A DNA stretch of 61,988 nucleotides, counting the filler, from Choristocarpus tenellus KU-1152 (taxonomy: Eukaryota; Protista; Phaeophyceae), in NCBI GenBank assembly GCA_964200185.2. It is 6 parts of 6 records of this genome, joined end to end, with 100 filler letters (N's around TTAATTAATTAA, not from the genome) between each part and the next. Parts side by side here need not be neighbours in the genome. Positions count along the whole stretch, not along the records: positions 9,031 to 34,534 come from CAXNAD020000187.1; 5 more parts are not named here. One strand, 5' to 3'. A program made the position numbers and the translations under genes. The notes beneath the pieces are model-generated. The model did not search any database and was not told the DNA's origin. It saw nothing but the letters and a program-made list of their open reading frames with translations. Positions 1-61,988 of the stretch are shown piece after piece (positions within the stretch are counted from its first letter, which is position 1; each line of letters starts with the position of its first letter).

Positions 1-90
1 AAACGCGATAGCCAAAATTACATCAAAATCGCATCATTGGATTTTGACCCCAAAATGGACGCGGCTCTACCCTCTAAGATACTTTGTCTC
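1..90 (-). mobile_element. MITE family A, partial copy cut by the window edge
   Basis: Reverse complement of the first ~90 bp of the element at 2977-3234; ends in the TIR TACCCTCTAAGATACTTTGTCTC. Confidence 0.85.
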
Positions 91-2737
91 ACACCTTACA
101 CTTTTTGTTGATCTCTTCTAGGACTTCATCGTGTTCCTGTGGTTGCAATACCCAGGGTTATCTACCATTTCCCAATAGTCTGAACCTCAGCACTATGCAT
201 CAGTTAAATTTCATATCAAAACTATACAATGATGCTGCATCACTCGTTGCCTTGTGCATTACTAATAATTGCCATGCACTGTTCTGCAAAAGAAGCCAGG
301 CATATTTTCATCAATTCACTCCTAGGAACCAAGTGCCTTGCACGTCAAATCTTACACCAAACACAACACCAATCTCTCACTTAACTCTAGAAGTATATAC
401 AAAACAGCAAGTGTTGCACACACTCAAAAACTAACATGAAATCTTGATTGGATGAATCTACCAACCTCCAGTTATTGTGTCACACATCATGATGTATATC
501 TTTGTTCATGTGTGTCATGTACGTTACGTGTGCTGCCTTGATTGTTTGGTTGTGTTATAATAGTTTCAGAGCAACCCGGTTGCAGGAACAAACAACAGCT
601 GCCTCCTCACCACTACCACACCGCCATATCAGGAGTGGTGACCTAAATGTATCAATGTAAATTTTAGATGACCGGCACAGTTCAACAAAGCAGGAGCCTG
701 CCAAATATCATGCATTCACTCTGGAAAGACTCTATCTACAGTAAGAGGTATGTTGTTACTGCTCTACTGCCCCCCTCTGACCCTTTAACGCACATAAGCA
801 TTAAGAAAGGTGTGCTCTGCTTGGTCAGTAACAAGTAACACACAAATCCACAAAGGTCTACAACCTGTCATGGCACCTCAGCCAAGTTGATTATGATAAG
901 TCCATTGGTAGACTATAAATCCAGTCCAGGGTACCAATTGCTTGCCATCTATCAGCAAGGCCTGGGCAGCTTCTGGACAGCAGAAGCTATTTTTCAGACA
1001 CCACTCCCTCACTTTAAAGTCACAATTTCTTATTTGAAGATGTCAAACTACATATCAATCAATACTTCATCATATAACCGGTCTTTCCTTTTTGCAGGAT
1101 GTGTGCCATTCTCAATTTCACACCTTGTTGAAATTCCAAAGCCAGAAAGTTCAAAACTGCCCATACTGCTTGAAACTTGCACAGATGACTTGACAATACA
1201 TGCAGCACCAACAACATGTATGGCGCGATTCATGATGAATTGCAGGCAGAGCATAAGCCATCATTCTAACAGTGCAATGCTATACCTGGGAGTGTCAGGT
1301 GTGCCATCAAAATGTCATAGCTGGGTGTAGACGTTGATTGGTAAATTAAACGATCCATCTCTAAGTAGACAATGATATGGTTTATACAACTCTGAGTTAA
1401 CTGTCTCTTCGTTGAACAGATAGAAGATATTTATTATAGAAATCAATGATAGATATAGGTGCTGCTGTGAGGAATGGAGCTCGAAGGACTGCTCAGGAAA
1501 TCGGGAACTTGTGATTGGCGTGCCTAACACTTTGAAAAATTCCCCTGCATTCATATTCTCTCAGCAGAGAATCATGGGAGCATGCACTGAGCTCGTACAA
1601 GACTGCTACTATATGAGGCTGCTGTTGGTGTTGCGGTCAGGTTGTCTAGTTTCCCTTCCAGGGCCTAGAGAAGATACTTTGGCTCTTAATAGAAGAAAGT
1701 AGCCCTATTTTCCTATCTGAAAAATTATGCCCTTCTGTGAAATATTTGATCCCACCACTGCTGCAGGTCTAAGCTCAGCATTGGCCCATCTCCAGTCTTG
1801 AAGAGACTTGTTGAAGCTCTTTTATATTGACATCACACAGGGAAAACCAAAAACTCGACAGAACATCTCCACTACTATCAGAAATGGGTGTGGACAAGGC
1901 CCTTGCACTGGTAAGCCTTCTCTCTTGTTGTTACCACAGATTGTGCCAACTGATAGCATCACCATCATGGTATGATACCAGAGAATATGTTTTTTAAATA
2001 AATTGTGGGAGAGAGAACAAACATAAGAGAAAGGACTGTGGATGTAGGGTGAGTGAAGATGAACTGATCCAGAGAGATGAAGGATTGTACCTATTGCTTG
2101 ATACAAAGAAAGGGGGAGCAGGATCAAAGATTGACCAAGCGATGTGCAGTTGGAGTTCCTGCTGTATCATCAAGTGCAACAAGAGGGTCAAGATGCAGGT
2201 GTCCACTACTACTAGTGGGGTAGCAAGAAGGCTATGAGAACAAAACCATTACCGCAAAAAGAGTATGTGCTGATAGCTTGAGAGAGGTTAACATGGTAAA
2301 AACGATGAGAAGAAAGAATAGTATATATATACTAGATGGAAACATAGGGTAGTCGTAGTAGTGGTGTATTTTCCTCTTCCTCTCTGTACTGACGATGTAG
2401 TGTTACAGGCAATATGTCTTGATGGTGGTTTAATAAAAACTATTATGACCTTAAAGTCCTAGATTTGATGTATTTTGTACTTCTTGACTATTTATTTTTA
2501 TATAGTAATTATCATGCCCCCAGATGGTACATCGTTGCCAGTTCCTCTTACATGACGATTTTGATGATACTCATGAAGGGAACAATCCAAGTGAGAGATC
2601 CAGCATATTTGATGACTTGTGCATCAGGAGTCCTATACGTGCATTGGCATCATCTATAAGCTTGTAGACTGGAGCTATACATCCTGTGGAGGTAAGCTTC
2701 TGGAGCGTGCTGTAACAGTAGCATTTGACCTTCCATC

Positions 2738-2769
2738 TAACCCTAAACCTAACCCTAACCCTAACCCTA
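2738..2769. repeat. Interstitial telomere-like (CCCTAA)n tract
   Basis: TAACCCTAAACCTAACCCTAACCCTAACCCTA read directly. Confidence 0.85.
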
Positions 2770-2976
2770 ATCAAAATACACTTGATCTTCGTCAGGAGAG
2801 AGGAGCGGTGCTCGTTGCCTAGTAGACACAATGAAAATCCTGGCTTTGTTGCTCTCTTTGTTCAGTTGGCTACACTACTAAGTATATTTTGAAAACTTTT
2901 GATTTATGCTTGTCTTCCAGTGATGAGTGGAGTAGGCAGTGAGTACTATAATAATATTTGGAGTATTTTTGTGTTG

Positions 2977-3234
2977 GAGTCAAAGTATCTTTGAGGGTAG
3001 GGCCGCGTTCATTTCGGGGCCAAAATCCAATGTTGTGATTTTGATGTAATTTTGGCTATCGCGTTTGTTAGGAAGAGTCAATATCCATATCCCAGACACA
3101 CCTTTTCAGAACGTATACATTCTACCTACTCCGTAACATTTTGGAGTAGGAAAATGTAATAAAAATCCCCATGGGAAGCCAAGCCCCAATGGACAAACAG
3201 GGCAACACTCGTACCCTCTAAGATACTTTCACTC
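2977..3234 (+). mobile_element. MITE family A (non-autonomous DNA transposon, ~260 bp)
   Basis: TIRs GAGTCAAAGTATCTTTGAGGGTA ... TACCCTCTAAGATACTTTCACTC; flanked by a 4-bp direct repeat GTTG; several similar copies in the window. Confidence 0.9.
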
Positions 3235-4613
3235 GTTGTGTGCATGGCTCTTGAAGATAATGTAAACTCTTTTAGTAGAACTGAATCGGTGAAGGCACAC
3301 CTGCTAGAAATTGTACCTGTCACAGAATAAGTATGTGGTGATTCCAAGGTGTTTCATACATTTCGAGCCATAAACAACCAGCTACTGGGCAAGTTGGGGC
3401 TTGACGGACTTGTGGAACTATTTCCCTGTTTCTGGTCTGCCTTTGTAGTGATAGTTTACAAATAGTTTCAACTTTATGTGTCTTAATGGGCTTTGTTGTT
3501 CTTAACAAAAAAAAACTCAGTAAATAGATTCCTATTACTCAAAATAGTGATGATGGAGTTGGTTTATTGTTTGTTGTTTTCAAACATCCTATAACTATGG
3601 TTGGATGTAGTAGAGAAGGCCTTAACTGTACTGCAAGCAATGCAGACTTCCTTGTTGTTACGTTTATTGTATTCTACGCTTTGTATGTTGCATTTAATTC
3701 TCTCCATGATACTCCATGATGACATCCGGAAAGTGTCACCTAGGCATGAAAAAATAAAGTGCATCACTCTTTTAAGGCCTACCACTATAATAGGCATTTG
3801 ATCGGACATTACACCCTTGTTTGTTTGCTCTCCGCGTTTAGAGTGAAAAACATAAATACTGGAGCAGCGTACAAGGAGTTGCAGGCATGTCGCCACGAAG
3901 ATGTGACACTTGCTTTGAAATGGTTGTGCGCATTTAGGTGGTACTAACTCACTCTATACTTTGTATATATATTATTAATACTTAGGGTGGGTCTTGAGAA
4001 TTTTGAAAGGCCATTTATAGGGTCGAGCAATGATGGATGTACCAAATCGGAAGGGTGAAAATCGTCTATATGAAATACCAAAAGCTTCCAACTAATAACA
4101 ATTACTAGCAAAAATATAACTTTTATTCTTGTTACACAGAAGGGGTTAGAGGTCCTCTTACTGTTTTCTACTCAAACATGTGATATCGTTAATAAAAAAT
4201 ATAGCAGGAGCTTCCAAAAGTGGAGATTATTTTATTTATTGATCATGTCTCCTTCGCTTAACTCTATATTTTGCTTGATAAATTGTGTGGACAGAAGACC
4301 CACCTACTCTGTATATATATGATTATCGGTTGGCTTGTGATGAAACCTAAATCTATAATGGACACCTCAATAAATTTTAAAGATCTACCGCTGATATTTA
4401 ATACTCAAAGTAGTGATCTATCTTAAAATAAAACTGTAAATGAGTATACCATGTACAAGTATCAAGGCATGGATTGGTGGTTAGTATGTTAGATTGAAAA
4501 AAAATGTGAGACTAGCTATAAAACTGCAATCACTTGCCTTTCCATCAGAGAAATAGATGAAGGACAAACAAGTTGCCTGGATCCTCAACTCGTGGTTCTC
4601 TTTTCTCGCTTGG

Positions 4614-4874
4614 GAGTCAAAGTATCTTAAGAGGGTAGAGCTGCGTCCGTTTGGGGGCCATAATCCAATGTTGCGATTTTGATGCGATCTTGGCTATGGC
4701 GTTTGTTAGGAAGTGCCAATATCCTTGTTCCGGACACACCTTTTCATAACGTATACATTTGACCTACTCCAAAACATATCAGAGTAGGAAAATGTCATTA
4801 AAAAAAAAATGGGAAGCCAAGCCCCAAATTAGACAAACAGGGCAAAACTCGTACCCTCTAAGATACTTTTACTC
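4614..4874 (+). mobile_element. MITE family A
   Basis: Same internal sequence and TIRs; flanks TTGG / ATGG (3 of 4 match). Confidence 0.9.
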
Positions 4875-5555
4875 ATGGGTTACATGGTAGGGGTCATTCC
4901 CCTCCACCCTACAAGCTCCACCACAGAACAAGCCAACAATATCTCCCTGTGGACTCTGGAGAAGATCATGGAGGTGGAAGACTCGGCTAGGGTAGCTGAG
5001 TTCTTTGATGAGGTGTGTGAAAATAGGTCTCTTCGTCTAGAAGTACACACCAGCAAGTGCAGGTGCAAACGACCGCAAGTTTAGGAGGCCTAGACCCATC
5101 CTTGACGAGATACCACCAACAAGCAATTTTTCTGGGATTGATAGTGGCTACTCTCCCCACCTTTCTAGTCAGGCGACAACAAGCCCATGGAGAGGCTTTT
5201 ACCCAGGTAATTTATGGAAGTCCTACTACACAACCCCAATGATCCTTTATCTACGCCATTTCCTCATCAGGAGTCCCCTCGGCAGACCTGGTGGGATTGA
5301 TGGTCAAGGCTGTGTGGACTGGGCAGCACAACAGCTCCTGCTGTCGTTCCGGATGTCCACACTTTGGCAGGTCATGGTGACAGGATAATGAGGAGGGCAT
5401 ACATTAAATTACCTGTCCATAAAATAAACAGAACCCGTTTAGACTCATTTCAGATACAACTAGCAAACCTTCTTGTAGATGCAGAGGAACAGTGGAAGGA
5501 TAGTTCCTTGCTGACTCTAGCCTATCACTGGGGTCAGTGTAGGTAAGGGGCAACT

Positions 5556-5803
5556 GAGTAAAAGTATCTGAGAGGTCCGGGATTTTTCCCTGTTTGTCCA
5601 TTTGGGGCTTGGCTTGCCTTGGGGTTTTAATGACATTTTCCTACTCCAAAAATGTTTCGGAGTAGGTAAATGTATACGTTATGAAAAGGTGTTCAGAACA
5701 ATGATATTGACACTTCCTAACAAAGACGATAGCCAAAATTACGTCGAAATTGAAACATTGGATTTTGGCCCCCAAATGGACGAGGCTCTACCCTCTAAGA
5801 GTC
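5556..5803 (-). mobile_element. MITE family A, inverted copy
   Basis: Reverse complement of the family A sequence with a small deletion in one TIR; flanked by AACT / AACT. Confidence 0.85.
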
Positions 5804-5943
5804 AACTTTTCAGAGGAATGGGCATTCCTTGAACTACATGGACATGGCGTTCCATGCTGGGGTACTATGCACCTAACCCACTCATCAACCAGCAATGGTG
5901 TTGCTGCTGCAGTTCTGGAGCCATGAATACGCACCCACTATAT

Positions 5944-6126
5944 GACTCAAAGTATCTTGGGGGAGGTGGTGGCTGTCCATTCAGGGTCTATTTTTCCATG
6001 TCTTGATTTTTGGGTGATTTGATTGCATGTGTCAGATGGATAATATAATTGTACTTCTCCTGGTCAGGGCCCGAATGGACACCCTGGTATATACCCCCCC
6101 CATACACATAACAGATACTTTGAGCC
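5944..6126 (+). mobile_element. MITE family B (related termini, different interior)
   Basis: GACTCAAAGTATCT ... AGATACTTTGAGCC inverted ends; flanked by ATAT / ATAT; its left end recurs at 54545-54583. Confidence 0.75.
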
Positions 6127-8930
6127 ATATGGTGTATCTTTTGACCCTTGTAGTTTTAATTTCAACACCTTTTTTGCAGTGGAAACTGTTGGGTGGCTCG
6201 CTAGTCTATGTCCACCCACAACGTTGGGGGGACAGGGGGACAGTTGGGGGGACAGAGACTGGGATTTACTGTCAGAAAGCGGCAATTAAGAGTCCTTTGA
6301 GACATACAGTCTATCCATCACTCCACAAGGAGCTCTCTTGAACGCTTCACATGTTTAATGTAAGAGACACCGGACAAGGTGGGCATTAAAGGCCCTAACA
6401 GATTCCTGTTATTCTTCCCTTTCTCTTCACACAACTTCATAGGGCTAGGCCGGGGATATTGAAAATATTAACACCAGCCATAAATAATAGAGAGGATCTC
6501 CCTGCGTAGTTTGTTTTGGAATACTACGACGTATGAGTGTGTTTTTACCATCGACAAGAATTAATTGCATCCGAAGTTTTGGCGTTGTAGTTTGGTTTAC
6601 GTATTTTCCCTCTTATGACACATCTCTACAAAATAGTGGGCATAACATAATATACAATTCCAGGAATTTGGAAGTATAGGAGTGATGGACTCGGCGAGAC
6701 CCGCAATGTGAGAGAAACCAATAACTGTATGAAGTTTTGAAAAATTCCTCTACAGTCAATGGCATATACTTAAGACGACCTTTCATGCCAATCAGCGTGC
6801 GAAAATCGTCTTGTGGTGACATCTGGAGCAATTTGGACTAGTGACACGATAACCTGGTTTGTGTCTGTTTTGAAACCTCTAACGAGATATGTGCAATTGA
6901 TTGCTCGCGTCGTGCTTGTTGTGAGCAAATTGGATTGGTGAGACGACGATATAGTTTATAGCTATAATCTATTACTGTCCCTTACAATATTTGGCAGACG
7001 TATCATCATGGAAAAAATAACCCCTTACTTATATCTTAGAAGGACTACTTTAAATAGAGCACATAGTTGTAGTCAATGACACCTCTCTGACAATTTTTTG
7101 CTTTTTGATAACTACAGTAGTATGTGGTGATCCACCAACCACTCCGATCCACCCAAGCCTTCACAGGTCTCTTGTTTCCTCCCCCACTCCTTTACAGGTC
7201 TCTTGTTTCCTCCCCTCCTTTCAGGTCTCGAACACATAATATTAAAAATATAGTCAACCTGATAAGGGGGGGACTCCGATTTATTCTCTTGTTAAAAAGG
7301 GATGTGGTTGATTTTTCGCCTACTAAATTAAACATATATTCTACGTAGTACCTACAATTTGGTTCCTTCTTTCCAATTACATCAATATTCCCAGATTTTT
7401 TGGTGCCCGTTTCGACTCTTTTAGATTGGTCGTTTTGATTTAAAAAATCGGGACCGACCACATCTACGTTCATACTTACCTACTTGAAGGTCTCGATTGG
7501 TGAGTAGGGGCTAGGAACTACATAAGGATTCACTTCGGATCAAACATGATTGAGGGTTGTCAAAGTTTCCTTCCTCCTGTGTGCAGCCAGTTGAAGGTAT
7601 TTATTTTCAGGTCTCAGGTACATTTTATAATTTTCTTCGAGATACAGGTTAATCGCATCACCAAGATCCACCCCTCACAAACCTACCAGATGTAGTCTGA
7701 GTGGTAAAGGAAGAGAGCACTTGTGATCACGATGGGGTCTCATTTCCTCCAGCCAGCTACGAAATATTGAAACCGGGTGTAGCCGATCGAGAACAGTCTG
7801 TTCTTCTTTCGGTAGAAGAACCTCACGCCCCTCACCACAATGGGGGTTTGCCAACCATACTCCCATCGAAGTTGGGCATCACTACATCCCCTAGGCAATC
7901 AAAAGACGCTTCATATCTCCTTTTTGTATTTCGCAACTATTTGTTTCAGTTTGGGAAAGATAAGGGAGGCGGTTGACTAATTTTTGTGATTCAGGGTGGA
8001 GTGGACGTGTACGGTAGCCGCAATAGATACACTTCGCACTAGTGGATATGGGACTAGATAATTCCTTCCACCTGGACGCGTATCCCCTTTGTCTGCTACT
8101 CAGGCCGAAATCCTTTCTCGCTGCTGATGCATCTTTCTATCCTCACATAGTTTTCTTTACTCCCCTCCGAATCCTTTGATACCAGGATATGGAGCCCGCC
8201 AACTGTGCAGAGAGCTTGCCAATTGAAGCCACTGACGTGCCCCACGGCGACACCCATTACCTCACCATGGTGAGTCTATCAAGTCATATCACACGATAAC
8301 GCTGGTTGAGGATGTGATTGGCATTCGGAATTAGCTTCGGAGGTGGTAAACGAACTGGCGAGAGACATACCGTTTGACTTTTCCAAATATATGATAGTTG
8401 TATAGGCTAGGCATCTTTCATCATGCAGCTCCAACAAAAAATTAAAAACTTTCAGTATTCCACTCCACCCTTGCTAGTAGCAGCTACAAGTTGATGGGAA
8501 GGACACTTGCCCAAAATTGTTTTTGTGGTAGATCTCAACTTTTCCCTTTATCTCCTGCCTGTAAAGTATCTCTCATGTATCCACTAGGGAGATAAACTTT
8601 CTAAAAGTGGATATGTTCATTAACTCTAACTTGCAACAACCAGATGGGGTATCTTGTTACAAGATGGGACGGTTTATAACAAAACACTAGCTAATGTGCC
8701 CCACAAGTACTTACGTGTTGGCATTTGGAGGTGGGGAAACACGGTTTCTCACCTGGAAGTATACCATTAGCTATATACAATATTTGCGGTCAATGGCCAA
8801 CCCAGTAGACAAACTCTGTAGTAGTAGGAGTTGACAAAGGAGGGTAAAATTACTTCTTCGAGAAATTTGCTAGTTTGCTTCTGCCTTATTCCTGTCCTTG
8901 AGAATATCATCTTTGCGTGAAATATCAATG

Positions 8931-9030
8931 NNNNNNNNNNNNNNNNNNNNNNNNNNNNNNNNNNNNNNNNNNNNTTAATTAATTAANNNNNNNNNNNNNN
9001 NNNNNNNNNNNNNNNNNNNNNNNNNNNNNN
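8931..9030. other. Artificial contig spacer
   Basis: N44-TTAATTAATTAA-N44, a six-frame stop linker. Confidence 0.98.
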
Positions 9031-9404
9031 GTGGTATTCGCGCCAGGGGCAATAGGGGAATAGGACAAAGCCTGTGTTCCAGAACTCATGGGGTAAGTCT
9101 TTGTGAGAAGATATATCATGATCAAGGATCAAGTAACAATTGATTTTTTTAATATTCGCAGTACATGTTCTTAGATAGTGCTCCTGATACACTATAGACA
9201 CTACCGGTGGATTATGTAACAGGACGGAGAGCCATTGACATATATCATATCTCCTGACTCAACCTCGTGTCCATTAATTTCTGTGTTACACTTGCCATAC
9301 TTCCTCAGTCGAGCAAAGAAGTGATGCATAGCAAATTAGTTGGACGATTGCAAACCCAAGAGGAAAGGTAATGATAGTGTAGGCTTGTCTCACACACCTA
9401 TTCA

Positions 9405-12400
9405 GTGCGCGAAATCGAGACCATAAGCCCCAGTCACCCAGAATTCTTCCGCCCACAAACTCAGATACTCCATAAACTCTCACTTCATCATTTGCCTCTT
9501 CTCCTGGATATAGGAGAGGATATTAAGGAGGGAATACGATACTACCCTGAACTACATATCGCTGTATCTACCTACCCCCTTCCCTACATATCCTGTGCCT
9601 TGAAGAGGAAAAGAACGAGTCTCTTTCTGTGCTGTTCTCCAGCCAAAAGTTTTTCCGTGCTGGAAATGGAGGTGAGCGTGTCATCTGATAAACACACACA
9701 TCCCTTTTTCAGACATTTGAAGATATAGGTGAAGCAATTCCTTATGAGTGAGCGATCGTCAATTTCATTTTTCTCGTCTCGGAGTCATTCTGGTGTACAA
9801 GAGATGCCCTTTGTAATACAGGCTCCACGCGAAACCATCCCATATCGTTGCCTCGAAAGTGTCACTGTCCCTGACCTAAACAGTTAGAATGTGTTTTTTC
9901 TTCATATCTCACACCAGTCAATGTCCCACCTTCACAATGGGTTAATAACAGGACTTTGAAGCTGTACGTGCCCTGGAAGACGATATCAAGCAGCAGCAGC
10001 TCATACTCCAAGCGAAAGAGAACTTGCTGATGTATCTGCATATTCACTTTGTGCGGAGATATCAGGACCAGTATGATGACTATCACTTTCAGCTCACTCA
10101 ACAACCAAACGACCTGGACTCGTTGAATTTTCGGACATTTTGTGATAAGGAGCTCCTACAGCCTCGCACCTGCGGATCCGTGGACGAGTATCTGAGAGAT
10201 GCACAAGAAGCTAAGCCAAAGTTGGAACGCATTGTGGATTTTATTGCAGCGCGTGTGTCGGCTGATGTGGTTAAGGCTCCGCTGAAGACAAAAGAGAGCA
10301 TTTTACGCAAGGCAAATATGCCTTGGGCGGGCGGCAACCTGCGCCTGGTCACAGATATGGCCAGGATTTCCGTCGTTTGTAAATCAGCGCAAGATCTGGG
10401 GCTTGTGGTGGACCTGGTGAACAGTACCGAGGTGAGTTTTTCCATAATTAAATAATTTTTCATAGGTCGACACTATCCTCTACCATAATGTTTAACAGAG
10501 GAGACTGAGGTATTATCTTCGCCCTCCTTCGCTATATTCTTAGGAGTTGCATGTGAAAAGAGTGAGCAGTGGATTCCGGTTCAGCTACACACCAGGAGGG
10601 TATCGGGATGTGAAAATGAACGTGGTCATCTCACAAGACCATGGTCCGGGGCACCTGTGCGAGGTCCAGCTACATCTGAAAGGTTTCTATGACCTCAAGG
10701 AAGAGTCACACAAAGTATATGAGTGGGCAAGAGAACTGAAGGTCACACATTCAATGGAGGCTTCTCATCTTTTCCGCAACTGGAGTAATGAGGTCACTGA
10801 GAAAATGATCCTTCTTGGGAAGGAGAACTGGTATGGACTGGGGAACACGTTGTCAGCAACACTGCACATGGCTGGAAGATACAAGGAATCAGTGGAGGAG
10901 TGGAAAAAGGTGTGGAAATTGAACTTGTCTTGTTACGAAATGCACAGTTTGGCTTGACTTAATGGTAACATGTGCTCCTGGTACCTTCTGTGCTCTTCCA
11001 GGTACACCAAACAAAACTTGATCAATGGGAGAAAGCCAAGACTTCAGGATCTGACATTCGAAGAGCTGTAATTGCTGTTGTAGAAACAGTCTGTAACATG
11101 GTTCCTTCAGTGATTGCACAAGTGAGGATGAAATGTTAGGTGTACAATATTGCTATGACAATGCATTCCTGCTTAGTCTTGACACTCATTGACATGTGTT
11201 ACAAGTTTGAAAACAACAGCATTAGGTATGTTTTGAAATGTGTAATATTGTGAGGGATCTTTGGGTGGCAAACCGTGCTGAGTTGAGTTTTTCTGTAACA
11301 AATGACTTCATTCATGTTAAGAACAAATGGTAAGGTTTCATATATTTGTAATTTAAAGGCAAATAATTGGCCTACGGTGACTCAATTGTTTCACATGTAA
11401 AAATGTTTTTGCCAGACAACTTAGTTGTTTTCAGTGAATCTTCCATGCCATACCTCCTTTGTGTCAGTACGGACGAGGCTAGAGTCGACCTCCATAGATC
11501 TGATGAAGTACAGTTTTGCTTCATACGATCTATTGATCAAAGCTTGTAATCATCAGCCCTGCGGAAATACATTCTCATGTAGAGATATATAGCGATGACT
11601 TCTGACCAAACTTCCAAACCTAGGCATTAGAAAACTTAACCCACACGGAGATACATCTGATTATTGCTTAATACCTCCTACCCACACTATATATTCTTCT
11701 TTGAATACCCATCGCCAGTCCCCAGCAGAAACTGTTGTGACCCTTCCAGGGTGTGTGCTGGAGGGATGATAATTGAAACTCCTTTACATCTAGTCTTCTA
11801 GGTATCAAATTTTATTTAAAAATAATTCCATGGCATTATGAGGATTGATGATTGCGATGCCTTTGTATGTCCTTTCGACATACCCATTAAAGCTTGCTCT
11901 GGGCCTTCAAGGGTGTGGTTAGTGTTAAGGCTAATGTAGATAAGGTGAACGCCACTGCAAAGCCGACCTCTAAATTAAACCCATCAACCTTTTCAAGATA
12001 AAGTGCTCTAACATTTCGAGGTTTTTGTAGATGATGTACTGTTCTTCCCCAGAGATTAAGATATCTTGCAATCAGGAAGAGATAGGCAAGAACGTTTTGA
12101 ACAAAACAAAGTTAATGACCTGTTAATGACCTGTGCCCTGATGCTACACGAGTTAAATGTACAGTTCACATAGTACAGTTTCTGTGGACAAGTAAAAGGT
12201 CTGAAGTAGATAGAATAGGTAGTGTTCCTTGGTCTGTTTTGTTGTAAAGCTTTGAAATCTGTATCTAGTTGTACATCACATAACGAGTTACCTCTTGAAA
12301 AAATATTGCACATTTTTTGTGTCACCAAAGATGTTGACAGTAGATTGCTTGAAGTTGTCGTTGTGAAAAATAGTTCTCAGGTAGATGCGTTGTCCATGAC

Positions 12401-14015
12401 AGCATGAATATTAGGGAGCGCATTAGTACAATGCATATTTCCAAAAGAAGACGGACAGCCCTACATCAACACGATTGTATATTCCCCATCAACTATATGC
12501 AGTAGAATATATCTAACAATTATCACCAATGCTCCAATTACAATTACGATCTACTAACATATCCCCAAACTTCCCCTTTTCTACATAGGGTAAATACGAT
12601 GAAGCTGCTAAATTGGTCACTACTTCAACCAAGATGACAGATGAAGTTAGCATTGGAGAGAGACATCCTTTATCTGCAATGATGACTCAACGTCATGGAG
12701 AGATACTGCATGAAATGGTTTGTGAAACTAATATTTATCATGCTGAGGTTTGACCTGACAATAGATGTAACGTTTGAACGACCTGACATAAAATAAACTT
12801 CCAGAAACTTACGGATGACATAGTTGGTCCACTAACATAAAAGCTTAATCTCTTTGATTATGCAGGGGAAACACGGTGAAGCTGAGACCCTCCTACGTAA
12901 GGTGATCAGAATGGGTGAAGAAACGTTGGGATCAAGTCACCCTAATGTGGCTGGCAGGAAGGGAAACTTGGCTTCGTTGCTTCAAGATCAGGTGAGAATG
13001 TGAATGGTTTGTAAATATTGTAAGTGTGGTTGAGGATGAGACACAAGAAGAGGGCATAACGATGAGATTTGCAGTAGGTGTATGGAGGCTGGGTGATGTA
13101 CGTCTGCATTTGTGGAATGGTTGTAGTGTGTGGATATCCAGTGTGAAACAGGCGTGTGTTGAAAGAAGGATGAAAGTACCTGTATTTGGTGAGTCACTGA
13201 GTCTGATTTGTATGATGCACTGACATGTGTTGCTTTTTGGCTTTAATAATGCAGGGTAAATATGCCGAGGCGGAGAAACTGTTTCACGAGGTGATAAGGA
13301 TTGTTGAAGAAACGTTGGGATCAAGTCACCCGCATGTGGCTACCGACAAGGGAAACTTGGCTTCGTTGCTTGAAGATCAGGTGAGAATGTGAATGGTTTG
13401 TATGTAAATATTGTAAGGGTGGTTGGGGATGAGACACAAGAAGAGGGCATAACGATGAGATTTGCAGTGGGTGTATGGAGGCTGGGTGATGTATGTTTGC
13501 ATTGGTTGAATGGTTGTAGTGTGTGGATATCTAGTGTGAAACAGGCGTGTGTTGAAATAAGGATGAAAGTACCTGTATTTGGTGAGTCACTGAGTCTGAT
13601 TTGTATGATGCACTGACATGTGTTGCTTTTTGGCTTTGATAATGCAGGGTAAATATGACGAGGCGGAGAAACTGTACCGTGAGGTGATAAGGATGGGTGA
13701 AGAAACATTGGGATCAAGTCACCCTAATGTTGCTGTTTGGATGAGAAACTTGACTGGTTTGCTTAAAGCTCAGGTGATAATGTGTATGGTTTGTATGTAA
13801 ATATTGTAAGGGTGGTTGGGGATGAGACACAAGAAGAGAGCATAACGATGAGATTTGCAGTAGGTGTATGGAGGCTTGCTGATGTACGTTTGCTTTAAAA
13901 GATGAGACTCATTATTTGGTGGATATTTTTAGATGTTGAAGGATGTTTACGTTATTAATGTCTACATTTAGTTTTCATTGTCTTTTTGGGCATACAGCAA
14001 GATGTCGAGAAATAA
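9405..14015 (+). CDS. Multi-exon gene: RelA/SpoT-synthetase-like nucleotidyltransferase domain plus C-terminal TPR repeats (5' end unresolved)
   Basis: In-frame phase-0 GT-AG exons 9952-10431, 10544-10909, 11002-11121, 12589-12717, 12866-12991, 13255-13380, 13648-13773, and a possible terminal exon 13998-14015 (QDVEK*). A possible upstream exon ends at 9671. Motifs PLKTKESILRKA, VTDMARISVV, GGYRDVKMNV and HLCEVQLH occur in the order of the RelA/SpoT synthetase motifs. Repeats such as GKYDEAEKLYREVIRMGEETLGSSHPNVA...NL..LL..Q are kinesin-light-chain-type 42-aa TPRs. Confidence 0.8.
12866..13895 (+). repeat. Tandem exon+intron array (~390-bp unit: 126-bp TPR exon plus ~265-bp intron), three exons plus a truncated third intron copy
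   Basis: Unit starts at 12866, 13255 and 13648; introns 12992-13254 and 13381-13647 are nearly identical; 13774-13895 is a truncated copy. Confidence 0.95.
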
Positions 14016-14379
14016 AGACATGGAGGCATCGGAAGGTTAAGAGGTGATTGTTTTGGTCGGGGTGGTATGGAGGTGACCTTCTCGGCTACTGTTGATATTT
14101 TTGAGTGGTGGACTTGAAAGGAGATGGGGTGTGTGTACCTATATAGTGGAGCACGTGACCTCAGGCACTATCTACTGTTGACACAAAGTAGATAGTGCCT
14201 GAGGTCACGGAGTGAATTTGTATTATCACCTTGACATTTTGCTGTTGCAGGCTTTTGGATTGGTTGAAATGTTGCTTTTCTTTCCTGCTTGATGTAAAAA
14301 ATTTCCCAAGTATAAATATTGTGTTATGTTTGAAGGTTGCGATAATCACATGCATGTGATGAATGAGTTAATGCTTTCT

Positions 14380-14690
14380 TCAATAGAAATTTGCTCTCAG
14401 GCTTACCTTTGCCCTTTTCTTGCCACCAAGGAGAATGTTCTGAGACTTGAGATCTCCATGTACAATCTTATTGGCGTGTATGCACTTCATGCCTCTTACC
14501 ACATCCAAGATTATCCTTTTCCTATCATCTGTAATAGACCCAGACTCCCAATACGATTCATTTTTGAGGAATGTTCTTAAGTTTTCACCTGGTAAAAATC
14601 TGTCACAATGACATGCTCCCATTTCCAATAATCAACAATCATGAGGCAGATAAACGTAAGGAAGACTGAAAGTCAAAACTTCGGACCCTG
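14380..14690 (-). pseudogene. Isolated, inverted paralogous exon of a TKL protein kinase
   Basis: FLPGENLRTFL...ILDVVRGMKCIHANKIVHGDLKSQNILLGGKKRAK matches exon 26607-26813, including flanking intron sequence (GTTGATTATTGGAAAT upstream, GTAAGCCTGAGAGCAA downstream). The acceptor region is altered and no other intact kinase exons were seen nearby. Confidence 0.8.
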
Positions 14691-15237
14691 AACAATCTCT
14701 ACCTATACAACCCTAAAATGAAAAATCACACATATAATGTACTCCAAAAAATGAACCAAGTATATGAAAAAGAGTGTTGATAAGAGACAAGAGATTATTG
14801 ACTGGATTCATGGCGATGGACAGTTTTGGAGTTATACACCAGTAAGTTTGAGGCATTAGTGACTTACATAATAGCTAGTTCTCTCACCTCATAGTCTGTG
14901 AGTACTTTGGAGTGCAAAGAATATGTATGAAGTATTACACATATATGTACTTTCTTCGTGAATAGGTGATTTCAGGGAAAATAGACTCGAACGTTAGCAG
15001 GAAAAGACAAAAGTATTGGTATGGGTCGTTTATGTTCCGTTTTTTCGATCAGTTGATCCTGACAATAGTATGACTGCTCTGGAGTACTTAAATGAATAGT
15101 GCAGAAGATCGCACAACTGCTGCACTTTAGTACTGGCAATATATCCAATTTTGCTTTGCTCACGAATTCTGGATTATTCATATTTATTCTTTGTTTGCAT
15201 TCCACTCATTCTACTCCTCCCCATTCTACCACAACTT

Positions 15238-15410
15238 GTGACCAACCAGTGCGAACCCCCTTCGCCACTGATTTTCTGTCACAGCCCATCTCCGATGACG
15301 AACCAGTGCCAACCCCACTTCGCCCCTGATTTGCAGTCATCACCCCCCACATCTGATGACAAACCAGTGCGACCCCTTCGCCACTGATTTCCAGTCACCA
15401 CCCCACCCTT
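15238..15410. repeat. Degenerate ~60-bp minisatellite (about 3 units) followed by C-rich low-complexity DNA
   Basis: Recurring GAC(C/G/A)AACCAGTGC...CTTCGCC(A/C)CTGATTT...CA. Confidence 0.75.
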
Positions 15411-17418
15411 CAACCCCACCCAACCCCACACCACTTACCACTGCAACACATCAATTCAACACCACTCCTCCCCACAACACGTTCCACCACTTTCCACTTC
15501 CCCACAACATTCAACATCACTCAACCCCCAAACACTTTTCACCACTTTCCGCTTCCCCACACCGGTCAACACCACTCCACAATCATCCTAGAACACCCCT
15601 TCATCATCCACTTCATACTGTGCCTTTGAACTAGAAGGCATCTACCTCGCCCGAACTGGACCTCCCCCCCTTACCCAGAAACCCAGTTGGCCATGAACAA
15701 CCGAAAGGGTGGTGGGTGGGAGAGATTGCTCAGAAGTTGTCTTCTTCTAGCCCTGCTTGTCCTGTACTACTGACCTCAGGTTTTCCTTACGTTCTGACCA
15801 TTCCTTCCTACCTCGTTCTTCCATCTACCACCCATTTCTTTTAACTTCTCTCCTACCACTTCTGCCTCCTAGCCACTCCGTACTTTACCCTTTTTCCATC
15901 CTTCTTTGCTGTCTTTCTTATTCCATATTCAACCCACCCTTCCCTAAAGTCATTCTTACCAGAATTCTCCCGTCTGCAAAACTCAGATTACTTCATAAAC
16001 TTCCATTGTTCATGTCCATTTTCAGAATGTGCATTCTATAGCTGAGAAAGGTTAGGTTAGGGTTAGTACTCCAGTAATTGATATAGACGTATCATCTTTA
16101 ATTATGTGTTTGTTCAATACATAGATCTTCCCAACACATTTCCATCAATTTGGCAACACTTTTGAATGAACGATACCTATGATTCATACGAATCTTTACC
16201 CTATACACACAATCCAACAAGATTTCCTGACCCAAGCTTTGACTAACAAACAATTTCCAAATATATGTGAGAGCCATCTTCCAAAGAAGGTGTACCATTA
16301 AGGTAACCTATCTTGAAGACTGATATTCATACGACATTTTTTTTTGCATGTTGAAGGTAACATCTGTTTGAAATAAATAGCGAATGGTATGACGGGACCT
16401 TACAAACCCCCCTCATTCGCTTTCCACTTACTCTTCTTTCCTGAGTAATCGAATAATGGTTTACTCATGAATACTAAAATATAATTATCAAGGCAAATTA
16501 TAATGCTTTTCCAAGACATCCCTACCTTCTTACCAGGAAAATACTTCCCGCCTCCCCCCTCCCCCCGTTCTCACAAGAGTCCCTACCTGGAGTCTGGCTC
16601 TTCTTGTCTCTCTCCTTATTCTACTCTTTCCCTTCTGCAAATACACATTTATGGTTATCGGACAAATATTTGGTTTGCTTGTCAAAAGGTCACCACATGG
16701 TTTACATATTCTCCATCATCATTTGTTTTGTGTTATGAATCATATTATATATATTGTGTTATGAAAAAATATATTGTTTTACATTATGATCAAGATATCC
16801 AATTCATAGACATACAAATGGAGAAGTAATATTCTCTTTATACGGCAATTTTCATTAATTTGTTTCTGGATCCCAAGATGATCTTCTGAGGGATTGCTTT
16901 TTTTTTGTCGTCTCTTTTCATTTTCTTGCCTCTTATGGGTCTTTCAGATTCCCTTTAGTCTAAGGAACCTATCGGATAGTTATTTGGTTTTTCCTCTCAC
17001 ACATCTCCAGAATGTCCGAGGGCTAAATAATATAATTATACCTGGAGTACAGGGATCAGTTTGTATAGAATACCAAAAACGTCTACTCTCTATATACATG
17101 AAGTGTTTAGGGAGTTTGAAGAATTGAAATATTATTTTCCTGTACCATTTTTTCCGTCTTTCCCCTCAATCACGAATTTTTCACCATACCTACCAACTCA
17201 CTCATCGATAGATGACGATAGATGATAGATGATTATCACGTACCAAAGGGGTACAGTCAACAAGTAGATTCTACATAAATTGCATTTATTGGTGTCCTGG
17301 GGCGTGTGGTTGTTCTTGTTCACAGGCGATCATGGAGACGGCGACTAGCAGGTTGGAATCATCTCAGAGGGCAGGTGGGTTGTTTTGATGGTGTTTCAGG
17401 TCATAGGTTGAGAAGAAA

Positions 17419-20400
17419 ATGGCAAATAGAGAACAGGAACTGATGAATTTGGTATCGCGTTTGTCGCTTGTTGCCCTTCACTTCTCGATGACAGCCAAGC
17501 AACGGGAGATTCTTCTCGATTTCTATGCCTCCACGAATGGAGGTTCATGGAACAACAAAACGGGCTGGAACTCCAATGCCGATAACCTGGCAACGTGGTA
17601 CGGGGTAAGAGTCGACGATCAAGGATGGGTGATTGAAATTAACCTTCGCGAGAATAACCTCAAAGGTGAGATTTGACTGTCATGTTTCACATTCCAAATT
17701 TATAAGGTACATGTCCATTTCGAGACTGCTCCTACGAGGGTTGGCTTCATACTTGCGATGTTTCTATGAAAAGGCACAATTGTGTTGACTCGCTCATTGA
17801 GCTAGTGTACAGATGTGAATAATCAAGGAGAGCCAAAGTATGTTAGAGGTTAGAGCCACGCCCATTTGGGGGCAAGAATCCAATGTTGCGATTTGGATGT
17901 AATTTTGGCTATCGTGTTTGTTGGGAAGTGTCAGTATCCTTGTTCCGGACATACCTCTTCATAACGTATGCATTTTACCTACTCTAAAACAATTTGGAGT
18001 AGGAAAGTGTCATAAAAAAACCTATGGGAAGCCAAGCCCCAAATGGATAAACAGGGCAAAACTCGTACCCTCTAAGATACTTTCAATCAGGACTTCCCAC
18101 TGGACATATGTGCATGTGTGTTGACTCATTGACCAGTGTCTGTGACGCTACAACCACATAGTATTGGTCCAGGATTTTTCCTCCTTAGTGATCGTAAGAA
18201 GGGATGCCGTATGTGTACATTACGTGGCACTTGACTTTTGTTATTTTTGAAGGTCACTGATGCAGCGTGTGCTAGCATCGCCAAACCCGTTTAGTAGGTG
18301 ACAACAAATGGATTTATGAGGCGACGCGAGCCCTCTTCTTCTAAGGTTTAACCTGTGAGATATTTTTGTAGGGGAGATGGAACAAAAGCTGTATTGTAAG
18401 GTCTGTTGTAGTGGAGTAGAAAAAACTGTACAACTAAGCAGTGTCAAATCTGAAATATCTGCACCTTTTTGTTGTTGTGATGTGTTTGGCATCTACCTCT
18501 GGAAAACGACCTTCAGGCTTTCATGTATGTTTTAGGTTTTTCGTGTTGTAAGTGGTGACTACGAAGTATCTCGACTAAAATATTCTTGAGCAGTATGTTT
18601 TGGGCAGAATGTGCACTAACGATAAATTGATGTCCCTATTTTCATCTTGTTTATTGTTATGTGAGGTAATAATAAGTAAAATATGTTGCGTATGTACTAC
18701 ATATTCCATGAAAGATATTTTGGATAAATCTTTCTTTTTATGTCTTGGGGTTAGCTAAACTCTCCGAAGAAAAACCTTTTTACTCTGGAAGTTGGGTAAT
18801 CACATTCTATTATTGCTCAGAGATAGCAAAGTATCATTATTATGTTTCTATTCATTAAAATGTATTAATATGAATTCCCAAAGTCCGAAGTCATAGGACA
18901 AAATAGGAAACAAGAAACATGAACATTTTTCAAATCGAAACTTGCCTGAAACAACTCCAGCCCGGGCATTCTTAGCGACCCTTGTGCACTTGCTCCTCTT
19001 TTCATAGATGGCAAACTCTCTTCTCATGCTTGTGTGCGCGGCAAAGATGACGTGTAAGACTTTTTGTTTCCCTGTTTGCCCTTTGCCAACCGCGCACCGT
19101 ATTACTCTTTTTTTTTTTCACTTTCTGTTCTCTACCCCCTTCCCCCTGAGGCTACACCATACCCTGGCACTCTGTGTTGGGGCCTTCAATAATCTCTGTG
19201 ATTCTAAAGGACTTGATGAGTAGAGGCACATTGATATTTTGTCTTTTTTTATTCCCAATGACATTTACAACATTGCGCTTTTTAGCAGGTCCAGGTACCT
19301 CCCGGTGATTCATAGACATAGAGAACTGATGCCCCTCAAGGTATCGTCCGTAGATGTGCCAAACTCAACACTCTGCACAGTTAGGGTTAGATGTGATGGA
19401 CGGAGTAGTCAACCTAGCCTGTTCTAGGCGTCCTCTTGATGCATGCCTGCCGGTGTTGATAACACTATTATTATCACTACTAGTAATGCTGCTACCCCTG
19501 TCTCTACAATCGTCGCTACCTCTATCCCTCTCACTGGCATTTTCATTACTTCCAGTATCTTTGCCTTTGCTCATTGCAACCAAATTGTCTGTACTCAAAG
19601 TCTACTTACCAAGGATGAAAGTTTGTGTTCACTGAACTTCGGGTTATCACATTTCGTACAGGAGTTGATGAGTGATGATCATAACGAGTGGATTGTGAAA
19701 GTGAGGCATTGCCACACCAAAACTACAAATCTCCTCAGGCACCCAATAGTATAGTTACATTTATTTTTAAATTTTAATATTTTCAACAATATAACAGAAA
19801 TTTGTATCATCGTAGTCCTCCACCTGAGGCGTAGGCAGTGATGTTGCTGTTCATATTATGTTTGGTGCTTATAGTAGTAGTGTAGGATACAGGATAAAAG
19901 TAGAGAAAAATAGGTGGAATGGCCATAGTGTGGTTGGACTGAGTGTAAAATATAAGGTACCTGACCAGTCATAGGTATAATGTTCAAACATAGACAAGTC
20001 CATGACTATACCTCACTGAACACGACATGGGCAGCTGGCTGGCCATATTTGACCAAGTTCAATCATGAATGAATCCATGTCCATCAGTTGTTTCGACATA
20101 TGACTGCTGATTGGCCTGTGGCCGTATAGCTGACAGTGGGGATGCTAAGTTCCTGATTCGATGATAAACCAATACTGTGTTCCTCTATCAAGTTGAAACG
20201 ACTTTTTGCGGCAATATCTATTTTATTTCATTTTACAAGTTGACTTTTAAGATGTTAATGGTCAATGCTGTTAACATAGCATGAAGTGTACTGAATATGT
20301 AAATTAGTGATGAGTGTCAAGGAGAATATAAATACATTTTGTGTATGCTCTAAAGGTACTTCAACCATCTTTGTGAAAAGGGTATGATGATCTTGTGTAT

Positions 20401-23400
20401 TTAAAGCACTTATTGATCTCTGATGTGAAATCAGTTTGTAGTCACTCTTGTCTGTAAAAGGAGTGATATCAAATCATCAGTACATGACTTCTTGATTCGT
20501 ACAATGTATCTGAAGAAATGTCAATTTTCCAATAGGGTGAATAATACAATTTGTAAGAGGAGTTCTGGTTAATATTTCTTGTGCAGAATATATTTTTTGA
20601 CGATCTAGAATTGCTGACAGGAGAGTGTTTGATGTACTGCGCATGAGTATTGTTGTCTACCTCAAGCTGATGTTTGTACTGGACAAGAGTCTAGAAATGT
20701 TAAGTGGGGTTTTATTAATCACTACACCATAGTTCAGCAACTATTTTGTATGTGCTAGCTCCACTATTTTTCATAACCTTGCCTATGGCGTTGTTGTACA
20801 TAGGTTGAGTCAGCATGTTTAGTCAGTCTGAGCATAGAATGTACTTGATAATTTGTGATTGTAAGAACAGAAGTGTTGTGTTGATGATAATATCCTTTGT
20901 CACTCCACTTTCGTCAAAATGTTGTTTTGTGCATTGTGAAACCTGAATGGCGTTCACAACTGAACTTTGTCCCTCACAGGGACTGTCCCCGAAGCATTGG
21001 GCGACCTGCCCGCCCTGCGGCAACTAGATTTGTCCTTCAATCAGCTCAGTGGTAAGTCTGAACTTGTTGATTTCTTTCATTTTGAAGGAATCTCTTTTTT
21101 GTTGACTTTCCTGTTGAAGTACCCTAATGTTGTTGAAAATGTTGATTTTCCATCTGTACCTTAAAAATGTTTGACTGGTGCAATATAGAAATGATTCAAT
21201 CCCATTTTTTTTCACTAATAGAGCTGCATCATTCTGCTTGGTTTCATGTTGATTAGTTTCAACATCAGAAGTTTTGACAGGAGAGTGTTTGATGTACTGC
21301 ACATCACACTTGTTGTCTACCTCCAGGTGATGTTTGTATTGGACAAGAGTCTAGACATTTTGATTGGGGTTATATTACTCACAGCACCATAGTTAAGCAC
21401 GTTCTTTGTTTTGTGCTAGCACTATTTTTCACGACCTTGTGTATGGCATTGTTGTAAATAGGTTGAGCCAGCATTTTTATAGTCAGTCTGAGCATAGATG
21501 GCAATTGAGAATTTGCGATTGTAAGAACAGAAGTATTTTTTTTCTGTATTCTTTGCCACAGGATATTTGACTGTTTTTTTTGTGTACTTTTTGTTTTGAA
21601 TGTATTTTGTAACTAACGTTTTTCCTCACACGGTCTAATTATCAAATTAGCAAGCATCCTATCTTGTTCTTTGAGTTTTCTGTAGTTTGCTTAGTTATCT
21701 CTTGGAAATTTTTATGTTTGTAAGTGTTATTTTTATTTTGTAGGCCAATTTTATATGTATATATATAGTGGTGAGTTACCTTCTTTTGTGCAGTACTTTG
21801 TCAATACGTAGAATACTTTCTTCTTATTGGTATAGTCCATTAAATATTTTTTATCTCAATGTATGGTTAACTTTCGTTATAGGATGGTGTGCTTCCTACT
21901 TGTTTGTATGTGTAGTCACTTTCTGATAGTGCCTTCATTGAACTCCCAATGTCTGTTCCTAACCCTAACCCTAACCCTAACCCTAAGCAATTCCCTCTTA
22001 TTGTTTTGAATACTGTTATCCTAATGTGTAGATGTACATGTATGATACTAACGAAGAAATCTCTCAAGACCTTTTTTGTTCTCAATAAACATGATAGTGT
22101 TTCTCTTCTATCCATTTTGTTCAGGATAATTAACTCTAGCCCCATCTTTCTGGATCCTTATGTTTGGTGTTGCCAGTGGTATGTTTGCCACATGGATACC
22201 AATTTTCCTTAGTGTCCTTTTGTGATTGTATCAACTTGCTTCTAGTTGAAGAATAGTATTCAATTGGGAACTCTGTGGTCTGTACTATTTATAACCAGTT
22301 CCACTGTGTTCTTTTTTCCAGAAAAGCAAATGCTGTCGCTTGTCATCCTAGGGTCCTTATCTCTTAAAAAATATGGTGTTTAATCTGCTGGTGTAATTTT
22401 CCAGGTGTGCTTGTGGAGGGTGAGACTCTTGTATTGAGAGAGGGTCCTTTTCTGCTGGTCATCCACAATGATGATGTGAAGAAGTTTCGCATAGAGTGCA
22501 GCAAGGTGTTGTCTGAATTGGAGAATCTTACGCAAGATTGTTCCTCATCTGTTTCCGAGTCAGTGAAACAATTGGTCACTTTTGTAAAGGGGCACGTGCT
22601 GCGTACAATGGAAACGGATGAAGATGTGGGTGCTGTCCTGTCTTGGTGTAACAGTTCAAATGCAACGTATGTTTTTCTGATTTATTTGATCTTACGTATT
22701 TGTCAAACAATAGTTTGATGATACAAATTGTGATAGTGGTTGGATGAGAAAAATCATGTGAATGCTCGTAGAGATTGAAATGCTACAAGTTCATCAGTTG
22801 TGAATTGTTTGATATGGAATTTTTGTATTTGAGAATGCACAGATCGAGATATTATTTTGAGATTAAAGCATATTTGGTACATTAAATTAGGTTGCACTTA
22901 CTTGCAGTTGAGGTATTTATTTTTTCTGTGGAGATTGTGTCATTGTCTGTCTTCAGTCAAGAAGTACGATTTTTGTGAGTGTGCTTTGATCTCTTTTGTA
23001 ATTAGGCAAAAGTTGATATTTATACTTTACATGTAGTTGGACATTTTTTTAAAACCCTTGATCTGATATCATAAGTGTATCCCTAACCCTGCACATGCTC
23101 TATCTGTCCAATTTTTAATAATGCTTTGAATTAGGGTATTGATATGTGTCTATTATGTACAACTGTTTACATTATTTTTTTATTGTGATTCAGCATCATG
23201 TAAATAGATTTTTTTATTTTGTTGTTGTGCTGACATAGTAAAAGAAAAATCAAGGGTGGGCCTCACCGAGGTTTTTTAATGCTTAGCCATGAATTTGTTC
23301 AGGGTACAATGTTATGATCCTATAAATGAAGCACGTCTTAAGATAGAGGTGAGGGTGAAGCTTTTGAGAATGGATCCGAAGGTTTTCCAGAGGTCACCAT

Positions 23401-26400
23401 TTTAAATGTTTGGGTGACAAAGAAGAGGTTGTCGGCAATCACTATAATTGACTAGAGTAGTCTCCAATCAGTTGTGGTATAGAAAATTGATATGTTGGAA
23501 AAAATTCTGCAAGAATGTTGGTTACACATGTAACATGAATTTTTTACTTTGCTTGCTCTGGTGTTTTTATAGCACTTTTTGTACTGACATATTCCATTAT
23601 TATTATTGTATTTGTCATGGGACATGCATTTCCTATTTTGCTTCAAATTTTACAAATTTTTGTGACAGGTTCTGCGCATATGGGGACAAGATGGGGTTTC
23701 AACTTGCCTGAATCATCGCCTGAAGATGATGCACGAGGTCAGTTGTTCGAGTCAGTTGAATAAATGTTGGTACTGCAAAACCCTTCTGTGGTATATGGAT
23801 TGAATGTATAATTTCTTATCAATAATAATGACTAGGGTTAGATCCTGTTGATGGCCATGACAGATATATGTCCTTATTTATTCTATGCCCTGTCCCCCTA
23901 TCTTAGCTTGTACTTGCTACATCTTTTGAATATGTTTTGTTTTTGAAAGTTGTTGAAGTTTATAGGGATAGGTTAAGTGTACATATCGCAGATTGTTCCT
24001 TAGGCGGAATCCAACAAACCTGGAAGATGACCTACAGACGTTGTGTGAAGAAATGTGTTGACATCAATGGGAGTTTTGCTAGACATCTTTTGGATAAACA
24101 AAGTAATGCAGTTCTTGTATCAAATTATGTAAAAAGTATCTTTACTAAACCTTTTGTGCATACAACCAGAAAAATAGCTTTATCATGTTTTGCCATGTCA
24201 TCTATCTTCTCTTAGCTTGACTTGACCAAACTTAATTTAACCTTGAACCCTCTGTATGTTTCTACTTTCTAATCTGTTGGAAGGGTCAAGGGTGGATACT
24301 ATTGTCGGCATCGCATCAAGCGCTCTTCTTAGCGTAATTGTCGTTTATCTGATTAGTATTGCTGAGTTTTTTATCCTTGTTATGCAATTGGTATATATAG
24401 ATATCTATTAGCCAAACAAGTTGATATATTTGGTATCACTATTCTAATGCCTAGACTACATTAGTAATGACAACATTTTAGCATTTTACCGTTGAGTTTG
24501 AGGTGTACACATGTCCAGCCTTTCATTTCATTTGCTTTCATGTCAAGCACATGCCAACTATGTATTGTTCATGTCTTGTACTTCTGCCCAGTGATTTTAG
24601 TGATCCTATTGGACTATTTTTTTTGGCACATTTTTGAACAGTATATCTTATCCTTTTGACCAGTGACGTAGACACACATGAGTGTGCATGATGGAGTAGA
24701 TTTTTTCAATATTCTGGAGTGTTATGTGGGTGCCATCTAATAAGTCCTTCTTTCTCTGCAACGAATCTTATTTCTATCAATTTTAGGTGAGCCTTCTGAT
24801 ATGAGTTAGGGTTAGGGTTTTATGCGATCTTTTCCCTTGCGATTTAAATCAACTGTGAAGGTTATATTGTTTTTCCACCTGCTCATATTAGTGTGGTAGA
24901 AATGATGATAGGACTGCAGACTAAAGATCCACAGTTTTTGGTATGCCCCTATCTACCAGTTGATGAATGTAGATTTGTTTTAATGTTATGTTGCAAGTAA
25001 CTTGAGTTTCATTGGTTGTTGCTGTAATATGATTTTGTTGTGATGTTTTGTTGTTAGTTGACTTGTGAGGGTGGTTTGCAATTGTGTAACAAATTTTGAT
25101 TCTAGTTGTGCTTGGGGCTAGAGGTTGTACTGCTGATATCCTTTTCCTTTCCTCTTTTTTGCTTTGATTCTTCTATTTTCCTCTGTAGTGACTTCTTAAT
25201 GCTGTTGCAGGTGTTTAACTTCATTCTTGTTTGATTTTGTACTTCACTCCACGCCTACCAGATGTTGCAGCACTACCACAGGAACAGAAAATGGGGAAGA
25301 TGTGAAGCATCTAAGCTGTGGCATCAGAGACTATCGCAGGCAGAGTCTGCTGCCAGGAGCATCGTTGAGGGGTTACAGGAGGTGAGTAAAGTAATGAGTG
25401 GTGTGTGTTCCAAAGAAATTGTCTTGCTCTGGTTGATGAGATGTCAAGATAGGACCACTAGTGAACACTTTACTGATGATGGGCCCATGATAGTTCATAT
25501 TTTTATATATGTTGATACACATGGCCACAGTTCTAACAAGTAATGACATGGGGGATGTATATGAATTGAGTAAGAACTCTTTACTAGTAGGATGCAAAGA
25601 TGTTGGGAGTTCAAAATGGTGAAGACTGCACACTGTACATGTTGCTGTGCCAATCACCACCCTTGTTTTTATTCGCAAGCAGGATGTCGCTGTGCCAACT
25701 CTTGACATCGATTACTGGGAAAATAACGGGGACATCATTGGTCGGGGCGGGTTTGCTAAGGTAAGGCAGGGCATGTTGAAGGCTCCCTTCCCCATGTCTA
25801 TGTTTGACAAGTTTGGGCTATGCTAGTATGAGGTTTGGAAAGAGTTTGTAGCAGTTGCGTATAGCATGTATAAGTTGATGACACTATTTTTTTTTGCATA
25901 TTCCAAGTGTATTCAGTGTCACAGTTACATGATAAACCACTCATTAGTTTGCAACTCACGACTGATGATTTGACCATAAACACTTTGTCAGATGTAAGGT
26001 GATCAGTGTCTGTTTAATTTTGTGTGTATTACTGTAGGATATCTTCCATCTTGTTCTAACAGTTTTTTTTAATACTTCAAAACAGTCTAGTTGTGTAATA
26101 GAGATGTAGGGTTAGGGTTAGGTTCAGGTGCACTACTTTTCCGAGACTGCTCCTTAGGAGATTGAATACCCGTCGTTCCAAAATATCTGTTCGCCTCATC
26201 AGGTGCATCTTGTGGACTACAAGGGTGTGAACGCTGTTGCAAAGTTCCCTTTTGTGGGCTATTTGAGCAATGAGGAATTTGAGAAGGAACTACCGAAAAT
26301 TATTCAGGAGTGCGAAACCATGAAGAAATTGAAGGCATCTCCTTATGTGGTTAGACTTCTTGATGTTGTACAACACGAGTCAAAGCCGGTGAGAAGTGCT

Positions 26401-29400
26401 TGTTAGGTGTATGTGGACTGACATTGTGGATGCTGCTGAAGTAGCTTGACCTCTTTTTTATGATGTATACTTAATTCATAAAGTATGTTGTACACATGTA
26501 TGTTTTGTTTTAGGGCTACGGTTTGATAATGCCTTTGGCGAAGTATTAATACTCAGACTTTCTTACACATCTCTGCCTCTTGGTTGTTGATTATTGGAAA
26601 TAACAGTTGATTATTGTGATGGAGTTTTTGCCAGGTGGGAACTTGCGAACTTTGCTCGATAAGGGTTTGTGGGAGCCCTGGTCTATTACAGGAGTTCAGG
26701 AGGGGTTAGTCCTGGATGTGGTTGCAGGCATGAAACACATACACGCTAACGGGGTCAAGCATGGAGATGTCAAGTCTCCTAACATTCTCCTGGATGGGAA
26801 CCGAAGGGCGAAGGTAAGCCTGAGAGCAATGTGTATGGAAGGAAAAATTGATTGGGGTAATATATTTATTATTATTTGTTACTCCTACACATACAAATGT
26901 TACTATTTCAATTGGATAAACATCTGCAGTACCATGAGAGGTCAGCCTGTGGCCCAGTCTGGTTACAATCTTTATGATCATGGTTTGGTTCTTCTAAAAT
27001 ATATGGCCCATACTGGCCTTCAACCTTGTCTTTCCTTTATAACTTCAGTACTACTACAGCTCCGGTCTGGTTATTTGAAGACATCCTATATGTGATTCCG
27101 TCAGTGGCCTGGTCTAGTTATACTCTCCGATAGCACTGAATCGTTCAAGTTGAGGAAATTTGTTTTTCATACTTTTGTGACTCCATTAAGAATCGAACAT
27201 ACACTCTTTGGTGAACATTAGAATTGAAGAGTCCCTTTCCAATATAGCATAGTCAAGTGTTTGTATAATCTAACAAATGTACTTTTTTTAATGATTATTA
27301 TCGAGTTGTGAACATTCAATACCCTCTGACCATGTTAAAAGAAAAAGTTTACCAGGCCAGACTGTAGTCATGTGTAGTCTCAATCTAAATATCATCGACT
27401 TTGCGCTATTGAGACATTTGGCATAGGTCGTACACTAGTCTGATCTGGTTGTTCTTTCTCCTTGGACTGACTCCTTAGAAACTCAGTTTACCTGGGTAGC
27501 CCCTGTGCCCATTCCTTTTGTGTGTACTAAGTGAGGTGGAAAGTCCTGGATGAGTCAAGGTTGGATACAGGTTGGAAGATCCACTCTATATTCGTTGTGT
27601 CTATACTTGAGAATATGAGTGATGAATATCAATTTTAATGAAAATATATTTTTTCCTGTTCTTGTGCTTCGGTAGTTCAAACCCTAACCCTAAAACAACC
27701 ACATATGTAGGGTGGCATTACAGACTTTGTGAACCACTACTGAAATGCAGTTTTTCGAAAACATACGCCCAATCCCAACACTACCCATAACCATACACCA
27801 AAGTGTGTATGAAAAATATCCCTATCTACTTGAGGAAACAATCTGTAGCAGTATAGTGTTCACTGGGGAACTAACACCTCTCAAGGATATACCACGTTTC
27901 ACTTTTTCGCACACATTTTTTGAAAACCTAGCCCTAACCCTAACCCTGACCTGTGTGTGAAGAATAACGGTAAGCTTTATTTGAAGGAGTGAACCAAATT
28001 TGACAGGGGTGTTTTCCCAAAGACGGGGTTCTCCACTATGCACTTCAACATGTAGTCGTTTTGTGGTGGATGCCTGTTGTATCCAGTTAATGTAGACAGA
28101 GGCGAAGTTGGAACTGATGCGAAGAGTTTGGACTAGACCCTAACCCTAACCCTGCAAGAGGATCTGTATGAAAATGAAAAAAACTGATATGAAAACATAT
28201 TTTCCTTTTAAATACATAACCTTAGAATGTTACCTTTCTAGGAGCTTTCATTTGTTCAAAAAAAAAATCCATACTCTCATTTTCTCTTCCACATGGATAT
28301 TTTTGAGTGGAATACCTCTATTCCTTTTTTGATAACGCAAATCAAAGATAAGTTGGAGCATTGATACTCCCTCTGTTCCTAAGTTTGCAACATTAAGAGT
28401 TTTTACCTCTAGCTTTGGCTGTTTCTTCACGAATATGAAGTCTTCTCTACAAGTGGTGTGGCTCAAGATTAAGGTCTGGTTTTCAGTGGCTGCACTGCGC
28501 CCTGCAGTGGGTACAATGCCCCCCCTTTGTCACGCAACATCTCTGCACCTCCCTCGCCAAGAGCCTTACGAATCTCGTTTAGCCTCCAGACCATCTGTGA
28601 TGCAAGTTCAGTAGCAGCAGGGAATTGCATCAATCACAGAAGCGGCCTCAACAGTATTCATATCAGCAAAACATGGTTACACCTTATCTGCAACAGATAA
28701 CGTGTCCAAATGTTCCCCAGGGATGAAGGGTGGGCTCCACCAATGTACAGGACGATGAGGCGTTTGGCGCACAGATCCTTCCCGTGATACAACGGCAAAT
28801 CGTAATATGGCGTGTTTGTGTCATCCAGCGGGCGCACAGAATTTCACCCAGCCACGAGAGGGGGCAGTAGTACGACTTCAATGTGAACATAAATAATGTG
28901 AACATCGATGCGGAGTGGTAATGGGAGTGGTAAGTGAAGACTTTTCTCCCTGTATTGAAGAACCAACGTTGTGGTTGTAGGGTGAGGAGGTGGCTGTGCA
29001 GCAGGATGGAGCAACCCTAACCCTATGTGAAAAGACGCACCGTGGAAGCTCAACAAAGTCGGGAGAGAGGGGGGTTTGAACGTGAAGCTGGTGATACAGC
29101 CTGCGCGGTCATTTGATTTCAATATCAACAATTTAGGTTTCTGAAGAGTAGAGTTTGGAGGGAGTGTTATGGTGCGATAAATGACCTTGTGAAGGAGGTA
29201 AAGAGTAAAGAGCATCTACATACAAGTACAACGCAGCTACTTTGGAGAGGATGTGGCAGAACCTCTTGAAGCGTAACAATCTAGTTTTGAAGGCGCTAGG
29301 GGGTATTTATTTCGAACAGCCAGCATGAGGGAAGTCGCTGAAATTGGTCAGAATCGATAGAGGGGCTTTCGATTTGGCAGTGGATTGGTGGATTGGTTGG

Positions 29401-30641
29401 CATAAGGAAGGGACAAAGAATGATTTTCACGTACACACATGAAGGACATCAATATAAAAAAAAACCATTTTTAGTGTAGGTCATCTGGAGAAGTTACACC
29501 ATTATCGTCACAGACTACCCGGCTATTATGTTGTTACCATCTCCTTTTGTGTGTCCATTGGGAGGTTCAAGCAGGGATTACAATTTCTTCTTGTGCTTGA
29601 ATTTCAACTGGAGACATGAATTAATTTAAAGATATTTGTGAACTCTTTTCACGAAAAAAAATGTATTTTTTTGTGGTGATTTTTTCTTCTTCACTCTTTT
29701 TATTCTCTTTATAATATTCTGATTGTTAGATTTGTCTTGGTGAAAGAATGGTAAGATGAGAAAACGAGAGATCTGAGGTCAAGGTCTTACCTTCTACCGT
29801 GTCTTTTTAATGGGAATATTCGGAGATTGTGCAGTGAAGGTGCATCATCGTAGACTATTGGTCGTGAACTATGTAGTTTTTGTTGTTTTAAAGATAGGTA
29901 GTAGTGTGAGACATTGTAATGATCTATTGCATTAACTTTTACTTGAAGTCCTATTTTATGCTCCATGTGGAAACTTGTATTTTTCTTTTTCAGACCTGTG
30001 GCCTTTATTCATGACATGTCGTTGATGCTCACTTCTTTGTGTTGTCAAACGGATGTTTCCTGTTATTAACCTTGCAGGTGGCAGACTTTGGACTTGCACA
30101 GGTTGTAAAGATCACCAAGAGCAGTAAGTTGGAGGAGGCAGGAGGGGGTTCTGCACCATGGGCAGCTCCAGAAGTGTTAGATTGTAACCAAAACAGCAGA
30201 GCGAGTGATGTTTACAGGTAGAGTGAGAAGAGTGTAGAGCCATTTTTACATCTGTTAGAAGAAAAGGGTTGCAAGTGATCTTGCTGTCCTGGAACTATTC
30301 CTTACAGGCATGATAGATGAACTCTGCTTGCCCTTCACTTCCAGTTGTCCGTTTTGGAGAAGTTGTAGGATTCTGTGCAACGCTTACCCTGCTAATCAGC
30401 TAGTCCTTCATTGCATGCTCGTAAACACAGCTTTGGCATTGTGTTGTGGGAGATACTCACCCTGGAGAAGCCTTGGGATGGCAAGGAAGTCGAGGCAATT
30501 TGGTGTCAGGTATGTCTGAAAGAACAGCGCCCTCCACTGCCTACAGCTTCGTCTACAAATTCACGTTTCAAGAAAATTATCTCGAAGTGCTGGGCGCAGG
30601 ACCGGAGGGACCGGCCTACATTTGAGGTGTTGGAGGACCAG
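17419..30641 (+). CDS. Probable multi-exon LRR - helical region - TKL-family protein kinase gene (middle exons and 3' end unresolved)
   Basis: Exon 17419-17665 is an LRR N-cap (LLDFYASTNGGSWNNKTGW...ATWYGVRVDDQGWVIEINLRENNLK). 20980-21051 is a 72-bp LRR exon (GTVPEALGDLPALRQLDLSFNQLSG). 22405-22666 joins in frame. Kinase exons: 25262-25381, 25683-25760 (IGRGGFAK), 26203-26388 (AVAK), 26607-26813 (HGDVKSPNILL), 30078-30217 (VADFG...WAAPE...SDVY), 30431-~30641 (SFGIVLWE...CW...RPTF). The kinase part is secure; continuity through 22666-25262 is not. Confidence 0.7.
17830..18088 (+). mobile_element. MITE family A in the first intron of the LRR-kinase gene
   Basis: Family A sequence and TIRs; flanked by AGGA / AGGA. 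Confidence 0.9.
20608..21534 (+). repeat. Pair of ~265-bp direct repeats (about 20608-20873 and 21269-21534) flanking the single LRR exon
   Basis: Both run from TGACAGGAGAGTGTTTGATGTACTGC through GGACAAGAGTCTAGA to GATTGTAAGAACAGAAGT. Confidence 0.9.
21958..21985. repeat. Interstitial telomere-like (CCCTAA)n tract
   Basis: CCTAACCCTAACCCTAACCCTAACCCTA; shorter tracts near 16050, 24807, 26108, 27925, 28137 and 55822. Confidence 0.85.
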
Positions 30642-33600
30642 GCAAGCGTCTATCCGCTCAAGAGGTCTCATCTGTTGCTTGTTGCTTGTCTTACTTACTA
30701 CTCTCGTGGTATTCCTAACCCTGATGATTTCAAGGGAAGGAATAATTTCTCACATCCATTCGATTCTTGTTCTATTCTGTGCTAGCTGTTATTTCTAAGT
30801 GGTTTGCAAAATGATCCACATCATCAGTTTGATTTTGGAGCCAGTTCGAATTGTTTTCACTCAAGTCTTGCACCAACACGAATCTGCCTAATAAATTTAA
30901 CTACTTACCCCCCCACCTGACAAGAAGAGAAGCCTTGGTGGCTGCACATTTTATTTTCGATTTCAGGTCATAATTTATGGTGGTGCAGGTTTAATATTTG
31001 ATTTGTAACACTGTACCATGTCTGTATTGTCTTGTTTTGCAGTGTAAATAACTGTTTGTGAGCATTATTTTTTGGAACGCCACCATACTATTTTTCTTGA
31101 TCTGGTGCTTCTGTGATTTATCAACCCTGCCTTATGCCAGCTCAAAAATGCGATGACAAGCTTTCATTGAGGAATGCCTGGAAAGATGGAATATGCAGTC
31201 CTCCACAGTGCAGTGGCAACAGGAAACCTGGACCCTATTACTATTTGGTATAACTAATGGCTTGCTGACAGGTTACACACTCTTGTCAATTTTGTAGGGG
31301 TTACGGTAGGAGACATCTTAAATTTTTGTTCTACAAGGGCCTTGGTGTCCAATGATTGGCGTGGTCATGATAGAGAGAACAAGGGAGTGGGCCGCCTCTG
31401 TGATATTGAAAGTCCCAAAGATACTGGAATTGTATTGTCTTGTACGCACAGGGTAGGCGTTGGGAGTTTGATTGCTTGTTGGGTTGAATGATGTTGAGGT
31501 TAAAACAAATACCAACCCCGAAGAGTGATAAAGCTGCTGGTTGAAGTTTGTTGGCACAATTGACTGCTGAGGTCAAAATTGTGTGTCCTTCAAAACTTGA
31601 AATGGTTTAGAGACTGTGATTTTATGCGATTTGCCGAATGGAAAGGATTTGACATGGTTACAATAAAAAAGTGAAGTGTTCATGGGAGAGTCGATAATGG
31701 GGGATACCATTGAGAGATGCGTCTTGTAGTCATTCGCTTCAGTTCCAGAGGTTGAGTCAAGATATATTTGTGATAAGGGCGATGACGGGTGAATTTATGT
31801 GTTTTTGGAAATAGGAGTGTCAAGCTCAGTGTGGACACGTGCTGGCTGATATTCGCTGGGAAATGTATTTTGTAACGTGCTTGTGTGTCTAGCATACAAC
31901 ACTTGTATGGTTTCGTACTACATGTTGGATGTTGGTTTAGCTTTCGTTTCCTCTTCTTGTGGGGACATTCCAGCTGAGGCTTGGATGAGGTCGAAAGTAG
32001 GGACATGAGGTTATCTCTTCATTCAGTGAGGTCATGTTTTTGCTGGGGGATTGGTTGAGAAAGGAGGTTTTAAGTGGGCAATGTAAACGATTAACATTAA
32101 GATACATATTGGATTAAGGTTTCTGTGTATGAAAGATTTTTAGCAGTTGGCTTGCTTTTCGTGTTCTTTTTAATCTAGACAAGTTTGGCAGTCTTCGCTG
32201 GTTTCATGCATTTTTTGTTGCTCCTATTATTCTTGATGCGGCATCTCTGTTGCTTTTCTGATTAATAACCAATGTTTTTGAAGATGAAAGTCAATTCCTA
32301 GTAGTTCAGGATTTGTGTGTGATTTGTGCCACACAGTATGTAGTGCGCTTGGCATTTGGTACATGATGATGCACAGGGTCAAGGTAGAATGCAACATCGT
32401 CTGACTCTTTCTTGGTTCCAGATACGGCATTTTCGAATAGGGAGGTTAATCCATGTGTTGAATGGATATACGAGGGCTGTAGCCATTTGGTATGGACCTA
32501 TAAAGCCGGTCTCCCCTGCTTGCACTTCAGGTGAATTATTGATTCATGTGTGTGGAATGTCAGAGTGTGTCTCCCGTTTACAACCATGGACTTCTATATT
32601 CAACAATTTGCATCAGAAAATAATCCAGTGAATGACCCTACAACGACACATGGGAGGATGAAGACCAAGATGAGCTCATTGAGATATGCTGTGTACTGGA
32701 CTTCATGGTACACGAATTAATTCAGGATTACGGTTAGGGCTAGGTTAATCCAAAATTGTCAAGTTTATTCAGTAAAACAAATGGTCTTTTTCCTTCTGCA
32801 ATCTATATTACGAACGTCCACAGACATAACAACAACTGACTGCCAAGATTGTATTTACAATTTAGATAAAGAAATAGATACGACAGAAAATGCCCTAAGG
32901 GGAGATTGGGTGGTGGTACAGAGAGGGGAAACAAGACAGAAATAACCATTGCACTCTAAGCTACAGAAACAATCGAGCAACCTGGATACGTTTCCAGATT
33001 GTGACATCACGACGGGAGGAAGGAGTGAAGCCAAATATTGTTTCTGGTGTAAAAACACTTCATCGGACACATGGTCCACACCAACTCTAACCCTAACTGT
33101 TACCCCAGGAGATAGTGAAAGCAAACAACAGCAACCACAACAGGAAATGTAAAACGTCGATGCAACCTTGCTCGCTTAGGAAACAAATCAATCTTTTTTC
33201 TTTCCAACCAATCAGTTACGTTCAAACACGACTATACACTTGCTCTACACATTGCTATGGAAACTGGTATCATCCCGTTGTATCCCCTAGCACTGGGGGA
33301 CCGTGGCAGACAAAAAGGTAAATAGTGATTGGCGTCAAGACTCAGCATAGGGTTAGGGAATGAGGGGGAGATATTATTATACTTATTGAAGACTAAAGTC
33401 ATGATAGTGATTATGATAATAACATTAATATTAATGACATAGGAGTAACATGAATTGTTTAAAGAAATTGATGTTTCCAAGACTTGTGTATGCAAGTAAC
33501 TCGATTAATTCCTTATTGTGTAGAACAGATTGTAGATTAAATAGGGAAGGTGAAAGGAGGAGTGGATATTCAAGCCCAAGGGGGGGGTCCTTGCCAACAA

Positions 33601-33794
33601 ATCAATTATATTCTGCGAATGGCTAATCTAACTAATCACAGATTACTTCCCAAAATGCTTCCTATTCCTGAACCCTTCCATATTCTAGTTGTTGAAACCC
33701 AACCGTATCTTCAATTCTTCAGAACACAAATATTGTTTGTTCATCCTTACCTTGTTTCTCAGAGGCTTCTTTGACACATGAATAAAAAGCATAT

Positions 33795-34052
33795 GAGCCA
33801 AAGTATCTTAGAGGGTAGGGCCTTGTCCATTTGGGGTCAAAATCCAATGTTGTGATTTGATGTAATTTTGGCTATCGTGTTTGCTGGGAAGTGTCAATAT
33901 CCTTGTTCCGGACACACCTTTTCATGACTTACACATTTTACCTACTCAGAAACATTTTGGATTAGGAAAATGTCAGAAAAATACGCCATGGGAAGTCAAG
34001 CCCCAAATGGACAAACAGGGCAAAACTCGTACCCTATGAAATACTTTCACTC
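33795..34052 (+). mobile_element. MITE family A
   Basis: Family A sequence and TIRs; flanks ATAT / TATT (TSD imperfect). Confidence 0.88.
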
Positions 34053-34534
34053 TATTCTTAACATGAGTACTTCATACATGTTCGCAATAGCTAACAAGCG
34101 TGTTAAAATAAGCCTCATAATATTGTGATACAACTGTTGACCAAGGCACCAATCTCACACGACTGTGTTACTTCATGTATCTTGTCGTGATACCTATATA
34201 GCTATAGCTAGGATGAGTCACCTTTCCTCTCTCTCTTCCTCCCTAATAATTAAGTACAACCCCACCAAACTAAGATTTCTTAGTTGGTAATCCACCTGAA
34301 GAAAAAAGACCCATAAATAATAATAGGAGTAATTACAAGACCATAGCAAAAAGACTAGGATAGATAGGGTTTACACAAGCTTGAGCAAGAGAACGTACTC
34401 CCATCCGGAACAGTGCGGTTTTATGTCCTCGGTACTCCACAGTATAGAGAACAAAATAGCACACCATTTTGGGTCAAACTCATCCTCCATAGTATGCTCC
34501 ATCCTCGATTTTGAGCCTTCTTCAATAAGGGTTG

Positions 34535-34634
34535 NNNNNNNNNNNNNNNNNNNNNNNNNNNNNNNNNNNNNNNNNNNNTTAATTAATTAANNNNNNNNNN
34601 NNNNNNNNNNNNNNNNNNNNNNNNNNNNNNNNNN
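34535..34634. other. Artificial contig spacer
   Basis: N44-TTAATTAATTAA-N44. Confidence 0.98.
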
Positions 34635-35424
34635 GGGTCGTGTGAGGCTTCACACCTTCTTATCTTCACTACTAACAAATAGCATTACCTCCCAAGGTAA
34701 TTTGCACAGCCTCAGCCGAAAGCCTGATCGTCAGGCAGAAACAAGGACTATATCGCTACAACAGGACTTCCATGCACGAATAGGTATCAAGCCAATCCTC
34801 ACTTTTATACAGAGAAGTTGTCAACCGTGTACTGGCAACCCTTGCACCGATGCTTCAACCTGTTCTGACTCAGAAGCCTTCGCCCGCTGTCTGTGCAGCC
34901 TTAAATACCGAACTATTTCCGTTCCCAGCAAGCACAGTACCTTGTTCGTCCCCCCCCCAGAAAAGCAAGGCCCCAAAACCCGTTCGATCAGTCACATCCG
35001 TTCCCCAGCCTGTGCTTTGATCCCTACCTGCTTTAGTCACAGACAGGGCGAACGATAGAAGTCGGCACGATTTGGGCAAAGTCATACCTCCATCTTCTAC
35101 CTCCACAAGACGAAGTCGACATATGGCTAAAGGCACACAAGTTTGCTTTCATCATGCCAGTAGTCAAGACTGCTTCACGTCTATTACTGACGATTGCAGG
35201 TATACGAAATGCCACTCGTTAGTTCCAAGAGGAATCCACTCATACCTTTCGGGAACCCACCAAGGATCTCCTGGTATTCAATCTACTGCAGTGTCTCGTA
35301 CGATGGTAGCCTTAATAGAAACGAATCTCGATACCTAGCAGCGATGCAGCACTCAAAACTTTCTCCACTATCCACGAGAAGCCCAACCGTTTCGGACGTT
35401 GCAGAGTCGTCTTGAAGTTGCGCC

Positions 35425-35850
35425 ATGAAGTCTGAAGTCCGGGCGATCCATGTCATTCCAACTATAGACAAGACTTCCATTCCCACCTCGACAATATTGA
35501 TCATGACACTGACCATTGTACTAGTCAAGTATCAATATATGCCCTGCCATGTCACCCACATAGTCCACTCGAGAATGCTTGCCCAGGTACTCCTTGACAC
35601 AGGTGCAGGTCTCATCTATTTTTGTGAAAATTGCTTACCACAGCTCAACATGGCAGACAAAGGTACCTTAAATGCAGCAAACCTCAGAGGGTGCAATATT
35701 CTACCTGTGCTGGTACTGAGGTCATGCAAACTTCTAATAGCGTTTTCCCCAGAGGAAAAGTACGCAATATAGCTTTTAGGATAATGGTGGGGCTGCCATA
35801 CGAAATTATTTTTAGGTACAATATTTTGTAGACAACACTAGAGTGAACTG
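35425..35850 (+). mobile_element. Decayed LTR-retrotransposon (probably Ty3/Gypsy-like) aspartic protease remnant
   Basis: VLLDTGAG is a retropepsin D-T-G motif in intronless, frame-broken sequence; upstream 34635-35420 may be decayed gag. No RT, integrase or LTR recognised. Confidence 0.5.
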
Positions 35851-36771
35851 CCATTTAGAGAAGGCTAATGCTCCCAACCATCACCACTGCCACCAAGGGT
35901 ACCTTTTGTCAACATTCCAACACCTAGATCGAGCAGTAACAATGTACCCTTGTCAGACCTTAGCAAATGGCATTGTGGTACAAAGGAAAGTCCTAAGAGG
36001 GGATAGTTGTTAGACTAGGTAACTAAACAGAAGAAATGAACAGCTTTACCTTACTACAGTTAGATGATTATCATGGACCTTCACAACCCTAACACAGGAC
36101 CATGTCCAACTAATGTTCCCACCCAAGAACAACTCTTGCCTCGAGAGGATGTGATACGTCTCTCCCCTCTAGGTACTAGTGTCAAACATTTTGGAAGGAT
36201 GAAAGCTGAAGAGACTGGTAGGACAGGATCCAGGTTTTGATTTCAAGTCACCCGACTGGAGGGTATGGTTGAAGGATGGAGGTAATGAGGAATTCAGCAG
36301 GAGAGAAATGAGTGCCTCCTCCTGAAAACCTCCCAGCAGGTAACAACTGTATGCCTGAGGGACAAGGTGAGGTTCAACTGGTACATGCTAGAACAAGAGA
36401 TTAAAGCATGGAAAATCATAAGTAACTGAAAGTAATGTGAGACAGCAGAAGCTAAAATGAAGCTGCCCACATTAGAGCACACATTAATATACATTGGTTG
36501 TATAGGCTGAAGTCCTTAGAAAATATAAACACTGAACTTACTACTTTTTATTTTTATTATTTTATTTTCCTCTATGTTGTAACAACTCTCTGTGACAGTG
36601 AATTCTTTATTTTCTATATCTTCCATGTCTCACTTTTGTTTTCTAATGTTTATTTATTTTTGGTTCTCATCCCATCAATCCCATGACTTTTAATTTCATT
36701 TTCTTTTCATAGTTGTCACTCTATTTATATTTTTAGTTTTTTTTCTTTTCTTTTTTTTACTTTTTACTTTT

Positions 36772-37375
36772 TGTGAGTGGGGAAAATCATGCACGTGGTA
36801 CATATGATATCTATTCCTGCAGCAAGCAATGGATACATGGCCGACGTTGTTACGTGAAAGAAAACAATAGCTTGAAGTTTTGAGTTAGTTTACCGATTGG
36901 CAGACTTATTCTAAATCGAGGGTGATGGTTGCAAGTGTGCACGGACAGTGTGTTGTCGATAAATAAATGCGTACATGCGATTATTATGTGGGTCGTGGTG
37001 TGGACGTGAAGGGAAGGCCCGGAAGTGACATAATGGGTCAACGATATCTATTGCGTGTTTAGTGTATGGAATACCAAGGGGCGGGAGGGTGCAGACTGAT
37101 GCGAGTGGCAAGTAGGGATCAAATTATTGTGGGTGGGGAGAATCATGCATGTAGCATATGTGGTATATATTCCTGCAACAAGCGATGGGTATATGGTCGA
37201 CGTTGACACTGGAAAGAAAACAAGAACTCGGAGTTTTGCGCGAGTTTACCGATTGGCAGACTTGTACAAAATAGGCGACGATAGTTGTAAATGTGTACAG
37301 ACTATCTGTGCAGTCATTTGATAAGTGCGTATGTGTTATCTTGACGCTGCGCATTGTGTCGGCGTGAAGGGAGTG
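36772..37375 (+). repeat. Two diverged ~245-bp direct repeats (about 36772-37015 and 37127-37372)
   Basis: Shared TGTG.GTGGGGA.AATCATGCA...TATTCCTGCA.CAAGC.ATGG...TTTACCGATTGGCAGACTT...CGTGAAGGGA. Confidence 0.8.
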
Positions 37376-37385
37376 ACGGATATGA

Positions 37386-37689
37386 GATTCAAAGTTATCT
37401 TAGAGGGTAGAGCCGCGTCCATTTGGGGGTCAAAATACAATGTTGCGATTTGAATGTAATTTTGATGTAATGTTGATGTAATTTTGATGTAATTTCGATG
37501 TAATTTCGGCTGTCGTGTTTGTTAGGGAGTGTTGCTATCCTTGTTACGGACACACCTTTTAATAATGTACACATTTTACCTACTCCGAAACATTTTGGAG
37601 TAGGAAAATGTCACAAAAACCTCCATAGGAAGTCAAGACCTAAATGGACAAACAGGGAAAATTTCATATCCTCTTAGATACTTTCACTC
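37386..37689 (+). mobile_element. MITE family A with an internal 11-bp unit expansion
   Basis: Family A TIRs; flanked by ATGA / ATGA; internal (GATGTAATTTT)-like unit repeated about 5 times at 37452-37507. Confidence 0.88.
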
Positions 37690-37816
37690 ATGACACAAGT
37701 TCGAACGGTACATATTGAGTGTTTGTTGCATAGATGGGCAAGGGGTGTACGTGTTGGGGTTGTCGCCAGTGGCAAACAGAGGCCGAACTTTGTCAGTGGG
37801 GGGGGGTCGTCATGTG

Positions 37817-37916
37817 NNNNNNNNNNNNNNNNNNNNNNNNNNNNNNNNNNNNNNNNNNNNTTAATTAATTAANNNNNNNNNNNNNNNNNNNNNNNNNNNN
37901 NNNNNNNNNNNNNNNN
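37817..37916. other. Artificial contig spacer
   Basis: N44-TTAATTAATTAA-N44. Confidence 0.98.
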
Positions 37917-38198
37917 GTGTGTTTCAGAAAGAGCAAAGGTATACTCGGACTAGGCCAGGGGTAATCTGACTCTGATGGTATTCTGTGACCCTTGGGAAAT
38001 TTTCCCAGGTTAGACAAGGATATTTGTTGACCTGTTTTGGGACTAGTTGGAGTTATATATATATATTTTTTTAAATAAAAGTATATACTCTTATCTGGTC
38101 AGACATATATTGATCTTGACTGTGCCTTACGACTTTTAAGGATCTGTTCTCAAAGAAAACAAGGGGATTGTTGATCATTATTGGAATACATGGGGTAA

Positions 38199-38366
38199 TT
38201 TGGAACTGGAGTCCCTATGTTGGAAACAACTGGCAGAGTTGGAACTGGAGTTCCTATGTTGGAAACAACTGGCGGAGTCGGAACTGGAGTCCCTATGTTG
38301 GAAAAGACTGGCAGAGTTGGAACTGGAGTCCCTATGTTGGAAAAAAACTGGCAGATTCAGAACTGA
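38199..38366. repeat. 39-bp minisatellite, about 4 copies
   Basis: Unit TTGGAACTGGAGTCCCTATGTTGGAAACAACTGGCAGAG repeated with few changes. Confidence 0.92.
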
Positions 38367-41300
38367 AGCCCCTACGTTACCAAAGGGCAATTATGCATGC
38401 CACCGCAGCATGATAAAAGGTGATGGATATTTACCATCCAGATAATGATTATTGCCTATGGTAAGCATGAAACAGGTAGTCCCTGCATGGAACATAGGAT
38501 AGCAGAAGTTGGAACCATGAAGTAACCGACATCAGAACCGATAGCAATTTATATAAGGTGTTTTGATTTACTTTTTATTGTCATTTTGTGCTTTTGAATA
38601 TATTTTTTTCTATGTACATCAGGTACCTGACCCCCTTTATCCCATGGATTTTTTTTCCCTCCCCCTTTTATTTTATATTATTCTTTCGTTTTATTTTTGG
38701 ATTTTCTTTTTTTTGCATTTTTTGCATTTTTTCTCTATCCCTTGCTTAACCTTTTTTTTCTCTTCTCTTTATCCAAACAGGTACCTGATCCCCCTAATTC
38801 CTTGTTTTGTTCTATCTTTCTTCATTTTTTTTCTCTTTTTTTTATTCCTGATGTTGATGTTATTGCCTGTTTGACGCACTAGCAGCTGTCAGTATGCTTC
38901 GTGCTTGGGGGGCAAGAGACAGGCAATAATCAGATGATACTTGGCACCTTATGGTAGCTGTACTTTAGGAAGAGAAAGTGTATACTCTGATTAGGTTAGT
39001 TGAAGAAAGATTTCTCCAAGTAGATAAGGATATATGTCTTGGGCCTAGTAGGAGTCAGGTATTTTTTTCTTCTTCTTTCTTTCTCCTTGCCACAGGATGA
39101 TCTGAGGTGATTGAAGATATCTATTACCTTCACCGGTGAAAATCGCCTGTGGTAAGCGTGAAACATGTATTGCTAGTTCACGCTGGGGGGCATGTTACAG
39201 GCGAAGAGCGCGAGCATTTCTTTTTGTGTTCTAACAAACACGAACATTTGTGAGAGACGTATAGTGTGAGGATTGTTTCTCGCATTCTAACAAGTGTGAA
39301 CTATATACGATATTAGTAATACATAGGTAGCCTTACAGAGTAAATTATGATTTCATAGAAGATGCAGAGTAAGATTTGTAATGCATACGTAACATTACAG
39401 AAGAAAACGTCAAAGTCACTAAGAAGTTGCAGAAGAAAGGTTTATGATGGGAATATGTGTAGAGCAGTTGCATAGAAGACCAAAGAAATTGGGTGGATGA
39501 TGAAAATAATAAGAGGGATTTTGGCCAAAGCCATCCCACTTGCCTTCAGTCTTTATCTTTGACCTTGAACGAAACATTGAGTCGAGCTTTGAGCTAAGCA
39601 CTGAGTGGAATATCAAGAAGAGAAGGACAACTGACACCCTTCAAACTGTTACCAAGGACAACGCCCCCATAGCGTCGTTTGAAGGTCGTTGGATTGAGTT
39701 GTACATCCTGTGGAGGTGAGTTCTGAGGGGTGCCTGTAACATATCATGCCAGCTTCATTTTCCTGTCCTGTGCCACCACTTCTATAGAGCAATTTTCTGT
39801 CTTGGATTGGACCCTACTCCAGTTGAAGTTGACAGAGTAATATCCCCTCGAGTCCAGCGCCTGAAACTTTCTCGCCCCAAACCGGTGAGCTATCAGTAAC
39901 TACGTATGTATGAATTACTCTTCGGAAGATGTCGTGAGGGTTGCATCCTCTTTCAAGTGCATTTCTTGTGGTTGACCATGTAAGTATAGCCAGGCTAGCA
40001 TATGTGACTCATGCTCATCGTGGAAAGCCTTCACTGCTCCCATGTTGTTCACATCATGGTGTCCGTTTGTGGTGAAATGGTCGCAATAGGGTGCACACTG
40101 CCACAACTGACATCAAGGGTGGTATTAAGTTTCTTGCTTTAGATGTTCCCGCTCTTGCTGGGTCTGCATCCAGGTGCTCGCCCTCAGTTCCCCACTGTGT
40201 AGTGCAGACATTTCTGACTCCTCTACGCATAAGAAGGCAACAAGATCGAATTTCTAGGGGAATCCGCTATAAGCTCATTTGTGCCATCAAAACCACCTGG
40301 ATTGTCCTAGTGTCTATTGCATCACCTGGTGACTTTGACCATGTGCACAGGATGTGTACCCTCTATCAGTGGTGTATACCCTGTCTTGGACACGTAAGTC
40401 CCCTTCTCTCCTTTGAATCCAGTCTCAAGTAAACTTATTTTCCTTTTCCATAGTATGACCATTTTGTTTGCCCTCCCTCAGTGGTAGTGTATATCCACTA
40501 TTGGGTGCATGGTTTCCTTTCCGTATTCTTTGAGTAGATTGTTTTTGTCCTTCACCCTACCCCTAGTTTCTTCGTTGTCTTCTGTATGTATGTGCAACAT
40601 GGTTACAACATTCGTCTTACTTAGTGGTGGTGATTGAGAGCTTGATCCATGTTAGAAGAAGTGGAACAAAGACATCGTACACTCCCCCATCTTCCTAAGA
40701 CCCAGGTTAAGGGTTGTAGAACGACCATGTTGTAATCCACAGTATAATACTTTGAAGTAAGAGGTTGCTTTGTTGCCCTTAATATAGTTACAGTTTTGGA
40801 GTGAGTGAGAGAGAGTGCCACTCTGAGTATATGTACGGTTACTTGGAGATCCACAGCCACATTGTTGATATAAGCCAAGACAATGATAGGGTAATGATTG
40901 TTTACTGTCCTTCAATTGTCTTCCTCCACCCTAGAATACAATAATACTGGTACTCTTCTAGTGGAGGTACGTTGGTTAACAGACCTTCAATATAATATGT
41001 TATAACACCCCTTACAATGTATTACTATTATTAGTTGAGGTTTGTAAGACTTGCCACAATGAATGGGTGCCGCTATGTTTGCTATTACACCAATACTTCA
41101 ATCATATTTCTATTTTCATCTTCAGTTTAGTCTGGGACAGGGAGCCTCGCTCAGTCTGAGGCACTACATATTGCAGTAATAATAAGAACATAATATTATT
41201 ATTTGTTGCACTATGACTAATTAAACTACCTGTGACGGCTTGCAATTAATTTTTTGAGGGCTTCTCACCAGGCCAGCAAACAAAAAAAAAGTCCCGTTCA

Positions 41301-42781
41301 CCTACTGGACCTGTCCCACAATCATTTAACATGTCCCAGTCCATGTCCGGACCGGTATCGCAATTATTTAATATGTCCTGGTACATGTTCACTAGGTATT
41401 GAACCAGTCCATGTCCACCAACCAGACTATATCAAACATTCTTTAACATGTCCGGACCATTTCCATAGGGAATTTTACGGGTCCATGTCCACTGGCTGGC
41501 CAGTCTAATGTTTTTCCTTACATGTTGGGACAATTGCTGTCCATCAGTTCATTTTTTTCCGTCATGTCAGGATCTTGTCCACTACATTTACCCACTCACA
41601 CGTATCACAAATCACTTCACACACTCAGTAATGCATTTGTATTAATTAATTTTACAATTTTATTAATCTAAATGTAACAATATAAAATAATATAGAAATA
41701 TCATTGTAATATATTGCATTTGAAATGTGAAATTTAGGGTTCAATATCCAAGAAGAGTGGTAAAATATAAAATTGGAAGCATGGTCATGATGTGGCTGGG
41801 TTGAGCATAAAAAAAGTATTTCCTGAACAGTCAAGGATAAATGTTCTAAGATGGTTGAGTCTACGGCCATCACTAACTCAACATGTCCAGGGCTGACACT
41901 GGCCATGTGTAATCAAGTTCGAAAATCTTGTGTAGCTTACTTGGAGGTCCTAACATCAATCAAGTTGATGTGCAAAAAACAATAATCGATTTCCTGGAAG
42001 AATTTGATAGGTAGATGGTGGAATAACCTAATGGGAGAGGTTTTCCTTTCGGCTATCTGGTAGACCCTTTGTTGCTGTAAGAGAGAGCTCACACACAACT
42101 CTTGTGCCTGCCTCCAGATCTCAACATAGAGGTGGTATTCATATTATAGTACATCATATTTTGGACAAATTGCCTATAGATCACGGTTGAAGATAAAATT
42201 TCATCTACACTATTAACACAAAGCAAGAAAATACACAAGTAACTGCAACTAAATAAGAAATCTGAAAACAGATAAGAGGGAAGAGGGGAGGACCAGGCAG
42301 AACTCTAGTTTATTACTTCAAATTCTTCACTACTCAAAGGAAGAGTACAGATGCCTTTGAACACAACACCTCAAAAGCATCACTAAAGCTGGAACAACTT
42401 GCCAGAGTTCAACACTTCTACACTATTGCAAGTGTCTTCCCTGGTACTTAATTGGCAATCCCAGTATGGAGCATAAAGGGCACATACTCCCATCTTTTTG
42501 TTACTTCAAACTAGTTATCTACTAGGATGTAACATACAAACACGTATCCCTCCCACTGACACCATGTCGCAGGAGATTACTACCTCAAACAGCACAGATC
42601 AGTGGTTGAGATCTGTGATGTGCCTTGAATGTAGTGGTTGGAATCCAAGTGGGAAATATCAGCTGCTGATGTTACTTCACACCCAAATGTTAACCCCGTT
42701 TAATGAGATACACTCTATTGATCTGATGGTACAGTGACTGGAAGCCTCAAGGAGGAGAGGCCAAGATTGTGTGCCAAGGCT

Positions 42782-45700
42782 TCAGCTGCGGTCAACAAGA
42801 TAGTAAACAACACTTGCCAAGGCAAGTGGAACAACAACATTTAGTACCGTGGAAACCTTACCAACTACACCTGGCCTAGCCGCCTGAGTCAGTTTTTCTA
42901 CTTCCACACAAGCAGTCATGGTGCGTGCAGCAGAGGGGTCTGAAGGAGGTACACCTTCAACTATGATACGAACAAAGTGATTGAACAAGTGAAGCAATCC
43001 ATGCATGTCATCTGTTCCAAGAACAATACGGCAGGCCAGTCCTTTCCGAATCTTGACAACTCCCCGGAAGACACCTGGGTTATTGTAAACTTCTGCGAGG
43101 GTGGCTATAGCCATCACCTGACATAAACAATGGAACAGCAAGGTGGTGAGCTCAGGTCAACCCTCGTATTGATGGGACCAACCTTGGCGCCATTAGGAAC
43201 AACCATTTTTATGCAAGTACCACCAAGCACATAATGTTAGTCCATCATCCTTGTCAGTGCTGTTGAGGGCAACACAATTTACAGTTTGGTCCTGATCCTA
43301 ATCCTGATTAGGCCTCGTAGAAACTACTTGGGGGATAAAACCACGATGATTCACTTGATAAAATATTTTCCCACTCCTTGACCAACAAACTAGTGTTAAC
43401 CAGCTGACTCCACCAGAAAGAATCACTAAAAAACTAAACCTCCATTTTTGGTTTCAATAAACTTCTATATAAACAATTAGTTCAACTCACAGCACAACCA
43501 AAAAGCTTGAAGGAGGGCTAGTCCTTGTCCACTGATAGTGGAGCAGCAGAACCATTTATCTGCATCATTTACATGCTTGTTAGTAACCAAGGGAATACAA
43601 CTGTAACACAGTAGGGTCTTCCTTGTAGGCAACTCAACAATATTACTGGAGCTATAACTTTAAATGCTCACAGAAGGTTCTTGTTGTACTCTCAGAAGCA
43701 TCATGTTCTGTCTTGTGTCTACCCCACGGGAGTATCTCCCAAATATCAGCAGACATGAAATAACAAACACACTTCAAAAGTTGGGTAAGCAGGATTACAA
43801 CTAAATATCACTTTCTGTACAGCCTTTTGTTCACACACACCTTGGTTAAGTGCATCAACAAATTGCCTCCATGTACTCACAAGTTAATCACATCAGCTAT
43901 TCATCTCGATGGCCAACACTGAGCAATCATACTATGCCCATGGTCAGAAGTACCTGTGGGATGGCACAGAAACGAAACACCTCCGGGTTCTTGATGAGGC
44001 GCATGTATGCCAGGCATTCAGGCACTAGCTCTAGCGCATCTGTAACTAGCTCGTTGAGGCAAGCCAGCGCCATGGGTCTGGTAGACAAGGGGCATGGGGG
44101 TACAGATAGGATCTACTTCAAGGATACTAAATTGGGATTGTGGTGTGTGGGATGAGGGCTTGAATGGTTCATGCAATCTAGGTGAATTATGCTTAGAGCA
44201 AACAACAAAAGAGTATCAGGGGAAAGGAAGAAACAAAACTCAAGATACAGTTTCGCATGTTTCAACACTGTGCCTGGTGTCATGAAGATCACAATTATAA
44301 AAAAATCTTAACAGAACATAAAGCACAAACACCAACTTTCCTCAGCAACATATTCCATGCAAGCAGTAGGCACTAATAATCTGAGTTTGGTTATGAACAT
44401 GGATTCGCAACATACTGGAACTGTGGAAGTGCAAATTCTCCAAGCTGGGCTGTCTTTGAGTGCTTCTTCCACACATCCTGGGGCCAGAAGGCACGCCCAT
44501 CCACGTAGTCCTCCAGGTAGTCCCTAATGATGTTTGTCTTCTGAAGGAAAAGACCCATGCTTAAAAAAATATGTAATTTGAGTGGAAGGAATGAAAGGAC
44601 AGGTCAGTCCATTTCCACGTGCATTCAGAATAGTTGCAAAATGAATATCCAATCTAAAAAGTACCTTTAGTCCAAGCTTCAAGTTCACACCTGTTGGCTA
44701 GCCCCAATTCCTTGCCCACTTCTGGGCCTTCAATGCATGTGGCAATGAACAGGCGGCTCAATCCCTCTCCCACCAGCCCTGCAACGTAATGACAATATTT
44801 CCCATACTCTGCAGTTGTTACAGTCCCTTGCCCTAGGTCCTTTGACACAAACTCTGCCATTCCAGCTCCCATCCTACGTGTGATATCTGAAATGACCTGA
44901 GGGGAAAACGACGGATTAAGAAGTGAGAAGGTAGTAGTAACACATCCATCACCATCACTAGATCCGAAGTAACTTGTGTTCTCCCAATGACTCTCAATAT
45001 GAACATACTCTGACAGTTTGTGCTGAGTTTGTCAATAGCTGATGGCAGCATGCACTAGCAAGACTACCAGTCAACACTAGAATAAATTCATAGGAAATTT
45101 CAAGAGGTTACAGCAAATATTATCACCAGTATCACCTCCAGCAGAACTGAAAAAAGTCTTACCAATCGACTTAGTGTATTTCTATGGCGTACCTCCTGAC
45201 TGGCCTTTGGAAGAGACTGGAACACTCTTGTTACTGAAGGGAATTGTTCAAGAAGTTTCTGCTCATCCCCCTCACCAACCCCAGTTATATTCCAGTTCGT
45301 GTCCACCAGAGCGGTCTTGTAGAAGTCCTCAAGAATTTTTATCTTCACCTACCAGAAAGACAAAAAATATAGTTGAAAAAAGAACTCTTAACAAAGAGGC
45401 CTGAGAGGTGACGGTGTTCTTTTGTACCTCCAAACACAATCTAGGGTCCCCATCTCTCCAACGCTATGGAGTCAAGCAACACAGAACGTTTGTTGTGGTT
45501 TGGGGGTGCATATGTTTTATTGGCCACAGGCAAGTATGTGAACAAGAGGAACTCAAAACAGTCATGTGCTGCAAACCTCGGGATTTCCACTGAAGGCTTC
45601 CATGTCATCCTCCACAGTATCCAACCCTCTCAAAACCAGGTAGAACACCACAATGTCTAACAACAGAGCCTCAGGTAGTTGTCGGATGACAGCAGCGAAG

Positions 45701-48700
45701 GAGCGGCTAACCTGAATGGAAAGGAAGTACGCACACAGTCCTTATCGCTTTGAAGGACTCCCCCCTTCAAGGTACATGAACAGCACTCTTGTGTTTGACA
45801 TGGAGATTATATTCCATTCTTCGGAAAAAAATATGTAACCCTAGGGTGACCTGTTACCTGATGAGTACTTCAATATCCTTTCTCCTTCATGTTCACTGTC
45901 ATAGCAAGGGATTGCGTATACGTAGCACATACTACAATTACATACACAGCTACCAATTCTTGATTCACCTTGCCCAGCATGTCGTCACAAAACTTCACAT
46001 CAGGATCTGTTTGGGACACCTTACTTGCCACTGGGGGTCGTGCTTTATACCACAGCATTGCAAACACCTTACACAAGGTAGAACGATGTAGCATTTGGTC
46101 AGGTTTTTGGGTATACTCTTGTGCTCAACACTTGGGAAGATTCTTTTTCATCACATTGCTGGCCTGAAAGTGAAAGCATACAACTTAAAACCTCTCCAGG
46201 TTCTATCAATGATCTACAAAAAAAATACATTGTGTATGGAGGTCACGTCATTATAGTCTCACCTACTGCTCTGACACAAACCAAGCGGCAACCACAGCAT
46301 CATCAACCACTATTGAGCACTTCAGAGTGGAAGTTTAAATTGGTTACAGTTAATAGACAGTCCACATTGCTCGAAACATTCTCATCCAATAAACTCACCT
46401 CATTAACATGTGACAATTGTGAATACTTGCTCTTCTCCAACACAGGGACACGTCCATAAGCTCCCTGTTTTTTTGTCCTGTGGTGTTGTGTCTGAGGTGT
46501 GAGCCAAATTCATGCCATTTATTAGAGTCATACTCATACCCAAGCAAGACCCACGTAACAAGTACAGGAAACATATGTGGGAAGAAATCATGCATTGACT
46601 GAAAACAGTACTCCTACTACTCAGTGAAGTATCTAGTTCTCTTTGGACTGAGCAAAAGCAAGTAATTACTTGTGAGACTTCTACCAGCACAACTGCACAG
46701 GCATACATTTATGAAATATCTGCTAAAATGGGTCGCCAACACTGACCACACTCCCCAGGTTTTAATCCTTGTCTGAAATTGCTTCTCTACAACATACACA
46801 TCCCTCCTGGATCAGGTGGTGTTGCTTCAGCACAGAACATAGATGCGGAAGAAATTCCCAATATTTCCAGTGTTTTGGTCAAACGGTAAGTTGTATGTGA
46901 CACCTGACCTGGCCATCCCTCTCCAAGGCATAGCAGAGTGTAGGCAACCATGTGCATAGAATATGGAGGAGCAAGGGATGTCTTGTGGGGTCTGTTCATG
47001 ACCTCATGTGCTCAGTGGGCCTCACATTGCCCCTCATCATGACCGGTCAATTGATGCATAAGCTGCCAGGCCTAGCATGTGAAGGACAACCAGAGTGGTT
47101 TTCCATCCCTACTCTATCAACTCAGATATTTAATTATATCAAGTCTCTATGCTGCAGCAAAGCATTATGAGGGCTCTGTGTGACTTCTAGTTCTTGATCA
47201 TGCTTGCAACTAGGCTTCACACTATCTCGATACTGTCTTTAGCATTATGAGGGCTCTGTGTGACTTCTAGTTCTTGATCATGCTTGCAACTAGGCTTCAC
47301 ACTATCTCGATACTGTCTTTAGCAGGACATAGTCATCAAGACCACTGTGAGGGTATAGGGTGTTTCTCAGCTTAATGTGTGCGATATTGGTGTATGCAAA
47401 TCCTGGACTGGATAAAGACTCACTTGTACACACTCTTGACTGTGAAGGTCAAACTTAGTCTGTACAGTGGCCGTAGTGAGTTACGTAGCAGAAATAGAAA
47501 ATCTCTTTTGCTCCTGGTTCATCCTGTATTTGAACTGGCAACAGTACATAGCTGAATATAATTTTATACACGTAGAGGTGTCATCGCTTGTAGTAGACCT
47601 GGTGAAGAAGACACTTTAATATGAAAAAATATATTGTATGCTACTGTTTTTATTACGGGCGTGACTTATCTATAAGAATGAGGAAGATAGCTATGGAGAT
47701 AATGGCAATGATATCTAATAATTTGTCCACAGTTGTCAACAATTTTATTCCCATTAAAACCTCATCGTACGATTTAAGACTTCAAGCACAATGCACAATA
47801 GCACAGAGGTAAACACTTGGAGCAGTCACAGGGGGTATTTCCTGTATTAAAAATTCATCCTACAGAACACACGACAAAATAGTTGCTGTGAAGGCTTGGA
47901 GATAGTGTAACAGGACTCAGATTGCAGGAAGAGATCACCTAGTATTGACCCATTTTCCATTCTATATTTGATTGTCCAATCAAATTGAAGTTATATTTCA
48001 CACATGAATGCATGACTTCACTCCAACAAACATTTTTTCAGCCTTCACCCTACTCTGAGCCCAGACCACCCAACTATATAGTTTATTCCTCCTATTTTTT
48101 GGACTCTTTTGGGTCCTCACTTGTCGAGGTGTGAGGGTGAAGTACCTTCCTCCAAGAGCCCGGTAACTCCAGCTCCACCTCTATGCTTCGGTGGGGGATC
48201 AAACCGATGGATGTTGACAGTGTCCATATATTTGTCGGAGGTAAGAGCTATATTTAGGTTCTTCCACCACTCAAGAGCAAACCGCTCCATGATGATGCAA
48301 AACCATGGAGACCAAAGGATATCTGTGGAAGGGGGGGGTAACATCTTAGTTATGCAAACAGTGCATTCCAGTCAGGATATCATTAATGGTCTAACCAATA
48401 TGTCCCAAATTGGATGCATGTTCACCACAGCTCTTACCAGTGTCCTTCATCATGTCGTCCATTTCTTCTGGGGTAACCCACTTGGTGTCATCCACCTCAT
48501 CTTGGTGGGGGCTCAAGGGGATTGAGTTTTCCACCTGGGAAGGTCGTTTGAGAAGTGTATCAACTATGGCAATGAGGAGTCCCGGAGAAAATGCAAGTTC
48601 GTGGAGTGTCAATGCTAGTGTCAGTCCTAGAGCACGGAAATTCATCTACGACAGCTTCGATAGTAACTAAATTTTTCACACAGTCGAGAATTCTGGATGG

Positions 48701-49488
48701 CTTAGGGCACGAAAGCCATCTATTGGCAGGAAATATGGATACATATGAAAATCTGAAGTCAGGGGATGCATACCTGAATGAAGAGAATATAGTCGATCTC
48801 ATGTTCGCCCCAGGGAGCATTGGGGCCATGAGTGACTGCATCGGCTGCGTAGTAGTGGACGCGGGTCAAGAACTTGAATGATTGCATCGGAAGATGTTCG
48901 GCCGAAATGCCCAGCTCATGGTCCAGCTTTCTAATTGCTGCATGCTTTACCCCTTTCACGGTTCCATTTTTCACATCTTCTGGTTGGTCCACCTGTGTAT
49001 CATCATATAGAAATCGAGTTGATACCAATTTCACTTCTTTAATCCTTCTCCCTCACATACTCAAATGCCCAACAGTACCTGTAGAAAAATATCTTACCTC
49101 GGAAGGTTCATGCCCATAGAGAGGATGTGAGCAGCATGTATTTGTCCATACATTTGGAAACGTGATCTTGGTCGATGCTCGCTGGAGATGACACAGGAAG
49201 ATGAAACATAGGTGCATTAGACGAGAGTCTCAAGTTTGCCACAGCAAAATATACAGCCCCTAAAACAAAGTGCTAAACCACCTTTTGAAGCAAGAGTTTT
49301 CCTTCTTTGTTGAACATGAAGACGCTGAAGGCCCGATGCAAGATGCCTCTAGGTTGTCCAGGAACAAATCTGTGGGTAGTGTACTTATTCGCATGACCCG
49401 TGATTTGGTCATCCTCATCGAGTACAATCACCTCATCTTTATACATGAATTCTTCCTGAGACATTCCATGGCCATTCCAAGTCGTCAT
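42782..49488 (-). CDS. IDISQS: Isopentenyl-diphosphate isomerase / squalene synthase fusion protein
   Basis: 13 GT-AG exons splice in frame: 49488-49282, 49181-49098, 48992-48774, 48534-48438, 48322-48121, 46477-46399, 46067-45969, 45711-45577, 45348-45193, 44896-44691, 44559-44416, 44077-43954, 43117-42782. IDI motifs [30 protein letters not shown]. Linker [12 protein letters not shown] motifs [51 protein letters not shown], and a hydrophobic C-terminal anchor. The start ATG is tentative. Confidence 0.95.
47161..47320. repeat. Perfect 80-bp tandem duplication inside an IDI-SQS intron
   Basis: 47161-47240 reads identical to 47241-47320. Confidence 0.92.
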
Positions 49489-49723
49489 CGTGGACAGGTG
49501 ATCCCAACCTTCACAACCCAGTTCAGCACCCTCTAACACAAGAGAAAGAACGTTATGACCATGTAAAGTTAGCACCACCCATGCACCAACATTCGAACAA
49601 TTTTTCAAACATTCTTACATATTATTATTGTTTATGAAGTTGTGAAATTTTATTTTGTTCTATCATGTATGTGTAGTAAAGTAGTAGTAGGGAAATGACG
49701 CTATGTCTGGATTACATATTGAT

Positions 49724-49788
49724 TTATATTATTATGCCCTCTGACATTTTGCAGATGTGTCAGGGGAAAACCAATGAAAACTATATAC
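49724..49788. repeat. Short dispersed repeat containing a hairpin; second copy at about 61733-61798
   Basis: TATATTATTATGCCCTCTGAC.TTTTGCAGATGTGTCAGGGG.A.ACCAATGAA.ACTATA occurs on two different contigs. Confidence 0.8.
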
Positions 49789-49872
49789 AGAAAGGTGTAC
49801 GCCAAATTGTTTCGGTGACTACGCAAGTAGCATTATCTCGGAGAGTCCTGCGTTTTAAGCTAGAGTCACCAG

Positions 49873-49972
49873 NNNNNNNNNNNNNNNNNNNNNNNNNNNN
49901 NNNNNNNNNNNNNNNNTTAATTAATTAANNNNNNNNNNNNNNNNNNNNNNNNNNNNNNNNNNNNNNNNNNNN
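49873..49972. other. Artificial contig spacer
   Basis: N44-TTAATTAATTAA-N44. Confidence 0.98.
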
Positions 49973-50157
49973 CCCCCCCCTTCACAAGGAGCAGTCCGGT
50001 GAAAATGGCATCTACTGCCACAACAGCAACCTACGCAAGTTGGGAGAGCTAGAAAACACTTCTGAAAACACTGATCACTTCCTTCAAGTCCCCTTCTTCA
50101 GTCACTCATCATCAACAACAGATCATCTCAACCCACCAACCAACCCTAGCATCACAC

Positions 50158-52000
50158 CTTGTCAACACAGGTAATTTTAACCGTGGTCACTCCCGAAACC
50201 TTTCCAAAGAAGAACTCCTCATTCCATCGAGCATGCCCCCCCTTGTCAGTGGGAGAGATGAACTTGTTGCTCGTTCGGACCACTACGTTCCCACCCCCAA
50301 CCTGCCCCCCAAAGCCCGTGGATCTCACTGGGCTTCCCTCTCCTGCGCTTCCTCCAATGGCTGCCTTAACATACTGCAAATGATAACATAGGATGGTGTG
50401 CCCCAGAAAAAACAAAGCATATTGCCAGTCTGCACAAAATCTCAGCATCACTTGCAGCACGCAAAACTAGAGATGCAGGCCAAAAAAGGTCTTTGATTTT
50501 TCAAGACTGAGTCGCAGACAACTCCCACAATGTCGAATGTGTATGCTTTTCTCGGTCCATATATGTAACCTCAACAAGAGTCACATTGTACACCATTATG
50601 ACTATTGCATCTCTGTACAACAAAACGCCCGTCCCCTCACACAACACACCTGGGAGAACAGTCGACCGGGATCACCACTGGTGGCACTGAAATTCTCTAT
50701 CCCTACTTCAAGTGAGGCGACAATATTTATTGCATGGACAGCCCCTGTAGCCGCAGCAGATGCCACACCCAGGCTGTCACTGAGGAAAGTGGTCCATCGG
50801 GCCTTCCGTTCAGGTGCTGGAGGTGGTGACACTAGGTCAGTCCCTTCAATCACTTGAAAATATTACACGAGAAATACCACCATATTAGGGGTGGGGGGAG
50901 CGAGGAAAAACCATCAGCAAGGGTAGGGGTGTGTGTAGGATGAGATGAACCAGTCAATGTAACACATAAGTTCTAGATCTTCAAGAGCTCAGTAGAGGTT
51001 CAAACATTGAAGTGGAGGATATATGGAAATTGGCGTCACACTGAGAGGTGAAATTTGGATGGGAGGAGTAAATGACTAGATGGATGCGGCAGATGATGAT
51101 CGTGATCTGGTCATTACAAATTTTGATTCGGTGTTGCAAGATGTTGAAGTGCGTATGGTCTGCAGACTTTTCTTCTCTTTCCTGCCTCAAGACAAAAGGA
51201 ATACGGTATAGTTCGATGTATCCCACTACTCTTACGGAGCCATCTTCAGGGCCAAGATATGATAGGAAGAAGTAATGAAGACTAGCGGGAGAAAAGAGAG
51301 AAATACCCTTGAAAACACCATCCTGTCAGGTTCGCATTCAGTCCTTCTTCCCCACCCTCCCATCAACTTTATGCTGAAGCTTGCTTGTATGTAATGGATG
51401 CACCACAGAAGGTTTCTACGTCAAGCCTTGCCGAGGCTCAGCTCGAACATTCTACTCAATTTGGGACTCGATACGGTAATTGTGTCCTAGTCTGTCTCAG
51501 TAGTGTGGAGCACAATCTAACTTGCCTACACTCTCTATCAGTAACCGATCCTGGATGGCCTCCTAGTGAGAGCAATGATAGAGTAAGGGCAAGCTAGTGC
51601 TACCATTGAATCAACGTCATGGTGATATTAGGAAACCACAATTCCTCTCTGGGGTGGAGATTCTCGCGATGCAAATTGCATGCCGATCTAACAGGCACAC
51701 CGATTTGGAAGCAGGTTCTTACGTCCTCGTCGTAATAAAACACTTCAGTTCATTTTCACCCTCAGGACAAATAAGATAAGTGTATAGGATCCTCGCTGAT
51801 AGATCAGCCCATCTTCATCAAGATTTTACATGCAAATCCCCACCCTCATTTCATCAAGGATGTCCTTACCCTTGAAGAAGAGGGTCCCCCTTGTTGCCTC
51901 TCCTATTTCGGTTGCTGTCCGGTTAAGAGAAAGCGATCGAAGAGGAGGTACCTCAGCGTCAGAACGCCACCTGGCCATTGGCCGGGCTTGCATCGTGTCT
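50158..52000 (-). CDS. Partial multi-exon gene with a C2 domain (3' part runs off the contig)
   Basis: Exons 50852-50650 (IEGTDL...) and 50373-50158 (YVKAAI...VRTS...ARWNEEFFFGKVSGVTTVKITCVDK) have GT-AG boundaries and C2 hallmarks. A candidate first exon lies near 51990-51845; the exons in between are unresolved. Confidence 0.65.
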
Positions 52001-54544
52001 CCAACGCTACTTAGGTGCAGTAGTTCCAACAATGAATTCGGTTAGGAGACTATTGACAAGTAGGACTCGTGTAATGCGCTCGCCACACGCGCGTCAAGGA
52101 GTTTAAAAATGGTTTATTGAGACGTAAGTTCTGGTTAGAGGAAGCACATGACTCATTAGTTCTCATACTATGATGGGTGATGTGAGTGTGTCGAGTGAGG
52201 GGAGAAAGTGGTACTTCTTAGTTACAAAATTAACGGATGACCCGTGGGTTCCGTATCTCTACTCTTGTCCCCCTAATTATGAGAAAAGGGGAACGGAAAT
52301 ATATCTGGTAGTTACATAAATATATTATATACTGTTTGTTGTATTGGCAAAGAGACATGCCACCCAGGACGTCCTTCATCTGTCTGTACACTGGTCTCCT
52401 CAACTAACTTACTATGAAAAATTCCCATCGCAATTTTGACTGAAGGCCCATTACCTTTATTTGTGAGGGACCTACACAACTCGAAAGTAGGCTGATGCAC
52501 TGAATAAGATGTATTTAAATAATCCTATCTTTAAAATATTTGTCATTTGAAAGTTCATGGCGTTTCAATCCTCCATTTGTCGCGGTCACCACAACTACTG
52601 AAAATTTCCAATTAAGTCACAAGAACGATACGCGAGTGAGTGACCTCAATGTGGCTAAATGCAACACGGAGGACACTTGATCACTTACTTTATGTCCTCA
52701 TCCATCACTTGACCTCACTGTTGTTGTGATGATATAGTACTGTTTTAAAAGAGTATCCTGTGCCCTATCTCCTTTTCTCGCTCGAAGAACAGTATATATT
52801 ACACAATGGGAGACCAATCAATCAGTATTTACTCAAGGATACTATTATAGCTTCAAGAATCATGTAGAGGCCTGTCTGTCTAGCAGATAGATAGAGAGTG
52901 TGATACGACTTTTTGGATATTCCTATCTTCTTCGTAAGACTATCGGGCATCAGTTCCATTTGTTGTAGATATCAGAAAAAAATTAAAAACAAAAAATACA
53001 CGTATTGGTTCGGATGTTATTTTTCTTGTCCAGGAGTATTTTGGGAAATAATTCTACGTTCGAAAGGGTTGAAATGTAAAGAGAGCAAATGTCAAAGAGG
53101 TAATGGTGTGAACCTAAACAAAAGGAAATGGTCTCCACGAACCACTACAATATATGAATTCAACTTAGACCTGAAGTAAAACTGAACGATGTCGAACGCT
53201 ATTACCACTCCAGATTAAAGTGTTTGTTTGAAGTTTTCCACACATACATGATGCAATACTGTTGTTGCACGTTTTGTTGTACAAAACAAAACGTAGGGGG
53301 ACATGGTTACTTGTCTTGAATACATGAAATTCACAAATCCAATCTAGTAGTAACAGTCCCTACTTCATAATTTGGACCCCCTATTATTAATCCTACTCGT
53401 AACCGACCCCCATCTCCGCCAAAGTAAAAAACGACTTCAATACTTGGAATCTCAAGAAAAATAACATCGAAAGTATCACAAACTCTCAACAATTCCCAAA
53501 CCCACAATAACAAACCAGTTGCAAGGATGTATGTGATCCAAGGGGGACCCGCCACACAAAAGCTTGTAGCCCCCCAACGCCCCATCCCTGAGGAGGCCTG
53601 GGCTTTGGAGCAGGCATTGACCAAGTTAGCTGGCCAGCATCCAGTGTCACGGGCAGTGGACCTTGCACACCCACACAAGGGATGTGCTGTACTGGTGTGT
53701 ACTGGTGTTTCCAGATTCCTCTGATCAGTATTGGGGGTGCTTTATTTCCCAGGTGCCCTGGATAGAGGTCTATGGTGAAATAGGGGTGGAGGACATGACT
53801 TATGAGCCTTTGGCTTTCCTGAGCGTAGTTTTTCATTGGGTCATAACTCAAAGGGGCTACTATGGACAAAAGAAGGTATACCATCGTCTGTGCATACCAT
53901 CGCTTGGAAAGGATACTCTGGGGTGGGGTAAATATTTTTGTGATCGCAGGAGTTTAGTGTATACTTCACTCTTGGCTCTTGTGTCGCTGATATGTCCGAG
54001 GCTGCAGCACAGTGTCTCCTACACTGGGTCACATTTTCTAGGCTAGTAATTGTATACCATATAGCACATCGCTTGGTAACTGTCGCTCTGATGGTCGTTC
54101 GGAGTATGACAGGGATACTTTCTGTGGCGACATGGGATCCCACCCTAACTCAACAGGCAATAATTCAAGCAGTGCAAAAACGGGTAGAGGGGTCCTTAGG
54201 ATCGTAGTGACGGCTGCAGAGGAAATCATAACCCCTTTGGGCCGCATCACTCAATGGAGAAGGAACGATGCGTGTGGACGTGGGAGTATCAGCCCCTTTG
54301 TGGATGCCTGATGATGATCAGGTTGTGCAGAAGCGCCGTCTGGTATGTGTGGAAATAGGAGGAGCTGGACATCGTTGCAAGGTCGTGACAATGCAGCAAT
54401 TTAAGAAGCAATGCGTCTGGTCTTCTGTGGAAGCAGATGCAACGGATTTGTGAAGGATTGTTTGAACTGCATGGATTTGAAGGCTGGTGAGCATTTGCCC
54501 AGACCTTAAGGTAGACAGTATATGCCACAGGTACTGGGCATGTT

Positions 54545-54583
54545 GGCTCAAAGTATCTGGGGGGGTGGCGGCTGTCCATTTGG
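54545..54583 (+). mobile_element. MITE family B left end, truncated by contig end
   Basis: GGCTCAAAGTATCTGGGGGGGTGGCGGCTGTCCATT matches the start of 5944-6126. Confidence 0.7.
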
Positions 54584-54683
54584 NNNNNNNNNNNNNNNNN
54601 NNNNNNNNNNNNNNNNNNNNNNNNNNNTTAATTAATTAANNNNNNNNNNNNNNNNNNNNNNNNNNNNNNNNNNNNNNNNNNNN
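54584..54683. other. Artificial contig spacer
   Basis: N44-TTAATTAATTAA-N44. Confidence 0.98.
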
Positions 54684-55528
54684 GGGAAGTGATGCCTGCT
54701 TGCACCGTGTCAGTCAAGATTGGAGGGTGAGACTACAGACCCTCATGCCTGAACAGCACTTAGTCCCATGACAGCACTTTGAGGTGGACGTGCTTACTTA
54801 TAAGATGTTTCAATTCATATGTAGTCGGGGTATGGATACAATCAGTGCCTCTAGACACTGTAATTCACACCCCCACAAACTTGCCCAGTAACTTGCCCAG
54901 TGCATTTACACATTTGTGGTGCTATGTTGAAATTGTTTCCCTTCACTTTAGTTGGTAGATGGACATACATATGTACCAATGGTGGTCATACTTTGACTGC
55001 TTCTATTTGATTCTTTTTGTACTATTGGTTCTATACAGTGATAAGTGAGTCTTTGTACTATTGATTCTATATAGTGATAAGTGAGTGGTGCCCTTGTTCT
55101 TGATGATCATAGGCTCGTCCCTGCCCTAGCAGTGACGGTATATAATAACAGAAGAGGTATTAGGCACTCAAGTATATAGCAACTATATGGGATAGGTCTT
55201 TGCTTGTTTTGTTGGTTAGTCCTAGCAAATTAAATTAAATTTTGATACAAAACACACAAAAGCACTCACACTTTCCCTGCATGATGTCACTATGTGTGTA
55301 TATGTGAGTTGAGGGTGGTGGCATACTAGTCACACAGGAGGCATAATGAGTCCCTTCATTTTGTGTAGTGTGTTTGATTTGACTACTTGTGTCTACCTGC
55401 AACATGTACAGCAGTACTGATGACAGTTTTGTTCCTCTTCGACATGATGTAACCGACATTTTTTTTTTTACAATGCACTTGTATGGACTATTTTTATATT
55501 GCAACAATGATGTGTGCTACTTGGCAGG

Positions 55529-58500
55529 ACTCACTCTCTAATTTTTGATATGGATGTTTTGGACTGTGTAATGGGGTACATGGCTGAGGACTACAGGGTA
55601 TTTGCATCAGCTGGGACCATGGAGGGCTTGACACAGGCGAGCTGACAGGGAATGAAGGGAAATTTTATATTTGTGTGTTGTGGTATGTTAATGGACATGT
55701 AGCATTCCTTGTGCTGTCTATTAGGTATTGGTTGTTTAATGTCTATTATGTTTAATGAACGTTTATCGTCATTTAATATATTTACTAAAGAAACTTGGCA
55801 CATATATTTATTTTAGAAATAGCCCTAACCCTAACCCTAATTATATATATATAATAATATATATATATATATATATATTATTGCAGCACGAACGACAGTT
55901 ACGAACTCTTGAAGATGAGCTTAATGAGTGTAACTGAACCACTCATTAAGATGAGTAGCATGAGATTATACTATTTTAGTGTGGCTATCGATTAGTATTG
56001 ATACTAACACAGGTCATTGACGATTTTGGTCTAGCAGGGGCAAAGGGTCAGCTTCCCTGTCCACACCCAACATTACGAGATGAGTGGGGACTTGCTGATG
56101 AGGCGTGGTTTACCATTTCGACGGTGGGGCAAGAGGTGATGACAGACTTGATAAGAGATGTGCTTGTGAGTCGAGATTGTTCTCAACCACATGCCTATCA
56201 AAATACACGTTTTTGTTGACATCTACTTATGGACTGAGTAGTGGGGCAGGGGGAGAAGATTGGTACTAATGGCTAGTTTGCTTTGATTAGGGACCAACCA
56301 GGGTTAGGTTGGTGTAATGTAATGGGGAGGGGATAGGATAGGATGTGGTGGGTGCACTATGACCTAAGATATTTTCTTTCTTTAGAGTTGGTAAATGATG
56401 TAGGTAAAGTGATGAATTATAGCATTGTTTTCATTAGGGCATAAAATTCTTGGTTGAAATAATCACGTTTAATTTGAATTTGTAATTTGATTCTTTTTCT
56501 TTGATATGTGATGGTAATGGATGTGAGGTACAGGGTAACACTCTACGATATTCAACAGAGCATGAGAGTAAGATTGCAGTGGAAGAGATGAGATGAGCAG
56601 AATGAGCATGAGGTGTTTTCTAATGTATATATATATGTGTGTGTGTGTATAGGGTGAGAACATGCAATAACAAAAACAAAAACAAACCCTAACCTCTGTA
56701 TGATGCGGTAAGGAGGGATTTATTGCTTACATGGTCTGTTGCTGCCCTGGGCCAAAATTGTTCATTTGCAGGCATTTTATCTTGTCGGGATTTCAGCTAC
56801 ACGAGTTTGCTAATTCTGAAGATGGGGAGGCCAATTATTCAGTGGATCTCAGAATGTGCATGGCATGCACCACAGACCTCTCAGTTGTCGATTCCAAGGG
56901 GATCAAGATGTATCCCTTCCAGGTGATATTTGGCAGAGGTGCTGTCCCTTGGTTGCCTTGCCTCACTTGAGTGTTTTTTGTCTGTTCGGTATAGCATTCC
57001 TACTACTATATTAGTAATACTATATATGTAATACTATATAGTAGTACTTTATAGTAGTGATATTAGTAGTGTCAATAGTGTATTAATTGTTTGGATGGAA
57101 GGGGTTTTTTTTGTAGTTGAAAACTTTGACTAATTTATACCTAATATTGATATCTAATTACGCATTCAAGTACTTGTGTGGAATTGTCACCCAATATCAT
57201 GAATGCATAAATTGTTTTGAAGAGTTAGATCTCAAGAATCGAAGGCTGACTGAGGTTATGGACAGGTTCATTCCAGTTTAGTACACTGTGACAGGATTCG
57301 ACTGGTGTGGATTCTCACAAGGGTATATCAACTGTTGAAGTGTAAATCATCCTGAGATGCAAACCACTAGTCTATAGAGGAAACAAGGGTGTTGACAGTT
57401 CAGGACTCGAGTACTATAGAAAATATTTTTTGAGAACCATTCTGACCACTGTTGGATTTTGTCATATTTGATAGGTATAGGACAACGTAAGCCTGAAGTG
57501 GGTGCCAGGTTGACACACAAGGTGCTAGGTCTGTTTTGTCCCAAACTATCATGGGTAAGGCAGGTTCTAATTATATGTACCTCTGTGGAAGTGATGGTAT
57601 GGAGCCCCCAATAGTGTGCAGTATTTGTAAGTCAATAAATATCTCTTGTCATTGGAAACATAGTAAGGTCTCATGATCCAATAGATAAATGGGAGGAAAC
57701 ACATTTCTGATCAATAAGCTTGTTACCCTTGTTCAGTGCCCTGTCCTCCTGGCCCTCAAACTACATTGGCATACTTGATCACTCTACTGCCAAAATATTC
57801 TATAGACGCTCTAGAGAGAACCTCACAAGTCCAACACTTTCACACTCCCTCCTAAGAAATTCCAAGGAAAAAGTAGAAATTGGTAAAGTTGAGCTTTTGA
57901 CCAAGATTATTTTTCAGAATGAAGCTGTTGGATTTTTTGGCCGCTGTGATATTTTTTGTCCCAACTGATGTAGTAAATTAGCCCTCGTGGAGAGACAAGT
58001 TTTTGTCATTGAGCAGTCACTGCCCGGCGGTATATGTATCTGATAGTATATGTATCTGATAGTTAAAATGATTTTTTTTGTCAACATGCAGATTTTTTCT
58101 TGAATATTGGTCCAACCCCTGCCTGTGTGCACATTACAAAGGTGGAGCAACCACAAAAGGGGATCCTCTACATACTGGCAGCAAGCAGCACAAAAGATCG
58201 AGATGATTGGGTTGAGATGATCACCAAAGCATCCATGTTCAGGGTTAGAGATAGACAAGAAGATTTCGGATTGACCAGGAGGTATCTCAATTCTTCTAGG
58301 TAAGCTTTTTTTATTAATGAAATTGTTTCACATGGTGCATGCTATTTTCTACTTTTCAGGGTAAGGGTATATGGGGTAAGGATGAATAATGTTGATGTGA
58401 GCCAGGAGACTGCATTGTGTATGGGTATGTTAATATTTTTTTGTGCTCCTTATTTTATCGTTGGTTGGAACCTAATTCACACCCTCTCCTCACAGACATT

Positions 58501-59136
58501 GCAGGTGGAAAGACTTATTAATGTACAAAGAGTGTTGTGCCTATTCCTACAAATTTCGTCTTGCAGGGCGTTGAAATGATATTTGGCTATTCATTCATTG
58601 GTAAACGGAGGAAATGCTGTGTCCAAATATTGATAGATTGATAGAAGGAACTTCAATACCATTTTTTTAATCAACCTCTACCAGATACACAACCTTTGCT
58701 TTTTGGATATGTACCCACTTATGTGTATGTGAAAATGCTTTTACCGTTTGAGGTACATATGTTACTGCTCCATTCAGTTCCAATTTTCAAGACAGCTTGC
58801 CAATGAAAATGCTTCTCTGTAAGTCACTGATCCCTAGATCCTAAAAGATTTCTCCAGGAGGAAATCGATGTGCACACCTTGCTATATCCTTTCTTTGTTA
58901 TGCCCACAAATACATACGTGTGTATATGTGGTTGTTGGAATGTACTTATCTATGTTATTGACAGGCACACATCCCGGGCAAAGTTTATCTTAAGAGGCAG
59001 AGGGGGAAAGCGCTCAAGTTTGATTGTGGAAAATCCAGTGGGTGAAGAAAGGACAAGAGGGTTGTGGACATCATGGATATGGCCAAACAGAGAAGTAGAC
59101 GGACAACCAAATTCAACTTTCAATTCTTCCGAGTAG
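55529..59136 (+). CDS. 3' part of a multi-exon gene with a C-terminal PH domain
   Basis: Candidate exons ~55529-55636, ~56013-56135, ~56772-56922 (HFILSGFQLHEF...YSVDLRMC...YPFQ), ~58142-58299 (LYILAASSTKDRDDWVEMI, PH C-terminal helix with conserved Trp) and ~58964-59136 ending in TAG. Confidence 0.65.
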
Positions 59137-61988
59137 ATAGATAACAAGCAGTTGATTGTGGTACTGATCTTGACTGATGACAAGTCACTCACCAGCAGTC
59201 CTCTGCTAAACACGAGCCCCCCTTTTCAAATTTGAATACTCCGTATGTATGTTGAAAGTACGATCCCTGTTGTACAGTTTCGCTTTTGTCGGTTACAAGT
59301 TGGACAGACGTTGTTGACCATAGGTGTATTTTGCATTTTGTGTTGTAACGGAAAAGGTAGCAAAAGCCATGGGGCACAGTGCAAACATGTATTTTGTGTT
59401 AGGTGTTTTTTTATGACATTGGAATGCTTCTTCTCCTCTATTGGAGTTGTGCGAATTCCTTCTACAAGAGAGAGTAGTTTCTTGTACAGTACACTCTATG
59501 GCACACTGATCACTCAAGATAAAGTTTATTTCCGTCTCAGGTATCCAGTACCTGAAGGGTGCATCAACGACTGTATATTCCACTAGGCCGTACTTGATAT
59601 TTGTAGTTATCAGTGGTCCAGTAGTCCAATAGTTGCTTGTTACTGTGGCCTTATTCCACGTAGAGGGGAGTATTGTTGAGTTTCAAGGGTCGCAATATCC
59701 GCCTTGTGGTACATGCATCTTGGAACAGTGTGGAAGGCGATTTCAGCTAAAAAATGTTCAGAGTTATTACTCCCTTTTTTAAAGCTACACCCTACCAGGG
59801 GGGGTTGACCGTTTTTCACGCGTAGGCATGGCATCTATTGTACAAGTTTCGAAAATGCCATAATATTCTAAAGAGTCAAAATCGACCTCCCTCATAGACG
59901 CTCTCGTGATGTGTTTTCGCGATAAGGGAATGATCACATGTTTTCAACATCCTTGATTAGATGTTCATGTTTTCCAAGTAAAATGGTGTTACCTTTGTTT
60001 GATTGAGTAGGAATCTGTATCTTCCATCACTTGAACTCTCTCTTTGTCTATCTCTCTCTCCCCCCCTCCCTGGATCACAACATAGATCGCAATAATCTAG
60101 AACATCTACCCTACCAGTAGTGGCGATCAAGTTAGATCACACAACAATGATCCGTGCATTGTGGATAATTTGAGTTGGACTTGTGTATATTTTTCTCTGA
60201 AATATTTGAGCCAAACCAATTCAGAGGTATGTAGATTTAGACCTTTCGCGTTACAACCCATATTTCTTACCCTGTGAAATGCACTCATTATGTGTACAAC
60301 AGTGTATGTGTGGAAGTGTCAAGGCGCCAAGGTTCTCTGCACAAGGGGGCAATCACAATCACAAGACTCAACTCTTCCACCTCAGGTGTGAAACCAAGTT
60401 TCACAGATCTTGGGTCAACATCTCAAAGTTAGTTGAGGAAATCCAGAACAGAACAAAAACCTGAAAGCACAACAGATGTCCCAGAATGACTGAGCAATGT
60501 CACAGCAGAGAAATGGATCGGTCAGAATCGGAATGGATCTTTGTTCTGACAATCCTTTTGGCTGTTTGGTCAAATCCGGATCTTATGGGTGTGGTTGGTT
60601 TTTATAAACTGGTCGGTATGGGTGAGTGAGTTCCAATGACGTGGTTGGCGCGCACATAAGTATATGACCACGCGTCTTATCCACAAATGTGTGTGTTGGA
60701 GATCCTAAAAGAGGAACCTGCCCCTAACACATGGTAAATTTTTGTGTCACTTTGTGCTTTTAAAGGCGGAACATACATTTTGCGAAGGCTCTTTCTCCAA
60801 TTAATTGTTCAAAATGGGATAATTTTGCCCTTCTTTCTCAGAATCCTTAGAATGCAGCCCTGCCTACCTCTCAGTCTCCTTTCTGTAGTAGTAGCAAACT
60901 AGTAAATAGTGCCCAATAAAAATGAATGATCTGGTCAAGGAAGGTGCAAGACTACAAATAGATATGAAGTGGGATATATCGAGAATCAAGGATGAGAAAA
61001 TCACACAAAAACTATCCGGGTGCTTCTTGTGATTTTAAAATTCTTATTTGTATCTCAACAGCAGCTAAATAACTAAAATCAAAATTTAGAATATTAAATG
61101 TGACCCGTGGTTGGTCTTTGTCCAGCAAATACGCCTTTTTACCCATAATAGGGTCTACAAAGAAAGAAGAGTATCTAGAAGTTATTACTTGTACATTATT
61201 TCAAACTTTACGAGTTCACCTTCACATTACTACCCTCCCTCCATACTTTCCTCTTCAATCGCACCATGGAATTGACTGTTTCTGGTCACAATAATATCAT
61301 GCTCGTTAACTAAATAATGGCGAAGATGTTGCCATCCTACAAAATGTAGCACTTGGAATTAAAATGACGGTTGATTAGCAAATAAATGCTGCTGAAGGTA
61401 ATGATGGTGTAAGGGTTAGAGTTAGGCTTGTCACCTTGAAGATTTAACTAAATATATATCCAGTTGTGCATCTGATACACTTAGTGCAGGGTGAGTTTGG
61501 TGTCTGAGTGCGAGCAAAGCCAACTAATGAAAAAGAAGAAACATTGTATGAGAGACAATTGTGGCGCATACTATGTTGAAGAGATGTTGAGTGTTTCAGA
61601 TTGGTAAGAACTGTGCAGATTTAACAGTTATTCATGTTCATATTTTGTAGTACCAATAATATAAAAGTTGAGTAACGACCAGCACCGATGTGCGAATTAA
61701 TAGTTAGTATGAACTGATAATACTTCATAATATTATATTATTATGCCCTCTGACGTTTTGCAGATGTGTCAGGGGGAACACCAATGAATACTATACATAA
61801 TATGTCGTTATTAGCCCTAAAGAAATAAAATATCCTAAAGGTGAGAACACTATAAAACACTTTAAGTGTGGAAACCACTAATAATCTATCAGTTACTTCA
61901 CCACTATTAAATATTGTACTACTGTCTTACTGTGCTTCCCATCTACCTACTCCTGTATACCCCGGGGGGAGGAGCTAGGGAGGCATCC

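Follow-up and report, generated by a model that had tools for sequence, protein, structure and literature searches.

The brown alga Choristocarpus tenellus carries an intact, expressed nuclear gene in which a divergent domain of the RelA/SpoT type, assigned to that fold through the structural model of a homologue, is joined directly to an array of TPRs. The encoded protein has ~493 residues and is predicted to be cytosolic. Taking the evidence as a whole, we lean towards the interpretation that it functions as a single-chain sensor-effector, with a role in defence being possible and with the N-terminal head acting as an active pyrophosphokinase.

Gene structure and transcripts

The gene is on the plus strand of the window (the whole stretch of DNA that was analysed, 61,988 nucleotides long), with exons 1-7 spread across positions 9952-13773, separated by GT..AG introns and each in phase 0. 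The lengths of all seven exons are divisible by 3 nt, and a single frame is open throughout. The coding features are as follows.

9666..9671, + strand: coding end of the first exon, ATG GAG, with the GT donor at 9672 (ATGGAG, then gt)
9952..10431, + strand: exon 1, 160 codons; N-terminal helical region and first half of the RelA/SpoT-like domain
10544..10909, + strand: exon 2, 122 codons; second half of the domain, then a helical TPR-like stretch
11002..11121, + strand: exon 3, 40 codons; helical linker, no Pfam family matched
12589..12717, + strand: exon 4, 43 codons; degenerate TPR-like unit, begins GKYDEA
12866..12991, + strand: exon 5, a 42-codon TPR_10/TPR_12 exon
13255..13380, + strand: exon 6, a 42-codon TPR_10/TPR_12 exon
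13648..13773, + strand: exon 7, a 42-codon TPR_10/TPR_12 exon; last coding exon found in the window
13774..13800, + strand: possible read-through tail from a frame reading (uncertain), VIMCMVCM, stop at 13798-13800

A preliminary description of this DNA had proposed that seven exons splice in frame, and the public run X3 bears this out, since all six junctions are present in it as spliced contigs that put the enzyme and TPR exons in one transcript. These include 10431/10544, which is also found in the database fragment P0069, the joints between exons 2-3 (10909/11002), 3-4 (11121/12589) and 4-5, at depths similar to those of the enzyme exons, and 13380/13648 between exons 6 and 7. The depth of X3 is zero in the 1467-nt intron, which indicates that the run behaves as RNA. 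Between 10909 and 12866 the X3 junctions leave no space for additional exons, and one joint of low depth (5.7 vs ~200) fits either the skipping of exon 6 or the transcript of a paralogue.

At the 5' end, the ATG at 9666 is the first in the open frame, the X3 depth at the upstream mini-exon (~410) is comparable to that of other exons, and a loose end in X3 runs from 9672 into exon-1-like letters. With the mini-exon included, the N-terminus becomes ME-DFEAVRALEDDIK and lines up with those of full-length homologues. This N-terminus is acidic and, by eye, unlike a signal or transit peptide. At the 3' end, X3 depth is low beyond 13827, and no more TPR exons were found in the window downstream of exon 7. 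The paralogue C3537 ends in a terminal mini-exon (EDLTGNKD, then a stop), for which a counterpart was looked for in the window and not found. The absence of this exon here, and the fact that some paralogues are broken, could be taken to mean that the gene model is an artefact, with the enzyme and TPR exons coming from two adjacent genes or from a dead copy. This is largely refuted and in our view highly improbable, given the contigs that connect exons 2 to 5 at enzyme-exon-like depths, the open reading of every exon in phase, and the same fusion in full-length homologues of other species. Chance is likewise excluded by the 142 database relatives retrieved by phmmer (50 of them at E<=1e-10), together with the fold match described below.

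The RelA/SpoT-like domain

Synthetases of the RSH type have, in order, a basic K..S...K motif, a metal-binding Asp, a G-Y loop, E-x-Q and H..Y. The preliminary description had named four motifs in the RelA/SpoT order, all of which are present, and we add HKVYEWAR as a fifth.

10285-10311, + strand: KTKESILRK, exon 1
10354-10374, + strand: DMARISV, exon 1
10595-10609, + strand: GGYRD, exon 2
10658-10675, + strand: CEVQLH, exon 2
10709-10732, + strand: HKVYEWAR, exon 2

Relative to what we take to be the canonical synthetase forms, GYRD-K stands for GYxSxH and ExQLHL for ExQIRT, and these differences in the motif flanks imply that the substrate, or even the activity, could differ.

Recognition of the domain by PF04607 (RelA_SpoT), for which the Pfam gathering threshold is 27 bits, fell short. 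Exon 1 scored 15.1 bits (E=0.029), under the threshold, although the exons were scored unjoined, which lowers the score; exon 2 alone gave no match; the brown-algal full-length homologues tested all stayed under 27, at 16.8-19.2 bits; and a six-frame genome scan with PF04607 misses this locus. Among 67 distant relatives, six match PF04607 at E<=0.001, the best at 8.8e-10, and P0044, the one distant relative for which a score is detailed, reaches 33.6 bits and is above the cut-off. Exon 1 alone matches Tas1 (6ox6_A) at residues 83-147 with E=1.1e-3, and this is its only solved sequence match within the RelA/SpoT fold, while for exon 2 alone no solved relative was found by sequence. The brown-alga-dominated profile A4 matches Tas1 at E=1.4e-3 with only the N-terminal half aligning, and the wider profile A2, which includes non-algal relatives, matches Tas1 at E=1.4e-17 and RelP/YwaC at E=5e-5. 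The stretch in common with Tas1 reads KAP[LI]K[TS].E....K...D[ML]AR. An hhalign comparison with the canonical RSH of the same genome was insignificant (probability 1.8%), with the expected GYR...ExQ segment aligned nonetheless.

For the fold, we relied on a structure predicted for P0004 of Ectocarpus, the closest full-length homologue, which stands in for the window protein and is 39% identical to it over exon 1 and 49% over exon 2. The AF2 model (pLDDT 88.7, pTM 0.79) was used in Foldseek, where all the top matches were small alarmone synthetase, Tas1, CapRel or Rel. VIA-align gave Z 15.3 for B. subtilis SAS1 (rmsd 2.8 A over 152 residues), 14.3 for SAS2, 13.0 for CapRel and 11.7 for Tas1, followed by ~10 for long Rel, RelA and SpoT and by ~8 for the next, unrelated nucleotidyltransferases. 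By this homologue model, the domain has the alpha/beta RelA/SpoT synthetase fold and is superimposable on solved Rel/SAS enzymes. The RelA/SpoT assignment of the preliminary description is thus upheld by structural matches to RelQ/RelP and to toxSAS/CapRel, but not by the Pfam family, whose threshold is missed. The fold shared with RelQ/SAS1 and RelP/SAS2 in the homologue model extends over 152-157 residues at rmsd 2.8 A, and the five motifs follow in the same order, yet the identity is just 12-18%. Moreover, RelQ and RelP are single-domain homotetramers of Firmicutes without repeats, whereas the algal protein is extended by a helical region at its N-terminus and by TPRs at its C-terminus.

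It can be argued from this divergence that the protein is a pseudo-enzyme, in which the RelA/SpoT fold is kept as a nucleotide- or protein-binding module without catalysis. The Ser and His of GYxSxH have become Asp and Lys, the Arg-Thr of ExQxRT has become His-Leu (the canonical forms again being those we assume), and the Pfam scores are under threshold. Nevertheless, the putative metal-binding Asp, catalytic Glu, stacking Tyr and basic residues are all retained, and GYRD, ExQ and H..Y..R are conserved at >=90% across 140 diverged relatives, as is typical of a selected active site. We therefore consider the loss of catalysis improbable.

The domain is preceded by only ~75 residues, which are helical. 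HD, TGS and ACT were matched by none of the exons and by none of the homologues, neither NB-ARC nor ROC was found in the gene, and NB-ARC is also absent from the homologues. Taken with the X3 junctions, these Pfam results agree with the proposal that the enzyme is fused directly to the TPRs with no NB-ARC or ROC in between.

The TPR array and its family

The three clear repeats are encoded by exons 5-7, each 126 nt long, in phase 0 and holding one 42-residue repeat. They score above the TPR_10 threshold of 27.5 bits, at 31.8-34.9 bits (E=1.4e-7 at 31.8 bits for exon 5, 2.9e-8 for exon 6 and 1.4e-8 for exon 7), and by their PDB matches they are of the kinesin-light-chain type. Exon 4 has no TPR match in Pfam, so the count becomes three clear repeats and one degenerate, rather than the four TPRs first described; homologues do match exon 4 in tblastn. 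The one-repeat-per-exon arrangement, on the other hand, holds as it had been compared with brown-algal NB-ARC-TPR genes, and the same 42-residue exons are found downstream of an NB-ARC in a gene on contig C301 of this genome. In the brown-algal NB-ARC-TPR candidate receptors, a 42-residue TPR is encoded by each 126-nt phase-0 exon (Zambounis et al. 2012, PMC3341825). Pseudo-exons and varying repeat number are common to those receptors and to this family, but their head is an NB-ARC ATPase, in place of which this gene has a RelA/SpoT-like enzyme head. A RelA/SpoT-headed TPR class is not mentioned in PMC3341825.

The repeats also form a tandem array at the DNA level.

12900..13893, + strand: tandem array (TRF), period 393 bp (exon + intron unit), 2.5 copies, 90% matches

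The TPR units turn over rapidly. Between units the introns are 94-96% identical and the exons 77-80%, and within the 42-residue unit the variable codons concentrate at positions 27-37. The gene family has about four or five copies in this genome, among which the number of repeats varies and some copies are broken. The protein P0001 (Choristocarpus tenellus) maps to the paralogue contig C2257; C3537 is missing exon 1 and carries six or more TPR units, of which two contain TAA stops; and C7871 is interrupted by stop codons. A canonical HD_4 + RelA_SpoT gene is located elsewhere in the genome. As a side point against a defence reading, a family of ~4-5 copies is small if it is to serve as an immune repertoire.

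The domain followed by a TPR_10/12 array was found in scanned proteins of Pylaiella, several Ectocarpus species and Discosporangium; the relatives in Laminaria and Ascophyllum were identified by name only, the latter being a 1011-aa cluster member. Judged from the scanned proteins, brown-algal orders have the layout in common, and it is not a one-off. The named homologues are all labelled 'unnamed protein product', and our literature search found no paper on a RelA/SpoT-like domain fused to TPRs. Thus the earlier statement that no characterised example was known stands with respect to the literature, but database homologues are numerous and the layout recurs in several orders. Other relatives pair the domain with LRR, Ank, SAM or EF-hand instead. 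One relative is found C-terminally in a protein whose annotation is SPP1 gp7 family phage head morphogenesis protein.

These family data also bear on a non-immune explanation, in which the gene encodes a regulatory or housekeeping enzyme of the alarmone type that makes cytosolic (p)ppGpp or a related stress or growth signal, with the TPRs as a docking scaffold for chaperones, motors or a fixed partner. Kinesin-light-chain-type TPRs often bind fixed cargo peptides, the layout is old, being kept from Discosporangiales to Ectocarpales, the copies in this genome are few, and the best structural matches, SAS1 and SAS2, are true (p)ppGpp synthetases. Against this, near-identical paralogues differ in repeat number, broken copies and pseudo-exons occur, and the exons have diverged more than the introns with the variation concentrated in one helix, none of which are features of a fixed scaffold. 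In addition, the closest solved relative by sequence is the toxin Tas1, and separate canonical RSH genes are retained for alarmone metabolism. We regard the housekeeping explanation as rather unlikely, though it is the most serious of the competing ones.

Likeness to known systems and candidate function

Several known systems share parts of this design. The plastid RSH proteins (RSH1-3, CRSH) have the fold of the RelA/SpoT synthetase superfamily in common with the algal domain, but they also have an HD hydrolase and a targeting peptide and end in TGS/ACT or EF-hand domains, whereas this gene is without HD, as the preliminary description had also held. Tas1 (PDB 6ox6), the (p)ppApp-making effector that Pseudomonas aeruginosa delivers by type VI secretion, matches in fold (Z 11.7), with the sequence alignment limited to the N-terminal half of the domain. 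However, Tas1 is a toxin that a bacterium secretes and that comes with an immunity protein, while the algal gene is eukaryotic and its product is predicted to be cytosolic and has TPRs. In some fungal NLRs (Dyrka et al. 2014, PMC4986451), the effector domain at the N-terminus is RelA_SpoT, and in these a RelA/SpoT-type head is combined with superstructure-forming repeats (TPR, WD, ANK), as in the algal gene; between head and repeats they have a NACHT or NB-ARC, and the algal gene has neither.

The closest likeness in design is to CapRel, the antiphage fused toxSAS and tRNA pyrophosphokinase (PDB 7ztb/9erv; fold match Z 13.0), since in both a single chain has a RelA/SpoT-fold domain at the N-terminus and the sensor or regulator position at the C-terminus, with no NTPase switch. 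The C-terminus of CapRel is a small zinc-finger-like domain (a pseudo-zinc-finger antitoxin/sensor), whereas that of the algal protein is a TPR array. CapRel is also bacterial or prophage-borne, and no similarity to it at the level of sequence was found for the algal gene. None of the PADLOC defence models match the gene. It resembles the CapRel-type toxSAS in design, without membership, and by this analogy CapRel is most plausibly what the gene works like.

In the single-chain sensor-effector that we favour, the domain would be an active enzyme transferring pyrophosphate from ATP to the 3'-OH of an acceptor, which could be a nucleotide (of adenine, yielding (p)ppApp, or of guanine, yielding (p)ppGpp) or alternatively the CCA end of tRNA. 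The TPR array would bind a protein ligand, and the enzyme would either be held off until the ligand arrives or be recruited to it. The output may be growth arrest, ATP depletion or translation arrest, in the alga's own cell or in an intracellular invader. Such a protein would be of the CapRel kind while using the TPR exons of the NB-ARC-TPR receptors. A defence or sensor-effector role can reasonably be inferred by analogy with CapRel, Tas1 and the fungal RelA_SpoT NLRs, and from the dynamics of the family. TPR arrays also serve as plain scaffolds, an observation that runs against the sensor reading.

A more specific proposal can be envisioned, which we put forward as tentative and as the less probable one, that brown algae have a NOD-less family of single-chain immune receptors. 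Hypervariable TPRs would here directly gate a Tas1/toxSAS-like pyrophosphokinase, and recognition of a ligand would lead, through (p)ppApp and ATP depletion or through tRNA pyrophosphorylation, to abortive cell death or to the arrest of a pathogen inside the cell. If true, this would be the first eukaryotic counterpart to CapRel-type defence of bacteria, and the TPR exons that shuffle in brown algae would then be shared by more than one effector head.

RelA/SpoT folds serve as alarmone synthetases in bacteria and plastids, as bacterial toxins (Tas1, toxSAS, CapRel) and as heads, so far unexplained, of fungal NLRs. Multicellularity arose independently in brown algae, whose immune system is, to our knowledge, almost unknown. 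The gene described here bears on the question, posed in 2012, of what the shuffling TPR/LRR exons of these algae feed into, and it offers a candidate that is testable in Ectocarpus, which is genetically tractable. Should the sensor-effector interpretation be true, it would add a conserved, expressed eukaryotic family in which the RelA/SpoT fold is fused to fast-changing TPR exons, and the theme of bacterial defence modules reused in eukaryotic immunity would reach an enzyme class and a lineage that are both new to it. Even if the defence reading is wrong, the gene would still encode a eukaryotic cytosolic enzyme of the alarmone type, which is itself unusual.

Structure and transcription of the gene

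Positions 9031-34534 of the window come from contig C187 of the Choristocarpus tenellus assembly (164 Mb in 27,310 contigs), a piece with 40% G+C, and it is here that the gene under study lies. Among brown algae, C. tenellus belongs to the lineages that branched off first.

Exons of the gene in window coordinates. Exons 1 to 7 are all open, in frame, a multiple of three in length and bounded by GT..AG.
Mini-exon: ATG at 9666 (ATGGAG/gt), end at 9671, plus strand; first ATG of its frame
Exon 1: 9952-10431, plus strand
Exon 2: 10544-10909, plus strand
Exon 3: 11002-11121, plus strand
Exon 4: 12589-12717, plus strand
Exon 5: 12866-12991, plus strand
Exon 6: 13255-13380, plus strand
Exon 7: 13648-13773, plus strand

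Contigs from three public sequencing runs (X1, X2 and X3) were aligned to window 9600-14100. Those of X1 and X2 cover introns and exons equally, and these two runs behave as DNA. In X3 the depth over the 1467-nt intron is zero, and spliced contigs join 10431/10544, 10909/11002, 11121/12589, 12717/12866, 12991/13255 and 13380/13648, all of them GT..AG, the six joining contigs having depths of ~180-480; since its contigs are spliced and the long intron is bare, we infer that X3 is RNA. A database fragment, P0069, crosses the exon 1/2 junction exactly. With the X3 contigs and this fragment in agreement, the seven-exon, in-frame splice model of the preliminary description is correct, and the gene is expressed as a single transcript. 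The possibility that enzyme and TPR exons belong to two separate genes was rejected, as the spliced contigs connect them; artefact as an explanation is largely refuted and would be very surprising. A low-depth X3 joint (5.7 vs ~200) at window 12986-13645 runs from exon 5 straight to exon 7, and represents either a minor isoform skipping exon 6 or the transcript of a paralogue.

At the 5' end, the mini-exon has exon-like depth in X3, and its loose end continues into letters like those of exon 1. This gives the N-terminus ME-DFEAVRALEDDIK, which aligns with those of full-length homologues (MAFDIDKLIRLEAELK and similar), and the coding total comes to 493 codons plus a short tail. Because this N-terminus is acidic and by eye unlike a signal or transit peptide, the protein is predicted to be cytosolic. 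A plastid RSH was rejected as an identity on the same acidic N-terminus and the lack of an HD domain.

The choice of 3' end puts about eight residues at stake. The frame beyond 13773 would read VIMCMVCM-stop (stop at 13798-13800); the paralogue on contig C3537 splices instead to a mini-exon encoding EDLTGNKD-stop, letters that are present in X3. An X3 contig ending at 13774 runs on as AGGACTTGACGGGG, the exact letters of that terminal mini-exon, which match C3537 and two other contigs and are absent from the window. Beyond 14369, where an inverted fragment of a kinase exon follows, the window no longer resembles C3537. It may be that C187 is rearranged near 14369, or that the X3 contig carrying AGGACTTGACGGGG derives from the paralogue.

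The gene is adjoined by protein-kinase pieces, and the window also has several repeats.

Features neighbouring the gene in the window.
13979-14250: very high-copy element with a 22-bp perfect hairpin, inverted repeat at ~14153-14209
14383-14628, minus strand: protein-kinase exon fragment
15239-15577: degenerate 55-58-bp tandem repeats, C/A-rich
17419-17676, plus strand: one of the kinase or LRR-cap-like pieces
21958-21986: interstitial telomere-like repeat, (CCTAAC) x 4.8, TTAGGG on the opposite strand
26607-27095, plus strand: exon that the minus-strand kinase fragment resembles
30411-30785, plus strand: one of the kinase or LRR-cap-like pieces

One of the kinase pieces, the minus-strand exon fragment of 82 residues, appears to be the 26607-27095 exon copied in inverted orientation. 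Also found there are an ORF that by eye has the look of an LRR N-terminal cap (no Pfam match) and a PK_Tyr_Ser-Thr C-terminal exon. Taken together, they are probably parts of one LRR-kinase gene, a type of gene that also counts among the candidate receptors of brown algae. The high-copy element reaches a summed contig depth of ~15,000 in X1 and 9,600 in X2, against 20-90 in its flanks, and the DNA contigs of both runs break at ~14030; it looks like a MITE. The ORFs in the C/A-rich tandem repeats are Pro/His/Thr-rich, of low complexity, and suggest no function.

The enzyme domain

From the window sequence by itself, assignment of the head (exons 1-2) to RelA/SpoT is weak. All searches with the window's own sequence took one exon at a time. 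In Pfam, exon 1 matched PF04607 (RelA_SpoT) at E=0.029 with 15.1 bits, below the cut-off of 27, and exon 2 had no match; full-length brown-algal homologues scored 16.8-19.2 bits, also under threshold. When all six frames of the genome were scanned with PF04607, four places elsewhere were found, including an ORF with HD_4 and RelA_SpoT, and the gene locus (9952-13773) was missed. Of the 67 more distant exon-2 relatives scanned, 6 match PF04607 at E<=1e-3, with P0044 above the cut-off at 33.6 bits.

Among solved structures, exon 1 alone matches Tas1 (6ox6) at E=1.1e-3 over residues 83-147, and so does A4, a profile of mainly brown-algal sequences, at E=1.4e-3, aligning KAPLKS.ES..RKA...GD.R.V.DLAR with KAPIKSRERAMQKI...GDPTKIKDLAR; the wider profile A2 reaches E=1.4e-17 for Tas1 and E=5e-5 for RelP/YwaC. 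Exon 2 alone found no meaningful match among PDB sequences. The fold was modelled on P0004 (Ectocarpus sp. CCAP 1310/34, 405 aa), which is a natural homologue and not the window protein itself. Of the homologues whose N-terminus is complete it is the closest, with 39% identity for exon 1 and 49% for exon 2. With a 100-sequence alignment the model had a pLDDT of 88.7 and a pTM of 0.79. In Foldseek, its 30 best PDB matches were small alarmone synthetases, an exported SAS and Tas1; CapRel and Rel appeared from rank 34 on.

VIA-align comparison of the P0004 model with solved structures.
B. subtilis SAS1: Z 15.3, rmsd 2.8 A over 152 residues
SAS2: Z 14.3
CapRel: Z 13.0
Tas1: Z 11.7
Long Rel, RelA and SpoT: Z ~10
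Other nucleotidyltransferases (pol mu, pol lambda, TdT, RsfS): Z ~8

It is by transitivity through relatives, the sequence matches to Tas1 and the fold predicted for P0004 that the domain is tied to RelA/SpoT; together they show that the head has this fold, as far as the model of its homologue goes, and the domain identity first proposed for it is supported.

The motifs of the preliminary description (KTKESILRK, DMARISV, GGYRD and CEVQLH) are present in order, followed by a fifth, HKVYEWAR, and GYRD, ExQ and H..Y..R are conserved at >=90% over 140 relatives. The counterparts of the five motifs in RSH enzymes are a basic motif that binds ATP, a metal-binding Asp, the Tyr loop that stacks on the acceptor, the catalytic Glu and the H..Y motif, and the flanks depart from canonical RSH (GYRD-K vs GYxSxH; ExQLHL vs ExQIRT). 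The first basic motif and D-[ML]-A-R look like those of Tas1, not RelQ. When A4 was compared by hhalign with the genome's canonical RSH ORF, GYR..ExQ aligned with NYR..VEVQ at a probability of 1.8%, which is not significant, and the PADLOC models gave no match. The domain is a divergent and probably active member of the RelA/SpoT fold; that it is a pseudo-enzyme, which would have kept the fold and lost catalysis, seems unlikely.

Two other similarities were seen. Residues 37-126 of exon 1 (window 10060-10329) show an unexpected, faint resemblance (E=3.6e-4) to helices at the N-terminus of olivetol or chalcone synthase, which are type III polyketide synthases of plants, with DY.F..T...F...CDK...R.C in common; this is probably chance, because other family members lack most of the shared residues. 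Weak NCBIfam matches (E ~2e-4 to 3e-2) link P0004 residues 162-272 and residues 25-72 of window exon 2 to the very C-terminal end of the XopAD/skwp type III effectors of plant pathogens; as a lead only, this hints that these effectors may have a related RelA/SpoT-like domain at that end.

Repeat array and copies of the gene

The end of exon 2 and all of exons 3 and 4 consist of helical, TPR-like sequence that matches no family, and exons 5-7 are clear TPR_10/TPR_12 units. Neither NB-ARC, NACHT, ROC nor HD domains were found in any exon or any homologue scanned, and, given the RNA junctions, there is no space for further exons that might have been overlooked. Thus, the proposals that the head is fused directly to the TPRs, with no NB-ARC or ROC domain, and that an HD hydrolase domain is absent were both upheld. 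Membership of the NB-ARC-TPR class was rejected for want of an NB-ARC.

Copies of the gene in the genome.
C187: window copy, intact
C2257: 58% (exon 1) and 69% (exon 2) identical to the window copy
C7333: 36% (exon 1) and 40% (exon 2) identical
C7871: stop codons within the exon-2 match
C3537: 94-96% identical from intron 1 onward; exon 1 absent; at least 6 TPR units, two with TAA stops

Choristocarpus protein P0001 corresponds to the C2257 copy, and the match takes in the intron. The C3537 copy is a partial duplicate of the gene, with no exon 1 in the 2.5 kb upstream. In the window, the three tandem 393-bp TPR units (12866-13896) have introns 94-96% identical and exons 77-80% identical, with synonymous and non-synonymous exon differences both raised. 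Across nine units from two loci (window 12866-13896; C3537 2419-4656), conservation is highest over the first ~60 intron bases and variation is greatest at codons 27-37, which fall in helix 1 of the repeat that follows. In TPRs, this helix lies along the concave face where binding takes place. Such a pattern fits diversification, shuffling or cassette exchange of exons on a homogenised intron scaffold, and the turnover of the repeats is receptor-like.

Relatives and comparison with known systems

A phmmer search of 1.84 billion representatives with exon 2 returned 142 relatives, 50 of them at E<=1e-10. The close relatives with a named source are all from brown algae (Choristocarpus tenellus, Discosporangium mesarthrocarpum, Pylaiella littoralis, several Ectocarpus species, Laminaria digitata and Ascophyllum nodosum) and all labelled 'unnamed protein product'; a search with the P0004 domain found only eight proteins, all close brown-algal ones, because it depends on shared words. 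The head-TPR layout is kept across brown-algal orders, in the proteins scanned from Pylaiella, several Ectocarpus species and Discosporangium. Elsewhere, mostly in unnamed eukaryotic and metagenomic proteins, the head is joined to LRR, ankyrin, SAM, EF-hand or ubiquitin modules, and it is also C-terminal in a protein of 2115 residues whose annotation reads SPP1 gp7 family phage head morphogenesis protein. Proteins of the SPP1 gp7 family can bear C-terminal toxin domains.

CapRel is switched on directly by a phage protein. It is the nearest working model, with a toxSAS head and a sensor tail on one chain (PDB titles). By analogy, the head would move pyrophosphate from ATP onto a nucleotide or a tRNA 3' end, the TPR array would bind a ligand and control or target the head, and the output would be arrest or death of the cell or of the invader. 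Of the earlier interpretation, domain identity and fusion layout are supported by sequence, fold and RNA junctions, and the sensor-effector function is inferential. A regulatory enzyme outside immunity, with the TPRs as its scaffold, is a less favoured but real alternative, perhaps a one-in-few prospect. The sensor-effector reading has its nearest eukaryotic precedent in the RelA_SpoT head of some fungal NLRs; these retain a NACHT or NB-ARC switch (PMC4986451), whereas the gene under study has neither. The 42-residue, 126-nt, phase-0 TPR exon is identical to the unit described in Ectocarpus NB-ARC-TPR genes (PMC3341825), and on contig C301 of the Choristocarpus genome an NB-ARC is followed by 42-residue, 126-nt TPR exons. 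A canonical long RSH is represented by an intronless 745-residue ORF with HD_4 and RelA_SpoT (C18857, 857-3094), on a contig that is either algal or a bacterial contaminant.

The RelA/SpoT-TPR class is unmentioned in the 2012 brown-alga receptor paper (PMC3341825) and the Phaeoexplorer preprint, and full-text searches, in which journals are incompletely covered, gave no paper linking RelA/SpoT with Ectocarpus or stramenopiles besides the fungal NLR survey. The fold, the repeats and the design principle are all known; what is new is their combination, in a new lineage.

Follow-up and report, generated by a model that had tools for sequence, protein, structure and literature searches.

The window, i.e., the whole stretch of 61,988 nucleotides that was analysed, comes from Choristocarpus tenellus, an early-diverging brown alga whose assembly comprises 164 Mb in 27,310 contigs. 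The gene described here is carried by contig C187 (CAXNAD020000187.1), and all the features given below lie on the plus strand. The 3′ end of this gene is an array of three TPR exons, here called W1, W2 and W3. The gene is expressed and spliced: contigs from one public run display GT..AG joints at every predicted intron.

Gene structure and N-terminal domain

Exon 1 (10024–10431) has an open frame from 10024, in which the first ATG is at 10030. It covers the first half of a RelA/SpoT-homologue (RSH)-like domain and is spliced to exon 2 by the joint 10431/10544. Exon 2 (10544–10909), bordered by GT..AG joints on both sides, encodes the second half of this domain, including the motifs GGYRDVK and CEVQLH, after which a TPR-like helix pair begins. 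It is followed by exon 3 (11002–11121; 40 codons; GT..AG joints 10909/11002 and 11121/12589) and by exon 4 (12589–12717; 43 codons; joints 11121/12589 and 12717/12866), a degenerate TPR-like exon that starts with GKYDEA and is conserved in a paralogue located on contig C2257. The W1-W2 and W2-W3 junctions are backed by spliced contigs of an independent run, and a search within the window found no loose transcript end after W3. A joint skipping from W1 to W3 was set aside, as it rests on sides of 26–33 nt and on a single distinguishing base.

As judged from a modelled fold and from core motifs, a RelA/SpoT-homologue (toxSAS-like) domain with a putative enzymatic activity makes up the N-terminal 260 residues. 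The Pfam RelA_SpoT profile gives 14.8 bits on exon 1 (E=0.036), below its 27-bit cut-off, and a profile scan of full-length homologues gave no Pfam match in this domain. Exon 1 matches the PDB entry of Tas1 with E=3.5e-4, and a family profile built from 14 homologues matches it with E=5e-9. Furthermore, when the Pylaiella homologue is modelled with AlphaFold2 (pLDDT 88), the top Foldseek matches are RSH synthetases, namely Tas1, small alarmone synthetases, RelSeq, CapRel and FaRel2, all with a probability of 1.0. The family-invariant G-Y-R-D-x-K and E-x-Q residues are found in exon 2 of the window. A resemblance of residues 13–60 of exon 1 to type III polyketide synthases (E=2.6e-4) is unconfirmed, the family profile giving it no support.

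The RSH-TPR family comprises 142 cluster representatives. The six of them that were looked up all belong to brown algae, and TPR_10/12 arrays occur in eight of the 10 members scanned, where as many as 12 stretches match. In the same way as in the window gene, the TPR arrays of the Ectocarpus and Pylaiella homologues are made of 126-bp exons. No match to NB-ARC (PF00931) was found on contig C187, and the RNA joints leave no room for an additional domain in the gene. NB-ARC matches are found on C301, C11065, C1147 and C10630, and two of these contigs, C301 and C1147, carry canonical NB-ARC-TPR genes. No description of an RSH-TPR gene family devoid of NB-ARC was found.

The exon array and its second copy

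TRF identifies a 393-bp tandem repeat of 2.5 copies between 12900 and 13893. It corresponds to three phase-0 exons of 126 bp, W1 (12866–12991), W2 (13255–13380) and W3 (13648–13773), separated by introns of 263 nt (12992–13254) and 267 nt (13381–13647), and to a partial third copy of the intron (122 nt; 13774–13895) with which the array ends, as does the second array described below. The tandem repeat starts only after the first 34 nt of W1, and the 5′ part of this exon diverges by 36–44% from all other units. Each exon taken alone matches Pfam TPR_10 with 31.8–34.9 bits, above the curated cut-off of 27.5 bits (e.g., 1.4e-7 for W1 and 2.9e-8 for W2). The 42-residue units align without gaps to kinesin light chain repeats (E=1e-18 to 1e-22 for KLC1/2 chains), as seen for W2 with the TPR repeats of KLC1. 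Each 126-nt exon encodes one 42-residue TPR in the register GKYxEA...Q, as in the genes reported by Zambounis et al. in 2012.

The repeat introns are poor in C (9% in the first) and rich in G+T. Three possible roles or origins of this intron were discarded. Antisense coding was rejected, since the open frame results from the 8–9% C of the sense strand and about 6 of 10 substitutions change antisense residues. A structured RNA was also rejected, with no Rfam match and a fold no better than that of shuffled sequences (z=+1.3). Lastly, a dispersed element is ruled out, the intron having matches only on C187, C3537 and C19753 in the assembly.

Contig C19753 carries a single truncated exon. Contig C3537 carries a second array of six units (P1–P6), two of whose exons have TAA stops and one of which has a dead donor (GT>AT). 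It lacks exon 1. Its identity to the window is 95–98% from 10508 through intron 3 and 84–92% from there to the array. Array length thus differs between the two loci, with three units versus six. The dead exons of the second array are transcribed. C3537 may be a paralogue or a divergent haplotype; in run X1, contig depths are 23 versus 91, and the variant was not seen in run X2.

Public runs also contain patch variants that are missing from the assembly (HPEVATRKG, HPDLAASKG, TNKGNFA), and the contig depth summed over the array is 7–25 times that of the flanks. Because of these additional variants and of this high summed depth, the assembled arrays may be incomplete.

Divergence along the repeat unit

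The original prediction stated that the exons of this array diverge much more than the introns between them. The figures on which it relied are exact. In the alignment of the two full introns, 253 positions match, 10 are substituted and one 4-bp indel is present, i.e., 96.2% identity. Between W2 and W3, there are 25 differences over 126 nt, which lead to 14 amino-acid changes and only 3 purely synonymous codon changes. For the other two exon pairs, the counts are 27 and 29 out of 126 nt, so that pairwise identities of W1–W3 range from 77 to 80%. For W1 and W2, the contrast between exon (27/126) and intron (10/263) is highly significant (Fisher P=1e-7). The swaps of whole codons that had been reported (ACC/GTT, GAC/TGG, TCG/GGT) are present, as is the cluster GRKG/TDKG/VWMR after HPxVA, located where TPR helix A begins. 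Among the 36 unit pairs of the two arrays, the ratio of exon to intron divergence ranges from 0.9 to 5.6, with a mean of about 4 inside the window and about 2 elsewhere.

Collecting the 126-bp exons flanked by this intron, as the prediction recommended, allowed the alignment of nine units (W1–W3 and P1–P6), which were compared pairwise within the window array, within the second array and between both. Variable sites appear clustered and not scattered. Divergence is 0.054–0.092 in the introns, 0.12–0.32 in codons 1–12, 0.067–0.095 in codons 13–26, 0.30–0.32 in codons 27–37 and 0.044–0.111 in codons 38–42. The top of the range for codons 1–12 is due to the first 34 nt of W1, which are outside the tandem repeat. 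The value of codons 27–37 is the same within each array and between arrays. This 33-nt patch, at the start of helix A, spans 12944–12976 in W1 (NVAGRKGNLAS), 13333–13365 in W2 (HVATDKGNLAS) and 13726–13758 in W3 (NVAVWMRNLTG); some of helix B varies as well. Thus, the contrast between exons and introns is real, but it is not exon-wide: it is confined to codons 27–37 and codons 1–12, the rest of the exon being at about the level of the intron.

Several comparisons agree with this localization. Variable sites amount to 23 of 33 in the patch versus 31 of 114 in the intron (P=2e-5); in the framework, they amount to 12 of 57, which is not significantly different from the intron. The framework of W3 is nearly identical to that of exons of the second array while its patch is unique. 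For example, W3 and P2 differ at 12 of 33 patch sites versus 3 of 93 other exon sites (P=5e-6). In the same way, the second-array patch closest to each window patch has 7, 8 or 10 differences out of 33, versus about 3 expected (P=0.035–0.001). When only the framework is considered, the identity of units rises to 90–96%, and the frameworks of the two arrays are 2–5% apart. An acceleration limited to the patch, relative to all its surroundings, is therefore demonstrated.

The original prediction also held that the introns are homogenised as recombination handles. The data do not support this as stated, the repeat introns diverging like the exon framework and like the unique introns that flank the arrays. 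Because these unique introns diverge by 5–16% between the two loci, the repeat introns are at about a neutral level and show no unusual conservation. They thus resemble passengers carried along with a homogenised unit more than handles dedicated to recombination. Furthermore, such handles, which the prediction attributed to work on Ectocarpus, were not proposed there; the mechanism is stated in that paper as uninvestigated (PMC3341825).

An artefact of assembly or polishing, in which reads mapping to several places would have homogenised the introns or collapsed the array, appears very improbable. The fragmentation into 27,310 contigs, the summed depth of the array (7–25 times that of the flanks) and the patch variants that the assembly lacks are what such an artefact could produce. 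However, the introns retain 3–10% differences and six array-specific fixed sites, and the W1-W2 and W2-W3 junctions occur in spliced contigs of an independent run. The exon framework behaves like the intron, as biology also predicts.

The pattern was compared with that of other TPR arrays of brown algae. In the array of contig C301 (NB-ARC and 15 TPR exons) and in an array of Ectocarpus fasciculatus, exons are 50–79% identical and introns are barely or not alignable. Units of intermediate Ectocarpus arrays are 65–78% identical, and the Ectocarpus and Pylaiella homologues of the window gene have decayed introns. On contig C1147, a young array of three exons has a divergence of 5.6% in exons versus 3.1% in introns. 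Since introns are decayed in older arrays, the reversed pattern of exons and introns is a property of the young window array and not of the TPR genes of brown algae in general.

Possible selection, exchange and origin of the hypervariable patch

Whole-exon pN/pS, estimated by the method of Nei and Gojobori, is 0.44 in the window array, 0.81 in the second array and 0.65 overall. By segment, it is 0.3–0.55 in the framework and 1.2–1.8 in the patch. Counted as minimum numbers of events, the patch underwent 22 nonsynonymous and 6 synonymous changes (omega ~1.1, not distinguishable from 1). The nonsynonymous events exceed the 7.7 expected from the intron rate by 2.8-fold (P=2e-5), and nonsynonymous patch change is 3.8–5.9 times the intron divergence. 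Third codon positions of the patch likewise change often (9 events in 11 sites), its synonymous divergence (0.20–0.26) is above the intron value, and synonymous change across the whole exon (15–21 events versus 8.6 expected from the intron rate) is in 1.7- to 2.4-fold excess. Considering pN/pS values of 1.2–1.8 in the patch and these variable third positions, dN/dS is therefore no proof of strong positive selection. Furthermore, the diversity of the six-unit array, which lacks exon 1 and bears stop codons, equals that of the expressed array. The strong diversifying selection proposed in the original prediction is thus retained in part: the excess is clustered and mostly changes amino acids, but pN/pS of the patch cannot be told from 1 and that of the whole exon is only 0.44–0.81.

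The prediction had also placed the variable residues on a binding surface. In KLC1, peptide contacts are made at register positions 3, 17, 30, 33, 34, 37, 38, 40 and 41 (PMC6214655). The excess change of the window exons includes four of these positions, 30, 37, 40 and 17; the enrichment of variability at contact positions is however not significant in the window family (P=0.087). It is significant among 40 homologous exons of Ectocarpus and Pylaiella (P=0.006). The most variable positions are 27, 4, 31, 30, 6, 36, 17, 10, 32, 37 and 40 in the window family and 40, 30, 31, 37, 17, 27 and 41 in the 40 homologous exons, so that positions 17, 27, 30, 31, 37 and 40 are hot in both. The core positions 6, 32 and 36 are also variable in the window family, partly owing to the stop-bearing array.

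The patches could be ancient cassettes that were retained while the rest of the unit was homogenised, nothing being fast-evolving. A divergence of about 0.30 both within and between arrays would be expected in this case, as would a synonymous divergence of the patch above the intron value. However, no patch is common to both arrays within neutral distance, though their frameworks are only 2–5% apart, and pN/pS is at least 1 in the patch versus 0.3–0.55 in the framework. This scenario is thus quite improbable.

Sequence relationships among units are mosaic, nearest neighbours shifting along the unit. For instance, between the intron following P1 and that following P5, divergence is 0.7% in the 3′ half and 11% in the 5′ half, and the first 36 nt of P3 and P6 are identical. 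The four-gamete minimum (Rm), which counts exchanges or parallel changes, is 9 or higher for the whole unit and 2 or higher for the introns. A PHI-like test of distance-dependent incompatibility was not significant (P=0.31). Six intron sites are fixed differently between the two arrays.

These mosaic units bear on the simplest selective explanation, i.e., a recent duplication after which introns act as a neutral clock and the exon excess is wholly due to positive selection of point mutations in binding residues. The 3.8- to 5.9-fold excess of nonsynonymous patch change over intron divergence and the concentration of differences between W3 and P2 in the patch agree with it. However, exchange has occurred, so that introns are no simple clock. 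Moreover, pN/pS of the patch is only about 1.1–1.8, synonymous and third-position variation is raised too, and the excess at the 5′ end of W1 comes from sequence outside the repeat unit. Taken as the sole cause, point-mutation selection is rather unlikely.

Alternatively, patches could be replaced as blocks, by short-tract templated conversion from diverged TPR exons such as those of the stop-bearing array, or be the target of a local mutational process, in the germline or, more speculatively, in somatic cells. This would explain the swaps of whole codons with changes at all three positions and the sharp edges of the hot region. The transcription of the dead exons of the second array, the additional patch variants of public runs and the strongly G-rich, C-poor composition of the repeat introns are also compatible with it. 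Nevertheless, the assembly contains no donor for the patch of W2 or W3, the best matches being 80–87% identical and within the family. There is no within-individual variation in evidence, and published work on brown algae reports no somatic recombinants. Block replacement is consequently unlikely. A programmed version of it, in which the G-rich, C-poor introns would be recombination or R-loop substrates directing block replacement or hypermutation of the patch, somatically or at a high germline rate, with the six-unit stop-bearing array as a cassette reservoir, is the least probable of all. If true, it would provide a brown alga with an anticipatory repertoire of receptors coupled to an RSH effector that is toxic or produces a nucleotide signal.

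Concerted evolution of the 393-bp exon–intron unit combined with diversification of predicted ligand-facing residues is the reading that we favour and consider probable. The last three exons and their introns form a young tandem repeat, which would have arisen by recent duplication of the unit. Unequal crossing-over or gene conversion would keep the whole unit alike, structural exon codons and intron included. The patch with which helix A starts, together with a few codons of helix B, changes several-fold faster than the rest. New residues on the putative ligand-facing surface are likely favoured or tolerated, and homogenisation of the patch is likely selected against. A young repeat that is homogenised overall with few hypervariable positions would thus produce the contrast between exons and introns. 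We infer that selection is the cause of this variability, that the patch binds ligands and that the protein may have a sensing role of immune type.

Comparison with known systems

The pattern is already known from fast-evolving recognition proteins; the type of gene that carries it is new. In the NB-ARC-TPR genes of Ectocarpus, each 126-nt exon encodes one 42-residue TPR, some exons are inactivated on the coding strand by stop codons or loss of splice sites, exon number varies between recently duplicated loci, and diversifying selection was suggested (Zambounis et al. 2012, PMC3341825). That study neither compared intron and exon divergence nor defined a hypervariable patch in TPR exons (PMC3341825). 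The window gene shares with these genes the 126-nt exons, the GKYxEA...Q register, the dead exons and the differing exon number, but it has no NB-ARC and its N-terminus is RelA/SpoT-like. The locus thus extends receptor arrays with one repeat per exon to an early-diverging brown alga and to a family without NB-ARC. Since the window array is young and small, its intron can be used as an internal yardstick, and change is found concentrated in an 11-codon patch including positions that contact the ligand in kinesin light chain. This 1-kb array is therefore a compact test case for the long-standing speculation about rapid or somatic diversification of receptors in brown algae.

Fungal NLRs offer the other close parallel. 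Their WD, ANK and TPR repeats undergo concerted evolution and vary in number, with few hypervariable positions on a kinesin-light-chain-like TPR binding face (Paoletti 2007, Chevanne 2010, Dyrka 2014; PMC4986451). RelA_SpoT is among their N-terminal effector domains (PMC4986451). The window array resembles these repeats by its framework-only identity (90–96%), by its difference in unit number between loci (3 versus 6) and by a similar pattern of positions. However, the repeats of the fungal class are more than 85% identical and accompany a NOD domain, whereas whole exons of the window are 77–80% identical and the gene has no NOD; it thus lies outside this class. Furthermore, the fungal repeats are contained in a single exon beside the NOD domain, whereas those of the window are separate exons whose introns are homogenised with the unit.

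No gap is needed to align the 42-residue unit with the TPR of kinesin light chain (PDB 3NF1, 6FUZ, 3ZFW), with E ~1e-22 over several repeats. However, L32 and N33, which are conserved in the LNNLA motif of kinesin light chain, are replaced by K/M/Q and by G/R in the window family.

The N-terminal domain of the window family has the fold and motifs of Tas1, CapRel and FaRel2, toxic small alarmone synthetases that are fused to sensor domains. Like CapRel, the window gene joins an RSH domain to a variable C-terminal domain that would serve in recognition, and the two may resemble each other in logic. Unlike the toxSAS sensor fusions, the window protein is eukaryotic and its putative sensor is a TPR array. 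By analogy, this suggests that the RSH-TPR architecture could be a eukaryotic counterpart of the bacterial defence proteins in which an alarmone synthetase is fused to a sensor.

A gene family of brown algae

The TPR gene (plus strand) belongs to a brown-alga gene family in which a divergent RelA/SpoT-like N-terminal domain of the Tas1/CapRel/SAS fold (window 10024-10909) is fused to TPR_10/12 arrays of up to 12 matched stretches (homologues P0004-P0144; loci L022-L026). The family comprises 142 cluster representatives. Its N-terminal domain goes unrecognised by Pfam, and a literature search found no description of the family. Residues 13-60 of exon 1 (window 10060-10200) also resemble the N-terminal end of type III polyketide (chalcone) synthases when compared with PDB chains (E=2.6e-4). 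Since the family profile fails to reproduce this match, the likeness may be due to chance.

Repeat introns and exon variants

The repeat introns of the array (12992-13254 and 13381-13647) contain 8-9% C, 33% G and 32-33% T, whereas the unique introns of the same gene contain 17-19% C and 18-19% G. Contigs of the public sequencing runs X1-X3, aligned to window 13645-13774, carry TPR-exon variants with the patches HPEVATRKG, HPDLAASKG and TNKGNFA, which were not found in the assembly. In these runs, a transcript end 3' of the third TPR exon, W3 (13648-13773), is joined to sequence that the window lacks.

Surroundings of the array

Window 13969-14115 is a high-copy dispersed element adjoining the array end: in the public runs, its summed contig depth reaches about 12,000 versus about 90 for the flanking sequence, and loose ends occur on either side. 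Just downstream of the array lies an inverted repeat (14154-14209) with perfect arms of 23 bp and a 10-nt loop, for which Rfam returns miRNA-like matches, sub-threshold only, on both strands. C-rich tandem repeats, whose periods are 58, 55 and 30 nt, occupy 15239-15577, within a stretch whose GC skew is -0.5. The window also holds an interstitial telomere-like TTAGGG tract (21958-21986; (CCTAAC) x 4.8) and two copies of a roughly 260-bp dispersed repeat (17830-18089 and 33794-34065; 83-84% identity). This repeat also occurs at L011 and L012: contig C3537 has it upstream of the related second array, and contig C19753 next to the orphan exon.

Protein-kinase exon fragments occur on both strands, at 14380-14628 (minus; Pfam Pkinase, E=2e-9), 26607-27095 (plus) and 30411-30785 (plus), which suggests a kinase gene cluster beside the TPR gene.

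An NB-ARC-TPR gene

An NB-ARC-TPR gene of contig C1147 (L015; 5325-6487) carries three TPR exons that are almost identical (93-95%). Codon 30, one of the positions at which the first two of them differ, is TGA in the third.
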